This document shows, piece after piece, positions 1 through 64,000 of a DNA stretch of 64,000 nt. Under the pieces are notes generated by a model, which saw nothing but the letters and a program-made list of their open reading frames with translations, had not been told where the DNA came from and made no database searches. This DNA is from an uncultured Gammaproteobacteria bacterium (GTDB taxonomy: Bacteria > Pseudomonadota > Gammaproteobacteria > Pseudomonadales > Moraxellaceae). Location: assembly GCA_963744895.1 (NCBI GenBank), contig CAVUUW010000005.1:1292580-1356579 (forward strand), in the 5' to 3' direction. The position numbers and the translations under genes are program-made. Every line of letters begins with the position of its first letter. Position 1 is the stretch's first letter.

Positions 1-85
1 TTTTTTCAAGAGCGACCATTATTTCAGTATAATAGGTCCCTGTGCTGTTAGTACCACCATACACTTTTAATAAGAAGATTTTACT

Positions 86-1768
86 ATGCAAACCAAACGT
101 CCGTTATACATTCCTTTTGCTGGACCAGCTCTATTAGAAACCTCTTTATTGAACAAGGGTAGCGCTTTCTCATCAGAAGAACGGGATAACTTCAATTTAA
201 CAGGTTTATTACCTCATAACATTGAGACGATTGAAGAGCAATCATTACGCGCTTATCATCAACTTTGCTCTTTCAATAATGACATGGATAAGCATATCTA
301 CTTGCGTAATATCCAAGACACCAATGAGACGTTATTTCATCATTTGGTTGAGCAGCATATTGAAGAGGTGATGCCGCTTATCTATACACCAACCGTTGGT
401 CAGGCTTGTGAAAAGTTCTCACAAATTTATCGCCGTAAACGCGGTTTATTTATCTCTTACCCTGAGCGTCATAATATTGACGATATGCTGCAAAATGCCA
501 CCAAACAAAAAGTAAAGGTAATCGTGGTCACTGATGGCGAACGTATCTTGGGTCTAGGTGATCAAGGTATTGGCGGCATGGGCATTCCAATTGGTAAGCT
601 CTCTTTATACACCGCTTGTGGCGGTATCAGTCCAGCCTACTGCCTACCGATTTTATTAGATGTCGGTACCAATAACCAACAGTTGCTTGACGACCCTATG
701 TACATGGGCTGGAGAAATCCACGTATCTCTGGTGATGAATATAATGAATTTGTCGATTTGTTTATACAGGCGGTTAAACGTCGTTGGCCAGAAGTGTTAT
801 TACAATTTGAAGATTTTGCACAGGGCAATGCCACGCCATTATTGAATAAATATCGCGATCAGTTATGTTGTTTTAATGATGATATTCAAGGGACTGCTGC
901 CGTTTCGGTCGGTACATTGATTGCTGCTTGCTTGAACAAAGGTCAAAAACTGAGCCAACAAAGAATCGCCTTTTTAGGGGCAGGATCGGCAGGTTGCGGT
1001 ATCGCGGAACATATTATTCGCCAAATGCAGCGTGAAGGTCTAACCGAAGCGCAAGCTCGCAGTCAGGTATTTATGGTAGACCGTTATGGTCTATTAACGG
1101 ATAGCATGACAGAATTACAAAAATTCCAAGTACCATTAGTGCAAAAAGAATCTGATATTGCACACTGGGACAAGAGTCAAAAACTTGGTTTGGCGCAAGT
1201 GGTTAAAGAAGGAAAAGTCACCGTATTATTTGGCGTGAGTGGACAAAAAGGTCTGTTTACCCAAGAGGTGATCGAAACGTTATGTGCTAACACTGAACAT
1301 CCAATTGTATTGCCGCTATCGAACCCAACCTCTCGTGTTGAAGCGACGCCGCAGGAAGTGATTAGCTGGAGTAAAGGCAAAGCCATTATTGCAACGGGCA
1401 GTCCTTTTCCTAATACCACCTTTAACGGTCAGACTTTTGAGGTTTCCCAGTGTAATAATAGCTATATTTTCCCAGGTATTGGTTTGGGTGTTTTGGTCTC
1501 TCATGCGACGGGTATCAGTGATAATATGTTGATGGCAGCAAGCCAAGCATTGGCAGATATCTCAATGGAGTATGAAAAAGCCCCAGGTGCTATATTGCCT
1601 TCAATCAACTTCATTAGAGAAATTAGTGAAAAGATTGCTTATGCAGTGGCACTACAAGCGATAGAAGACAAGCTGGCTCTACCTGTCACGGCAGAAAATC
1701 TAGAACGTCGATTAAAAGCCAATTTTTGGTTGCCTAGATACCGCAACTATCGTCGTACTTCTTTCTAA
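86..1768 (+). CDS. maeA: NAD-dependent malic enzyme (MaeA/SfcA type)
   Basis: 560-aa ORF with malic enzyme motifs [26 protein letters not shown] and GAGSAG. Confidence 0.93.
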
Positions 1769-1819
1769 TAGTTAGAAAGTAGCTGTAAAGTAACTAAGAA
1801 GCAGCTAAAAATTACCAAT

Positions 1820-1863
1820 AAAAAAGCCGAATACTACTGTGAGCAGTGGTATTCGGCTTTTTT
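1820..1863. terminator. Bidirectional intrinsic terminator between convergent maeA and sensor kinase
   Basis: AAAAAAGCCGAATACTACTG-loop-CAGTGGTATTCGGCTTTTTT stem with A and T tracts on either side. Confidence 0.85.
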
Positions 1864-1903
1864 AGTTTGTGCAGGTTGCGTTTCTAGACTGAGCGATTTT
1901 GAC

Positions 1904-3589
1904 CTAGAAGATCAACGTGATACAGAGTCCTCGATTGTTATCTTGACTTGAAATGTTCGCGGCAGCGTCATTCATAAAGACGTCAATACCTGCTTGCTCG
2001 CAGATTGATTTGACGATAGAGAGTCCTAGTCCAGTTCCTTCTACTGTTTGTGCACTCTGGCTGGCACTATCTGATCTCGATTTATGGATATCGTCACTGA
2101 GTTGCTCATCGTTGTTTGATAATTGATTAAGTCGTACAAAGGGCTCAAAAGCATTTTCATACTCATTGGGATGAATACCTGCGCCTGAATCTATTATCTG
2201 TAATATCACTCTGCTATCTGATGCTTTAGACAAATTCCTTAGTTTTCCAAAGTGAATGACATGTGTGCCAAAATTATATTGCGCATCTACAGCAGATTTA
2301 TGTGAGCTGTCCGAGTTTGGTTCAAGCTGATATAGTTTAATAATGACTTGACCATTAGATGGTGTATAAATGATAGCGTTTTGGATAAGGTTTCTGACGA
2401 GCATGAATAATGAAGTCTCATCTATAGTTACTTTGCTATTAGATTGCAGATTAACGGTCAGCTCGATATTTTTATGATCAGCAATAGGAATGAGTAAGCC
2501 AATGATTTGCTCAATAATAAATTTGACGTTAGTCGGTGTGTACTCATCTTCTAATGCAGTATTGATATTGCCAGCTCGAGCGAGTGTTAATAGCTGCTCA
2601 ACCAAACTTTGATTACGCTTTAGGCGCACCGCCAGTTTATCTAAACCTTCTGACATAATCTTATCATTAGCAATACGCTGTAATCGTTGTAGCTGCAATG
2701 AGATGGCAGTCAGCGGCGAGCGCAGTTCATGGGCGGCATCTGCTATAAAGCGTTGTTGACGCTCGATGCTACTTTTCACTACCGCCAATAATTTATTTAA
2801 GGATTCTGCTAGTGGTAGCAACTCAGAGGGCAGTCTGTCAATCTGCAAAGCACTGAGATCGTTCTCATTACGCGCGCTGATTTCATGATGTAATTGGCGC
2901 ACCGGCCTCATCATTCGCCACATGATAAAAGGCAACAGAATTATTAAGAAGGCGATACCGATAATAAGGGGTAAAAAAGACTGTAGCGCACTGGCTTTGG
3001 CTAAATCGTCTTGGAGTTCCGTTTGTTGACGCAAGATAAGTGCGACTGCTTCATTAGTATCTAAGGATTTAATCTTCACGTCATTTCTATACGTTCGCCA
3101 AGAATGCCCGTCAATATCCTGATCGCTAATTCCTAATGGGATATCAGATAGTAACGCCATCGATATAGGTTCTGAGTAATCATGCTCATCATCACTATTG
3201 TCATCATCAGTTTCATCGTTCTGATAATCTTGTACTCCATTATCGAGTGGGGCGGAGAGTATGATGATATCAACGGTAATAGCACCATCATCGTCATCGG
3301 TGTCAAAATGAATGTTGCTGCGTGCACGATCACTCTTATCTGAAAGAGCTGCATCGCTATCCGAATCTTTATTACTTAAGCCCCTATTACTTAAACCACT
3401 GATATCAAGTGACTGCTCTAACAGCGCTGCTGTATTTTTCAAGTTATCATCTTGAAAGTCACTTATCTCGTTATAGCTATACCAAAATCCGTAACCACCA
3501 GCGACGATAGCCAATGATAATAATGACAAAACAGACCAAAAGATCAGTTGGAATTGTAGCGAGTTTAAAAGCTTACGAAGTTTAGGCAT
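1904..3589 (-). CDS. Two-component sensor histidine kinase (QseC/PmrB-like)
   Basis: Two TM segments, H-box FIADAAHELRSPL, N-box NLIQNA, G1 DSGAGI and G2 GTGLGL; directly downstream of an OmpR-family regulator. Confidence 0.92.
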   Translation of the reverse strand: MPKLRKLLNSLQFQLIFWSVLSLLSLAIVAGGYGFWYSYNEISDFQDDNLKNTAALLEQSLDISGLSNRGLSNKDSDSDAALSDKSDRARSNIHFDTDDDDGAITVDIIILSAPLDNGVQDYQNDETDDDNSDDEHDYSEPISMALLSDIPLGISDQDIDGHSWRTYRNDVKIKSLDTNEAVALILRQQTELQDDLAKASALQSFLPLIIGIAFLIILLPFIMWRMMRPVRQLHHEISARNENDLSALQIDRLPSELLPLAESLNKLLAVVKSSIERQQRFIADAAHELRSPLTAISLQLQRLQRIANDKIMSEGLDKLAVRLKRNQSLVEQLLTLARAGNINTALEDEYTPTNVKFIIEQIIGLLIPIADHKNIELTVNLQSNSKVTIDETSLFMLVRNLIQNAIIYTPSNGQVIIKLYQLEPNSDSSHKSAVDAQYNFGTHVIHFGKLRNLSKASDSRVILQIIDSGAGIHPNEYENAFEPFVRLNQLSNNDEQLSDDIHKSRSDSASQSAQTVEGTGLGLSIVKSICEQAGIDVFMNDAAANISSQDNNRGLCITLIF

Positions 3590-3642
3590 CTCAATTCACT
3601 GCTAGCAATGATACAGCATGTTTTTGAGTGGTTCGCTTAAAA

Positions 3643-4302
3643 TTAGACATTGCTGATATACCATCCAAGTCCCCGAACATTTTTGATTCTATCTTGTCCC
3701 ACCTTTTTACGTAAGCTATGAATTAAGAACTCAATGGCATTGCTTTCAACTTCATCGCCCCAGCCATATAAAGAATCTTCCAGCGCATTTTTAGACATGA
3801 CTTTTTCAGGAGATAGCATAAATGTCGTGATGAGCATATATTCTTTTGCGGTTAAATCGATAGGGTTGCCATCCATCATGACGCGTTTGTGCGCGGTATC
3901 TAAAGTTAAATTGCCAACGGTAACTTGATTGTCAGCCATGCCTTGAGAGCGTCGTATCAACACCCTCATGCGTGCAAAGACTTCTCCTAATTCAAAAGGC
4001 TTGACGACATAATCATCAGCCCCTGAGTCCAATCCTGCAATTCTATCTTTCAACTGATCACGTGCGGTGAGTATCAATACTGGTGTCTCAATCTTAGCGT
4101 CACGAATAGCCGTTAATACTCCCATGCCGTCAATTTCTGGCAGACCTAGATCTAAGAGAATAATGTCATAAGGTTGTACTTTTAGCGTCAGAATAGCTTG
4201 ACGACCATCTTTGACCCAGTCGACCGTATAGGCTTCATCCTGTAGCGCTTCGCTCAGACTTTCGCCAATCATTAGGTCATCTTCAACCACTAATACTCGC
4301 AT
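3643..4302 (-). CDS. OmpR-family response regulator (QseB/PmrA-like)
   Basis: MRVLVVEDD receiver, LLDLGLP, ADDYVVKPF and winged-helix end KNVRGLGW. Start moved from 4326 to the ATG at 4302. Confidence 0.93.
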   Translation of the reverse strand: MRVLVVEDDLMIGESLSEALQDEAYTVDWVKDGRQAILTLKVQPYDIILLDLGLPEIDGMGVLTAIRDAKIETPVLILTARDQLKDRIAGLDSGADDYVVKPFELGEVFARMRVLIRRSQGMADNQVTVGNLTLDTAHKRVMMDGNPIDLTAKEYMLITTFMLSPEKVMSKNALEDSLYGWGDEVESNAIEFLIHSLRKKVGQDRIKNVRGLGWYISNV

Positions 4303-4359
4303 GAAATATCCTTGCCTATAAAGCATATACTAAAATCTGAGACGTTTAACGCGACTATT

Positions 4360-4458
4360 TTAGTCATCGCTGTCTAACTGGCTAATAATAACTTGACCTG
4401 CCGTGCTATCGATAATTAAATCATATATCTGCGTGCCCTTAGAGATATGATTATGTAC
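4360..4458 (-). pseudogene. Degenerate C-terminal remnant of a second PepSY-domain gene
   Basis: Minus strand 4440-4360 reads KGTQIYDLIIDSTAGQVIISQLDSDD*. It aligns without gaps (13/26 identical, same stop) to the end of the neighbouring PepSY protein, KGNQKYDVSVDANTGKVLSSQIDRDD*. The frame is closed upstream by TAA at 4461-4459, with no start codon. Confidence 0.7.
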
Positions 4459-4602
4459 TTAGCATTGGTTATCAATCGTCACGATGAGTCTACTTTACAT
4501 TAGATTTATACAATTACTTTAAATACGGGGATTATAATTTCTAATATTTTTATCACTTTGCTATAGCGTCTCCATTAGTGTCATCGCCTAAATATGGTAC
4601 AA

Positions 4603-4652
4603 ATAAAAAAGCAGCAACTAATATCTATTCTATTGAGATATCGGCTACTGCT
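4603..4652 (-). terminator. Intrinsic terminator downstream of the PepSY gene
   Basis: Minus strand GCAGTAGCCGATATCT-loop-AGATATTAGTTGCTGC followed by TTTTTTATTT. Confidence 0.65.
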
Positions 4653-4681
4653 AAGTATTAAAGTTAATGCATCGTTTAATA

Positions 4682-5254
4682 TTAATCGTCTCTATCAATC
4701 TGACTGCTCAAAACTTTACCCGTATTGGCATCTACGCTCACATCATATTTCTGATTGCCTTTGACCACTTCGATATCATAGATAGATTGACCGCTTTCTA
4801 AATCGAATGTAGCCGCTATTACTTTACCATTCACGCTTTGAGTGGCTCTTTGTATAGCACTATTCATGGATACTTTGGCTTGCTTCATGGCGCTATATTC
4901 AGCCATGTCTTCAGTATCTAATCTCTCTTGTTCAGACTTAAGCACTTTGCCAGTATCAGCATCAATTTTTACTTCATAAGAAGTGCCGTTTGATACGAGC
5001 TTAACTTCATATTCATTGGTCGCATCGTCGTCATCATAATCAAACTCTGCACTGACAATATCACCTTTAGCATTTTGTTTGGCTATAGCGATCGCTTGCG
5101 CTAGGCTAATTTTACTTTGCATGGCACTGACGGCTTCACTTGAACTTGTTGTTGCTCTGGTATTGGACATAGGTGCTGCGATAGCGGCTGCACTGACACC
5201 TACAACTGTAAGGGTAATGATTGCTGACTTGGTTAGCGCTGATAAATTTTGCAT
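4682..5254 (-). CDS. Exported protein with two PepSY domains
   Basis: Signal peptide ending AAAIAA and two repeats of the PepSY pattern (AEFD..YEVKL..YEVKIDADTGKVL; ATFD..YDIEV..YDVSVDANTGKVL). The ATG at 5254 follows an AAGGTG RBS; the track uses GTG 5263. Confidence 0.85.
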   Translation of the reverse strand: MQNLSALTKSAIITLTVVGVSAAAIAAPMSNTRATTSSSEAVSAMQSKISLAQAIAIAKQNAKGDIVSAEFDYDDDDATNEYEVKLVSNGTSYEVKIDADTGKVLKSEQERLDTEDMAEYSAMKQAKVSMNSAIQRATQSVNGKVIAATFDLESGQSIYDIEVVKGNQKYDVSVDANTGKVLSSQIDRDD

Positions 5255-5331
5255 GAGGATCACCTTTATATTAAGTTTATGTCTGACAGTCCGTTTAGCA
5301 ATCTTGTCAGCTACCTTGTGGGTATGAATCT

Positions 5332-5374
5332 ATAATACGGAATAAGACATAGGAGAAACTTAGCGAGAACCAAG
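5332..5374 (-). promoter_or_regulatory. Putative PepSY promoter: three half-sites 11 bp apart upstream of a -10 box (candidate OmpR-family binding site)
   Basis: Minus strand CTTGG (5374-5370), CTAAG (5363-5359) and CTATG (5352-5348), then TATTAT (5337-5332). Confidence 0.4.
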
Positions 5375-5503
5375 GATTTTATGATCGAATGAATATAATA
5401 AATAGCAAAGCTTTGAAGAGTGTGATTTTAGTTCAATGATTACTAGAGTATATTGGACATTTACTGGGTACCAAATAGAAGCTGACAGAAAACAGCAGAC
5501 AAT

Positions 5504-5534
5504 AAAAAAGACCTTCAATCTCTTGAAGGTCTTT
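5504..5534 (-). terminator. Intrinsic terminator after the tRNA
   Basis: AAAAAAGACCTTCAA-TCTC-TTGAAGGTCTTT stem; T-tract on the minus strand. Confidence 0.8.
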
Positions 5535-5552
5535 AATGGTAAAACTTATATG

Positions 5553-5629
5553 TGGTGGGCCCAGTAGGACTTGAACCTACGACCAAAGGATTATGAGTCC
5601 TCTGCTCTAACCAACTGAGCTATGGGCCC
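5553..5629 (-). tRNA. tRNA with CAT anticodon, most likely tRNA-Ile2 (lysidine-modified); elongator tRNA-Met not excluded
   Basis: Minus strand GGGCCCATAGCTCAGTTGGTTAGAGCAGAGGACTCATAATCCTTTGGTCGTAGGTTCAAGTCCTACTGGGCCCACCA: 77 nt, cloverleaf, encoded CCA, anticodon loop CTCATAA, and C4:G69/C5:G68 acceptor pairs typical of TilS substrates. Confidence 0.93.
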
Positions 5630-5722
5630 TAACGTTAGACGCACAATGATACCTGATTTTTTTAATTTTTCAAGTAAAAGATAAAAAGTAATCAATAAAT
5701 TCTTTGTGAGCCGCTATCTGAA

Positions 5723-6526
5723 TCAAAAACCACTGCCAGCCAATGTTAGACTGCGACCCCCGTCAACGGTGATGATCTCACCAGTGACGTATTTTGCCTG
5801 AGCAAGATACATCACGCTATGGGAAATCTCATCAGGCCGTCCTATTCTTTGCATAGGAATAGAGTCGATGATACTTTGCTGTTGTTTATCATCAAGCGCC
5901 TGGTCGCTATCGATCTCTGGTAGTACATTAACACCAGGCGCGACGCCATTAACTCGTACTTCTGGTGCCATCTCTAACGCTAGCGACTGTACCATCATAC
6001 GGTGGGCGGCCTTTGCCATGTTATAAACGGTATAATTGCTAAACGGCTTATCATGCGCATGAATATCCAGTAGGCTGACGATACATCCATTTTGCTGTTT
6101 AAGATAAGGATATAGAGCTTGGCTTAGCCATAAAGGTGCTTTGGCATTGGTTAAAAAAAGCTCATTCCATTGTTCATGGTTGATATTGCCAAGCGGAGTA
6201 GAGTAAAAGCGGGAGGCATTATGTACCAGTACATCTAGTCGACCAAAGGCACCTATGATTTCTTGGACAAAAGCCGTTAATGTTTTAGAGTCTTCAACGA
6301 TGGTTAAGTTGGCTATTAAAATAGCTGCACTATCGGCACGAGTCTCATTAAGCTGCGCTGCCAAGATTTTGGCTTCTTGCTCACTAGAGTAACAATGAAT
6401 GATCACCCGATAGCCTTGATGATGAGCGGCTTTAACAATGGCAGCGCCAATGCGCTTAGCACTGCCAGTCACTAGCATCACTGGCGCATCACTGTTGGCT
6501 GTATGAGAATTAAATTCTTGGTTCAT
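5723..6526 (-). CDS. folM: Pteridine reductase / FolM-like short-chain dehydrogenase
   Basis: TGSAKRIG, LVHNASRF, YNMAK (YxxxK) and NGVAPG motifs. Start moved to the ATG at 6526 to avoid overlapping cca. Confidence 0.8.
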   Translation of the reverse strand: MNQEFNSHTANSDAPVMLVTGSAKRIGAAIVKAAHHQGYRVIIHCYSSEQEAKILAAQLNETRADSAAILIANLTIVEDSKTLTAFVQEIIGAFGRLDVLVHNASRFYSTPLGNINHEQWNELFLTNAKAPLWLSQALYPYLKQQNGCIVSLLDIHAHDKPFSNYTVYNMAKAAHRMMVQSLALEMAPEVRVNGVAPGVNVLPEIDSDQALDDKQQQSIIDSIPMQRIGRPDEISHSVMYLAQAKYVTGEIITVDGGRSLTLAGSGF

Positions 6527-6560
6527 AGCAATTGGCGTTCTTGTTTTTAAAAATAAGTCA

Positions 6561-7742
6561 TCAGTAGTGATTTGCTTGTAAGTGTTCAATTCTGGCGTTC
6601 TGCAAAGCCTCACCAATCGCTGGGCCTTTAAGATCTGATTGAATGTCTGTCATACCGATCGCATGAAAGCTGCTGAGAGCGATCATCATCTGACGGTGCT
6701 GTATGGCTAACTGTAAGACGTGACTGGTTACTAGTAGCTGTGAAAGCTTTTCAGGCTCTTTGTGTGCGCCGCAGGCTTGTATTAGCTCAATCTTTTCGGC
6801 AGCACTAAGCGTATCTATGGCGGCTAGCTTTCTGATTTGTTGGACAAATAGCTTGGCAAACTGGGTATGGGATTTTGGCATTTTAACCCTATTGCCTATG
6901 TCATCAATACCTTTTACAGTTGTGGATTCATTGGACAGTAAATTGTCTTTCAAATCCAACAAAGCAGGCTCAAGGCTTGCCATAAGTAATGCCCAACGCT
7001 GTGATAAGTTGAGGTGCATTTGACCTGAAAAGTACAACGCTGTCTGTACCGTCTCTCGGATATGAATGTCAGCCCAAGCTCGATGTAGAGGCGCGAAATA
7101 CTCAGTCAGGGCACCAAGCTCGTACAGTTGCTGCCAGTATATGTGAGGGGAGAGTTGCATGGTTGCATGGCTTGATTCTTGCCAGACGCGCTCTGCACTT
7201 AAGTGAGAAAGCTCTCCTGATTCAACCAACTGGCGCATCAATATCAAGGTCTCATCAGCGATAGTAAATCCCAAGTCATAATAACGACTATAAAAACGAG
7301 CCGTTCGCAATACTCTTAATGGGTCTTCACTGAATGCAACGGAGACATGGCGCAAGGTTCTGTTTTCTATATCAGCCAGACCACCATAGTAATCAATCAC
7401 TTCTCCTGTGATAGGGGAGTTGTCCGTTAGGCTGGTTACTTCGATTGCCATGGCATTGATGGTCAAATCACGACGTTGTAGATCAGCCTTTAAGCTGACA
7501 TCGGTACTGGCATGAACACTAAATCCCTGATAGCCGACGCCTTGTTTGCGTTCTGTGCGCGCCAATGCGTACTCTTCATGACTGGTGGGATGCAAAAATA
7601 CTGGAAAATCCGCCCCCACCTGTTGAAATCCCGCGTCAAGCATCGCTGAAACAGTTGCGCCGACAACGACAAAATCTTTGTCTTTAACAGGACGACCTAA
7701 TAGACGATCACGAACAGCACCGCCAACGAGATAAACTTGCAT
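6561..7742 (-). CDS. cca: CCA tRNA nucleotidyltransferase (class II), HD motif apparently absent
   Basis: MQVYLVGGAVRD, DKDF, EYALARTE, RRDLTINAM and EDPLRVLR motifs. Start at ATG 7742. Confidence 0.92.
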   Translation of the reverse strand: MQVYLVGGAVRDRLLGRPVKDKDFVVVGATVSAMLDAGFQQVGADFPVFLHPTSHEEYALARTERKQGVGYQGFSVHASTDVSLKADLQRRDLTINAMAIEVTSLTDNSPITGEVIDYYGGLADIENRTLRHVSVAFSEDPLRVLRTARFYSRYYDLGFTIADETLILMRQLVESGELSHLSAERVWQESSHATMQLSPHIYWQQLYELGALTEYFAPLHRAWADIHIRETVQTALYFSGQMHLNLSQRWALLMASLEPALLDLKDNLLSNESTTVKGIDDIGNRVKMPKSHTQFAKLFVQQIRKLAAIDTLSAAEKIELIQACGAHKEPEKLSQLLVTSHVLQLAIQHRQMMIALSSFHAIGMTDIQSDLKGPAIGEALQNARIEHLQANHY

Positions 7743-7920
7743 AATACTCTCTTTTTTTGACCCAATTTTATTCATGTTGCTTTTACCAAAAAAAACCAGT
7801 CAATGCCATTTAAATAGCGTTGACTGGTTAGTATAGCAGACGAGTTCTGCTAATAAATAATAGAACCCGTTTTAATCATTTATTCATATTCTGATACTAT
7901 GTGTGACTGAATATGAGGTA

Positions 7921-10254
7921 TTACTGATTTTCGTTTTCTAAGTCTTGAGCTTCTGTCACCGTAAGGGCAGTCATGTTGACAATACCACGTGCAGTCGCTG
8001 ATGGCGTTAGAATATGTACCGGCTTACAAGTACCTAACAAGATAGGACCAATCGACGCACTGCCAGTCGCTGTTTTGAGTAGGTTAAAGGCAATATTCGA
8101 TGCATCAAGTGTTGGCAAGATAAGCAGGTTTGCAGCACCTTTCAACGGGCTTGATGGCATGTGGTTTGAACGGATGACTTCATTAAGTGCTGCATCCCCT
8201 TGCATTTCGCCTTCAAACTCAAAATCTACATTCATGTCAGTCAATAACTGATGAACTTTACGCATTTTTACAGCGCTGGCACGATTTGATGCCCCAAAGT
8301 TAGAATGAGAGACTAGTGCAACACGTGGCGTGATACCAAAGCGATGCAACTGCTCGGCAGCCAAAACAGTCATCTCAGCCAACTGTTCAGCAGTCGGATC
8401 TTCATGAACATACGTGTCAGCGATAAAGATATTGCGATCTTGCATCAACACAGCATTCATAGCATAAAAGTCATTGATGCCTTCTTTTTTGCCAATAACG
8501 TTTTTGACATATTCTAAATGCATTTGATAATCACTGAACGTCCCACAGATCATGCCGTCGGCATCGCCATTATCGACCAGTAAAGAACCGATCAAAGTGG
8601 TTTTGCGGCGAACATCACGACGAGCAAGCTCAATGCTAACACCGCGGCGCTTGTTTTTCTCGTAATAACCCTGCCAGTACTCTTTGTAGCGAGGATCATC
8701 ATCTTGATTAACAATTGTGATGTTCTCACCGTCTTTTAGACGCAGGCCTAGTTTATTGATGTGATCGTTGATGACCGCTGGACGACCAACTAAGATAGGC
8801 TGAGCAAGGCCTTCATCGACAACAACCTGTACTGCTAATAAGATATTGTTGTCTTCACCTTCACAGTATACGATACGCTTCGGAGCCGATTTAGCACGAG
8901 CAAAAATGGGCTTCATGACAAACGCTGAGTTATAGACAAACTCTGATAGGCGCTGACGATAGGCTTTCATATCTTCGATAGGTAAGGTGGCAACACCTGA
9001 GTCCATTGCTGCTTTGGCAACAGCAGAAGCAATCTCAATGATTAAGTTTGGCTCTAGAGGACCTGGGATCAAGTAGTCACGACCGAAGCTTTGAATGGTT
9101 TCGATGTGTCTAGCGCTGGTGGTTGGGGTGGCTTCAACGTGTGCCATTGCAGCGATTGCTTTGACACAAGCGACCTTCATTTCTTCATTGACCGTCGTTG
9201 CACCAACATCTAGTGCGCCACGGAAAATATAAGGGAAGCACAGTGCATTGTTTACTTGGTTTGGATAGTCTGAACGACCCGTTGCCATGATCACGTCTGG
9301 ACGAACCGAGTGCGCCAGTTCTGGCATGATTTCAGGTGTTGGGTTGGCTAGTGCAAAGACGATAGGGTCTTTTGCCATACGGCGAACCATATCTTCTGAC
9401 AATGTGCCTGGCATTGATAGACCGAGGAACATGTCAACGTCGTCCATGACTTCTTCAATCGTCGTAGCAGTCGTATCACGAGCGTAGCGCTGTTTGGTTT
9501 CGTCAAGGTTTTCACGGCTGGTGCTGATGATACCGCGCGAGTCTGAAACAAAGATATTGTTTTTATTGACACCAAGCGCACAGATAATGTCTAGGCAAGA
9601 GATTGCTGCCGCACCCGCGCCCGAACAAACAATTTTAATCTCTTCAATTTTTTTGCCAGTGATTAGTAAGGCGTTCAGCATTGCAGCAGCGACAATAATA
9701 GAAGTACCATGTTGATCATCATGGAATACCGGAATATTCATACGATCACGCAATTCGCGCTCAATTTTGAAACATTCTGGTGCTTTGATATCTTCTAGGT
9801 TAATACCACCAAAGGTTGGCTCAAGAGAGGCAACGGCTTCGATGAATTTGTCTGGATCATTTTGGGCAATTTCAATATCAAAAACATCGATACCGGCGAA
9901 TTTTTTGAACAGAACGCCTTTACCTTCCATGACAGGCTTAGATGCCAATGGACCAATATTACCTAGACCCAGTACAGCAGTACCGTTAGTGATTACACCG
10001 ACCAAGTTATTGCGAGCGGTATATTTGGCCGCCAATTTTGGATCTTTTGCAATTTCCAAACAAGGTACGGCAACGCCTGGCGAGTAGGCAAGTGCCAAAT
10101 CGCGCTGGTTGGCCAGCTGTTTAGTAGGGGTGACTGATATTTTACCTGGGCGTGGGAATTCATGATAGTGTAAGGCAGCTTGTTCAAACTGCTCTTTTTC
10201 TGTACTAAGATTATCCGTATTCAAACTGGTATCGTCATTCATAATAATTGCCAT
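7921..10254 (-). CDS. maeB: NADP-dependent malic enzyme with C-terminal phosphotransacetylase-like domain
   Basis: 777 aa; [31 protein letters not shown], then a PTA-like domain ([19 protein letters not shown]). Confidence 0.95.
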
Positions 10255-10627
10255 GGTTGGAATGAATTTTATTAAAATAAATAATAGTAATGAATGTCTT
10301 GCTCTAAAAAGATCATTGAATAATAAAGATCAAAGAGCGTAGCGACATTGGTGTAACAACAACGGTAAAAACATAAGCGGCGATTCAATATCAAATTAAA
10401 AACAACAGTTTAATATAGGCTGTTACTTTAACATTATTGCCAATTCACTGCCTAATTCATGGCACTCAATTGACCTAATAATATACTAAAATGATATTCA
10501 ACATTTCGCCACTTGATAATACTAAAGACTGCGGGGCTATATCAACCATAATCTATATATTATTATGATTACTTAATACTAATAACGCATTAATAGCCCT
10601 TCAATACTGAAAACTCAATGCCAAAAG

Positions 10628-12109
10628 TTAGGAGGAGCAACTGATTGGCATCTGCGGTGTATTGGCATTGGGCGGTGTGGTATCAAGCTCGTTGGCAATG
10701 TCTTGTACGTCATAAGGGTTGGCAAGCAAACGAAAGACCCTATCGACTTCATCAAACTGACCTTGCTCTGCGGCAGTGATTGCCCGCTGTGCCATACTAT
10801 TGCGCAAGACATGGACAGGATTATTGGTCCTCATGTCATTGACAGCTTGTTCAAAAGACACAAGCTCTAATTGTGCCAAATAACTGATTGACCAATCTTG
10901 CCATGCCTTTTGCGCCTTCTGATCCAACTCCGCCGTCATCATTGCCAGCAGATGTTGCTCATAAGGATGCTCGTCTGGCGCGACAAGACCCAACAACGCT
11001 CTAAAGCTATTGGTATAATCGAGTAAATTATCTTCGAGCAACGTTAGCCATTCAAAGGCCAAGATTAAGCTTTCCTTCTCATGTGGTAGTCCAAGCTTAC
11101 GGCACAGTCCTTGCTGGTAATGCTGCATAAAGGTCGCTTCGTAAGGTGCCAAGCATTCTGATAGCGTCTCACGAGTAATGCCCTCTAAACGCATAAAGTG
11201 GGGCAACCAGATATTGAGGTTCCAGTGCCCGATAGCAGGCTGGTTTTGATACGCATAGCGCCCTGTATGGTCGGAATGATTGTTAATCCAAGCGGGGTTA
11301 AAGCGCTCCATAAAGCCGAAAGGGCCAAAGTCTAACGTACTGCCTGTGATGGACAAGTTGTCTGTATTCATGACACCATGCGCAAAGCCAATCAATTGCC
11401 AGTCTGCGATCATTTTTGCAGTACGCTCAACCACCGCTGTCAAAAACGCCGATACAGGTGCGTCGCTGTCGCGGCATTCTGGATAGTACGTATCGATCAT
11501 ATAATCAGTAAATTCATCGAGCAAGTCAGGCGCAAAGCTAGCAATCCATTCAATATGACCAAGACGAATATGGCTATCCGCCACCCGCATCAATGCCGCG
11601 CCTGCTTCCATACGCTCGCGGCGCACACGCGTATCAGATACCACAAATCCCAATGCATTAGAGGAAGGAATACCAAGCTGGGTCAGTGCATGACCACATA
11701 AGTATTCACGAATGGTACTACGCAAGACGGCACGTCCATCACCCATCCGCGAATAAGGCGTTAAGCCAATACCTTTGAGGTGTAAATCTTGTAAGCTATC
11801 ATCCTTATCGAGCACTTGCGCCATCAATAAACCACGTCCATCACCCAGTTGTCCCGCCCATTGTCCAAACTGATGACCTGCGTATGCCATTGCTAATGGC
11901 GTAAACTCAGTAGGTACATAGTGACCAGACAGAATCTCAACCCAGCGCGTCATTAGATCGTCATTTTCTGAAAAGCCCAATTGCTCTGCCACTTGGGTGT
12001 TGAAATGACCCGCTCTTGGATTGTCGAGTGGCGTTGGTGGCTGCTTATGATAAAGGCGTGCGTCCAAATTGACATAAGTGTTTTGATAACGCATAAAAGC
12101 CGCTCCCAT
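10628..12109 (-). CDS. selO: Protein adenylyltransferase SelO (YdiU family)
   Basis: YAGHQFG, GQLGDGR, GDGRAVLRS, HGVMNTDN and DFGPFGF motifs; C-terminal SCSS. The start may be at 12094. Confidence 0.93.
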   Translation of the reverse strand: MGAAFMRYQNTYVNLDARLYHKQPPTPLDNPRAGHFNTQVAEQLGFSENDDLMTRWVEILSGHYVPTEFTPLAMAYAGHQFGQWAGQLGDGRGLLMAQVLDKDDSLQDLHLKGIGLTPYSRMGDGRAVLRSTIREYLCGHALTQLGIPSSNALGFVVSDTRVRRERMEAGAALMRVADSHIRLGHIEWIASFAPDLLDEFTDYMIDTYYPECRDSDAPVSAFLTAVVERTAKMIADWQLIGFAHGVMNTDNLSITGSTLDFGPFGFMERFNPAWINNHSDHTGRYAYQNQPAIGHWNLNIWLPHFMRLEGITRETLSECLAPYEATFMQHYQQGLCRKLGLPHEKESLILAFEWLTLLEDNLLDYTNSFRALLGLVAPDEHPYEQHLLAMMTAELDQKAQKAWQDWSISYLAQLELVSFEQAVNDMRTNNPVHVLRNSMAQRAITAAEQGQFDEVDRVFRLLANPYDVQDIANELDTTPPNANTPQMPISCSS

Positions 12110-12279
12110 TGGAATATTGAATTATAAAAGTTGAATTATTAAAGAAGAAACTTACTATAGCATAGCGTTCATAGTCCATCGTTTCACTCTGTCCATCTCT
12201 TGTAATTTATACTGATAACGCTCTAGGTTTTTATAAAAAGAATAAGGCCGTAATCCGTTAGGATGGTAACGCAAAAGAC

Positions 12280-12313
12280 AAAAAAATCCCTCTATCCATT
12301 GCAGATAGAGGGA
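12280..12313 (-). terminator. Intrinsic terminator of the desaturase gene
   Basis: Minus strand TCCCTCTATC-TGCAATG-GATAGAGGGA then TTTTTTT. Confidence 0.8.
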
Positions 12314-12356
12314 AGGAGAAACGTTAAAATAATGTAGCTAAGATAAGCATCAGCTA

Positions 12357-13760
12357 TTAGGCGGCTTTGGTGTTGTGACCAATAGAGCGAAACGCTGTTT
12401 TTAGATTACTATTGTGTTCAAGAATTTTTTTCTCAATCTTAGCGTAGTCATGCTTTAGCTTGTCATCAACTTCATGCAATCGATCAGCAAACTCTGTTTT
12501 CTTTAGTTCAATGGTTTTAGCTTTTAGTGCTTGCCACTCTTCGACAGTCTGCGTAAAGGCATCATATTCAAACTTAATGCGATCTTGGAACGCTTTCATC
12601 GCATGAGGGATATCTAGACCATTGTCTGTCGCTGTATCGATTTGCTGTTGAGCTTTTTTAAACTGCATTTGTACTTCAGCATGTTTAATAGTCGTATCAT
12701 CTACTGTACGCAGCTCAGTGGTTAAACCAAGCTTAGCTAAACCAGCAATCAACCATTTAGTTGGATCATATTGCCACCATTTTACGCCGTTACGATAGTC
12801 GTATTGGAAGAAATGATGATAGTTATGATAACCTTCGCCCCAAGTCACAAGTGCTAGGAAGAAGTTGTCACGAGCACTGTTGGTATCGGTATATGGGCGC
12901 GTACCAAACATATGACATAAAGAGTTGATGAAAAAGGTAAAGTGATGGGTCAAGACCAAACGCAGCAAACCAACGATGACCAATGTGCCCCATACATCAC
13001 CTAATAACCAACCAATAGCCGCAACCATACCAACATTCAATGCCACAACCCATAAGCCATAGTATTTATGCTGAATTTGCAGGGTTCTGTCTTTGGTTAG
13101 ATCAGGAATATTTTTGTAGTCAAACTTACCACTAGGGTAATTGCGCAGCATCCAACCAATATGGCTGAACCAAAAACCACGCTTCGCTGAATACGGATCG
13201 TCCAAGCGATGATCAACGTGACGATGATGGGTACGGTGACCAGAAACCCAATCAAACGCAGAACCCTGAACCGCTAAGGTAGAACCAAGTAGTAAAAAGT
13301 TTTTTACCACTGGATGTGCTTTATAAGCACGATGCGACAACAGACGATGGTAACCAGCTGTAATACTGATACCTGTCCAAACCATAAACGCACCAAATAC
13401 ACCCCAAACTGGCGCGCTTACTTCATGGGTAAACAAATACCATGGCGTAATAATAGCGGCCGCAATCGGCGTTGCTACCAAGATAGTCGCTGGAATCCAG
13501 TTGATTGGCGCTTTTGTGAATTCAAACTCACGCATGTCAATCACGTCTTCTTTGTTAGAGACGTCAGTGTGACCCACAGTATCAGCGTCGATGCGTTTAG
13601 TAACTGGCTGATCATTGAGTGCGCTTTTCGTTTTATTCTCATCAAAACGCGTTTTAAAACGTGTGACTTGAACGCTGGCGGCTTGTAGTAATGTGTCACC
13701 AGATTTGATAGCGAAACGTAAGCCTTTAAGCGGGAAGCCAAGTGCTTTTTTTGCAATCAT
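12357..13760 (-). CDS. Delta-9 acyl-CoA/acyl-lipid fatty acid desaturase
   Basis: His boxes GYHRLLSH, HRTHH and HNYHH; INSLCH and GEGYHN motifs; TM segments. Confidence 0.92.
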   Translation of the reverse strand: MIAKKALGFPLKGLRFAIKSGDTLLQAASVQVTRFKTRFDENKTKSALNDQPVTKRIDADTVGHTDVSNKEDVIDMREFEFTKAPINWIPATILVATPIAAAIITPWYLFTHEVSAPVWGVFGAFMVWTGISITAGYHRLLSHRAYKAHPVVKNFLLLGSTLAVQGSAFDWVSGHRTHHRHVDHRLDDPYSAKRGFWFSHIGWMLRNYPSGKFDYKNIPDLTKDRTLQIQHKYYGLWVVALNVGMVAAIGWLLGDVWGTLVIVGLLRLVLTHHFTFFINSLCHMFGTRPYTDTNSARDNFFLALVTWGEGYHNYHHFFQYDYRNGVKWWQYDPTKWLIAGLAKLGLTTELRTVDDTTIKHAEVQMQFKKAQQQIDTATDNGLDIPHAMKAFQDRIKFEYDAFTQTVEEWQALKAKTIELKKTEFADRLHEVDDKLKHDYAKIEKKILEHNSNLKTAFRSIGHNTKAA

Positions 13761-13816
13761 ATAATATCCCTAGCGGTATTAATTTAAGTCTCTATATTAC
13801 CTGAAAAACACGATAA

Positions 13817-13834
13817 AGTGAACAGGTATACACT
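13817..13834. promoter_or_regulatory. FabR/DesT-like operator upstream of the desaturase
   Basis: Imperfect 18-bp palindrome AGTGAACAGGTATACACT, 57-74 bp upstream of the desaturase start. It resembles the AGTGWAC-N4-GTWCACT-type sites of FabR/DesT as I recall them. Confidence 0.55.
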
Positions 13835-13984
13835 ATAAAAATATTGCTAAATAACAATAACTTGTATGGATTATTGAATGTATTCACAAAAATAATTGAT
13901 GACTTGTCAGGCATGGGGTGAAAGTGTAAGAAATACGATAAATATGTACATTGTGTGGGATAAATGAAAAGACAGAAAATTTGG

Positions 13985-14713
13985 TTAATTTAAGAGCAAA
14001 TAACTTGGAAAATCAGTGATAATAACGTCCGTTTGCCATTTGATAAGCTGTTTGACCGCATTCATATCATTGACTGTCCATGCACTGATTGGCAAACCGT
14101 AGCGATGGCTATGCTTAATAAATGACTCGCTTAATAGAGGATAATGGATACCCAGCTGGGAACAGCCGAGCGTTCTGGCCATATTGGTGGCCGACGTTAG
14201 CGTTTGTTGCGTACGAATCAATAAACCACGTGGTATATTTTTTAGCTGTTTATTGCGTTGCAACCGTGCATGTAACTCCATATCAAAACTGGTCAGGACA
14301 ATCGGGAGCGCGCCCACAGGGCCGTCAATCAAGTCGCGTGTCAACGCCTTAATCAATTTGGCGTAATCAGTACGATCATGGGTTTTAATTTCAAGCTCAA
14401 TGTAAGTAAAGCTAGTGAGCGTAGGCGCTATGCTAGGCAAGTCAATGATTTGCTGCTCAAACTGTCGATGGCGTTGAATCTCTACCATACTTAATTGATC
14501 GATGCGTGACTGCTGACCGCACATGCGTATTAGATCATCGTCATGAAATACCATCAAATGACCATCAGCACTTAATTGAACATCAAACTCAATACCCGTT
14601 AAGCCTCGTGCTTTGAGGCGCTGGGCATATTCAAAGCCCGTAAAGGTGTTTTCTATTGCCTCGCCACGAGCGCCGCGATGACCCAATAAAAGCGTTTGTC
14701 CAAGATTTATCAT
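13985..14713 (-). CDS. Glycerophosphodiester phosphodiesterase family protein
   Basis: GHRGARG, IENT, GIEFDVQLSADG, FHDD, IELEIK, WTVND and IITDFP motifs. Confidence 0.9.
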   Translation of the reverse strand: MINLGQTLLLGHRGARGEAIENTFTGFEYAQRLKARGLTGIEFDVQLSADGHLMVFHDDDLIRMCGQQSRIDQLSMVEIQRHRQFEQQIIDLPSIAPTLTSFTYIELEIKTHDRTDYAKLIKALTRDLIDGPVGALPIVLTSFDMELHARLQRNKQLKNIPRGLLIRTQQTLTSATNMARTLGCSQLGIHYPLLSESFIKHSHRYGLPISAWTVNDMNAVKQLIKWQTDVIITDFPSYLLLN

Positions 14714-15042
14714 AATTATACATAGTGATGGCTATTTTTAGGGGTAATCATATAGTGTCATATGAGTGGCGTCTAATAAAATTTACTTAATGAATAATGG
14801 TTTTGGGAGGATTTATAGAATCGCGGTTAGCCTATGTTTGTTATGTTTTTGCAACCAAGCGCAGGTTTTGCGCGTAATGAGTGACGTTATTTGTACATCT
14901 AGCGGTTACACTAATGACCATTTCATTCAAAGACCGTATAATGGCGAAGTTTTCGAACTGATGGTCGCTAGGGCTGCGGTTTGAACATCAATCACTGTCC
15001 ATCAGTGGCGGTACGAATCAGTAAATTGGGAGCAAAAGAGAC

Positions 15043-15996
15043 ATGAGCGTAGCAAATAATGGTTTGAGCAAGTGGCACAAAGTTGCTGGAATTGGCATAG
15101 TATGTAGTTTGGCGCTTGCAGGCTGCGATCGCTCAGAGAAAGAAGACACGACTCAAACAGCAGAAGTAGCGGAGCAAGAAACTGTCGTGACTGAAGATGC
15201 TTCAGCCACTGCGGTCAGCTGTAATGATCCAATGGTACAAGATCGTCTTAAAGCGGCTCTAAAAAACACACTTAATCAGCAAGCACAAGCGCGCGCGACC
15301 AGCTATGCTGAGCAATCAGAAATCAACTTAGCAAGCGGTGTTATTGGTGAAAAAACCAACGGTATTGTGATCGATGTACAAAATGCAGCCGTTATACAAG
15401 AAGCCAATACCAATGGTATGACCACTTGTCAGGCAAGTATTAGTATGACATTGCCAAGCGAAGACTTGTATCAAGCCAGCCAAGTACAAGCGGCTAATAA
15501 TCAGCCAAGTTTGCAGTCACGCTTAGCGCAAAACAACATTCGCATCAATAATAATATGCTCGTTGATGATGCCTTTACCTATGTTGTGGGTACTCAGGGC
15601 GGTCAAGTACGTACACGTATTGCTGGTCAACCAGCCTTGTTGACTGTCGTCTCTGATGTCATAGCAGGATCAGTTTTTAAATCAGCGCTTGATGAGCAGC
15701 GTGCCGAACGCGCGGCTGCACAGAGCAACAGCAGTAGCGACAATACAGCCGCGCCAACTCGTCAGCCTAGAACGGTGACGCCAGTTGAACCCATTCGTCC
15801 GACTGAGCCAACACCAACGCCTAGCGTCAATCGCCCAAGCAACAATCAGAGCACTGCTAATCAAGGCAGCTCGACAGAAGGCAACACTGCTAGTGCAAAT
15901 GCGGGTAACCCGACAACACCTGCTGTACCGAAAGTCGTGCCAAAAGATGAGAGCATCGATATGGTGATTATCGAAGATGAAAGCGCTACTTATTGA
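15043..15996 (+). CDS. Hypothetical lipoprotein with Pro/Thr/Asn/Ser-rich C-terminal tail
   Basis: Lipobox LALAGC, upstream purine-rich RBS, low-complexity C-terminus, followed by a terminator. Confidence 0.8.
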   Translation: MSVANNGLSKWHKVAGIGIVCSLALAGCDRSEKEDTTQTAEVAEQETVVTEDASATAVSCNDPMVQDRLKAALKNTLNQQAQARATSYAEQSEINLASGVIGEKTNGIVIDVQNAAVIQEANTNGMTTCQASISMTLPSEDLYQASQVQAANNQPSLQSRLAQNNIRINNNMLVDDAFTYVVGTQGGQVRTRIAGQPALLTVVSDVIAGSVFKSALDEQRAERAAAQSNSSSDNTAAPTRQPRTVTPVEPIRPTEPTPTPSVNRPSNNQSTANQGSSTEGNTASANAGNPTTPAVPKVVPKDESIDMVIIEDESATY

Positions 15997-16052
15997 TCTA
16001 TAAAATCTAAGCCATGGTTGAGTGCTATTTTTGAGTAATAGCATCTCATCAT

Positions 16053-16088
16053 AAAAAAGCCCGCAATATTAATATTGCGGGCTTTTTT
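16053..16088. terminator. Bidirectional terminator (perfect 36-bp palindrome)
   Basis: AAAAAAGCCCGCAATATTAATATTGCGGGCTTTTTT lies between convergent genes. Confidence 0.9.
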
Positions 16089-16099
16089 GTTTTATATCA

Positions 16100-16696
16100 C
16101 TACTTGTCTTCAGCGAATGTTTGCAAGACTTGACTGTCCCATAGTACTTCAGAGACTTGTTCGGGATCTGTGCAAAAGCGCGCGGCGACAAACAACCAGT
16201 CAGACAAGCGATTGATAAAGCTTATGGCAGTGCTACGTATTGCAGACGGGCGCTGCTCTTGTAATAACACGGCTTGGCGCTCAGCTCGGCGACACACACT
16301 ACGTGCTACATGTAACTGGCTCACCAGCACAGAACCTGTCGGCAAAATAAAATCTTTAAGTGGTGGCAGGGTGGCATTCATCACATCGATTTGCTGCTCG
16401 AGCCACTCGATATGGGTGGCATTGACACCTTCATACTCTGGCATGGCAAGCTCGCCGCCGATATTGAATAATAAATGCTGAATCACAACTAAAGCTTGAG
16501 AAAAATCTCTGCTAATAGATTGACCTTTGTTTCTTTGTAGTTGAGCACGTACCAGTCCGATATGCGAGTTAAGCTCATCGATATCACCCATGACACTAAA
16601 CAGATTGTCAGCCTTACTAAGGCGACTGCCATCAGCCATACCAGTGCTGCCGTCATCCCCAGTACGCGTATATATTTTGCTTAATCGATTGCCCAT
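16100..16696 (-). CDS. Cob(I)alamin adenosyltransferase, PduO type
   Basis: SKIYTRTGDDGST, GDIDELNSHIG, RSVCRRAER and NRLSDWLFVAAR motifs. Confidence 0.92.
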   Translation of the reverse strand: MGNRLSKIYTRTGDDGSTGMADGSRLSKADNLFSVMGDIDELNSHIGLVRAQLQRNKGQSISRDFSQALVVIQHLLFNIGGELAMPEYEGVNATHIEWLEQQIDVMNATLPPLKDFILPTGSVLVSQLHVARSVCRRAERQAVLLQEQRPSAIRSTAISFINRLSDWLFVAARFCTDPEQVSEVLWDSQVLQTFAEDK

Positions 16697-16920
16697 CTTT
16701 ACATCCTTAATGATTTTTATACTTGAATGGTAGTAGTTGCATGCTCATTGTAGTATTTTACGCCTGTTTTCGCTAAGATAATGGGTTACGTTTTATATTG
16801 CGATATAAACTACCTTCAATTTTTCAAAATTATAATCATACTATCGGTACGGCTTGCTCATTTGCTGCGGCTGATATTTTTTATTTATCTATTCTATTTA
16901 TGTTAAAAGGCTCTTTTATT

Positions 16921-18381
16921 ATGACCACACCACTTGCAGATGCGATGTCTCAACTTGCTATTTATGACTCACTGACTGGCGGCAAGCGTCCGTTTGAACC
17001 ACTCAAAGCAGGGCAAGTGGGAATGTATGTGTGTGGTATGACCGTCTATGACTATTGTCACATCGGGCATGCTCGAATGATGATTGGGTTTGATATGGCG
17101 GTGCGTTGGCTAACGCAACTGGGTTATGACGTCAATTATGTACGTAATATCACGGATATCGATGACAAAATTATCGCACGCGCTGCCGAGAATGGCGAAG
17201 AGATTGGTGCACTGACTCAGCGCTTTATTACAGCGATGCATGAGGATTTTGCAGCCCTTGGGTGCTTGGCACCTGATGCTGAACCGAGAGCGACCGATCA
17301 TATCGATGACATGCAGCACATGATAGAGACGCTGGTCACTGGTGACTATGCATATGCAGGCGACAATGGCGATGTCTATTATGCCGTCGATAGCTTTGCA
17401 GATTATGGCAAATTGTCTAAGCGCAATCTTGATGAGATGCAGGCAGGCTCGCGTGTCGATGTCGAAAATGATAAGCGAAATCCGTTTGACTTTGTGCTCT
17501 GGAAAGCGGCGAAACCTGATGAGCCGCAGTGGGCGTCACCTTGGGGGCAGGGGCGTCCGGGTTGGCATATTGAATGCTCGGCCATGTCGACCAAGTGCTT
17601 GGGCAATACCTTTGATATTCATGGCGGTGGTCATGACTTGCAGTTTCCGCATCATGAGAACGAGATTGCACAGTCCGAAGCGGCGACGGGTTGCGAGTAC
17701 GCGCGTAACTGGATGCACGTGGGATTCATTAATGTTGATGGCGAAAAAATGTCCAAGTCGTTGGCTAATTTTTCAACCATTCGTGATGTCATGGCAAAAT
17801 ACTTGCCTGAAACGGTGCGTTTCTTCTTATTATCAAGCCATTATCGTAGTCAAGTTAATTTCTCTGATAGCGCTTTAGATGAAGCGCATAATAGCCTAAG
17901 CAGATTGTATAATGCATTAAAATTGGCTGAACAGCAAAAAGGGCAAGCAATCGTAATCGATGAAGACTTGACCACCGAAGCTTATCGTACAGCTGCTGGG
18001 CAAGATTTCATCAAAGCCATGAATGATGATTTTAATAGTTCGACGGCGATTAGTGTTTTATTTGGTCTAGCGCGCGATATCAATAAAGCCGTCAAAGCTG
18101 AAGAAGTAGAGACAGCATGGCAGTTGGCGCAGCAATTAAAAGCCTTGGCGCAGGTATTGAATATATTACAACAACCTGTGCAGCAGTTTTTGCAAGCGGT
18201 GATTGGTGATAAAGCAGAAGATGGTTTAACCGATGCAGCTATTGATGGATTAATCATCGAGCGTGCAGACGCCAAAACCAACAAAAACTTTGCACGTGCT
18301 GATGAAATACGCGAGCAGCTAAAAGAGGCTGGGATTGAGCTTGAAGACAGCCGTGCTGGTACCACATGGCGCCGCGCATAA
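16921..18381 (+). CDS. cysS: Cysteine--tRNA ligase
   Basis: [34 protein letters not shown] and KMSKS motifs. The likely start is ATG 16921 (track begins at 16798). Confidence 0.96.
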
Positions 18382-18422
18382 ATCAGAAATTACAAAACAT
18401 ACCCATTTATAGTAATAAACTA

Positions 18423-18447
18423 AGTCAGCTTTATGCTGGCTTTTTTT
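18423..18447 (+). terminator. Intrinsic terminator after cysS
   Basis: AGTCAGC-TTTAT-GCTGGCT followed by a T-tract. Confidence 0.7.
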
Positions 18448-18527
18448 GTAGACTGCACTAAGTTAAATACACAATAAAAACGCGTTTTCTTAAGAAGATG
18501 TTATACAAATAGGTAGCTTTTGAATAT

Positions 18528-20507
18528 ATGAATACTCTTAAAAATAGTAATGCTGATGACCGTGGCATAGCAATAGATATTGACTGTGGTCACCGCCGCG
18601 ATGTAGAGCGTAATAGTATCCACTACAATGCAGTGCAGGTGATTTTAGGGTTTCTTGTTATAGCCATCAGCGCCATCTATTTACCCGCGAGTGCGGCAAA
18701 CGAGCAAACCTCAAATGAGGAAGACCGCTCACAAGTCGCTAGTAAACCTGATAATTTGTCTGAATACGCGGTTCAAAAATTCAACACGATCAAAGACAAA
18801 AACGTCAATATTTCTAGCGTTGCTGAAGACTTGTTTGATCCTACTGAACGTAATGCAGTACAACAGGCTGGCACGCTACAAGGTGATACCGGACTTACGG
18901 GAGAATATAATGAAAGTTATTACTTATTAGACAAGATCAACGTAGGATTGCCACCCTTATCTAAGCCAGCAAATCTAAGCACACCACTGGCGACTTTGGA
19001 GTTCTTTCAATCAGCAATGATGAAGCAGCAGTATGATTTGGCTGCTTACGCGCTTAATATGAATTTGATTGACGAAAACATTCAGCGTAATCATGCGATT
19101 GAATTATCAAAACGTCTTGATTTTTTATTGTCAGAAAAAGATCTGTACGTATTCGATGACTTGCCGGATCGTCCCGACGGTTTGATTGAGCCACCGCTCG
19201 GCAACAATAGCAGTATCATGGGTATTGCCAGACGCTCTATTCAACTTGGTTATATTGACTACCGTGAACGACGTGTTCCGATTTCTCTACAGCGGGTACA
19301 AGTGAACGATAGCGCGCCTATTTGGGTATTTTCTGCTCAGACAGTGGGTAATATTGACAATCTTTATGCGCAGTATCATCCAGCAGAATTTGAACGTTAT
19401 TTGCCTGTGTGGATGAAGCTCAAATTTTTTGGTATTGCGTTGTGGGAGTTTTCGGCGCTTGTTTTATTCTTCTTATTCACGATGGGCATTGGTTGGATAT
19501 TCAGTAAAATAACGGAAAGTCTCATCAGCCGCTTTATCGATGCAGAAAAGTACAGTATGTACGTCGGTAGTAGCAATGGCGTTGCAGATTTAGTCAGTAA
19601 GCTCACCGTACCCTTAACTTTTACCATTAGTTTTTCATTGGTTTTTACCTTAGTCTCAGGTGGGTTTCCTTATCTAGATGCTGTTGCCTCATCGACCCGT
19701 CCGCTGATTTGGATTGGATTGGTTTTTAGTGCCCTTTGGTTGGGTATTCGTATCATTAACTTCTTCGCCAATCGCTATCAAAATATGCAGATTGAAAACC
19801 TAGGAGAGGAGCATTTTGATAAGGTGCGCCGTCGCCGTACTTATGTGTCGATATTTCGCCGTGTATTTATTTTTGTCATGGTTTTAGGCAGTATTTGGGT
19901 TGGCCTTAGTGAGTTTGCCAATATGGAAGGCCTTGGAAAGACACTGTTGACCTCGGCTGGGATTGCAGGTGTGGTCATTGGTATCGCGGCTCAGCCTATT
20001 TTAGGCAATGTTATTGCGGGCGTGCAGGTAGCAGTGACGCAGCCGGTACGGATTGGTGATAGTGTAATAATGGATGGCAATTTTAGTACTGTAGAAGACC
20101 TGCGTTACACTTATGCGGTCCTCAAAACATGGGATGAACGTCGATTAATTATACCGATGCGCCAGCTGATTACTGAAAAGGTGGAGAACTGGTCACACAC
20201 AAAGGTACATCAGACCTGTCCTGTGTTTTTATACATTGATTATGGCGCAGATATTGATGCCATTCGTCAGCATTTTATATCGGTGACGAAAGATAATGAG
20301 CTTTGGGACAACGAAACTGAGCCTGAAATATTTGTCGTCGAAGCAACAGAAAACACCATTCAACTGCGCGGCGCTGTTTCAGCAGTAGGTCCTATGGAAG
20401 CATGGACGCTAGCTTGCGAAGTGCGTGAGCAGATGCTTGGCTACTTGTATGAGAAGCAAAACAAGTATCTACCGACAGAGCGTTTTACGTTGACAGAGAA
20501 CCCATAG
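18528..20507 (+). CDS. MscS-family mechanosensitive channel with large N-terminal periplasmic domain
   Basis: GIAAQPILGNVIAG and VRIGDSV..G.VEDLRYTY MscS core, several TM helices, N-terminal export signal. Confidence 0.88.
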   Translation: MNTLKNSNADDRGIAIDIDCGHRRDVERNSIHYNAVQVILGFLVIAISAIYLPASAANEQTSNEEDRSQVASKPDNLSEYAVQKFNTIKDKNVNISSVAEDLFDPTERNAVQQAGTLQGDTGLTGEYNESYYLLDKINVGLPPLSKPANLSTPLATLEFFQSAMMKQQYDLAAYALNMNLIDENIQRNHAIELSKRLDFLLSEKDLYVFDDLPDRPDGLIEPPLGNNSSIMGIARRSIQLGYIDYRERRVPISLQRVQVNDSAPIWVFSAQTVGNIDNLYAQYHPAEFERYLPVWMKLKFFGIALWEFSALVLFFLFTMGIGWIFSKITESLISRFIDAEKYSMYVGSSNGVADLVSKLTVPLTFTISFSLVFTLVSGGFPYLDAVASSTRPLIWIGLVFSALWLGIRIINFFANRYQNMQIENLGEEHFDKVRRRRTYVSIFRRVFIFVMVLGSIWVGLSEFANMEGLGKTLLTSAGIAGVVIGIAAQPILGNVIAGVQVAVTQPVRIGDSVIMDGNFSTVEDLRYTYAVLKTWDERRLIIPMRQLITEKVENWSHTKVHQTCPVFLYIDYGADIDAIRQHFISVTKDNELWDNETEPEIFVVEATENTIQLRGAVSAVGPMEAWTLACEVREQMLGYLYEKQNKYLPTERFTLTENP

Positions 20508-20749
20508 TTGCCGGAGAAAGTCATTAACTGTAAAAACGGATGATATAACCATATAGCGCATGCTTGTCATCGACAAAGACGTATTGGTGTAAAATAATCT
20601 GACAAATATAGTATGTCAGAGAGGTGCTTATTTGTTATAATATGGCGTTATTTTTATAGGATAACTGAGTGGTTAGCCATAATTCGGCGCTGTGCATGCC
20701 ATTGCCATGATTGATATGTCTAACCCTGAGCTCCTACCCATCAAAATAA

Positions 20750-22240
<1,491 letters not shown>

Positions 22241-22315
22241 ACATTGTTTGATACTGATAGTCCTGTTTGACCCTCGTTATCGTTTGTTTGCAGGACTGTA
22301 GAGACTTTAATATAC

Positions 22316-22358
22316 AAACAGCCAACAATGCTCTGTCATTGTTGGCTGTTTTTTTTGT
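22316..22358 (+). terminator. Intrinsic terminator after guaB
   Basis: AAACAGCCAACAATG-CTCTGT-CATTGTTGGCTGTTTTTTTT. Confidence 0.85.
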
Positions 22359-22442
22359 AAAATATAGAACGAATTATTATAACGACAGCTGAGCCTGTGC
22401 ATACGTTTGGCCTTTTATTCTTATACTTAGGAAATACACATA

Positions 22443-23813
22443 ATGAGCTACTTTGGCACCGATGGTATCCGTGGAAAATTTGGTGAGTTGCCGATCACGC
22501 CTGATTTTATTCTAAAATTGGGTTATGTGGCTGGACAGGTATTAATGGAAAATAACGACAATCCATCGCGTAAGCCAAGCGTGGTTATTGGCAAAGATAC
22601 TCGTCTTTCAGGTTATGTCATTGAAGGCGCATTGCAAGCAGGCTTTAATGCCGCTGGTGTCGATGTTCACTTGCTTGGCCCACTACCAACGCCTGCTATC
22701 GCACATCTGACGCGCAGTTTCAATGCTGACGCTGGCGTCGTCATCTCAGCATCGCACAACCCATATTATGACAATGGCATCAAGTTCTTCTCAGCTGATG
22801 GTAAAAAGCTCACCGATGAAATGCAAACCGCTATTAACGACAAATTAAATGCCGTCATGACTCAATCAGACACTGGCAATGCTGTTATTATGCCGATTCT
22901 TGATCCTGCAAACTTAGGCAAAAACAATCGAATTAATGATGCAAAAGGTCGTTATATAGAATTCTGTAAAGGCAGTTTCCCTTACCAATACGATTTAAGT
23001 CATCTGACCATTGTTGTCGACTGTGCGAATGGTGCAGGTTATAGCGTTGCTCCTAGGGTCATGCGTGAGCTTGGCGCCAATGTGATAGCGATTAATAATA
23101 CGCCTGATGGCATCAATATCAACGATGACTGTGGCTCGACCCATCCTGAAGGTTTACAGAAGGCTGTACTTGAGCACGAAGCAGATGTGGGTATTGCTTT
23201 GGACGGTGACGGTGACCGTATCGTGATGGTTGACGAAAGTGGCAAGCTGGTCGATGGTGACGGTATCTTATATTTACTTGCGACTCAAAGTCATACCAAA
23301 GCTAAAGGTGTGGTGGGCACGCTTATGAGTAATATGGGGTTAGAGCTGGCATTGAAAGAGGCCGGTATTGAATTTACTCGTGCCAAAGTAGGTGACCGTT
23401 ATGTGATGCAAGCGCTTGAAGCCAATGGCTGGATATTGGGCGGAGAGCCTTCCGGACATATTTTGTGTCTAGACAAGAGCCGTACGGGTGATGCTATTAT
23501 AGCGAGTTTGCAGGTATTGGCAGTGATGCAAGCTCAAGGACGTGCGCTCAGTGTGCTCGTCGAAGGCTTTGATGTGTTACCACAAAAGCTGGTCAATGTA
23601 CGTTTGCCTCAAATGAAAAACCCTTTCGACTACGAAGAACTGGTCACCGCTTTTGATAAAGCACAAGCCACGTTAGAAGGACGTGGTCGTTTGCTCATTC
23701 GTCAATCAGGTACAGAGCCGATGATACGAGTGATGGTTGAGTCTGATGATGAAATAGAATGTGATGTCATGGCCAATGAGTTGGGCGATCATATCAAAGC
23801 CGTCTTGAGCTAA
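22443..23813 (+). CDS. glmM: Phosphoglucosamine mutase
   Basis: YFGTDGIRG, catalytic [14 protein letters not shown] and GGEPSGH motifs. Confidence 0.96.
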
Positions 23814-23872
23814 TAGTCACTGCAATGGTTAGAACGGTTAGATCATGAATCAAATCAAAATGAGGAAACACC

Positions 23873-24538
23873 ATGAGTATGGACTTTACCGATCAACGTC
23901 TCTCTTACGAAAAAGGCAAGCTTGACCAACAGTCAGTACCAGACTCGCCATTTGAGCTTTTAAAAGCTTGGATGGATGAGGCGATAGAGCAAAATGTTCA
24001 AGAGCCGTATGCCATGAGTCTTGCAACATGCGGTGCCGATCAAAAACCCAGCGTGCGCATTGTATTACTGCGTGAAGTAACAGATACTGGCATTGTGTTT
24101 TATACCAATTATGAAAGCGCAAAAGGTCAGGATATTGCAGAGAATCCAAACGCTGAAGCACTGTTCTTTTGGCACGAGCTTGAGCGTCAAGTTCGTATTA
24201 GCGGTAGTATTGCTAAAATTGATGCTAATAAATCCGCCGCTTACTTCCAAAAGCGTCCGTATGATAGCCAAGTGGGTGCGTGGGTAAGCCAGCCACAAAG
24301 TGGTGAAGTGGCTAACCGTGAGGTTATGGAAGAGGCCTTTGTCCAGTTACAAAAAGAGTATTCAGACAGTATGCCTGTACCAACGCCAGAATTTTGGGGT
24401 GGTTATGAGATTACTATTGAAGCAATTGAGTTTTGGCAAGGACGTTCCAATCGTATGCATGATCGCATCGTGTATGTACAAGATAATGTTGCCGATGCAA
24501 ACTCATCGAGTTGGACGACAAAACGCTTACTCCCTTAG
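23873..24538 (+). CDS. pdxH: Pyridoxamine 5'-phosphate oxidase
   Basis: RIVLLR, FYTNYES.KG, RQVRISG and EFWQGRSNRMHDR motifs. Confidence 0.95.
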   Translation: MSMDFTDQRLSYEKGKLDQQSVPDSPFELLKAWMDEAIEQNVQEPYAMSLATCGADQKPSVRIVLLREVTDTGIVFYTNYESAKGQDIAENPNAEALFFWHELERQVRISGSIAKIDANKSAAYFQKRPYDSQVGAWVSQPQSGEVANREVMEEAFVQLQKEYSDSMPVPTPEFWGGYEITIEAIEFWQGRSNRMHDRIVYVQDNVADANSSSWTTKRLLP

Positions 24539-24569
24539 TTTATAATAGTAAGGACGTTTTACAGACGTT

Positions 24570-24619
24570 AAAAAAGCCATTCTACATACTTAGCTCAGTA
24601 GGTTTGGAATGGCTTTTTT
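24570..24619. terminator. Bidirectional terminator between pdxH and the HlyD gene
   Basis: AAAAAAGCCATTC...GAATGGCTTTTTT. Confidence 0.8.
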
Positions 24620-24639
24620 GTGCCCTTTTTTATTTTAAC

Positions 24640-25905
24640 CTAGTTGTTTTTCTTAACGTCAGTATCGATATCTACTGAGACCGACATACCGGGACGTAAT
24701 CGTGCAAGCTCAGGCTGATTTTGGTCCAAATCAATACGTACAGGAACTCGTTGAGCGATTTTAATATAGTTCCCTGTGGCAGGATTGGCAGCGCCAGCAC
24801 TAAATTCACTACCAGTTGCTGGTGATATACTGCTGACGTGACCCGTAAATTCAGTACCGCCAAGCGCATCTACATTGATGGTTGCAGGCTCACCAATTGC
24901 CATATTCGCTATTTGAGTTTCTTTAAAGTTGGCAATAATCCAGACACCTTTTGGCACGATGTACATAAGCTGGGTACCCGCACTCACGTATTGACCTTCT
25001 TTGACACTGACTTGACTGAGCTGACCAGATTCGGGCGCAGTAATGATGGTATTATCCAAATTAATTTGTGCTTGCTTGACACCTGCTTCCGCATTTTTGA
25101 TGTTGGCATCTAAAGAAGATCGGCTACCACTGGTTTTTTTACGGTTTTCACGTGCAGCTTGTAAGTTGGCCTCAGCTTGTTGAACACCTGCCTGTGCCTG
25201 TGCTAGCTGCGCCCTAATATGAGCAACTTCCGCTTTCGATACCGCACCAATCGCATCCAATCCTTGATACCGGTTTAAGTCTTCACGAGCACTATCAACA
25301 TTGATCTTGGCACTATACAAATCTGCCTCACGTGCCTCAATTTGCGCTTGACTGGTTTGCGTGTCTTGAGTGTTGCTGGAACGATTGGTAAGGGCTACTT
25401 CTGTGTCAGCTCGCGCTTGATCAAGTTGCTGCTGGAACGTACGATCGTCTATTTTTACCAGCAGCTCGCCCGCTTTGACATTGGCAAAATCTTGCACTGC
25501 CACTTCAGTCACGTAACCTGAAACCTGCGGACTAATAATGGTCGTTTGACCTTTGACAAAAGCATTATTGGTTTGTTGTATCGTGGGTGTAAAAGGAGGT
25601 AATTTCCATGCGTACAAAACCAATGCCACACCGATGAAGATTAATAAAATCAACAACCCCAAGTTTAAATAGGACTTCTTTTTGGGAGACCAACCAGTTG
25701 AGTCAGGAATAGGCTCTTTTGGTGGCATAGGTGTCTCATTACTGTCTTTTGCATCATTATCGACATGTGTTTCTTTTGGAGCAGAATCAGGAGTCGTCTG
25801 AGTGGAGCTAGTTTCAGTCTCTGCTTTTGTGCTTGTTGCTGGAGCTGGAGCGTCTGTTGATGTCTGAGGTTTTTGCGTAAGCTCATTGGGATTTTCTTGA
25901 CTCAT
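24640..25905 (-). CDS. HlyD/EmrA-family efflux membrane fusion protein
   Basis: One N-terminal TM, ISPQVSGYV, coiled-coil hairpin, ANFKETQ and KIAQRVPVRI; low-complexity cytoplasmic N-terminus. Confidence 0.92.
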   Translation of the reverse strand: MSQENPNELTQKPQTSTDAPAPATSTKAETETSSTQTTPDSAPKETHVDNDAKDSNETPMPPKEPIPDSTGWSPKKKSYLNLGLLILLIFIGVALVLYAWKLPPFTPTIQQTNNAFVKGQTTIISPQVSGYVTEVAVQDFANVKAGELLVKIDDRTFQQQLDQARADTEVALTNRSSNTQDTQTSQAQIEAREADLYSAKINVDSAREDLNRYQGLDAIGAVSKAEVAHIRAQLAQAQAGVQQAEANLQAARENRKKTSGSRSSLDANIKNAEAGVKQAQINLDNTIITAPESGQLSQVSVKEGQYVSAGTQLMYIVPKGVWIIANFKETQIANMAIGEPATINVDALGGTEFTGHVSSISPATGSEFSAGAANPATGNYIKIAQRVPVRIDLDQNQPELARLRPGMSVSVDIDTDVKKNN

Positions 25906-25972
25906 GACGCGCTCCTAATTGTATTGGACATAGGTTTGAGTGTTTTTGTGATAAATAAGTGGAGAGGATAAA

Positions 25973-27661
25973 TCATTTGTTTTCACGCATTTTAGCAATG
26001 ACTTCGAGCTCTTTGGCGAGCGGATTACGTTTATGATAACGATAGTAAAAGTAATTCATCAATAAAATAACCGTTGCGACAGTCGCCATGCTAGCCATGA
26101 CAAAGAATAAATCGCTATACGCCGCCACGGTCGCTTGCCGCTGGATACCTTGAATGACCTGACTCATGGCAGCAACGTTCGCTTGGGTAGAGTCTGTTAT
26201 TTGACTCGATAAAGCACTACGTGCGCCTGCAACCTGTGCGACCAATTCAGGATCGCCTAAGTTGAGCGAGTTGACCATATCAGTATAGTGCATCTTTGTG
26301 CGAATAGTGGTAAAGGCCTGAATAGCCGCCGCACCCGCGAGTCCGCCAACCGTTTGAGAGATACCAAAAATCACGGAAAAACTAATAATATAGGCAGGGC
26401 CACTGGCAATCGCTCGTAAAAATCCTTCAAAAACCAGCGGTCCCATAAAGTATATCGCCGCAAAGGCAATCAAAAACTGGCTAAGATAAAACATATAAGG
26501 TGCTGAATTAATCGATACCCCAGTGTCCATCCAAGCACCGACAGCAATCAACGCCATTGCAAAAATAACGGGACGGCGCAATTCCGTCGCAGCAGTACTA
26601 AAAATACTAATAACCAATGCTAAGATACTGGCGGCCAGAATGACCGCATAAAAAGTAATCAGCTGATCGTTACCGTAGCCCAGACTAGCAAGTAATCCTG
26701 CAGCGCCGACATTTTGCTCGGACAATAGAATACGCATGACAGCACCAGTGATCATAAACGCAATAATGTTGCGGCTACGCATCCAGCGAACTTGTAACAT
26801 AGGATTTTTACGATGCGTTTCAATCCATAGTGCGATGCTAATATTGACAGCAGCAATGATGAGTGCATAGCTTAGCCAAGGCGTGGTCCACCATTGAATG
26901 CGGCCCTGTACCAAGAACACCGCCAATGCAGCAAGACCACTGGCAAAAAAAGCAAAACTTAAAAAATCCAGTTTTTCAAAGACTTTTTCAGTATTACCGG
27001 GCGGTAGCTCTAGGATATTAATGAGACCAAAGCAAATTAGCGCCAAACCAAATTGGAATAAAAATAAGTTTTCAATTTGACCGTCGATGGCGAGGTAGGG
27101 CGAGATAATGCGAGATAATGGAATGCCAAACTGCACTAAGCCAAACCCCAGTATCAAGCCACTAGTCCTTTTGACGGTTGGCATCCCTTGCAGACAATAG
27201 AATAAGCCAAGTATGGTCATGCCACTAGCAACCATCCCACTGAGCCCTCTAGCAATGATTTCTAGATAATACGCATCAATCTGGATATTGGTTGCGTCCA
27301 ACAAATGGCTACTGACCAACCACTGTAGACTCGTAGCAGCCAGTAAAAAAGACAGCGTAATCTTGCTAAACAGTGACATGCCAAATTGCTGGCGAATTTT
27401 GTATAAAAGTACCGTAATACAAGCATTGGTCATATTGTAGCTGACAGATATCCAACCGCCTTCGACGGGCGTAAGTCCCATCTCACCTTGAATTTGAGTC
27501 AAATTGGCGACCAGCAAACCGTTTTGAAAGCTGGCAGTAACGCCAATAATAATCCCAATAATTAGGTAGAAGAACTTACGACGTGCAGGATGGTCAGGAT
27601 TGGCTGGGGAGCCCACCATCAGCGGCTGTTCATGGGGTTTAAATTGATATTCGTTATTCAT
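25973..27661 (-). CDS. MFS efflux transporter (EmrB/DHA2-like), partner of the adjacent HlyD protein
   Basis: 562 aa with many hydrophobic helices, directly upstream of an EmrA-like gene. Confidence 0.85.
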   Translation of the reverse strand: MNNEYQFKPHEQPLMVGSPANPDHPARRKFFYLIIGIIIGVTASFQNGLLVANLTQIQGEMGLTPVEGGWISVSYNMTNACITVLLYKIRQQFGMSLFSKITLSFLLAATSLQWLVSSHLLDATNIQIDAYYLEIIARGLSGMVASGMTILGLFYCLQGMPTVKRTSGLILGFGLVQFGIPLSRIISPYLAIDGQIENLFLFQFGLALICFGLINILELPPGNTEKVFEKLDFLSFAFFASGLAALAVFLVQGRIQWWTTPWLSYALIIAAVNISIALWIETHRKNPMLQVRWMRSRNIIAFMITGAVMRILLSEQNVGAAGLLASLGYGNDQLITFYAVILAASILALVISIFSTAATELRRPVIFAMALIAVGAWMDTGVSINSAPYMFYLSQFLIAFAAIYFMGPLVFEGFLRAIASGPAYIISFSVIFGISQTVGGLAGAAAIQAFTTIRTKMHYTDMVNSLNLGDPELVAQVAGARSALSSQITDSTQANVAAMSQVIQGIQRQATVAAYSDLFFVMASMATVATVILLMNYFYYRYHKRNPLAKELEVIAKMRENK

Positions 27662-28034
27662 GAGCGTACGATAATTTTTATAAGGAAGTAGATGACACGG
27701 GTAGGGCAGCGCCTAGATAAAAACCGTACCTTTTGGACAGGTACTAATTAATGTAAACATTATTAAAATAAAGAAAAGGCAAAAAAATAACTTAAAAATA
27801 ATGGGCAGAATTTTATCATAATTTTTAGTAAGCTTTTGTCACATACACGTAAGTCATTACTTATACTAGCGCATGTCTTCGGTATGAACGAAAGTAACCA
27901 AATAGATTAAAAATGACTAAACGTTATCAAATGGCGACAAGTAACGGGGCAATAGCCCAATAGCATTTGAACGCTTTTGTTTAACAGCGCTCTATCTTAA
28001 TCAATAGATTGTTTAATAAGGCAAATAATACAAT

Positions 28035-28064
28035 AAAAAAACAGCTCTAATGCGAGCTGTTTTT
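28035..28064. terminator. Intrinsic terminator downstream of GST
   Basis: AAAAAAACAGCTC-TAATGC-GAGCTGTTTTT. Confidence 0.75.
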
Positions 28065-28102
28065 GTCTCTCTAATAATTAGACGTTTAGTTGATACTTTG
28101 TA

Positions 28103-28732
28103 CTAAACGGTTGTGTCGTACTTTGCCTCTAACTGCATAGCGCGCTGATGACTATCAAGGCTGGCTAATGCTTCAGCATATTTTCTGATGTTCGGATAAG
28201 CCTCAAGCTTTTGACGCTTGGCCAAAATGATCAAATCAAATGAGAGCATAAAATCTGCCCCGCTCAGCTTATCACCGACAATGAACGATTTGCCCTCAAC
28301 GGCTGCATCCAAATACTTAAACAATCTGGTTTTTTCTGTTTCAATGTAGCCATTCAAGAACTCATTGTCATTGACACCAGCTTTTTTGGTAAATAGCTCC
28401 AGCATTAATGGCAACATCAGGGAGCTTTCTGCAAAGTCATTCCACTGTAGATAATAGCCGTAATCTGAGCTGTCCGTCGCTGGGCGCAAACGCTCTGGGG
28501 CAAATCGTTCAATCAGTAGCTCAGTAATAGCACCTGACTCAGCATAGATCTCTCCATCGATCTCGATAACCGGAGATTTACCAAGTGGATGTACTGCTTT
28601 TAATGAATCTGGTGCTAAATGCGTCTTAGCATCACGCTGATGACTGACGACCTCATAAGGCACGTTCAGCTCTTCTAAAAGCCATAAAATGCGTAACGAG
28701 CGTGATTGATTAAGATGATGTAAGCGAATCAT
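28103..28732 (-). CDS. Glutathione S-transferase family protein
   Basis: MIRLHHLNQSRS, HPLGKSPVI, ESGAI and GDKLSGADF. Start moved to ATG 28732 (AAGG RBS). Confidence 0.92.
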   Translation of the reverse strand: MIRLHHLNQSRSLRILWLLEELNVPYEVVSHQRDAKTHLAPDSLKAVHPLGKSPVIEIDGEIYAESGAITELLIERFAPERLRPATDSSDYGYYLQWNDFAESSLMLPLMLELFTKKAGVNDNEFLNGYIETEKTRLFKYLDAAVEGKSFIVGDKLSGADFMLSFDLIILAKRQKLEAYPNIRKYAEALASLDSHQRAMQLEAKYDTTV

Positions 28733-28776
28733 AATATCGACCTTTTTACGTGATTGTTTTATAACCAGTTTAAAAT

Positions 28777-28810
28777 AAAACCGATACCTCAGTAGCATGG
28801 TATCGGTTTT
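28777..28810 (-). terminator. Hairpin between the DJ-1/PfpI gene and GST (probable terminator)
   Basis: AAAACCGATACC-loop-GGTATCGGTTTT. Confidence 0.6.
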
Positions 28811-28827
28811 ACAGTAAATCGACTATA

Positions 28828-29505
28828 TTAACCTTTGAGCTTGGTGATGAGACGCTTAGCAGCTTCTTCTGATGATGCTGGATTTTGACCGGTGATCAAC
28901 AAACCGTCTTCGACGACAAATGATTCCCAATCAGCGGCTTTTTCATAGTTACCGCCATTAGCTTTTAGAGCGTCTTCGACCAAGAATGGTACGACGTCTG
29001 TTAGGCCAACTGCCTCTTCTTCTGAATTGGTAAAGCCAGTCACTGTTTTGCCTTTTACTAAATACTCACCATCAACTTTGACATTTTTAAGCGCAGCAGG
29101 AGAGTGACAAACGAAGGCAACAGGCTTGTCTTGTTTGACAAACGTCTCAATCAAATTGATAGAGTTTTTGTCCACTGCCAAGTCCCATAATGGGCCATGA
29201 CCACCTGGATAAAAGACTGAGTCAAAATCATCGGCTTTCATATCAGCAAGTTTTTTGGTATTGGCCAAATGCTCTTGGGCATCTTTATCATCTTTGAAGC
29301 GCTTGGTATCTTTGGTTTGCGTGTCTTCAGTATCGCTACCAGGATCTAGTGGTGGTTGGCCACCAGCAGGAGAAGCAAGTGTTACGTTAACACCCGCATC
29401 AAGGAAAGCGTAGTAAGGTGCTGCAAATTCTTCTAGCCAAAAACCAGTTTTTTTACCAGTATCGCCTAGACGGTCATGTGAAGTTAGTACCATTAAAATA
29501 TTCAT
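28828..29505 (-). CDS. DJ-1/PfpI (type 1 glutamine amidotransferase-like) protein, Hsp31/glyoxalase III-like
   Basis: TGFWLEE, FYPGGHGP and the VCHSP nucleophile elbow; LITGQNPAS. Confidence 0.9.
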   Translation of the reverse strand: MNILMVLTSHDRLGDTGKKTGFWLEEFAAPYYAFLDAGVNVTLASPAGGQPPLDPGSDTEDTQTKDTKRFKDDKDAQEHLANTKKLADMKADDFDSVFYPGGHGPLWDLAVDKNSINLIETFVKQDKPVAFVCHSPAALKNVKVDGEYLVKGKTVTGFTNSEEEAVGLTDVVPFLVEDALKANGGNYEKAADWESFVVEDGLLITGQNPASSEEAAKRLITKLKG

Positions 29506-29776
29506 AATTGTCCTTATTTATTGTTTATTTATGCGTAAAGCGAGTGATTAATAATCATGCTTGTCAAATAGTACCAGTATTACTTCTGGTCAAAAAATTA
29601 CTACTATTTGAATAACGAAGCTCTATTGGTAAAAGCCATATTGATACCAATGGTGACTGCTAAGATTATTGCTGCTTTAACTATCATTTTCAGTAGTGAT
29701 CTTAGCGAGTTATGTTGTTAAGTAGTTATTTATAGCAAATGTGAACTGTTATTGATTAATTAATGCCAGCGACTAA

Positions 29777-30826
29777 TTACTTAATGTCAGCAACTTTAAC
29801 CACAGTTTTGCCAAAGTTTTCGCCGTTTAGCATACGAACGAAAGCATCGGGTGCATTGTCTAAGCCTTCAGCAATATGTTCTTTAGTTTTAACATCGCCT
29901 GACTCGACCCATTTGCTCATAGTGTCTAAGAATTCAGGGTAGTGATCGCCATACTCTTCAAAGATAATAAACCCTTTGATGGTAAGGCGGCGGCTTAAGA
30001 TAAGTCCGGTCAATACGCTCAAACGATCTTTACCTTCAGGCAGTTCGGTCGCATTGTACTGGGCAACAAGGCCACAGACAGGAATGCGAGCATGCGCATT
30101 TAATAAAGGCATGACCGCATCAAACACATGACCACCGACGTTTTCGTAATAGATATCGATACCGTCTGGGCAGGCTGCTTTTAATTGTTCGGCAAAGTCA
30201 TCGGCTTTATGATCGATACAGACATCAAAACCAAGCTCATTGACGGCGAACTCACATTTATCAGCACCACCTGCGACACCTACCGTACGTGTGCCATATT
30301 GTTTACCGACCTGTCCGACAGTAGCGCCGACTGGGCCAGTAGCCGCAGCAACGACCAAGGTTTCCCCTTTTTTTGGCTTACCGATATCGGTCAAACCCAT
30401 ATAACCTGTAAAGCCTGGCATACCTAATACGCCAAGCCCATAAGACGGATTTTCCATGTCTTTATCAAGCTTTAGAACGCCTTCGCCATTACTGACGCTG
30501 TAGTCCTGCCAGCCTGAGTTTGCAACAACCAAATCACCAACAGCAAATTTATCAATGTTCGATTCAACGACTTGGGCAACCGTGCCGCCCATGATGACAT
30601 CACCCACTGCTAATGGGTCGGCGTAGCTTTTGGCATCGCTCATACGTCCACGCATGTATGGATCTAATGATAAATACACGGTACGCAGTAGCATCTCATT
30701 GTCTTTTGGCGATGGGATGTCGGTAGTAATCATGTCAAAGTTTTCAGCCTTGGGTTCACCGGTAGGGCGACTGGCAAGTTTGATTTGACGGTTTGTGTCT
30801 TGGTTTTGCTCTTTATCAAAACTCAT
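29777..30826 (-). CDS. NADP-dependent oxidoreductase (YncB/CurA, prostaglandin reductase-like MDR)
   Basis: LSLDPYMRGRM, GVLGMPGFTGY, AATGPVG, GIDIYYENVGG and GENFGK motifs. Confidence 0.92.
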   Translation of the reverse strand: MSFDKEQNQDTNRQIKLASRPTGEPKAENFDMITTDIPSPKDNEMLLRTVYLSLDPYMRGRMSDAKSYADPLAVGDVIMGGTVAQVVESNIDKFAVGDLVVANSGWQDYSVSNGEGVLKLDKDMENPSYGLGVLGMPGFTGYMGLTDIGKPKKGETLVVAAATGPVGATVGQVGKQYGTRTVGVAGGADKCEFAVNELGFDVCIDHKADDFAEQLKAACPDGIDIYYENVGGHVFDAVMPLLNAHARIPVCGLVAQYNATELPEGKDRLSVLTGLILSRRLTIKGFIIFEEYGDHYPEFLDTMSKWVESGDVKTKEHIAEGLDNAPDAFVRMLNGENFGKTVVKVADIK

Positions 30827-30948
30827 TATATTTTTCCTTTTTTTATTGGCCTAACTTTTATTTAACTAACGATAGTAACGACTCAACGTTGAGCAGTTAC
30901 TATCAATATCATAACTATATATGCTATTTATTACAGTGGCGTTTCTAA

Positions 30949-32160
30949 TTAAGACGCTTGACTCGTCACGGCACGTTGCAAAATACGGCGCGATACTTTT
31001 AGGTCATTTTCACCGTGTTCGCCCAGTTTTACCATGCTGTGTGCTTCAAGCTGTTTGACGATTGGGTCTATGGCTGATTCACTTAAGTCAACGTCTTCTA
31101 AGCTGACTGGTAAGCCAAGGTCGCGGAAGAAGTTTTCAGTATAGACAATGGCGGTCTCAATAACGGTATCGTCGTCTTGATCGGTAACGGTGATATTCCA
31201 AACATTACGTGCATACTGAAGCAGTTTTTCTTTTTTGCTTTCTTTGAGTTCACGCATCACAGATGGCAACACAATCGTCAAAGTACGAGCATGATCAATG
31301 CTGTGCAATGAGGTCAGTTCGTGACCAATCATATGGGTTGTCCAATCTTGCGGAACACCAGTACCGATTAGACCATTTAACGCCATGGTTGCGGTCCACA
31401 TAATGTTTTTACGAGTTTCTAAATTATCTGGATCTTGTTTAACGACTAACCCTTCATCGATTAAGATTTTGAGTAAGCTCTCAGCAAAAGCGTCTTGAAC
31501 CTTGGCGTTAACTGGATAGGTTAGGTATTGTTCCATCACATGAACAAAAGCATCAGCCACACCGTTCATGACTTGACGCTCAGGTAGCGTCAACGTTTTG
31601 ACTGGGTCTAAAATCGAAAATTTAGGGAAAGCAAGCGGATTGCCAAATGGTAGTTTTGCTTGGCGTTCACTATAGTTGATAACGCCGCCTGAATTCATCT
31701 CAGAGCCAGTCGCAGGAATGGTCAAAACAGCACCCAAATCGATGGCTGAATCCATGTCTTTACAATAGCTGATGAGAGCATCCCATGCCTTATCACGTGA
31801 AACCGTACCATCTTCTTCTGTCAAAGAAGAAACCAACGCGACAAATTTACTGCCATCAATCACTGAGCCACCACCAACTGCTAATAGGAAGTCAATGTTG
31901 TGCTCATTCACCATATCTGCTGCTTTCAATAGCGTCGTAAACTCTGGGTTGGCTTCGATACCACCAAACTCAAACACGGTACGCGAACCGTTTGATGACA
32001 ACGCTGCTTTTACCTCGTCTAATGTACCGGTACGCTGTGCTGAACCGCCGCCATAAGTAATCAGAACGCGAGCGTCAGTAGGTACTAAATCTGATAGTTG
32101 CTCAATTTGACCTTCACCAAAAACGATACGGACAGGATTGTAATATTGAAAATTATTCAT
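30949..32160 (-). CDS. Iron-containing alcohol/aldehyde reductase (YqhD/BDH-like)
   Basis: NPVRIVFGEG, GGGSVIDGSK, TIPATGSEMN, HMIGHELT and IDHARTL motifs. Confidence 0.92.
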   Translation of the reverse strand: MNNFQYYNPVRIVFGEGQIEQLSDLVPTDARVLITYGGGSAQRTGTLDEVKAALSSNGSRTVFEFGGIEANPEFTTLLKAADMVNEHNIDFLLAVGGGSVIDGSKFVALVSSLTEEDGTVSRDKAWDALISYCKDMDSAIDLGAVLTIPATGSEMNSGGVINYSERQAKLPFGNPLAFPKFSILDPVKTLTLPERQVMNGVADAFVHVMEQYLTYPVNAKVQDAFAESLLKILIDEGLVVKQDPDNLETRKNIMWTATMALNGLIGTGVPQDWTTHMIGHELTSLHSIDHARTLTIVLPSVMRELKESKKEKLLQYARNVWNITVTDQDDDTVIETAIVYTENFFRDLGLPVSLEDVDLSESAIDPIVKQLEAHSMVKLGEHGENDLKVSRRILQRAVTSQAS

Positions 32161-32281
32161 AAAATTCCTAAGCTTTGTGAGTTCGTTCTAAAATATATTG
32201 TTTGCAAAGAAGGGGATTCATCATTGAGTCAATTGACAGTTTTTAATCCACCTCTTTAAGCTGCAGACATTGTACATTAAT

Positions 32282-32296
32282 TAGACCGGTCGTCTA
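32282..32296. promoter_or_regulatory. NemR-type operator overlapping the putative -35 of the yqhD-like promoter
   Basis: TAGACCGGTCGTCTA (TAGACC-N4-GTCTA). Minus strand TAGACG-N16-TACAAT gives a -10 at 32274-32269. Confidence 0.75.
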
Positions 32297-32393
32297 GTGC
32301 TGTTTACAAAACTCTCCTACAACCGAAAACACCTCACTTAAGCATTACTTTATATAAGCATTATTTCATAGCCGTTGATGCGACTCGGTGATA

Positions 32394-32996
32394 TCACCGT
32401 CCCATTTGAGAAGTGGTCATTTGCCATACTTCTGCCAGTGGGGTATTGGTTTGGCTGGTCTTGGCAATCAAGCTGGCCCCAAGCCAAGCGAAGTACCAAC
32501 GTTTGGCCATGCTCTCAGCCGCTATATTATCAAGCCGCGGAACAGAGTTATCCGCCCAGCCGGCCTTGATTTGCTCAGCGAGCCAAGTAATGATTTGCTG
32601 ATAACCTGCATTCAAAGCAATACGCATCGGCTCTGACATATCTGCTACCTCAGCACTAAGCTTGACCACCAAGCATTTGCCATGATCGCAGCCATTTTGC
32701 TGAGTGTCATACCAACTTTGGAAATAGTTATAGAGCTTCTGCTGAGCATTGACATCTTGACGGTCAATATTATCTAAACGAGCTTTATAATCGATAAAGT
32801 AGGTGCTAATAATAGCTTCACCAAAGGCTTCTTTTGACGCAAAGTAATGATAGAACGAGCCCTTAGGAATACCCGCTGTGTCCAGTATCTGTTTGATACC
32901 CACACCCGTAAACCCTTTTTTGGCAATAAGCTGATAGCCCGTTTCCAATAGATGGGTTTTCGTATCTGGTGAAATAGGCGCTGAGTTAGCAGACAT
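32394..32996 (-). CDS. nemR: TetR-family regulator, NemR-like
   Basis: TetR HTH (GIPKGSFYHYFASKEAFG) and KCLVVKLSAEVADMSE, which resembles the Cys-containing C-terminal segment of E. coli NemR. AGGAG RBS. Confidence 0.75.
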   Translation of the reverse strand: MSANSAPISPDTKTHLLETGYQLIAKKGFTGVGIKQILDTAGIPKGSFYHYFASKEAFGEAIISTYFIDYKARLDNIDRQDVNAQQKLYNYFQSWYDTQQNGCDHGKCLVVKLSAEVADMSEPMRIALNAGYQQIITWLAEQIKAGWADNSVPRLDNIAAESMAKRWYFAWLGASLIAKTSQTNTPLAEVWQMTTSQMGR

Positions 32997-33183
32997 AATA
33001 GTCGTGTTCTCCTAATATGAAATAATAAGTGGTGTGAAGAGACCGTTGTCATAAGACAAAGTCTTTAGTACTACTGAATGATGATCTTTATCCATATTTA
33101 CAGACCGCATTCATCAATGTTACGTTTTTTCAACAAGACTCGATGACAAATTATTCTCTTTATTATAATGTCTATGTTAACAT

Positions 33184-33198
33184 TAGACCAGTCGTCTA
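33184..33198. promoter_or_regulatory. NemR-type operator in the divergent nemR / aldehyde dehydrogenase intergenic region
   Basis: TAGACCAGTCGTCTA, 14/15 identical to the 32282 site, next to TATAAT boxes on both strands at about 33162-33169. Confidence 0.75.
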
Positions 33199-33246
33199 GC
33201 AAATTGAGTTTTAACAGGTGTTTTTGAGTATCGACAGTGATGTATC

Positions 33247-33297
33247 AATAATATTATGTACTAAATAATATTATGTACTAAATAATATTATGTACTA
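33247..33297. repeat. Perfect tandem repeat, 3 x 17 bp (AATAATATTATGTACTA)
   Basis: Read directly at 33247-33263, 33264-33280 and 33281-33297. Confidence 0.95.
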
Positions 33298-33417
33298 ATA
33301 GCATAGATAGGTGATAACAAGCTCGCGTAAAACGGGCTTTATACATTTATTGTGTAAAACTCATTCTTAGCTACAACTACAATCATGACCACAATAAGAG
33401 TAAAAATAGGATTCATT

Positions 33418-34908
33418 ATGTCAACTGATATCAATAATAATACACCCGATGCTTATAGCGATTTTCATTTGCAGTATATAGCAGGTGAATGGCAAAGCGG
33501 TCAAGACGATAGCGTCAATACCAATACTAACCCATACAATGGTGATACGCTGGTAGAGATTCAGCAGGCCACGAGTGAACAACTTGATGAAGCTTATCAA
33601 GCCGCAACCACTGCCCAAACCGAGTGGGCGAAAAAAACGCCAGCAGAACGTTCTGCTGTCATGTATAAAGTGGTGAATGTGCTAGATCAGCGTCAAGCAG
33701 AGATTATTGATTGGCTTATTAAAGAGTCGGGCAGCACTCGCATCAAAGCAATGGCAGAGTTTAGCAATGCGCGTTCAATCACACTTGAAGCGGCAACTTT
33801 TCCAAGCCGTGTCCATGGTGAGATTCGCCCTTCTAACACGCCTGGCAAAGAGCACTTTATTTACCGTGAGCCAATCGGTGTCGTCGCTGTGATTAGCCCG
33901 TGGAATTTTCCGCTGCATCTGACGCAGCGTTCTATTGCGCCAGCCTTAGCCCTTGGTAATGCAGTAGTATTAAAGCCTGCAAGCGACACACCTATTACGG
34001 GTGGTTTACTGTTAGCAAAAATCTTTGAAGAAGCAGGTCTGCCAAAAGGATTGCTTAATGTGGTCGTTGGTGCAGGTAGTGAGATTGGTGATGCTATCGT
34101 TACGCATAAAACGCCAAGTTTGGTATCTTTCACTGGTTCGACGTCAGTTGGCAAGCACATTGGCGAGTTGGCCAATGGTGGCGATTACATCAAGCAAGTT
34201 GCGCTCGAGTTAGGCGGCAATAGCCCATTCGTTGTATTAAAAGATGCGGATATCGACCAAGCTGTGAAAGCAGCCGCATTCGGTAAATTCTTACATCAAG
34301 GTCAAATCTGTATCGCGATTAACCGTATCATTGTAGAAGATGAGATTTATGATGACTTTGTAGAGCGCTTTTTGGCTCATGTTAAGACGTTAAAAGTGGG
34401 TGATCCTAGCAAACAGGATACAGCAGTCGGCCCTATTATTAACGAAAAACAAGTCAAGTCGCTCAAAGAGAAGATTGCTAAAGCTCAAGAGTCGGGTGCC
34501 AATATGATACTCAGTGGAGAGATTAAAGGCCAAGTAGTACCGCCACATATCTTCACCGAAGTGACCCGCGAGATGGACTTATCTTGCAATGAAGTGTTTG
34601 GACCATTGGTGGGTATTATCCGTGCTAAAGATGAAGACGATGCGCTGTCAATTGCCAATGATTCTATGTATGGTTTATCTAGTGCCGTCTTTACAGCAGA
34701 TATGCAAAAAGGCCTACGCTTTGCTCGGGGTATCAGAGCAGGTATGACCCATATTAATGATATCTCTGTGAACGATGAAAGCCATGTACCGTTTGGCGGT
34801 GAGAAGAATTCAGGTATCGGTCGCTTCAATGGCGAATGGGTGCTGGAAGAGTTTACTAGAACGCATTGGATATCTATGCAGAGTACGCCGCGTCAGTATC
34901 CGTTTTAA
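33418..34908 (+). CDS. NAD(P)-dependent aldehyde dehydrogenase (aromatic/benzaldehyde dehydrogenase-like)
   Basis: ISPWNFP, FTGST, catalytic LELGGN, GQICI, EVFGP and PFGGEKNSG. Start ATG 33418 after an AGGA RBS. Confidence 0.93.
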
Positions 34909-34949
34909 TAGGATATTATAGACAGCATATATAACGAAATCTAACCTAT

Positions 34950-34979
34950 AAAAAAGACCGCCTTGATGGCGGTCTTTTT
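34950..34979. terminator. Bidirectional terminator
   Basis: AAAAAAGACCGCC-TTGAT-GGCGGTCTTTTT. Confidence 0.85.
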
Positions 34980-35038
34980 GCGTGTACTAATATGTGTGTT
35001 AACAAGACGGACTAAAAAAAGTCTTCTCTTGCCGTTTG

Positions 35039-35269
35039 TTATCTGGCATGAAAGCCGAGTAGCCCTTCGATTTCTTCAATCGTCATTCGTCTAACAAGCG
35101 CTTGCTCTTCGACTGACAAGCGATTGGTGTGCTCTTTAATCATCAGATAAATGCTACGAGCAATTTCAGAAGTCGAGGCATAATACATTTGCGGTTGCTC
35201 TTTTGTCAGAGTCATCAAAAACCGATTGATGATCTGGCGCTTTTCGTCTGAGGCGTTTTTTTCAGTCAT
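35039..35269 (-). CDS. Small hypothetical protein (76 aa)
   Basis: Strong TAGGAG RBS before the ATG; occupies an otherwise empty gap; helical, charged composition. Confidence 0.7.
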   Translation of the reverse strand: MTEKNASDEKRQIINRFLMTLTKEQPQMYYASTSEIARSIYLMIKEHTNRLSVEEQALVRRMTIEEIEGLLGFHAR

Positions 35270-35434
35270 ACCATTCTCCTAAGAATAAAGCATTTAAGCA
35301 ATCAGGCTCATGAAAATCAATGAAAGTCGTAGATGACAGACCTTATTGTGAAACGTTACTATAAAATAGACATACCAGTCACACATCATGATGACAGGTA
35401 TCCATTTTATTTAGTATGGGTCATAGGTTGCTGA

Positions 35435-36181
35435 TTATGCCTGTTCTAACTTTGGACGTGCTTTATCAATTGCTTTTAATAAGGCTTTTTCAAACTCACC
35501 TTCTTTAAATTCAATTAAGTAAGAATGCGCCGCACAAAAATTGCGAACATCACGCCACTCATGCGCTAGATTGGTAGCCCAGTCGCAATATTGTTCGCCT
35601 GCGTTTGGTTTGTCTTTTAGCGCTTTTTTGGTGGTAGGGTGTAGTATCACCTCAGGCAATATGGCTTCTAGTAGTTTTGTTGGTGGACTAATAAAGGTGT
35701 CATCTACGTGAATACTTTGGCTGGCAGGATGATAAGTTAATAAAGAACCTGCATGAACCATCTCATTGGATGAGATATAGTCAATACCTTGCACGATTGA
35801 AAACTCAAGCTCAGGGTAGCGCTGAGTCACCGCCTCACTTTCGACCAAATCCTCAGACCATTGAACATTAGGGACTTTTTTATGATGACGACTGCTGCCA
35901 TAAAAAGTCGCTGTCGGGAAGTCTTTGGCCATTTGCTCACAATGTATGGTATGAAAGGGATGTAAGTTAAGCACCGCTTCAACCTTTTGGCCATTATCAG
36001 TCAGTGCCATGACTTTATCGCGAACCTCATCCGTCAACGCATAACTGTCTAAGAATATAAAACGTCCTGATGCAAGCTGTATCAGCGAACAGTGAGCGCC
36101 AATATCTACCACGCCGCCCATGCGAAAGGTGCCGCGTATGTTCCAAAATCCTGCGCCTAAGTCTTGTATGCTGTCTGACAT
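35435..36181 (-). CDS. Hypothetical protein with probable metallo-beta-lactamase-like fold (DUF4336-like), paralog A
   Basis: AAGGAG RBS; HPFHTIH, VH, VDD and AH candidate ligands; 248 aa, colinear with the next gene. Confidence 0.75.
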   Translation of the reverse strand: MSDSIQDLGAGFWNIRGTFRMGGVVDIGAHCSLIQLASGRFIFLDSYALTDEVRDKVMALTDNGQKVEAVLNLHPFHTIHCEQMAKDFPTATFYGSSRHHKKVPNVQWSEDLVESEAVTQRYPELEFSIVQGIDYISSNEMVHAGSLLTYHPASQSIHVDDTFISPPTKLLEAILPEVILHPTTKKALKDKPNAGEQYCDWATNLAHEWRDVRNFCAAHSYLIEFKEGEFEKALLKAIDKARPKLEQA

Positions 36182-36277
36182 TTATATTTCTCCTTATCTA
36201 GAATGTACCCTCATTTTTATTACTATTTGCAAAATGGGGCACGCCGTAATATTAAAAAAGTAACCGTAACAATCGGC

Positions 36278-37024
36278 TTATGACGATTGCAGCTCAGAGC
36301 GAGCGTTATCAATCGCTGATAATAATGCCGCCTCAAATTTGTTCTCACCGAATTCCACGAGACCAGAATGGGCGCCGCAAAAGTAACGTATATCACGCCA
36401 TTGGTGCGCAAGCGTCGTTGCCCAGTCGCAATATTGTTCGCTAGCCGTTGTCTCATCGATTAACGCTTGTTTGGTGGTAGGATGCAACCCCAAGCCTGGT
36501 TGTACTGCGTTAAATAACTTAGATGTTGGAATTTCAAAAGTGTCGTCAATATACACACTTTTGCTCGCTGGATGATAGACCAGTAAAGAGCTGGCATGGA
36601 CGTTTTCATTAGGCGATATGTAATAGATGCCCTTAGGAAGTGAGAATTCAAGCTCAGAATAACGCGCTGCGACGGCCTCACTTTCGACCAAATCCTCTGA
36701 CCAGTTTATACTTGGTATTTCTTTATGATGGCGACTGCTGCCATAAAAAGTCGCTTGCGGAAAGTCTTGTGCCATTTGCTCACAATAAGTGGTGTGAAAA
36801 GGATGAACATTGAGTACAGCGTCGACATCGTGACCATCATTGGTCAATGCCATGACTTGTTGGCGTACATCGCCTGTTAGTGCATAGCTATCCAAAAAGA
36901 TAAACCGCCCTGATGCCAGTTTTACCAGAGCAGATTGCACCCCTATATCAATGATGCCATTTTTGATAAATGAGCCACGTATGCTCCAAAACCCATTGCC
37001 TAAATCATAAATTTTATCGGTCAT
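36278..37024 (-). CDS. Hypothetical protein with probable metallo-beta-lactamase-like fold, paralog B
   Basis: AAGGAAGG RBS; 248 aa; 162/248 identical to paralog A by manual gapless count. Confidence 0.75.
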   Translation of the reverse strand: MTDKIYDLGNGFWSIRGSFIKNGIIDIGVQSALVKLASGRFIFLDSYALTGDVRQQVMALTNDGHDVDAVLNVHPFHTTYCEQMAQDFPQATFYGSSRHHKEIPSINWSEDLVESEAVAARYSELEFSLPKGIYYISPNENVHASSLLVYHPASKSVYIDDTFEIPTSKLFNAVQPGLGLHPTTKQALIDETTASEQYCDWATTLAHQWRDIRYFCGAHSGLVEFGENKFEAALLSAIDNARSELQSS

Positions 37025-37335
37025 TAAAACCCTTCCTTAATGCTGATCTTTTGAATTATTTTAGTGTTTATATGTCACTTCATTCAGTCGCTACTATTGC
37101 CTAGCAATGAATAACCTTTACGAGTATGGGATTTTTAGGACGGCATGTCTGTAATAAAAAAGATAGAAGCAATGTAGATGTGTAAAACAAAAAACGAACC
37201 ATATACTGAAATTTGAGCTTGTTATTCTATATGATGGGGCAAAGCAATATTGACCTCTTATGAGCCATTGTCTCATTTCTATCAACTACGTCTATCTAGC
37301 TTTGGCTAAAAGACGCCAATACAGTCAGCATTATT

Positions 37336-38613
37336 TTGAATAATAAAACACCTAATAGCAGCGAAGATAACACACAAACGAACCATCAAACTTCTGCGGC
37401 TGGGGCAAGCGCATTTGCCACCGCTGCTCAGCAAACGCTTTTTGATTCGCCCTCGTGGGTATTGAAGCTTACGATTGGCTTAATTGGCATGTTTGCTTTT
37501 TTGCAAGTTTATTCGATTCAAGCCATTTTGCCTGTATTGATGATGGATCTTTCAGCAACTGAAGTGCAAGCGGGCATGGTGGTCGGTGCAACTGTATTGG
37601 CAATCGCCATTATGTCACCGTTTTTGGGAATGCTCTCAGATGCCGTCGGGCGCAAATCGTTCATTGTTGGTGCTTTATTGTTTTTAGCCATACCTACTGC
37701 CTTAATCGCCCAAAGTCCCAATATTGGATGGATGGGGATGTGGCGTTTTATGCAAGGCTTGTCTGTACCGGGCATCACGGTGGTAACCATTGCTTATATT
37801 GGTGAGGAGTTTGAAGGACCAGCATTAACAGAGCTAATGTCATTCTATGTGTCGGGGTCGGTACTTGGCGGTTTTATGGGTCGATTCTTGCTCGGGCATT
37901 TGCATGAATTGATTGGTTGGCGTTCCGGTTATTATGTGATGGCGGGTATGACACTTATAGGCGCATTGTGGGTGGTGAAGATGCTGCCATCGTCGCGCCG
38001 GTTTGTGGCCAATCCTAATGTTCGCTCGGCGATGCAGACCTTGGGCGAGCATTTGACCAATCGCTATGTGGTGACGGCCTGTTTGCTGGGTGCTTGTGTT
38101 TTATTCTCGCTTGTTGGCTGTTTTACGTTTATCAATCTGCATCTTGCAAAAGCACCCTATGAGCTGGGTACAGGCGCGCTTGCTAATATTTTTGCAGTTT
38201 ATTTGATAGGGGTCATTATCACACCATTATCGACCAAACTGCTCAGGCGCTTTGGCTCAGCGCGTACGGTGCGGGTCGCTGTTTGTGTGTCGATCATGGG
38301 CGTGTTGTTGACGCTAGTGACACCATTGTGGGGCATAATAATCGGTCTTGCAGTGATGTCCTCTGGCGTGTTTATCACACAATCAGCGACCATCAGTTAC
38401 ATCGCGGTCAATGTTAAAACAGGACGTTCATTGGCTTCGGGCTTGTATTATATGAGTTATTACAGCGGTGGCACCTTGGGAGCGTGGCTGGGCGGACTGG
38501 TTTATGCGCGCGGGCAATGGTCACTTACTGTATGCTTATTGCTATTCGTACAGATTTTGGCTTTACTCATGGCCAGCTTTGGTATGATTAAAACCAAATC
38601 TCGCGCCGCTTAA
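37336..38613 (+). CDS. MFS transporter (YnfM-like)
   Basis: About 12 TM helices, MFS motif A (SDAVGRK), YIGEE and GRSLASGLYY; TTG start. Confidence 0.87.
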   Translation: MNNKTPNSSEDNTQTNHQTSAAGASAFATAAQQTLFDSPSWVLKLTIGLIGMFAFLQVYSIQAILPVLMMDLSATEVQAGMVVGATVLAIAIMSPFLGMLSDAVGRKSFIVGALLFLAIPTALIAQSPNIGWMGMWRFMQGLSVPGITVVTIAYIGEEFEGPALTELMSFYVSGSVLGGFMGRFLLGHLHELIGWRSGYYVMAGMTLIGALWVVKMLPSSRRFVANPNVRSAMQTLGEHLTNRYVVTACLLGACVLFSLVGCFTFINLHLAKAPYELGTGALANIFAVYLIGVIITPLSTKLLRRFGSARTVRVAVCVSIMGVLLTLVTPLWGIIIGLAVMSSGVFITQSATISYIAVNVKTGRSLASGLYYMSYYSGGTLGAWLGGLVYARGQWSLTVCLLLFVQILALLMASFGMIKTKSRAA

Positions 38614-38933
38614 TATTGTCTGTAAAGGTAAGTAGTAGATTTGACGGTATTCACTTGTTGCTTTACAGAGAAGTACTTTTTTTTTACTATTAATAAAGCG
38701 GCTATCGATTTTATCGGTAGCACTCATCTACTGTTACAAGATGAAGCGGTTCATAAAAGACAGCGCTCCAGCAGTACGTTACTATTGTTTTAACAACAAC
38801 CAGTGTTTTAATAATAAAGTGTTAAACTAATTATTATCAAGAAAAACTACAAGGGTTAGGATTTTTAACCCAATATTATTTTAAGTTATATAAATAATGA
38901 TCTATATAACTGCCCAACAAGGAAGTCAAACTG

Positions 38934-40604
38934 ATGCCAAATACTTACCAAAGTGCACCCTCTGCTTATGATTACCCGTTATTGGTCAAGCAATTATTGA
39001 ACCGAGCTAAGACAGTATCACAAGATCAAGAAATTGTTTATGCAGACAAGAATCGCTTTACCTATAGAGAACTGTTTGAGCGTATCAATCGCTTAGCAAA
39101 TGTATTGGCAGGCTTGAACCTTGATGCGGGTGATGTGGTCGCCGTGATGGATTGGGACAGCAATCGCTACCTTGAGTCGTATTTTGCTGTGCCGATGTCA
39201 GAGTACATCTTGCAGACCGTGAATATTCGCTTATCTCCAGAAAAAATCCTTTATACCATCAATCATGCCAAGCCCAAAGTATTACTCCTCAATTCTGAGT
39301 TTGCGCCATTGGTCAAAGATTATCAGTTTGAAAACTCTAGTATCGAGCATATCATTTGGTTGGATGACAATGGTGTCACGTTTGAGGGAGTTTTTGGTGG
39401 CAACCGAAACCGCGTGGTAGGGGAGTATGAAGCGTTACTAGCGTCAGCGGACAAAGCATTTGATTTCCCTGATTTTGATGAAAATACTATTGCAACCACT
39501 TTTTATACGTCGGGTACTACTGGCGATCCTAAAGGCGTGTTTTTTAGTCATCGCCAATTGGTATTACACAGCTTAACCGAGGCGGCGACTCTTGGCATGT
39601 TGCCCAATAAACAAGGCGTCAGCTACGGTGACGTTTATATGCCGATGACACCAATGTTCCACGTACACGCATGGGGTTTTCCATTTACCGCCACCATGGT
39701 TGGCCTAAAACAAGTTTATCCAGGACGTTACGAGCCTGCGGCCTTGATGGATTTAATTGTCAATGAAAAGGTGAGTATTACCCATTGCGTACCAACAATC
39801 TTGCAAATGGTGCTCAAAGAAGCGCAAGATCGTGATGCCAGTTTTAATGGTCTCAAAATGATTATTGGTGGTTCTCGCTTAACTGAAGGTTTGGCAAAAA
39901 CAGCCATGGCACAAGGTATCGAGGTTTATACAGGCTACGGTATGTCAGAAACAGCGCCGCTCATTAGTTTGACAGAGTTTAGCCTCAATGAGCCTGAGAT
40001 GACAGAAGAGGAAGACATTGCTCGTCGCTGTATGACGGGTAAGCCTGTGTTAATGGTCGATGCTCAAGTATGGGGTGATAATAACCAACCAGTGGAAAAA
40101 GGCAAGGATCATACTGGTGAGCTGGTCCTACGCGCCCCTTGGTTGACCCAAAGTTATTTGAAGAATAATGATGCGGGAAAAGAGCTGTGGGAAAATGGCT
40201 ACATGCATACCCAAGACATCGCCTATATTCGCCCTGATGGTTATATTAGAATTACGGATCGTTTAAAAGATGTGATTAAATCTGGTGGTGAGTGGATTTC
40301 GTCATTAGAGATTGAGACAATCTTATCACTACATCCAGCAGTGGCAGATGTATCAGTGATCGGTATTCGTGATAAGCAATGGGGCGAGCGTCCATTGGCA
40401 TTGATCGTTCTCAAGCCTACTCACCAAGATACCAGTGCTGAAGATATCAAGGCGATTGCTGAAAAAGCAGTAGAGCGCGGTATTATTCCTAAATATGGCG
40501 TGCCCAGTAAGTTCAAGTTTGTCGATGAATTACCAAAAACCTCTGTCGGTAAACATGACAAAAAAGTCATGCGTGAGATGTATGCTGACCAGACCGAAGT
40601 GTAG
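38934..40604 (+). CDS. Fatty acid--CoA ligase (AlkK/DmdB-like family)
   Basis: YTSGTTGDPKG, GYGMSET and DVIKSGGEWISS; N-terminus AYDYPLLVKQLL and MDWDSNRYLE. Confidence 0.88.
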   Translation: MPNTYQSAPSAYDYPLLVKQLLNRAKTVSQDQEIVYADKNRFTYRELFERINRLANVLAGLNLDAGDVVAVMDWDSNRYLESYFAVPMSEYILQTVNIRLSPEKILYTINHAKPKVLLLNSEFAPLVKDYQFENSSIEHIIWLDDNGVTFEGVFGGNRNRVVGEYEALLASADKAFDFPDFDENTIATTFYTSGTTGDPKGVFFSHRQLVLHSLTEAATLGMLPNKQGVSYGDVYMPMTPMFHVHAWGFPFTATMVGLKQVYPGRYEPAALMDLIVNEKVSITHCVPTILQMVLKEAQDRDASFNGLKMIIGGSRLTEGLAKTAMAQGIEVYTGYGMSETAPLISLTEFSLNEPEMTEEEDIARRCMTGKPVLMVDAQVWGDNNQPVEKGKDHTGELVLRAPWLTQSYLKNNDAGKELWENGYMHTQDIAYIRPDGYIRITDRLKDVIKSGGEWISSLEIETILSLHPAVADVSVIGIRDKQWGERPLALIVLKPTHQDTSAEDIKAIAEKAVERGIIPKYGVPSKFKFVDELPKTSVGKHDKKVMREMYADQTEV

Positions 40605-40700
40605 TCGTTTGTCATAGACAAAGAGTTACTCGGCATCGTGAAAACTTCATGTAGATGATGCCCTTAGTAGTTGACCTTTGTTATTAGCTCTGTTACATTT

Positions 40701-40729
40701 TAAACCGATACGTAATGTATCGGTTTTTT
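40701..40729 (+). terminator. Terminator-like hairpin between the two CoA ligase genes
   Basis: AAACCGATAC-GTAAT-GTATCGGTTTTT. Confidence 0.65.
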
Positions 40730-40813
40730 AATTCTGGCAGGGAATGCCAGTCTGATAAGATAGTATTATTTGATAAAATCGCATCACTATCGTTTACGCT
40801 AAGGACAGCCATT

Positions 40814-42862
40814 ATGAGCGAACATACCATCGATCCAACCACCACTCGCGCTTCAACCCAAACCCATCACGCACCCTCTCATACTGACCAAAATTTTGCT
40901 GATATCTACCATGATTCAATCAATAATCGTGAACAGTTTTGGGCAGCACAAGCAAAGCGTATCTATTGGCACAAAGCACCTGAGCAAATCCTTGATGATA
41001 GTAATCTGCCTTTTGCCAAGTGGTTCGTTGGCGGTGAAACCAATCTTTGTTATAACTGTGTCGATCGCCATTTGGAAGCGCGTGCAGAACAAGATGCCTT
41101 TATTTGGCTATCATCAGAGATCAATCAAGAATTAATAGAGACTTTTCCAGATGTGGTTGACGCATTCAAAGATTTGGGTAATAACGTTGAGTTTTATACC
41201 GATTATACCAAGCGTCGCTTGACTTATAATGACTTATATAAAGAAGTGAATTACTTTGCCGACGTGTTACAGCGTCATGGTATTGGCAAGGGCGATCGCG
41301 TCATTATTTATATGCCAATGATCTTAGAGGCCGCTTATGCGATGCTTGCCTGCGCTCGTATTGGCGCAGTACATTCGGTGGTGTTTGGCGGCTTTGCTGC
41401 GCACAATTTGGCAATTCGTATGGATGATGCCGAAGCAAAAATGGTGATTACTGTCGATGCTGGGTTGCGCGGTGGCAAGGTAATTAACTATAAGAGTTTG
41501 GTCAACCAAGGCGTTGAACAAGCAAAGACAAAACCTGAGCATGTACTTGTCGTAAATCGCGGCGTATTACCTTTTAAGTCGCAAGATATTGATGTGGATT
41601 ATGCCACTGAACGCCGGCGTAGTTGTGACGCCAATGCTGTCGTCGAGCCAGTTTGGCTGGAATCAAATGAGCCTTCGTATCTGCTTTATACCTCTGGTAC
41701 GACGGGTGCGCCAAAAGGGGTGCAGCGTGATACAGGTGGGCATGCCGTTGCGCTTACTACCTCGATGGACTATATCTATGATGGAAAGGCAGGCGAGACC
41801 TTTTGGGCCATCTCAGATATCGGTTGGGCAGTTGGCCACTCTTACACCATCTATTCGCCATTGCTCGCTGGCATGACCAGCGTTATGTACGAAGGGCTAC
41901 CGCATCGTCCAAACCCAGGTATCTGGTGGCGTATTGTCGAGGCTAATAAAGTCAACATACTGTTTACTGCACCCACAGGGGTGCGTATGCTCAAAAAGCA
42001 AGACGAGACGTGGATGACTCGCTATGATGTCTCAAGCGTGAAATCATTCTTTTTGGCAGGTGAACCGCTTGATGAGTCAACCGCCAACTGGCTTACCAAA
42101 CATTTGGGTGTTCCGATTTTAGATCATTATTGGCAAACAGAATCTGGCTGGCCTATTTTAAGCAATACGCCCAAATTTAATCACAAACCGCACAAACAAG
42201 GATCGCCGGGTTATCCGATGTATGGTTATGACGCCCACGTGGTGAATGAAAAGACAGGCGAACAATGTGCTGCAGGTGAAAAAGGTCTCTTAGCTATTAA
42301 GGCGCCTTTACCACCAGGTTGCCTCACGACTGTATGGCGCAACGATGAGCGCTTTATCAGTAGCTATTTTGGTTTGTTTGATGGTCAAGAGTACTCGACC
42401 TCAGATTATGCAGTGACCGATGATGATGGTTACTTTTATATCTTGGGGCGGACGGATGATGTCATCAATGTGGCAGGTCATCGAATAGGCACGCAAGAGA
42501 TTGAAGAGGCCATTAGTAGCCATCCGGAAATGGCAGAGTGTGCTGTTGTCGGTATTCAAGATGAACTAAAAGGTGAGTTGCCCATTGCTTTTTGTGTATT
42601 GAGAGATCACGAACAAGTAGCGACCACCGAAAACCGCTTTCGTATTGAGCAGCAAGTAATAGGTGCAGTGATAAAATCTTTAGGCGGTATTGCAAGACCC
42701 GCCGCCATTTACTTTCCGCAAGCATTGCCTAAAACACGCTCAGGTAAGATCCTACGCCGTGCCATTCGGGCGTTGGCAGAAGATAAAGAAACAGGAGACA
42801 TGTCCACGCTTGACAATCCGGCAGCGATTGATGCGATTAAGCAGTCTATGAAAGACTATTAA
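40814..42862 (+). CDS. prpE: Propionate--CoA ligase (PrpE/Acs family)
   Basis: YTSGTTGAPKGVQRDTGGHAVAL, SDIGWAVGHSY, DHYWQTESG, NVAGHRIG and PKTRSGKILRR. Start ATG 40814 after AAGGA. Confidence 0.85.
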   Translation: MSEHTIDPTTTRASTQTHHAPSHTDQNFADIYHDSINNREQFWAAQAKRIYWHKAPEQILDDSNLPFAKWFVGGETNLCYNCVDRHLEARAEQDAFIWLSSEINQELIETFPDVVDAFKDLGNNVEFYTDYTKRRLTYNDLYKEVNYFADVLQRHGIGKGDRVIIYMPMILEAAYAMLACARIGAVHSVVFGGFAAHNLAIRMDDAEAKMVITVDAGLRGGKVINYKSLVNQGVEQAKTKPEHVLVVNRGVLPFKSQDIDVDYATERRRSCDANAVVEPVWLESNEPSYLLYTSGTTGAPKGVQRDTGGHAVALTTSMDYIYDGKAGETFWAISDIGWAVGHSYTIYSPLLAGMTSVMYEGLPHRPNPGIWWRIVEANKVNILFTAPTGVRMLKKQDETWMTRYDVSSVKSFFLAGEPLDESTANWLTKHLGVPILDHYWQTESGWPILSNTPKFNHKPHKQGSPGYPMYGYDAHVVNEKTGEQCAAGEKGLLAIKAPLPPGCLTTVWRNDERFISSYFGLFDGQEYSTSDYAVTDDDGYFYILGRTDDVINVAGHRIGTQEIEEAISSHPEMAECAVVGIQDELKGELPIAFCVLRDHEQVATTENRFRIEQQVIGAVIKSLGGIARPAAIYFPQALPKTRSGKILRRAIRALAEDKETGDMSTLDNPAAIDAIKQSMKDY

Positions 42863-42913
42863 GCCTAAATCTGTGCAGACTGTGTCTTTGGCGTGAATAC
42901 GCTTATAAAAAAT

Positions 42914-42943
42914 AAAAAGCTCATGAAAAGTCATGGGCTTTTT
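42914..42943 (+). terminator. Intrinsic terminator after prpE
   Basis: AAAAAGCTCATGA-AAAG-TCATGGGCTTTTT. Confidence 0.75.
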
Positions 42944-43007
42944 GCTCATTGGTTGTACTAACACGTACTGGATTAGTAATCACTAAGATAAAAGTTCAAT
43001 AAAGCGC

Positions 43008-43060
43008 TTGACCCTAAAATTGATTTATTGTTATATTCAATAACGATACATAATAAATCA
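43008..43060 (+). promoter_or_regulatory. Putative sigma70 promoter of the mmsA operon, overlapped by inverted repeats
   Basis: TTGACC (43008)-N18-TATATT (43032); arms TGATTTATT (43021) and AATAAATCA (43052); inner GTTAT-N5-ATAAC. Confidence 0.4.
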
Positions 43061-43188
43061 TTTTAAAAATATTTTAAATACAAGCGGATTGGTTGCTACT
43101 GACAGTTGGCAGTTTCTAATCCCCATCATAATGATAAAGATGACTGTTAAATGGTCAGGTCATTATGCAAACAAGATAAGGATATCTT

Positions 43189-44673
43189 ATGCACCACGTT
43201 CAGCAACTCATCAACGGTCAATTTACTAAGTCAAATACTAACGAATGGATTGACATTACCGATCCTGCTACCCAAGAAGTCATCGCCAAAGTGCCGCAAA
43301 CTACGGACGATGAGATTAACCAAGCAGTGGCGGCTGCAAAAACCGCGTTTGAAACCTGGCGTAAAACACCCATCACCACGCGTGCTCGAATCTTCTTAAC
43401 TTATCAGGCGCTCATTCGTGAGCATATGGATGAGCTGGCAGAGATTTTGACCGCGGAGCAAGGTAAAACGATTGCTGATGCGCGTGGCGATGTATTCCGT
43501 GGTTTAGAAGTGGTAGAGCATGCCGCTGGTATTGCTAATTTGCAAATCGGCGACTTTGTAGAAAACGTCGCATCTGGTGTGGATACTTATAGCATTTGGC
43601 AGCCGCTAGGTGTTTGTGCGGGTATCACACCATTTAACTTTCCCGCGATGATTCCACTATGGATGTTCCCGATGGCAATTGCCACGGGCAATACTTTTAT
43701 CCTTAAACCATCTGAGCAAGATCCAATGGTAACCATGCGTTTGGTGGAGCTAGCGATCGAAGCAGGCGTGCCTGAAGGTGTTCTCAACGTGGTCCATGGC
43801 GGTAAAGCGACGGTCGACGCCATCTGTGATCATCCAGACATCAAAGCCGTCTCTTTTGTAGGTTCTACCAGCGTTGGTCAGCACGTCTATGAACGCGCGA
43901 GCAAATCAGGTAAGCGTGCCCAATGTATGATGGGTGCCAAAAACCATGGTGTGATTTTACCCGATGCCAATAAAGAACAGACTCTCAACCAGTTAGCAGG
44001 GGCAGCCTTCGGGGCAGCTGGCCAACGTTGTATGGCATTGTCAGTCGTGGTACTGGTCGGCGCAGCAGGCGAATGGATCGATGACATTAAAGCCAAAGCA
44101 GAAGCGTTGATTGTATCAGCTGGCAAGAATGATAAAGACTTAGGCCCACTGATTTCTCCAGCGGCTAAAGCACGTGTCGAGCATTTGATTGGGACTGGGG
44201 TAGAGGAAGGCGCAAGCTTGATACTTGATGGCCGCGGCATCACGGTTGAAGGATTTGAAAAAGGCAACTTCGTTGGACCGACTATCTTCGATAACGTCAC
44301 AAGTGATATGCAAATTTATCAGCAAGAAATCTTCGGACCAGTATTGTGCATCATGCGTGCTGATAGCTTAGATGAAGCGATTGCACTGCTTAATGCCAAT
44401 CCACACGGCAATGGTACCGCGATATTTACCCAGTCAGGGGCAGCGGCGCATAAATTCCAACAAGATATTCAAGTCGGACAAATCGGTATTAACTTACCTA
44501 TTCCTGTGCCGCTACCGATGTTCTCCTTCTCAGGTTCGCGCGCTAGTAAACTTGGTGATCTTGGTCCTTATGGCAAGCAAGCGGTGCAGTTTTATACACA
44601 AACAAAAACCGTCACGGCACGTTGGTTTGACGATGAGGCGAGCCGCGGTGTCAATACGACGATTTCAATTTAA
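43189..44673 (+). CDS. mmsA: CoA-acylating methylmalonate-semialdehyde dehydrogenase
   Basis: [30 protein letters not shown] and EIFGPV motifs. Confidence 0.95.
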
Positions 44674-44891
44674 TCGTCAGTGCATTGCATTTTTGGCATA
44701 ACTTTTTTATTCACGGTATGACGCTGATACTACTTGCGGTACTATTGAGCGCAACTTTATTATCGTTATACCGCTATCATGTCGCGCTAATGTTTTATAA
44801 AATCTCTGACTGACACTTTTAATAAAGTCTTTATTAAAGCCTCTCTGAGTTTTAAGCTTTCTATTTGATCTATAAGAACAAGGATGACCCT

Positions 44892-46052
44892 ATGGATTTT
44901 TCATTGACCGATGACCAAGTCGCCTTTCGCCAAACGGCCCGTCAGTTTGCACAAAAAGAGCTCAGACCCAATGCTGCTGAGTGGGATCGTAACGCTCATT
45001 TTCCAGTGGACATCATCAAAAAGTCTGGTGAGCTTGGTTTTTTAGGACTATATGCCAATCCAGAATACGATGGTTTGGGCTTGCCGAGGCTTGACTCAGC
45101 AATGGTATTCGAAGAGCTGGCATGGGGTGATACGTCCGTGGCGGCTTACATGAGCATTCATAATATGACAGCGTGGATGATTGGCGAATATGGTAGCGAT
45201 AGCTTATGCAAAAAATATCTACCCAATATGGTGAGCGGTGAGTGGCTTGGTAGTTATTGCTTAACAGAGCCAAATGCAGGGTCTGATGCGGCCTCACTTC
45301 GTACCAAAGCCGAAAAGCAGGGCGATCATTACGTACTGAATGGCGAAAAAACTTTTATCTCTGGCGCAGGCTCAACCGACGTATTGGTAGTCATGGCGCG
45401 TACTGGTGGTGCTGGGCCAAAAGGCGTGTCTGCGTTTGTTGTAGATGCCACTAGTGCTGGCATCGAATATGGCAAAAACGAGCACAAAATGGGCTGGAAA
45501 GCGCAGCCGACACGAACCATTAGTTTTAAAGATGTAAAAGTACCCGTAGAAAACCTGATAGGCGAGGAAGGTCAAGGCTTTCGTATTGCTATGAAAGGGT
45601 TGGATGGTGGGCGCATTAATATCGGAATTTGTGCGGTCGGTACCGCGCAGTCAGCGTTAGAGACGGCAACCAATTATGTGCAAGAACGCAGCCAATTTGG
45701 CAGTCCAATTGCCAGCTTACAGTCCGTGCAATTTAAGCTTGCTGATATGTTGACTCAGACTATCGCTGCACGGCAAATGCTCTACCTTGCGGCGAGTAAA
45801 GTAGATAGCAACGATGGGCAAGCGTCTACCTACTGCGCAATGGCAAAGCGTCTCTCCACCGATCTTTGTTTCGATGTTGCCAATGAAGCCCTGCAGTTAC
45901 ATGGCGGTTATGGGTATCTAAACGAATATCCACTTGAGCGACACGTACGAGATTTGCGTGTCCATCAAGTCCTAGAAGGCACCAATGAAATCATGCGAGT
46001 AATTATTTCGCGTCAGGTTTTGCAAGATGAAGGGTTAAGTCAACTGCGCTAA
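44892..46052 (+). CDS. Acyl-CoA dehydrogenase (isobutyryl-CoA dehydrogenase-like)
   Basis: YCLTEPNAGSDA, GEKTFISGAG, GGRINIG, QLHGGYGY and LEGTNEIMR. Start ATG 44892. Confidence 0.92.
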   Translation: MDFSLTDDQVAFRQTARQFAQKELRPNAAEWDRNAHFPVDIIKKSGELGFLGLYANPEYDGLGLPRLDSAMVFEELAWGDTSVAAYMSIHNMTAWMIGEYGSDSLCKKYLPNMVSGEWLGSYCLTEPNAGSDAASLRTKAEKQGDHYVLNGEKTFISGAGSTDVLVVMARTGGAGPKGVSAFVVDATSAGIEYGKNEHKMGWKAQPTRTISFKDVKVPVENLIGEEGQGFRIAMKGLDGGRINIGICAVGTAQSALETATNYVQERSQFGSPIASLQSVQFKLADMLTQTIAARQMLYLAASKVDSNDGQASTYCAMAKRLSTDLCFDVANEALQLHGGYGYLNEYPLERHVRDLRVHQVLEGTNEIMRVIISRQVLQDEGLSQLR

Positions 46053-46084
46053 TTTATCTCGCTTTACTAAAACAAGGATGTTTT

Positions 46085-46867
46085 ATGATGGATTATACCA
46101 ATCTTAAACTATCGATTGATGGTCATACTGCCATCGTAACTTTGAATAACCCGCCTGCACATACATGGACGATGGACAGTCTACCAGCGCTCAAACAGCT
46201 CATTACCGATCTGAATGCAAAAGAGGATATTTACGCCTTAATCATTCATGGTGATGGTGAGAAGTTCTTTTCAGCGGGCGCAGATCTGAATAATTTTGCG
46301 GAAGGGGACAAAGGTCAAGCGATAAGTATGGCCATTGCGTTTGGTGAGGCTTTTGAAGCCTTGTCGGCCTATCGCGGTGTGAGTATTGCGGTTATCAATG
46401 GTTATGCAATGGGCGGCGGTCTAGAGTGCGCGCTGGCTTGTGATATTCGGATTGCGGAAGCACATGCTCAGATGGCATTACCAGAAACAGGTGTAGGATT
46501 GCTTCCGTGTGCAGGCGGCACACAAAATCTGCCTTGGCTCGTGGGTGAAGGTTGGGCGAAGCGGATGATACTATGCGGCGAGCGTATTGATGCACAGACG
46601 GCAGTGCGCATCGGCTTGGTTGAAGAAGTCACTGCTAAAGGTGAAGGTCTCGTCGCAGCACAAGCGCTGGCACAAAAGGTTGCTAAGCAATCGCCAGTGG
46701 CGGTGAGCGCTTCTAAAACCCTGATTCAAGCGGCAAGAAACACGCCGCCTGCGCAAAACCTAATCCACGAGCGTGAGGCCTTTGTTAAATTATTTGATAC
46801 CCAAGACCAGCGTGAAGGTGTGCAAGCGTTTTTAGCGAAACGTAAACCCAATTGGCAAAATAAATAA
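46085..46867 (+). CDS. Enoyl-CoA hydratase
   Basis: FFSAGADL, AMGGGLECAL and PETGVGLLPCAGG crotonase motifs. Confidence 0.92.
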   Translation: MMDYTNLKLSIDGHTAIVTLNNPPAHTWTMDSLPALKQLITDLNAKEDIYALIIHGDGEKFFSAGADLNNFAEGDKGQAISMAIAFGEAFEALSAYRGVSIAVINGYAMGGGLECALACDIRIAEAHAQMALPETGVGLLPCAGGTQNLPWLVGEGWAKRMILCGERIDAQTAVRIGLVEEVTAKGEGLVAAQALAQKVAKQSPVAVSASKTLIQAARNTPPAQNLIHEREAFVKLFDTQDQREGVQAFLAKRKPNWQNK

Positions 46868-46932
46868 TATCAGACTGGGCTAATATACGTTTTCTTTTGG
46901 TTTTTTAAGTGCTTTTGAAAGTGAGAATAGAT

Positions 46933-48195
46933 ATGACGGATACGACAACGACGAATGAAGTTAATAAGAAAGCAGCGCCAGAACAACAAGCGCCCGTATT
47001 GTTCGACACTGAATCAACAGAGTGTGGTCACCTAATTGGAATAATGACCTTAAATACGCCACGCTCCTTAAATGCTTTGAGTGTTGAGATGTGTCAATTA
47101 TTATCAGAGCAACTAGAGCAGTGGCAACATGACAACCAAGTAGTTGCTTTGATACTAAAGGGAGCAGGCGACAAGGCGTTTTGTGCAGGTGGTGATATCC
47201 GTAGACTATACGACAGCATGTCCACCAGTGCGCCACTACCGAATCCTTATGCTACTGAGTTTTTTAGTCATGAATATCGTCTTTATCGACAAATGCATTT
47301 TTATTCTAAGCCTTTAATACTGTGGGGTGATGGCATCATCATGGGCGGTGGTATGGGATTGATGGCAGGCTGTAGTCATCGTCTGGTCACCGAGCGCACG
47401 CGTTTTGCGATGCCCGAGATAACCATTGGTTTGTTCCCTGATGCCTCAGGCAGCTGGTTTTTGAAACGTATGCCAGCCAAGATGGGTTTGTTTTTAGGGT
47501 TAACTGGTGCGATGTGTAATGGCAATGATGCGCTATTAACCAATTTGGCAGAATATGCAGTGGCCAGTGCTGATTACGACGCCATTATTCAGCGCTTAAA
47601 ACAGAGTAGTTGGGAAACAGCAGCTGATGTAAATCATATAGATAAATATCACCAGCATAGTGCGTATAGTATTGTTAGCCGCGCACTTGCTGCGCAACCG
47701 ACAGTAGCATTACCGGATAGCAAACTGGCTGCCTATTGGCAACCTATCCAACAGCTGATGAACAGTGGCGGCTTGGCTGACATTGATTCGTTGCTACAAA
47801 GTGATGAGGCGCTCGCGCAATTAGATACAGACTTTGCTGAGGATAGCTGGGTACAGCGGGCGGTAGCAACGTACCGTCATGGTTGCCCAGTGACGATAGC
47901 TTTGACGTATGCGCTTTATCATAAAGTGACTGATTTATCGCTTGAGCAAGTGCTATTTCTAGAGACCAATGTCGCTGTACATTGTGCTGCCAAGCCAGAT
48001 TTCAAAGAAGGCGTGCGGGCGCTGCTGATTGATAAAGACAAAAATCCGCAATGGTCTCGCTCATTAGAAGATTGTTTGAGTACAGAAGGGCAGTCGTACA
48101 TTCAACAACACTTTAATAATCCTTACCCTACAGGTCAGCATCCATTAGAGGGTTGGTTGAGCGACAAAGCCCTAGGCAGTCAAATGGTAAGTTAA
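46933..48195 (+). CDS. 3-hydroxyisobutyryl-CoA hydrolase-like (crotonase family)
   Basis: AFCAGGDI, MGGGMGL, FAMPEITIG and DFKEGVRALLIDKDKNPQW; located in the valine cluster. Confidence 0.88.
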   Translation: MTDTTTTNEVNKKAAPEQQAPVLFDTESTECGHLIGIMTLNTPRSLNALSVEMCQLLSEQLEQWQHDNQVVALILKGAGDKAFCAGGDIRRLYDSMSTSAPLPNPYATEFFSHEYRLYRQMHFYSKPLILWGDGIIMGGGMGLMAGCSHRLVTERTRFAMPEITIGLFPDASGSWFLKRMPAKMGLFLGLTGAMCNGNDALLTNLAEYAVASADYDAIIQRLKQSSWETAADVNHIDKYHQHSAYSIVSRALAAQPTVALPDSKLAAYWQPIQQLMNSGGLADIDSLLQSDEALAQLDTDFAEDSWVQRAVATYRHGCPVTIALTYALYHKVTDLSLEQVLFLETNVAVHCAAKPDFKEGVRALLIDKDKNPQWSRSLEDCLSTEGQSYIQQHFNNPYPTGQHPLEGWLSDKALGSQMVS

Positions 48196-48272
48196 TGCTT
48201 TAATTTATTGTATTTATAAAAACAACAGATATATATAGCAACGGCTATACACAATCATCAAGGAGCGATGAG

Positions 48273-49232
48273 ATGGGTACACAAGATAGCAGCACAACAG
48301 ACCAACACGCTGTCCAGCCAAGCACAGCGTTACCCAATATCGCCTTTATTGGACTGGGCAATATGGGCGCGCCAATGGCGGAGAATTTACTAAAAGCAGG
48401 ATATGCTCTATCTGTTTATGACTTGTCTAACGCGGCGACTCAGCGCTTACAGCAAGCAGGAGCAAGCGTCGCGGATAGTCCCAAAGAAGCTACACAGAAT
48501 GCCGAGGTTGTTATCAGTATGCTGCCTGCTGGCAAGCATGTGCATTCTGTTTATTTGGGTGAAAATGGTTCTAATGGATTACTGGCAGAGTTGCCTAAAG
48601 GCACACTGATCATCGACAGCAGTACGATAGCAGCGGCTGATGCTATAACAGTGGCGAAAGCCGCGAGTGAGCTTGGTTTAGATTTCTTAGATGCGCCAGT
48701 GTCAGGCGGTACAGGCGGCGCAATCGCAGGCAGTTTGACATTTATTGTTGGTGGCAGTGATGATGCCTTTGCCAAAGCTCAACCTATACTGGCTTCGATG
48801 GGCAAAAATATTTTTCATGCAGGCGATCATGGCGCAGGACAAGTGGCAAAAATCTGCAATAATATGCTGCTAGGCATTCTAATGGCTGGAACGGCTGAGG
48901 CTATTAACTTAGGGGTTAAGAGTGGATTAGATCCTAAAGTATTATCAGATATTATGCTACAAAGCTCGGGACGCAACTGGACATTAGAAGTTTACAACCC
49001 TTATCCGCAAGTTATGGAAAATGTCCCTTCTAGCAATGGCTATCAAGGCGGGTTTATGAGTAAGCTTATGCAAAAAGATCTGCATTTGGCTTTACAAACC
49101 GCTCAGAATACCCATGTTGAAACGCCAATGGGTGCTAAAGCGACAGAGCTTTATGATGAGCATGCAATAGAAAATGGTGATAAAGATTTTTCAAGTATCA
49201 TGGGTCGCCATGATCATTCAGTACTGTTCTAA
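48273..49232 (+). CDS. mmsB: 3-hydroxyisobutyrate dehydrogenase
   Basis: FIGLGNMGAPMA, DAPVSGG, KICNNMLL and SSGRNW motifs. Confidence 0.94.
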   Translation: MGTQDSSTTDQHAVQPSTALPNIAFIGLGNMGAPMAENLLKAGYALSVYDLSNAATQRLQQAGASVADSPKEATQNAEVVISMLPAGKHVHSVYLGENGSNGLLAELPKGTLIIDSSTIAAADAITVAKAASELGLDFLDAPVSGGTGGAIAGSLTFIVGGSDDAFAKAQPILASMGKNIFHAGDHGAGQVAKICNNMLLGILMAGTAEAINLGVKSGLDPKVLSDIMLQSSGRNWTLEVYNPYPQVMENVPSSNGYQGGFMSKLMQKDLHLALQTAQNTHVETPMGAKATELYDEHAIENGDKDFSSIMGRHDHSVLF

Positions 49233-49378
49233 GTTTTTAGCCAGTTTATTGAGTAAGATCTATTTGATAAAAGACGGTCGCTTTTTATCATTGTGAAAAG
49301 TATAAGAAGGCAAAAATGAAAAAAAGGTCTACACAGTGTATAAGTGCAGACCTTTTTGCATTTTTTGTATGGTTATTT

Positions 49379-50137
49379 TTAGCTTTGTAAATCGTATACA
49401 AGGGCTTGGATATCTTGGGCAGCTTTTTGCAAACGTGGTACATGAACCAATAACTCCTCCAGCGATACTCGGATGGTAGGAGCATGAATATAGAGTGAAG
49501 CCAAGTAGCGTGACTTTTTGTCTAATATAGGAACAGCAACCGCCACCATTTCTGAGATGAATTCCTCATTATCTATACCAATGCCAGTCTTAGCGATGCG
49601 ATCAAGCTCTGCATTCAATGCATCAATATCGGTAATCGTGTTTTTGGTAAACTTATCGAGTGGTAAGCCTTGTAGAATTTTATTGCGACTGGTGACAGAT
49701 AACTGGCTAAGATATAGCTTGCCTGTCGCTGTACACCACATTGGAGATTTTGCCCCTACTGGTAGATAAATTTGTATGGGTAGCGTCGTTTGCGCTCGGT
49801 TGGTATAAATCATATTCATATGATGAGGAACGCCAATACCGCAAGTCTCTTCCACCTCATCGACTAACTTCTGCAAAATCATTTGTCGCTCATTAAAGAA
49901 CAGCCGCTGTTGCCAAAGCTCCACACTCAGATTACGCACCCGTTTGCCAGGGACAATGCCACCACCAATATCGACCGTCAAGAACCCTTCATCAACCAAA
50001 TTCTGAATCAGTCTGTGAATGGTTGGCTTAGGGATATCTAGATTTTGCGATAGCTCAAGTGGAGAGAGGGGTTGAGAAGCGTATGATACGGCTTCTATGA
50101 TCTCTAGCACACGGGTAATCGACGAGACTTTAGGCAT
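49379..50137 (-). CDS. IclR-family transcriptional regulator
   Basis: N-terminal HTH (LDIPKPTIHRLI), CTATGKLYL and EEFISEMVAVAVPI. Start moved to ATG 50137. Confidence 0.92.
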   Translation of the reverse strand: MPKVSSITRVLEIIEAVSYASQPLSPLELSQNLDIPKPTIHRLIQNLVDEGFLTVDIGGGIVPGKRVRNLSVELWQQRLFFNERQMILQKLVDEVEETCGIGVPHHMNMIYTNRAQTTLPIQIYLPVGAKSPMWCTATGKLYLSQLSVTSRNKILQGLPLDKFTKNTITDIDALNAELDRIAKTGIGIDNEEFISEMVAVAVPILDKKSRYLASLYIHAPTIRVSLEELLVHVPRLQKAAQDIQALVYDLQS

Positions 50138-50721
50138 AATGAGTGGCTCAACAGTAATAAAAAGAATAAAACAAAGGACAGTACAACGCTTTCGTAAACA
50201 AAACAAACAGTGATAAAGTTAATATTTTGATTCACATAAAATATTACTTTCAGTGCGTTATGTATACATATAGGTTAATTCTACTATATATCAACATCTA
50301 CTATACATACTGATGTCGGTAGAATTTTATACAACAGCAAGAATGGATACGTTAACTCACAAAATACAACAAACAGTATTATTATGATATATAACTCTCA
50401 CTGAGTTCACCAACAAAGTAGGTCATTATGATGACATATTTTGTAATACCCTCACATGAACATTAAGCACTAGATATTCATGTTTCTTCTTTTACGTTAC
50501 TTTAAGAGTGTTATGTAACAGAAAGTCGAAGTTTTACGGATTGGTGTAGTAATTATTACAATACCTATGCAATCTTTACACAACGGCAAATAAAAAGCGC
50601 GTCTTAAGGGGTGACTTTTTGGGCCAAAATTGTTTTAATCTGCTCAACAAAATGGTTGGTTTAAAAAAAGCTAAATAATCATTTTTATGGGCGATTTATT
50701 TCACACTTTAGGAGAGTACTT

Positions 50722-51609
50722 ATGAAACTTATTAAATTAACAGCTATTTCTGCTGCTGTTTTGGCATCAACTGCCGCTTTGGCTGCTGAACCTGTAGTTG
50801 TCGTTGATGGCAATGATGCTGTTGTTTATGAAGCACAACCTGTTGCAATGGGCTACGAAGCACAACCTGCTCCTTCTTACGCTTATAACGCTGACGCTGG
50901 CGTACTAAGCAACACTACTAGCGCACTTGTTGGTGGTACTAAGACTTTCTTCCAAACTGCTATTAACCCAGCATCTGTAAGTGCTGAAGTTGGTACTTTA
51001 GGTTATGGTGCTAACGTTGCTTGGTCAATGAACGAAAAAACCGAATTACAAGCTGGTTGGGCAGGTGGCGATGTTGCTGACCTATTCGGCGGTGACTTTG
51101 ATGCTAACGACATCAACTATGATGTTGACGCTGATTTCAGCAACCCATACCTAGGTGTTCAGTACCGTCCAGTTGCTAACTGGTTCACAATGGGCGCTGG
51201 TATTATCGTTCCTGATAACGATATCGATGTACGTGCAAATTCTAAAGGTCCAAATTTCAGAATTGATGATGTTGACTATGATGCGGGCCAAACTGGTACA
51301 TTGTCTGGTACCATCGAGCACCGTAACAAACTAGCTCCTTATGGTACTATTGGTTTCCGTCCTAACATCACTAACAACTTTGGTGTGTTCGGTGAGATCG
51401 GTGCAGCATACATGGGCAAAACTGATGCGACTGTTCGCTCAAGCAACCCAGACGCTCTAGTTACAGCTGTATCTGGCAATAGTGGTAATACTAATACTAC
51501 TACTGTTACAGGTCGCGATGTTGCTAAAGCTGCAGAGCAAGAGCTAGAAGATAAAGATTACCTAGAGTGGTTCCCAATTGTTAAAGTTGGTGCAACTTAC
51601 CGTTTCTAA
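50722..51609 (+). CDS. carO: CarO-like outer membrane beta-barrel porin
   Basis: Signal peptide, AEVGTLGYG, APYGTIGF, FGVFGEIGA and terminal KVGATYRF match my recall of Acinetobacter CarO. Strong AGGAG RBS and highly biased codons. Confidence 0.8.
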   Translation: MKLIKLTAISAAVLASTAALAAEPVVVVDGNDAVVYEAQPVAMGYEAQPAPSYAYNADAGVLSNTTSALVGGTKTFFQTAINPASVSAEVGTLGYGANVAWSMNEKTELQAGWAGGDVADLFGGDFDANDINYDVDADFSNPYLGVQYRPVANWFTMGAGIIVPDNDIDVRANSKGPNFRIDDVDYDAGQTGTLSGTIEHRNKLAPYGTIGFRPNITNNFGVFGEIGAAYMGKTDATVRSSNPDALVTAVSGNSGNTNTTTVTGRDVAKAAEQELEDKDYLEWFPIVKVGATYRF

Positions 51610-51653
51610 TCTAATTACAGTTTAAATACTGTTGTTAGAACAGATGCAAGTAT

Positions 51654-51685
51654 AAAAAACGACCTTTTTTAGGGTCGTTTTTTTT
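51654..51685. terminator. Bidirectional terminator
   Basis: AAAAAACGACC-TTTTTTAG-GGTCGTTTTTTTT. Confidence 0.85.
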
Positions 51686-51745
51686 GGTCAAAATAAAGCA
51701 ATTATTTAGTTCTTTAGGTTTGATAACAGGAGAGATAATAAGTCT

Positions 51746-52528
51746 TCAGGAAACAACGACAGTTTGTTGAGTAAACAGGACAGTTATACGATAAGAGGAC
51801 TGAGAGTCAGATATTATGATGGAGTCAGCTTGTTTATTTATACTACTAATCAATTCTGCAATAATATAAGCATAACTGATACCCAAGCCTTCAGCCAACT
51901 TATATTGGTATATTTTGATAAAACTTTCTTTTATCTGCCACAATAATTTGGCAATAATATCGCGTTGAGTAATGGGCAATAGTTGTATTGCTGTTATTTC
52001 ATCGTTTGAGTAAAACCGTCGAGCCACTTTCCATGCAATGTTATTATTTTCTATATCGATACCTGCAGGACGGTGACGACTAATAACAACGGCAACATTA
52101 CTGCCTGCTGGCTTGTCAATCGTCTGACCAGCGATGTCAATAATGGCATTCTTGTTGTGGGTACTTGTATGACTAAAGCATACATAGTATTGACTGTTGA
52201 TAAGACGATAGGGGAAGTGTGATTCATTTAACGTATCACTGATTTTTAGTTCGCTAAGCAAGTGTTGTAATAATAACCGAACGCCTCGACGCTGTAATTG
52301 GCGCTGATTATGAGCTCTCTCGCGCATGGATAAAGTGATGCTAGAACCACAGTAATGCCAATTAAACTCATGCAATTTTATGGGTGATTGAAAACAAGCC
52401 AATGTCCATAACCATTCCTTTTTAAGTTCCTCAAGGTTTGGGAAAATCGGCTCACTGACTTGTGCCGTAGCGCACCATGTCGTAGGGTCAAGTTGAGCAC
52501 ATTGGATGTGATTTAAAGTTGGCGTCAT
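51746..52528 (-). CDS. 4'-phosphopantetheinyl transferase superfamily protein
   Basis: VCFSH, AGIDIE and WQIKESFIK match the PPTase GxDIE and WxxKE motifs. Confidence 0.8.
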   Translation of the reverse strand: MTPTLNHIQCAQLDPTTWCATAQVSEPIFPNLEELKKEWLWTLACFQSPIKLHEFNWHYCGSSITLSMRERAHNQRQLQRRGVRLLLQHLLSELKISDTLNESHFPYRLINSQYYVCFSHTSTHNKNAIIDIAGQTIDKPAGSNVAVVISRHRPAGIDIENNNIAWKVARRFYSNDEITAIQLLPITQRDIIAKLLWQIKESFIKIYQYKLAEGLGISYAYIIAELISSINKQADSIIISDSQSSYRITVLFTQQTVVVS

Positions 52529-52584
52529 TGATAGTTGCGCATCGTTGATGGGATCGATTAGTATTGGTTATCTTAGTAAAATAT

Positions 52585-52620
52585 AAAAAGCCCAGCAATA
52601 TAATATCGTTGGGCTTTTTT
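52585..52620 (-). terminator. Intrinsic terminator after pal
   Basis: AAAAAGCCCAGCAATA-loop-TATCGTTGGGCTTTTTT. Confidence 0.8.
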
Positions 52621-52665
52621 ATAAAGCAAATTAAGCTTGATTAACGGCGGTAAAACTTATCGATC

Positions 52666-53184
52666 TTAATACGACAATTCAGCGCGGCGGTTTTGTGCGT
52701 ACGCTTCTTCGGTGTTGCCGTTAGCCGCTGGACGCTCTTCACCATAGCTGATTACACGGACGTTATTTACAGCAACGCCTTGAGCGGCAAGGTAGTTACG
52801 TGCTGCTTGTGCACGGCGTTCACCTAACGCGATGTTATATTCACGACTACCGCGCTCATCGGTATGACCTGCGATGACAACACCAGCATTTGGGTTTGAG
52901 CTTAGTAAGCTTGCATGTTGGTTAAGAACATTGGCCGCTTGAGCAGTAATTTCACTACTATCAAAGGCAAAGTAGACAACCGCTTGCAAATTTTCAGCAC
53001 CAGAGATGACAGTGCTTGCGTTATCAACAACGACAGCGCCTGTGTATCCTACTTGGCCACCTGGAATACCCAGTGGAGCAACGACAACTTCAGAGGTAGA
53101 ACGCTTAGTAGCGCAACCTGTAGTTAGGGCAACAGCGCTTGATAGTACAGCAAGAACGGCGATCTTAGAAAAACTGGTTGACAT
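52666..53184 (-). CDS. pal: Peptidoglycan-associated lipoprotein (OmpA_C domain)
   Basis: Lipobox LTTGC, VYFAFDS, GHTDERGSREYNIALGERRA and AQNRRAEL. Confidence 0.92.
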   Translation of the reverse strand: MSTSFSKIAVLAVLSSAVALTTGCATKRSTSEVVVAPLGIPGGQVGYTGAVVVDNASTVISGAENLQAVVYFAFDSSEITAQAANVLNQHASLLSSNPNAGVVIAGHTDERGSREYNIALGERRAQAARNYLAAQGVAVNNVRVISYGEERPAANGNTEEAYAQNRRAELSY

Positions 53185-53335
53185 AATGAGCTCCTAAAAT
53201 TTTAATTAAATTTGTTTTTTTAAACTGCTTACGATAAAACTTAGGCAATTACTATTTATAATATACTAAATGTTACTTTATGTAAGTAGTATTACTGTAA
53301 ATTCTACTAGAACTTATAGAGAGACATTAATTATA

Positions 53336-53972
53336 TTACCAGCGGTTTTTGTCCCAGTTTTCAGGATTGGCCCAGTAATCAGCGTTGAGCCAATTTGGCA
53401 GTTGCTTATAATCATACAAGTTAAACTGCCATAGTGTGGCTGATACGGATGATAGGTAAGCTGCTCTGATTTGGTCGACTTGATGCTTGTCATTAAGTTT
53501 CAAAGACTTGTTCGTTTAATATGTCAAAACGAGTAAAACCATAAGCCTTTAAATCGATATTACTATCGAGTGCAATGAGAAGATGAGCAGCATAAAGATC
53601 CCGATAGCGCATCATTAGTGGAATATAATGGTGTAGTCGCTCAACTGATAGAGTAGGTAGCCAAAAGCAAGCAAGTTCGTAGCGCGTCAGCGTCTGCTGT
53701 TGAGTCAGCTCTGACACCGTGGCTATCTGTAATTTTTGCGTGTCGGCTGTTGCTGTATGATCGCTTTTATCGGACATAGCGTTTTTTAGCGCTGATGCCA
53801 ATGCTGAATGTGCATTTTTATCCTTCACTGCCCATAGAAGCTCAATGCTATCATTTAGCTGATCATTTATTGCGGTATGACTTTGCCTCGCTAGGGACGG
53901 CATTAGCACGTTAATATATTCTATCAATAGAGGTAACGTAATGTCTGAGCGATTGGTAGTGTGCTTTGTCAT
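53336..53972 (-). pseudogene. DUF6231-like conserved protein split by a frameshift near 53497-53515
   Basis: The track ORF stops at 53493. A second frame carries KLNDKH...ATLWQFNLYDYKQLPNWLNADYWANPENWDKNRW* (stop 53338-53336), which is the family-type C-terminus as I recall it. Confidence 0.75.
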
Positions 53973-54323
53973 ATAAAAGACCGTTTATTAAGTGTGAAGC
54001 ATCAATATGACCATTAAATCATTTTAATCGTCATTATCCAATGAACAGCGTATGCTATTTATCTTATTTTTAGCACTATTTTTAAAATGAGAACGTGCTT
54101 TAGAGGGTCATTAGAAATTCAGTTGTTTTAAAGCACACCCTTGAAATTTGATGTTTTAGGTCAATCTAACCATCAGTCACGTGAGAATAAAGCGTCGCAA
54201 ATTTATACTACTATTTGGTTTGTTAAAGGTATGATGTATGGGTACGATTGTCGAGCACCATATTATCATCCATCTGATTGTCTTCTGACTCGTATATCTT
54301 CATAAATAATAATAGGAATTCAT

Positions 54324-56966
54324 ATGTCTATTGCTGAAACCGATGCACAAATTATCAATCCAGATATGCCCGATGTGCCGCCGCATGCGCCCAGTAAAAT
54401 CAACTTAAAAGACTATAAAAAACCAAGCTTCGATGTAAAAACGGTCGACTTAGACATCAAGTTATTTGCAGAGCACGCGCAGGTAGATAGTAAGTTACAC
54501 ATGGTGCGCCAGACGACAGGCGATTTGGTATTGTTTGGCGAAGACTTAGAGCTACTATCAATTGCGATGAATGGCGAGCAATTGACTGACGAAGACTATC
54601 AGCAAGAAGCAGGTAAGCTCACCATTGCCAATGCACCTGCTGAGACAACGTTAGATATTCAAGTCCGTATTTGTCCGCAGACTAATACCGCGCTTGAAGG
54701 GTTTTATATGGCAGGCAGTGGCACGGATACCATGTTTGTCACGCAATGTGAGCCAGAAGGCTTTCGCAAGATTACCTTTTATCCAGATCGTCCGGATGTG
54801 TTGGCGATATTTACCACTCGACTTGAGGCGGACAAGCGCTATCCAACGCTATTGGCCAATGGTAACTTGGTTGAATCAGGTGACTTGATTGACGAGCCAG
54901 ACCGTCATTATGCTATCTGGCATGATCCGACCAATAAGCCAAGCTACCTATTTGCTTGTGTTGTTGCTGATTTAGACGTATTAACAGATTCTTATACGAC
55001 CAGCGAAGGTCGAGAAGTCATGCTCGAGTTGTATGCCAAATCTACCGATATCGACAAATGTGATGTCGGTATGCAAGCCTTAAAAGATGCCATGAAGTGG
55101 GATGAAGTCAATTACGGCCGCGCCTATGATTTGGATCGATATATGATCGTCGCGGTCAGTCAGTTCAATATGGGTGCCATGGAAAACAAAGGGCTTAATA
55201 TTTTTAATACTGCCTGTGTGTTATCTAGCCCTGAAACGACGACTGATGCGCGTAGCTTTAGTGTCAAAGCCATTATTGCTCACGAGTATTTTCATAATTG
55301 GACGGGTAATCGCATCACTTGCCGTGATTGGTTCCAGTTATGTTTAAAAGAAGGCTTTACGGTTTACCGTGATCAATCATTCTCAGCGGATCAGCAGTCA
55401 AGTGCTGTACAGCGAATTGATGATGTGGCTACCTTGCGTGCGCATCAGTTTAGCGAAGATGCAGGGCCACTTGCGCATCCTGTACGTCCTGAGAGCTTCG
55501 TTGAGATTAATAATTTTTATACGACGACTGTCTATGAGAAGGGTGCAGAAATCGTGCGTATGATTGCCAACACTCTAGGGGCAGACGATTTTCGTAAAGG
55601 AACAGATGAGTACTTCCGTCGTTATGATGGTCAAGCAGTGACGGTTGAGGACTTTTTATCCGCACTGAGTATCACTGATGAGAAGATTGAAACTTTTATC
55701 GATTGGTATCGCCAGCCTGGTACGCCCGTTGTATCTGGTCACCAAGAATACAATAGCGTTGCACAAACGCTCACCATTACCTTGAGTCAGCAAACCCGTC
55801 ACGTCAAAGGTTTCGATGCACCAAAACCTTTACCGATTCCTGTAGCGACTGCGTTATTCGATAAAAACTCAGGCAATATTATTGCTGAACGCATGTTGCT
55901 GCTGGATCAGACAACACAGACTTTTGTGTTTGAAGGCGTGGCTGATGAGCCTGTGGTGTCATTACTACGTGACTTTAGTGCACCTGTTCAGCTTAACTAT
56001 GACTATCAAGATGCAGACTTAGCATTTTTGCTCAAGCATGAGACGAATGGTTTTAACCGCTGGCAAGTGACCCAAATGTTGGTCAATCGCATTTTGTTGC
56101 AAGGTCAAGGCGAAAAGAGCCAACCTGACACATATTTACAAGCGTTGGCACAGACACTACCGGTTTTGGCAGCAGACGATGCAATGTTGGCGGCGCGCTT
56201 ACTTGATATTCCTTCAGCGCAAGAATTGGCCTCTGCTATCCACAAAGATTATGATCCAGAGTTGGTCAAAGCGCAGCGTGACGGCTTGTATAAACAGGTG
56301 GCAGACACACTAAGAGATCAATGGGCAACGCTTTATGAACAGCTGCCGATTCAGTCCTACGAGGATAGTGCAGAGGCACGTGGCACACGTGCTCTGCGTA
56401 ATGTAGTACTAGATATGGCGCTGACTGCCAACGTTGAGAATGCAATGGAGTGGGCACAGCAGCAGTATGACAATGCCAGCTGCATGACTGAACGTTTTGG
56501 CGCATTAAAAGCCATGGTTAACCATCAATCCATAAATGCCAATGAATATTTGGCAGATTTTTATAAGCGCTTTCAAGCAAATGATTTGGTCATCGACCTA
56601 TGGTTCAGCGTACAAGCATCTGCTGAAAATGTGAGTGCTGATGTGATAACAACATTGCTTGAGCATAAAGATTTCGATTGGAACACACCCAATCGCGTAC
56701 GCTCAGTCGTTGGCGCATTTAGTGCTCAGCCAACCGTATTGTGGACACAAGAGGGTCTAAATATTTATACCAATGTGATTAAAAAATTGGACGAAAGCAA
56801 TCCTGTGCTGGCCTCGCGCCTGTTGCAAGCGTTAGCTCGTTGGAATACCTTGGTTGAGCCACGCCGTCAAATGGCCCATGATAGCTTATTGGATTTGCAG
56901 AAAAGCGCCACTTCTAAGCATGTGCTAGAAAGCTTGGATAGTGTGCTAAATGCCGCAAACAGCTAA
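54324..56966 (+). CDS. pepN: Aminopeptidase N
   Basis: TQCEPEGFR, GAMENKGLN, HEYFH..LKEG zinc motif, VYEKGAE and PNRVRS. Confidence 0.96.
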   Translation: MSIAETDAQIINPDMPDVPPHAPSKINLKDYKKPSFDVKTVDLDIKLFAEHAQVDSKLHMVRQTTGDLVLFGEDLELLSIAMNGEQLTDEDYQQEAGKLTIANAPAETTLDIQVRICPQTNTALEGFYMAGSGTDTMFVTQCEPEGFRKITFYPDRPDVLAIFTTRLEADKRYPTLLANGNLVESGDLIDEPDRHYAIWHDPTNKPSYLFACVVADLDVLTDSYTTSEGREVMLELYAKSTDIDKCDVGMQALKDAMKWDEVNYGRAYDLDRYMIVAVSQFNMGAMENKGLNIFNTACVLSSPETTTDARSFSVKAIIAHEYFHNWTGNRITCRDWFQLCLKEGFTVYRDQSFSADQQSSAVQRIDDVATLRAHQFSEDAGPLAHPVRPESFVEINNFYTTTVYEKGAEIVRMIANTLGADDFRKGTDEYFRRYDGQAVTVEDFLSALSITDEKIETFIDWYRQPGTPVVSGHQEYNSVAQTLTITLSQQTRHVKGFDAPKPLPIPVATALFDKNSGNIIAERMLLLDQTTQTFVFEGVADEPVVSLLRDFSAPVQLNYDYQDADLAFLLKHETNGFNRWQVTQMLVNRILLQGQGEKSQPDTYLQALAQTLPVLAADDAMLAARLLDIPSAQELASAIHKDYDPELVKAQRDGLYKQVADTLRDQWATLYEQLPIQSYEDSAEARGTRALRNVVLDMALTANVENAMEWAQQQYDNASCMTERFGALKAMVNHQSINANEYLADFYKRFQANDLVIDLWFSVQASAENVSADVITTLLEHKDFDWNTPNRVRSVVGAFSAQPTVLWTQEGLNIYTNVIKKLDESNPVLASRLLQALARWNTLVEPRRQMAHDSLLDLQKSATSKHVLESLDSVLNAANS

Positions 56967-56991
56967 CTTTAGTTGGTATGAATTAAAGCGT

Positions 56992-57035
56992 AAAAAAAGC
57001 CCGCCCAATATGTGAGTATCAGGCGGGCTTTTTTT
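56992..57035. terminator. Bidirectional terminator
   Basis: AAAAAAAGCCCGCC...GGCGGGCTTTTTTT between convergent pepN and DAHP synthase. Confidence 0.85.
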
Positions 57036-57070
57036 GTATATTGCTGACTACCATTGATAGTCAGTAGCAA

Positions 57071-58153
57071 TTAGCGATTAGGCAGAACGTCTTTTACCAT
57101 ATCACGCAAACTATGCAGAGCCGTTACAGTGCTCTCCCAATCTAGGCAGCCATCCGTGATAGATTTGCCATACTCAAGCTGACTCAAATCAGCAGTCAGT
57201 TTTTGATTGCCTCCTTTTAGATGACTCTCAATCATCATGCCAATAATGGATTTGTTGCCATTTTGGATTTGTTCTGCGACATTATTGATGACCATTGGCT
57301 GCAAATAAGGGTCTTTACCTGAGTTGGCATGACTGGAATCAATCATAATCTTGCCATTGGTTTTACCTTTTGCCAGCTCATTTTCAACCTGTGCAACTGC
57401 AGTTTCATCATAGTTTGGTTTGCCGTTACCACCGCGAAGTACCACATGGGCATAAGGGTTACCTTTAGACTTAATGATACAAACTTTGCCATCTGATGAC
57501 AGACCTAGGAAGCTATGACCAGCTTTTACTGCTTGCATGGCATTAACTGCCACAGTCATGCCACCATCCGTGCCGTTTTTGAAGCCTACAGGGCATGATA
57601 AGCCAGAGCTCATTTCACGATGGGTTTGGCTCTCAGTAGTACGCGCACCAATTGCTGACCAGCTGATCAAATCCTGCATGTACTGCGGAGTGTTCGGGTC
57701 AAGTGCTTCAGTGGCACATGGCAAGCCTTTCTCATTTAAATCAAGCAGCAGCTTACGTGCAGTACGCAGACCTTTTTCGATATCGAAACTGTCATTCATA
57801 TCAGGGTCATTAATCATGCCTTTCCAGCCAACCGTCGTACGAGGTTTTTCAAAATAAACACGCATGACTACAAATACGCTGTCTTCGATCTCTTTTGCCA
57901 ATACGGCCAAGCGATCTGCATATTCGTGAGCGGCTTTGATATCATGAATAGAGCAAGGGCCAATAACCACAAATAGGCGCTTATCTTTGCCATCCAAGAT
58001 GTTTTGAATGGTGTTGCGCCCTTTTAGAACCGTGTCATACGCTTTGTCTGATAAAGGCAGTTCGGTTTTTAGCTCAGCGGGAGTAATCAAAGGAATAAAT
58101 TTTTCAATATTCACGTCGTCAATATCTGCATTATGGGTAACTGATGTTGTCAT
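57071..58153 (-). CDS. 3-deoxy-7-phosphoheptulonate (DAHP) synthase, class I alpha
   Basis: IGPCSIHD, RVYFEKPRTTVGWKG, AIGARTTESQTHRE, DSSHANS and SITDGC. The AroF/G/H subtype cannot be assigned. Confidence 0.95.
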   Translation of the reverse strand: MTTSVTHNADIDDVNIEKFIPLITPAELKTELPLSDKAYDTVLKGRNTIQNILDGKDKRLFVVIGPCSIHDIKAAHEYADRLAVLAKEIEDSVFVVMRVYFEKPRTTVGWKGMINDPDMNDSFDIEKGLRTARKLLLDLNEKGLPCATEALDPNTPQYMQDLISWSAIGARTTESQTHREMSSGLSCPVGFKNGTDGGMTVAVNAMQAVKAGHSFLGLSSDGKVCIIKSKGNPYAHVVLRGGNGKPNYDETAVAQVENELAKGKTNGKIMIDSSHANSGKDPYLQPMVINNVAEQIQNGNKSIIGMMIESHLKGGNQKLTADLSQLEYGKSITDGCLDWESTVTALHSLRDMVKDVLPNR

Positions 58154-58570
58154 GGTTATATATCATCTAGCTGATTTATAGGAATATTCATTATGCGGAC
58201 AAAACGCTTAGTTGACAAGGGCAGTCGCACAGTTAATTGACTGATAACTGGAATGAGGAAACTAAAACTTAGTTATACCTAAAGTGTTTTGCTCACTAAG
58301 ATAATAAATCGATGTCAGTCATTGTGCCAAAATTTTTGTATATTATACGGATAACTGATCATCCATTTATAAGCCTTTTATCAAAAATCTGCGTGCCAGT
58401 TTCGCTATTTTTCCTATCGTCACGTATGATGACGACATATATGCCTTACTTTGAGCATAGTACGTGATGATAAGAGTCATTTGGTTTAGCCTCTTATTAC
58501 TGATTGCGTGTTTTATATTTTATAATGTCCATTTTTGTATCAATTGTATTTTTAATATTGAGAGCTTGTC

Positions 58571-59887
58571 ATGACAGATTCTGCTACGCCTACTAGAGAA
58601 ACCGACTTAATGGTACAGACAGCGACAAAGCATTTACCTGAGATGCAAGATCAGTCAAAGACTGTGCCCCTCGTTGTTGGTATCGTCGCAGGAGAGGTGT
58701 CAGGTGATAGTTTGGGTGCAGATTTTATGCAACAACTGAACAATCTGCGTGATGATATCGTTTGGGTGGGCGTTGGTGGTACTAAGATGCAAGCGCAAGG
58801 ATTACAAAGTATTTTTCCGTTAGAGCGTTTGGCGGTGATGGGACTGGTAGAAGTTATGTCTCAATTGCCCGATTTGCTCAAAGCCCGCCGTGAGTTATTG
58901 ACCGCATTTAAAGCGGCTGATATTGATTGGTTCATTGGTATTGATGCACCCGATTTTAATCTGCGAGTCTCTAAAAAGCTAAAGCCTCAAGGCATATTTT
59001 GTGTGCAGTATGTGAGCCCCTCTATTTGGGCGTGGCGCGAGTCGCGTATTTACAATATCAAAGCGGCGACCGATTTAGTATTGTGCTTATTCCCTTTTGA
59101 GTTACCAGTTTATGAGCGTCACAACCACCCAGCAATCTGTGTCGGTCATCCGCTACTTCGTACGTTAGACCAAACGTTGATAGAGACGCCGATTAATCAG
59201 CGGCGTAGCGAGCTGGTCTGGCACAATGATGGTTTGCAGCAGTTTTTTATTGAGCGCTTTGACGACGTCAGTCAGCTTATTTGTGTGATGCCTGGGTCGA
59301 GACGCGGCGAAATTACCGCCATTTTGCCATTGATGTTAGATGGTATTCAAAAGCTTATACTGCTGGACCCAAAACTGTGCTTTATCATTCCTACCGTCGA
59401 TCAAAACCACCAATATATTGTTCAGGAAGTCATTGACCAGCGCTCAGAACAGCTGCGGTCTGCTATCGTTGTGGTTTATGATGACAGCCAACCAGCCTTT
59501 AGTCAGCAGGCGATGGCAGCATCAGATGTCGTCATGCTGGCGTCTGGTACGGCAACATTAGAGGCAATGCTCCTTGAGCGCCCAATGGTGGTGATTTATC
59601 AATTGAATCAGATGACGTATCAAATCGCCAAACGGTTGGTAAAAGTGCCCTACGTGGCATTGCCCAATATTTTGGCAGGTACAGCCATTGTGCCTGAACT
59701 TATTCAAGAGCAAGCAAGTGGTGACAATATCTGCCGTACCGTCATGCGTCTGCTACAGCCTCGCGCTTATGCGGAGCAATTAAGCGATTTGTTAGCCACT
59801 AAGCAGGCGTTAGAGCAACAGAGCAATCACGAGCCTGCCAATAGCGTGATTGAACAGTGGTTTATGCAAAGTCACCATAAATCCTAA
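58571..59887 (+). CDS. lpxB: Lipid-A-disaccharide synthase
   Basis: AGEVSGD, GIDAPDFN, YVSPSIWAWR, PGSRRGE and SGTATLE motifs. Confidence 0.95.
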   Translation: MTDSATPTRETDLMVQTATKHLPEMQDQSKTVPLVVGIVAGEVSGDSLGADFMQQLNNLRDDIVWVGVGGTKMQAQGLQSIFPLERLAVMGLVEVMSQLPDLLKARRELLTAFKAADIDWFIGIDAPDFNLRVSKKLKPQGIFCVQYVSPSIWAWRESRIYNIKAATDLVLCLFPFELPVYERHNHPAICVGHPLLRTLDQTLIETPINQRRSELVWHNDGLQQFFIERFDDVSQLICVMPGSRRGEITAILPLMLDGIQKLILLDPKLCFIIPTVDQNHQYIVQEVIDQRSEQLRSAIVVVYDDSQPAFSQQAMAASDVVMLASGTATLEAMLLERPMVVIYQLNQMTYQIAKRLVKVPYVALPNILAGTAIVPELIQEQASGDNICRTVMRLLQPRAYAEQLSDLLATKQALEQQSNHEPANSVIEQWFMQSHHKS

Positions 59888-59961
59888 GTCACCATAAACC
59901 ATAAACGTGCATGGCAACTAATCTGTATTTACCTTATTAATAATAAAGACACCGTAAGACT

Positions 59962-60855
59962 ATGAGTATTCAAAACTTTGTAGAGAATTCTGCCACCCTG
60001 ATTGACGTAATGATTGAGCAAGTTGAGATTAAAGGTCAGTATATTCAATTAGCTGAGCCAGCTCATTTAACGGGTCAATTGAATGTCTCTGAGTTACTGG
60101 CTCAGTATTCAGCAAAAGAAGGCTTGCAACCATCGATACTACAGATTGGTATTGATGAAGCAGGGCGCGGCCCATTATTAGGTAGCGTCAATGTTGCCGC
60201 CGCTATATTGCCTTCGACTTGGTCAGGATTGATTGAGGAACAACCACTCAAAGACACACCATTGTCGATACTGACAGACTCCAAAAAACTGAGTGAAAAA
60301 AAACGCGATCTTCTTTATCCATTGGTTCAACAGCACGCGATTGGCTACGTAGTTGCTGATATACCGGCAGGGGTCATCGACCAAATTAATATATTACAAG
60401 CGACGATGCTTGGTATGCGCTTATGTACGGAAGCATTGTTAGAGGCAGTGGTTAAACATTTTTTGGCTCAAATAAATGAAACCACTATTATTGCCCCTCA
60501 TGTGACACCTAATCTACAAGTTCAAGCATTATTCGATGGCAACCGCTGTCCTGAGCTGGACTACCTAAGACTCAATCGAGTGGGTATAGAAAAGTCGGCT
60601 ATTGATTGCCAAGCTTGGGTAAAAGGAGATGCACGTCATACGAGCATTGCAGCGGCGAGTATATTGGCAAAAGTCAGTCGTGATAAAACGATGTACGCAC
60701 TTGATAATCAGTATCCAGAATATGGTATCGCCAAACATAAAGGCTATCCAACACGTGCTCATATGGAGGCTATTGACATACATGGCGTATTACCCATGCA
60801 CAGGCACAGTTTTGCCCCTATAAGAAAGGCACTTGAGAACACGCTGAAACCATGA
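59962..60855 (+). CDS. rnhB: Ribonuclease HII
   Basis: [29 protein letters not shown] and KHKGYPT..H; directly after lpxB. Confidence 0.94.
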
Positions 60856-61083
60856 TCTCAAAACCTTTATGAGGATTTTTTATAAATAGCCTAAGTATGA
60901 CTATTAAAAATAATTAAACATCATGTTCAGTAAGTGAATGTTTTTTATAGGAAATTAGTAAAATGTTATAAAGTATATTATAATTAATACAGGAATATTA
61001 CATCATTGACTATTTTCTACATAGTAGACGTGACGCTATATTACCGTTCATATATGTGCGACTACTTTATAGGATAAAGCGTA

Positions 61084-62277
61084 ATGTCTAATCTATCGCA
61101 AAAAAAATTGGCTGGCATGTTTTTATTAACAGCCTTGTTAAGTGCATGCGGCGGCGGCGGAGGTGGTTCTGATACCTCTTCACCAGAGTCAACACCGCCT
61201 ATTATTCCACCAAGTAATACGCCTGAAGAACCGAGCAATGAAATCCCTGATGATCAGGGCGATAATGTCGTAGGCGCTAATGATACTCAGGCTGCATTAA
61301 TTGCTAGCAATGCCTTTAGTCTGGCAAGAACCAGCTGCGGACTTAGTGGTCTATCTGTGGATACGGCATTAGACGATATTGCCATTCAGCATGCCAACTA
61401 TATGAAATATGCTTTTGCCAATAGCTCACCGACTGTGTTTAATGCTCATTACGAAAATAAGATTGAAGACATCGCGGATGTTACCAGTACCAATAATCCC
61501 TTTTTTGGTGGGCTAGATTTTTCAGATCGCTTGTTGAATGCCGACTATAGTAATGCGCGTTTTGGCGCGACTGAGAATATTGCACAGTCTACTTATTTTA
61601 GCTCAGCAGGCAATTTGTTTAGCTCAGAGGTGATGGCAAAATCAATGGCCAAATCCTTGCTGTCTGCACCTTATCATTTGCGCTCTTTAATGCTACCCAG
61701 CTCAAGCGTGACGGGTACAGGTATGGTGACCTACACACCTCATAATAAAGATGCTGCCAATAACAAAGGTTACGTATTGGTCAATCATGCTGCAGGTACA
61801 CAAGCAAGTAGCAATAGGACAGTAGAAGGGGTATTTACTTATCCGTGTGAGGGTGTGACTGATACCGTCACTGCGTTGTATAACGAGACCCCAGACCCAG
61901 TTAAACATACTGGACGTGATTTGCGTGTGGATCCTATCGGTCAACCCATCTATGTCAACGTACCATCTGCGCAAACCATTAATATAAGCAATGTGAAATT
62001 TCATGATATTGATCGTAATATCGATGTCCCAGTCGAATTGCTAGATTATCGTCAAGATCCTTATCAAAATACAGCCAATGCGCTACCAGCAAATGAAGCG
62101 TTTATTTTGCCCATTACTGATAATTTGAAAAGCTGTAACATGACCAGTAGAAGTGGCACAAACTGCGGTTTGTACGGCAATAGCAATTATCGAGTGAGCT
62201 TTGATATTTTGATAGATAACAATACGACAGAGCGTAAGAGTTTTAGCTTTAAGACAGGTGCCGTGAATTATTCATAA
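61084..62277 (+). CDS. Lipoprotein with CAP/SCP-like domain
   Basis: Lipobox LLSAC followed by a Gly run and Pro/Ser linker; LDDIAIQHANYM, ENIA and SAPYHLRSLM resemble CAP motifs. Confidence 0.7.
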   Translation: MSNLSQKKLAGMFLLTALLSACGGGGGGSDTSSPESTPPIIPPSNTPEEPSNEIPDDQGDNVVGANDTQAALIASNAFSLARTSCGLSGLSVDTALDDIAIQHANYMKYAFANSSPTVFNAHYENKIEDIADVTSTNNPFFGGLDFSDRLLNADYSNARFGATENIAQSTYFSSAGNLFSSEVMAKSMAKSLLSAPYHLRSLMLPSSSVTGTGMVTYTPHNKDAANNKGYVLVNHAAGTQASSNRTVEGVFTYPCEGVTDTVTALYNETPDPVKHTGRDLRVDPIGQPIYVNVPSAQTINISNVKFHDIDRNIDVPVELLDYRQDPYQNTANALPANEAFILPITDNLKSCNMTSRSGTNCGLYGNSNYRVSFDILIDNNTTERKSFSFKTGAVNYS

Positions 62278-62330
62278 ACGGCACCTTTGAAAGGGGCGTA
62301 TATTTGAAAGGGCAGATGTTTAAGAAGATA

Positions 62331-62996
62331 TTAGAACGATGAGTTAGGCTGCTGTAAGAAGATCTCTTCTTTTTCTGTCGACTCTCGATCTAAAGTATCA
62401 TTACGATGAGGATAACGCCCAAACTGTTCGATAATCTCTTTATGGCGATGCTCGAAATCTAAGGTTTCAGTATCGTTCAGTTGTTTGAATAATGGCAGAT
62501 AACGCTCATGAATCATCAACGATTCTGAATGCATAAATGGCATAATCATAAATTTGCGCCACGCCATCGGTAGCGTATCAAAATACGACTGCTGTATCGC
62601 TTCTTGTGCTAAGACAAGAGCCATATTATCTTGAGAAAATGCACATGCTCGTCCGCGACATAAATTGCGCGAAAATTGATCCAATACAATAATTTCTGCC
62701 AAACGTCCTGCTAAAGACGTGATTGAGCTATTGCTGTCTTTTGATGCTTCGGAAAGCCGCCAAGCCACACATTCTCCCTTTTTTGCCGCCTGCCAAATCT
62801 TGCCAAATTTGTCTTCTATTTGCTGATCAAATTCATCGTTTTTTACAAACCAATATTGCTCATTGTCTTGGTTGAACCAAAAATCCAAGACCGCACGGGC
62901 GTTAGGATCAAGATGCTCTAGGTTAATATTTTTGGGACCGAGTTGTGATAAATTGGCTTGGCTGCGAGCAGTGGAATAATCAGTTGATAATGACAT
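62331..62996 (-). CDS. DUF924 family protein
   Basis: VLDFWF, WFVKNDEFD, IIVLDQFSRN, PFMHSE and FGRYPHRN motifs. Confidence 0.9.
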   Translation of the reverse strand: MSLSTDYSTARSQANLSQLGPKNINLEHLDPNARAVLDFWFNQDNEQYWFVKNDEFDQQIEDKFGKIWQAAKKGECVAWRLSEASKDSNSSITSLAGRLAEIIVLDQFSRNLCRGRACAFSQDNMALVLAQEAIQQSYFDTLPMAWRKFMIMPFMHSESLMIHERYLPLFKQLNDTETLDFEHRHKEIIEQFGRYPHRNDTLDRESTEKEEIFLQQPNSSF

Positions 62997-63085
62997 AAGA
63001 TATTCTAATTATGATAAATTTAGTCTACTATAGCGCAAATATTTATATCTGTCATGACGCTCGTAACGCTATTAGGTAACCTATT

Positions 63086-64000
63086 ATGAAGTCAAAAAAT
63101 ACTGTGAAAACCACTAACACATCACTACCACCAACGCCTTATTATCTACTTGATGAAACCGCTATCGTGGCCAATATGCAGATTATTGCTCGGCTGTGCG
63201 AACTATCAGGTGCCAAAGCGTTACTGGCTCTAAAATGCTTTGCGACTTGGGGTGTGTTCGATGTGATGCAGTCTTACTTGCATGGTACAACCTCGTCGTC
63301 GCTCAATGAAGTGCGTTTGGGCTATGAAACCTTTGGCAATAATGTTTTAGACAACAGCAATGCGAGCGTTGACAAAGAAAACAGTCGTGCGGATAAAAAA
63401 GAAACGCATGCCTATAGTGTGGCTTATAGCGCTGATGAAATTCCTGAAGTGCTTAATTATGCGGATAAAATTATTTTTAATTCTATCTCACAGCTTAATG
63501 CTTTTAAAGATCAAGCAGCGGCGAAAAGTATTCCGGTAGGGTTGAGGCTGAACCCTAAAACCAGTAACTCATCCTTTATTATTGCTGATCCTGCTCGTCC
63601 TTTTAGTCGTCTGGGTGAGCATGATAAAGAAAAAATTACTGAGGTGCTTGCAGATATTACAGGCGTTATGATTCATAATAACTGCGAGAATGACAGCTTT
63701 GAGGCCTTTAGTGAAAGTTTGGCTGATATTGAGACGCGATTTGGCGACGTATTGCAACAACTGGAATGGGTCAGCTTAGGCGGAGGTATCCATTTTATCG
63801 CGCCTGATTATCCACTCGAAAAACTTGCCGATAGATTGAAAGGCTTCAGTGAAACCTATGGCGTACAAGTTTATCTTGAACCAGGTGAAGCAAGTATTCA
63901 TGGCGCGGGTTCATTAGTCACTACCGTACTAGATACCATGCACAATGAAAAAAACCTTGCCGTTGTTGATGCCTCTATCGAAGCGCATATGCTGGATTTA
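63086..64000 (+). CDS. nspC: Carboxynorspermidine decarboxylase, truncated by the window end (not in the ORF track)
   Basis: From ATG 63086: MKSKN..PTPYYLLDE..LLALKCFATW..GTTSSSL.E..HAYSVAY..GLRLNP..SRLG..FHN/IHNNCE..SLGGGIHF..YLEPGEA..VVDASIEAHMLDL; frame open to the end. Confidence 0.92.
   Translation, partial: MKSKNTVKTTNTSLPPTPYYLLDETAIVANMQIIARLCELSGAKALLALKCFATWGVFDVMQSYLHGTTSSSLNEVRLGYETFGNNVLDNSNASVDKENSRADKKETHAYSVAYSADEIPEVLNYADKIIFNSISQLNAFKDQAAAKSIPVGLRLNPKTSNSSFIIADPARPFSRLGEHDKEKITEVLADITGVMIHNNCENDSFEAFSESLADIETRFGDVLQQLEWVSLGGGIHFIAPDYPLEKLADRLKGFSETYGVQVYLEPGEASIHGAGSLVTTVLDTMHNEKNLAVVDASIEAHMLDL

Follow-up and report, generated by a model that had tools for sequence, protein, structure and literature searches.

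The closest solved and characterised relative of the repressor described here is CurR (PA2196) of Pseudomonas aeruginosa; this TetR repressor adjoins curA (PA2197). CurR is reported to repress curA and to respond to NaOCl and NEM (Duang-Nkern 2024, Gene 927:148754). The 15-bp box of the present locus is also found in Pseudomonas, where relatives with 65–76% identity to PA2196 have it in front of the TetR gene and in front of curA or a DJ-1 gene. A preliminary description of this locus had instead taken E. coli NemR as its reference. NemR, like the present repressor, for which autoregulation is putative, is autoregulated and has a TAGAC...GTCTA palindrome, Cys106, Lys175 and a set of pocket residues (residue roles are taken from PMC8748444, PMC7464077 and PMC5297802). 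However, E. coli K-12 nemRA-gloA has a single 16-bp box and a regulator that is co-transcribed with its targets, whereas the locus studied here has two boxes of 15 bp, and its regulator and targets form predicted separate transcription units. In Citrobacter, Kluyvera, Buttiauxella, Budvicia and Pantoea, nemA of the NemR orthologues is preceded by the identical 15-bp box. Within the same bacterial family, Moraxellaceae, an electrophile-sensing NemR homologue is reported from Acinetobacter nosocomialis (Subhadra 2019, Res Microbiol 170:123). AltR of Pantoea ananatis is likewise related to NemR: this autoregulated TetR repressor has a conserved Cys of key importance and several operators, which lie in a gene cluster for stress tolerance. 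It differs from the present TetR in its operator (CAATCTAC-N6-GTAGATTG), its inducers (thiosulfinates, not NEM or diamide) and its target genes (PMC13178969). Finally, the aldehyde reductase YqhD of E. coli is induced by reactive aldehydes through YqhC-yqhD/dkgA (PMC5297802); its regulator is an AraC-type activator, in contrast to the NemR/CurR-type repressor box that precedes yqhD here and in 53 other box contexts.

In the window, the whole 64-kb stretch of DNA that was analysed, the following genes are relevant:

28103 to 28732, minus strand: glutathione S-transferase (GST), 209 aa, last gene of the array (Pfam GST_N and GST_C; PDB 4hz4 at 2e-33)
28828 to 29505, minus strand: member of the DJ-1/PfpI superfamily, Hsp31/Glx3 class (glutathione-independent glyoxalase III), 225 aa (Pfam DJ-1_PfpI, PDB)
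29777 to 30826, minus strand: CurA, NADPH-dependent enone/alkenal double-bond reductase of the curcumin reductase family, 349 aa (NCBIfam, PDB)
30949 to 32160, minus strand: YqhD-type NADPH aldehyde reductase of the Fe-ADH family, 403 aa, first gene after operator op2
32394 to 32996, minus strand: NemR/CurR-family TetR repressor, 200 aa (Pfam, NCBIfam and PDB matches)
33418 to 34908, plus strand: aromatic-aldehyde dehydrogenase (ALDH), 4-hydroxybenzaldehyde/benzaldehyde dehydrogenase-like (PDB 9jw2 at E 1e-210, 3r64 at 2e-181)

The TetR gene stands between two putative operators, whose positions and directions relative to the genes were computed here:

32282 to 32296, minus strand: operator op2, reading TAGACGACCGGTCTA on this strand and pointing at yqhD
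33184 to 33198, minus strand: operator op1, reading TAGACGACTGGTCTA on this strand and pointing at the TetR gene (putative autoregulation)

Both of the near-identical palindromes that had been reported at these positions were found there on the plus strand, as TAGACCGGTCGTCTA for op2 and TAGACCAGTCGTCTA for op1, and the window has no further site of this kind: a search of both strands of the 64 kb with the pattern TAGACCRGTCGTCTA, allowing at most one mismatch, returned these two matches, while 100 dinucleotide-preserving shuffles returned none. At up to three mismatches the count (4, against 2.3 by chance) shows no excess, so only op1 and op2, the exact sites, are counted. Their common stretch is ATTAGACCRGTCGTCTAG, with 17 of 18 bases shared, which is longer than the palindrome initially noted. 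The likeness to the E. coli NemR box stands as far as the palindrome is concerned, but not in the form TAGACC-N4-GTCTA given for it; the MG1655 site is TAGACCGACTGGTCTA, that is 16 bp with TAGACC-N4-GGTCTA, and the window boxes, at 15 bp, are one base shorter.

Conservation of the box was computed over 202 non-redundant related loci from Gamma-, Beta- and Alphaproteobacteria and Actinobacteria, a set that held no Acinetobacter locus. The 15-bp box adjoins the regulator gene in 200 of these loci and is absent from two; in 176 a box precedes the TetR gene, in 170 another is placed nearby, downstream of the TetR gene and ahead of the target array, and both are present in 146. By comparison, 1.43 Mb of more distant flank held only 10 boxes. 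This co-occurrence argues for the earlier proposal that the palindromes are operators of the adjoining TetR, and the conservation in related genomes that had been suggested as a check is indeed seen, with the same box ahead of YqhD, DJ-1 and CurA genes. The box almost always points toward the gene that it precedes: 148 of 159 boxes share the strand of the TetR gene and the remainder precede divergent genes. Of 356 non-redundant boxes, 348 are followed first by a gene for TetR (150), OYE/NemA (58), YqhD (53), DJ-1/Hsp31 (50) or CurA (37), and 8 by others. Given this tally, three of the four families that are usually direct targets are represented in the window's array, behind a single box. Many other genomes also have homologues of YqhD, CurA, DJ-1 and GST in arrays headed by the box, which supports these four members of the enzyme set first proposed for the locus. 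That set had been described as a NemR switch rewired to new enzymes. Since the closest characterised relative, CurR, represses curA, curA under such a switch is a known case that calls for no rewiring, and a mixed target set is normal across the family rather than a local innovation. The locus represents, in well-preserved but ordinary form, a module that is very widespread. It does differ from CurR-curA in that curA is second in a four-gene array led by yqhD, and in that the TetR scores 208.6 bits against the CurR model NF058643, its best NCBIfam match, below the curated cut-off of 300.

Family assignment and sensor residues were computed for the TetR itself. It matches TetR_N (PF00440, 3e-12) and TetR_C_13 (PF16925, 3e-8), and in the PDB PA2196 (3rd3/4l62, E 1e-48) and NemR (4yze, E 2e-36); its sequence identity is 48% with P. 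aeruginosa CurR and 41% with E. coli NemR. The segment KCLVVKLSAEV, remarked on previously, occupies residues 107–117. Within it, Cys108 aligns with NemR Cys106 in the motif GxCLxVKLxAEV and is invariant among 63 aligned members from several phyla; in the same alignment Lys179, the counterpart of NemR Lys175, is 98% conserved, and the pocket residues Val111 and Trp171 (NemR Val109 and Trp167) are 100% conserved. Judged by its domains, sensor Cys, Lys, pocket residues and box, the TetR belongs to the NemR/CurR family in the broad sense, consistent with the earlier view of it as a NemR-family cysteine-switch regulator. The narrower E. coli-type features, namely the 16-bp box, co-transcription with nemA with read-through into gloA, and Cys21 with Cys116, are not found here. 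In NemR, an electrophile-induced disulfide is reported between Cys21 and Cys116 (PMC7464077, PMC5297802); these two residues align with Ile24 and Ala118 of the window TetR, so only the Cys106 route can apply. The role of Lys175 as sulfenamide partner is disputed even in NemR (PMC8748444). Non-covalent sensing of a specific small molecule such as an enone, curcuminoid or aromatic aldehyde, with no cysteine switch, would be the usual mode for TetR regulators, and it would fit target enzymes that act on defined carbonyl classes as well as the score below the CurR cut-off. We consider it very unlikely here, as the cysteine at NemR position 106 is invariant across phyla together with the Lys175 and pocket positions, and the two relatives that have been characterised, NemR and CurR, are both responsive to thiol-reactive oxidants and alkylators.

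The following elements belong to the yqhD promoter region and the array:

32269 to 32296, minus strand: predicted yqhD promoter from a consensus scan, with -35 TAGACG (32296-32291), a 16-nt spacer and -10 TACAAT (32274-32269)
30871 to 30904, minus strand: hairpin in the yqhD/curA gap, with arms of 17 nt and lacking a U-tract (-23.7 kcal/mol, z -3.45)
28777 to 28810, minus strand: terminator-like hairpin with a U-tract in the DJ-1/GST gap (-23.4 kcal/mol, z -4.33), in single copy in the window
28037 to 28064, minus strand: intrinsic terminator closing the array, an 11-pair stem followed by a T run

The suggestion that an operator lies over the -35 of the yqhD-like gene is supported: the TAGACG of op2 is the -35 of the predicted minus-strand promoter, and op2 overlaps this hexamer and the spacer. 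The predicted start of transcription is at about 32262, and the family logo has a TAnnnT hexamer 17 nt past the TAGACG of the box. Sigma-70-like promoter matches in the region number 18 against 17 expected, so they show no excess and are to be read as consensus matches only.

Individually, the array proteins are readily assigned. YqhD matches E. coli YqhD (PDB 1oj7/4qgs) at E 3e-125 and scores 499.9 bits against PRK15138, below its cut-off of 645. CurA, the second gene after op2, exceeds the equivalog cut-off (NF058644, 571.9 bits against 440; PDB 5zxn at E 1e-145). The DJ-1 protein has a Cys-His nucleophile elbow, FVCHSP, and matches PDB 4p5p at 8e-53, 1u9c, Candida Glx3 (4lru, 3e-28) and yeast Hsp31 (1qvv). 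The GST probably starts at 28732 (MIRLHHL), a position corrected after its relatives. NemA and GloA homologues were sought and not found in the 64-kb window, in line with the initial reading that the locus lacks nemA.

How far the influence of op2 extends along this row is less certain. The gaps of 122 nt (yqhD-curA), 271 nt (curA-DJ-1) and about 95 nt (DJ-1-GST) are long for an operon. Given these gaps and the U-tract hairpin ahead of GST, the genes for curA, DJ-1 and especially GST may be separately promoted or partly co-induced. In an extreme form of this reading, only yqhD and the TetR gene would be switched, and curA, DJ-1 and GST would be independently or constitutively expressed downstream genes. 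The stable hairpins behind yqhD and DJ-1, the latter with its U-tract, would fit, as would the lack of a box ahead of any of the three. We nevertheless regard it as unlikely. In all Psychrobacter loci the order yqhD-curA-DJ-1-GST is constant and one box heads the four genes, with not even a degenerate box in the internal gaps (at least 5 mismatches). Elsewhere CurA (37 contexts) and DJ-1 (50 contexts) themselves come first after the box, with GST closely linked behind them, at 0–33 nt from CurA or DJ-1 in Vibrio and most Psychrobacter. Furthermore, the yqhD-curA hairpin, which has no U-tract, is not a canonical terminator, and the DJ-1/GST hairpin is strain-specific, the same gap being only 0–33 nt in most Psychrobacter relatives. 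We therefore favour a row that is most probably driven as a whole from op2.

The divergent ALDH had also been placed in the regulon. Its start is probably 33418 (Met12 of the ORF), which is conserved among Psychrobacter, and a terminator follows at 34951-34979. Because op1 faces the TetR gene and not ALDH, and no box in the window is oriented toward ALDH, its membership in the regulon is unsupported. A single switch for all five enzymes, with op1 shared by the TetR gene and ALDH, appears quite improbable to us, even though op1 lies within the 421-bp region separating the two genes, several other genomes have an ALDH of another family behind DJ-1 in arrays headed by the box, and 10 Psychrobacter loci combine ALDH with an intact op1 while the half-decayed op1 occurs in L013, the sole species without ALDH. 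Apart from L013, op1 is kept in all Psychrobacter loci that reach that far (L012 is truncated by its contig end). These include L007, a Psychrobacter MAG in which op1 persists although the upstream neighbour is photolyase-like and there is no ALDH. Where related genomes have divergent targets, a box of opposite orientation serves each direction; the Pseudomonas fluorescens group, for example, has separate boxes for DJ-1, nemA and the TetR gene. Upstream of ALDH, conservation is confined to the op1 block, the tetR-leader block and the surroundings of the start codon, and the best promoter match on the ALDH strand begins 26 nt downstream of op1, which would place the box upstream of its -35. As the enzyme moreover resembles catabolic aromatic-aldehyde dehydrogenases, the divergent ALDH is most likely merely a neighbour.

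Altogether, we judge it probable that the locus is a NemR/CurR-family stress module made up of the TetR, two boxes, a yqhD-led detoxification array and autoregulation. A TetR dimer would bind the two copies of the 15-bp box, at op2 covering the -35 and spacer of the yqhD promoter and at op1 the repressor's own promoter. Reactive chlorine species or thiol-reactive electrophiles would then modify the buried, invariant Cys108, possibly cross-linking it to Lys179, and the modified repressor would leave the DNA. This would allow production of YqhD, CurA, DJ-1 and GST, acting as NADPH aldehyde reductase, NADPH enone/alkenal reductase, Hsp31-class glutathione-independent glyoxalase/deglycase and glutathione transferase, respectively; the repressor gene would be induced as well, resetting the switch. 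As far as can be read from the DNA, the TetR most likely controls itself and these four enzymes against reactive aldehydes and enones.

The region through which the repressor would control itself has two further elements:

33174 to 33202, minus strand: predicted tetR promoter, with -35 TTGCTA (33202-33197), a 17-nt spacer and -10 TAACAT (33179-33174)
33119 to 33136, minus strand: conserved block TTGTTGAnAAAACGTAAC in the tetR leader, present in 11 of 11 aligned Psychrobacter intergenic regions

A block at this predicted promoter, cTTGCTAGACGACTGGTCTAATGcTAnCATAg, is conserved among the 11 aligned Psychrobacter sequences, and the predicted leader is about 170 nt long. Since op1 lies about 190 nt from the tetR start codon, as against about 20 nt in most relatives, the geometry of autoregulation would differ from theirs. 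As for box length, the 16-bp form precedes nemR in most loci from Enterobacterales and, outside that order, upstream of the regulator gene in a single locus, from Crenobacter (L183).

The region comprises six genes, five on the minus strand and one divergent on the plus strand, with a TetR-family regulator gene lying between two 15-bp boxes, op1 and op2.

28103–28732, minus strand: GST (PDB match 4hz4)
28828–29505, minus strand: DJ-1/PfpI protein of the Hsp31/Glx3 class, Cys-His elbow present
29777–30826, minus strand: CurA-type reductase (571.9 bits, passing the equivalog cut-off of 440; PDB 5zxn, 1e-145)
30949–32160, minus strand: YqhD-type Fe-alcohol dehydrogenase (E. coli YqhD PDB match, 3e-125)
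32282–32296, minus strand: op2, box directed toward yqhD
32394–32996, minus strand: TetR regulator, 200 aa
33184–33198, minus strand: op1, box directed toward the TetR gene
33418–34908, plus strand: aldehyde dehydrogenase (ALDH), divergent from the TetR gene

The nearest PDB relatives of the ALDH are 4-hydroxybenzaldehyde (1e-210) and benzaldehyde (2e-181) dehydrogenases. No homologue of an old yellow enzyme (OYE, the NemA family) or of gloA was found within the 64-kb window.

To characterize the regulator we compared it with curated families and solved structures. Among curated families it scores best against CurR (NF058643; 208.6 bits, under the cut-off of 300). The solved relatives are, best first, P. 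aeruginosa PA2196 (3rd3/4l62, E = 1e-48), Acinetobacter 3knw and E. coli NemR (4yze, 2e-36); it shares 48% identity with PA2196 and 41% with NemR. PA2196 is CurR, which reportedly represses the curcumin reductase gene curA (PA2197) and senses NaOCl and NEM. For the PA2196 gene itself, a protein-guided scan of our contig collection gave relatives of at most 76% identity and a back-translated exact pattern gave 0 matches; a P. aeruginosa genome is perhaps absent or masked there. In an alignment of 63 family members, Cys108 of the window TetR occupies the position of NemR Cys106 and is invariant, as are Val111 and Trp171, while Lys179, at the position of NemR Lys175, is 98% conserved. The counterparts of Val111 and Trp171 line the Cys106 pocket in NemR (PMC8748444). 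The electrophile-induced disulfide of NemR reportedly forms via Cys21 and Cys116 (PMC7464077, PMC5297802), and these positions align with Ile24 and Ala118 of the window TetR. With both cysteines replaced, a thiol switch in this protein can only follow the Cys106-type route.

The two near-identical 15-mers reported in the preliminary description are indeed present, and a search with TAGACCRGTCGTCTA at up to 1 mismatch matched nothing else in the window, while 100 shuffles gave no match at all. Allowing up to 3 mismatches added two hits, the 33184 site read on the opposite strand and a site at 60587; both were dismissed because this count is at chance level. The formula TAGACC-N4-GTCTA, ascribed earlier to E. 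coli NemR, fits the window boxes and is wrong for the E. coli box, which in MG1655 is 16 bp long (TAGACCGACTGGTCTA) and lies 14 nt ahead of the nemR ATG. We take this to be the footprinted NemR box.

Three protein-guided scans, with the window TetR, PA2196 and E. coli NemR as queries, yielded 239 loci, 202 of them non-redundant, from Gamma-, Beta- and Alphaproteobacteria and four actinobacterial genera. The queries recovered overlapping loci within the same genomes and therefore sampled one family. A box was counted when it matched TAGACGACYGGTCTA at up to 1 mismatch or had the 16-bp enterobacterial form. By this measure the box, whose conservation at related loci had been proposed as a check, is carried by 200 of the 202 loci and missing from 2: it lies directly upstream of the TetR gene in 176/202, another box is nearby in 170/202, and both are present in 146/202. 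Only 10 boxes were seen in 1.43 Mb of distal flank (more than 1.5 kb away). Because it is so regularly present at these loci and nearly absent elsewhere in the flanks, the box is a very specific marker, with which the regulon can be read in thousands of genomes. It further predicts bleach and electrophile induction, in many other bacteria, of yqhD-, DJ-1- and curA-type genes, which in E. coli are under unrelated regulators. The extended logo is acTAGACGACYGGTCTAaT, its last T being 99% conserved. Box orientation is that of the TetR gene in 148 of 159 instances, and the remainder precede divergent genes. In the Pseudomonas fluorescens group, for example, separate boxes precede nemA, DJ-1 and the TetR gene, each box aimed at its own gene.

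Four enzyme families recur behind the box, as seen when the first gene was tallied in 356 non-redundant box contexts.

First gene downstream of the box (356 non-redundant contexts)
TetR: 150
OYE/NemA: 58
YqhD: 53
DJ-1: 50
CurA: 37
anything else: 8

Genes for GST, GloA and a second ALDH family are found as passengers farther down box-headed arrays. Such arrays typically read TetR-CurA-GST (Vibrio), TetR-YqhD-DJ-1-GST (Shewanella), TetR-YqhD-CurA-GST (Oceanisphaera) or TetR-OYE (Dechloromonas). The order yqhD-curA-DJ-1-GST is common to all Psychrobacter loci (L001–L014), and the window array unites three of the four families that are usually direct targets. The locus bears out the kind of system first proposed, a NemR-family thiol switch over carbonyl/electrophile detoxification lacking nemA. 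The special rewiring also proposed does not stand, given that the nearest system, CurR-curA of P. aeruginosa, is already known and that the same four target families recur across the box contexts.

Box length was considered as a discriminator between NemR and CurR and rejected, as both forms are found at enterobacterial nemR loci; the length difference therefore does not split two families. Citrobacter, Kluyvera, Buttiauxella, Budvicia and Pantoea have a nemR-proximal 16-bp box and a second, 15-bp box (TAGACGACCGGTCTA) between nemR and nemA. Enterobacterial nemR loci with this arrangement include L163 (16-bp box at 3970–3985, 15-bp box at 4626–4640), L164, L165, L174, L177, L178, L182 and L184. 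The second box is absent in E. coli K-12 (L081), which has the nemR-upstream box only. The names NemR and CurR seem to denote a single family sharing one site. Four actinobacterial loci (L041, L048, L072 and L078, from Spongiactinospora, Amycolatopsis, Actinoplanes and Streptomyces) have the same box with a TetR-DJ-1 pair, at 44–49% and 60–64% identity respectively, which suggests either inter-phylum transfer or very strong constraint.

The geometry of the boxes points to overlap with predicted promoters. On the minus strand, the left half of op2, TAGACG, is followed after 16 nt by TACAAT, and a dimer bound there would therefore block the -35 element and spacer of the predicted yqhD promoter. 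TetR-proximal boxes outside Psychrobacter (L015–L080 and L082–L160) have TAnnnT 17 nt after TAGACG, that is 8 nt after the box, and the ATG a further 6–7 nt on. From this spacing we infer that repressor mRNAs outside Psychrobacter are probably leaderless, with TAGACG of the box as the -35. In Psychrobacter, op1 sits in a conserved TTGCTAGACG...TAnCAT block, 137–202 nt from the start codon except in L001 (94 nt). A conserved tetR-leader block, TTGTTGAnAAAACGTAAC, lies about 45 nt downstream of op1 (window 33119–33136, minus strand) and is also kept in L001–L006, L009–L011 and L014.

A single box precedes the array in every Psychrobacter locus. It had been cautioned that no operator was seen before curA, DJ-1 or GST, and this is borne out: in the internal gaps of the window and the 14 Psychrobacter loci, even the best degenerate candidates have at least 5 mismatches. 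The hairpin 3' of yqhD has no U-tract, a strong terminator lies 3' of GST, and the DJ-1–GST gap is 0–33 nt in most Psychrobacter relatives. In the window this gap contains a strain-specific, terminator-like U-tract hairpin (28777–28810); it was rejected as a repeated element, having one copy in the window. Taken together, curA and DJ-1 are probably co-regulated with the array, and so, probably, is GST, possibly in attenuated form. One thiol switch would then couple carbonyl reduction (YqhD, CurA), glutathione-independent glyoxalase/deglycase activity (DJ-1) and conjugation (GST), and the locus suggests how cold-adapted Psychrobacter probably ties such a switch to reactive-carbonyl detoxification.

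A broader reading is possible, if on the doubtful side: the 15-bp box would be part of a portable promoter-operator cassette, and the names NemR and CurR would both stand for a single "reactive carbonyl/chlorine" module, ancient and horizontally mobile, whose enzymes are shuffled. The left half of the box would double as the -35, which could account for both the imperfect palindrome and the strict directionality. The cassette could have been attached almost unchanged to OYE, YqhD, Hsp31/DJ-1 or CurA, as well as to a mostly leaderless repressor gene. Regulator and site could be fixed in Proteobacteria and Actinobacteria alike, with the Psychrobacter array among the fullest versions. A full-text search with the box strings matched solely an E. 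coli RutR ChIP paper containing the 16-bp nemR box. The open-access papers searched gave no prior description of the family-wide picture, and nothing relevant on NemR with curA or with RegPrecise. A box that is directional and nearly invariant, four recurring target families and repressor genes that are probably leaderless may together merit a comparative paper; neither these regularities nor the locus overturn current understanding.

The divergent ALDH, originally counted in the regulon, is unlikely to belong to it. Op1 is oriented away from the gene, whereas divergent targets in other genomes carry their own box, and the ALDH upstream region is unconserved except around the start codon. Furthermore, upstream of the TetR gene the Psychrobacter MAG locus L007 has, instead of the ALDH, a gene (1962–3347) that is photolyase/cryptochrome-like as judged by sequence, and its op1, at 3884, is intact. 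Membership would fit the situation in Psychrobacter pasteurii (L013, 6780–6810 and 7640–7955), the one species without the ALDH, whose op1 is half-decayed (TGACTGACTGGTCTA), and other ALDHs are sometimes drawn into box-headed arrays. A perfect 17-bp tandem repeat, AATAATATTATGTACTA (3.1 copies, 33247–33298), lying some 120 nt ahead of the ALDH start codon in the window, is absent in the other Psychrobacter loci. A second ALDH homologue, 28% identical to the first, lies at 43183–44616 on the plus strand. A Pfam search of the neighbouring ORFs in the window and of an extra 103-aa ORF between the TetR gene and op2 in P. pasteurii gave no matches. Those in the window include two tandem paralogous 248-aa ORFs (35435–36181 and 36278–37024, minus strand) and a 562-aa membrane ORF (25973–27661), which is found 3' of GST in several Psychrobacter loci.
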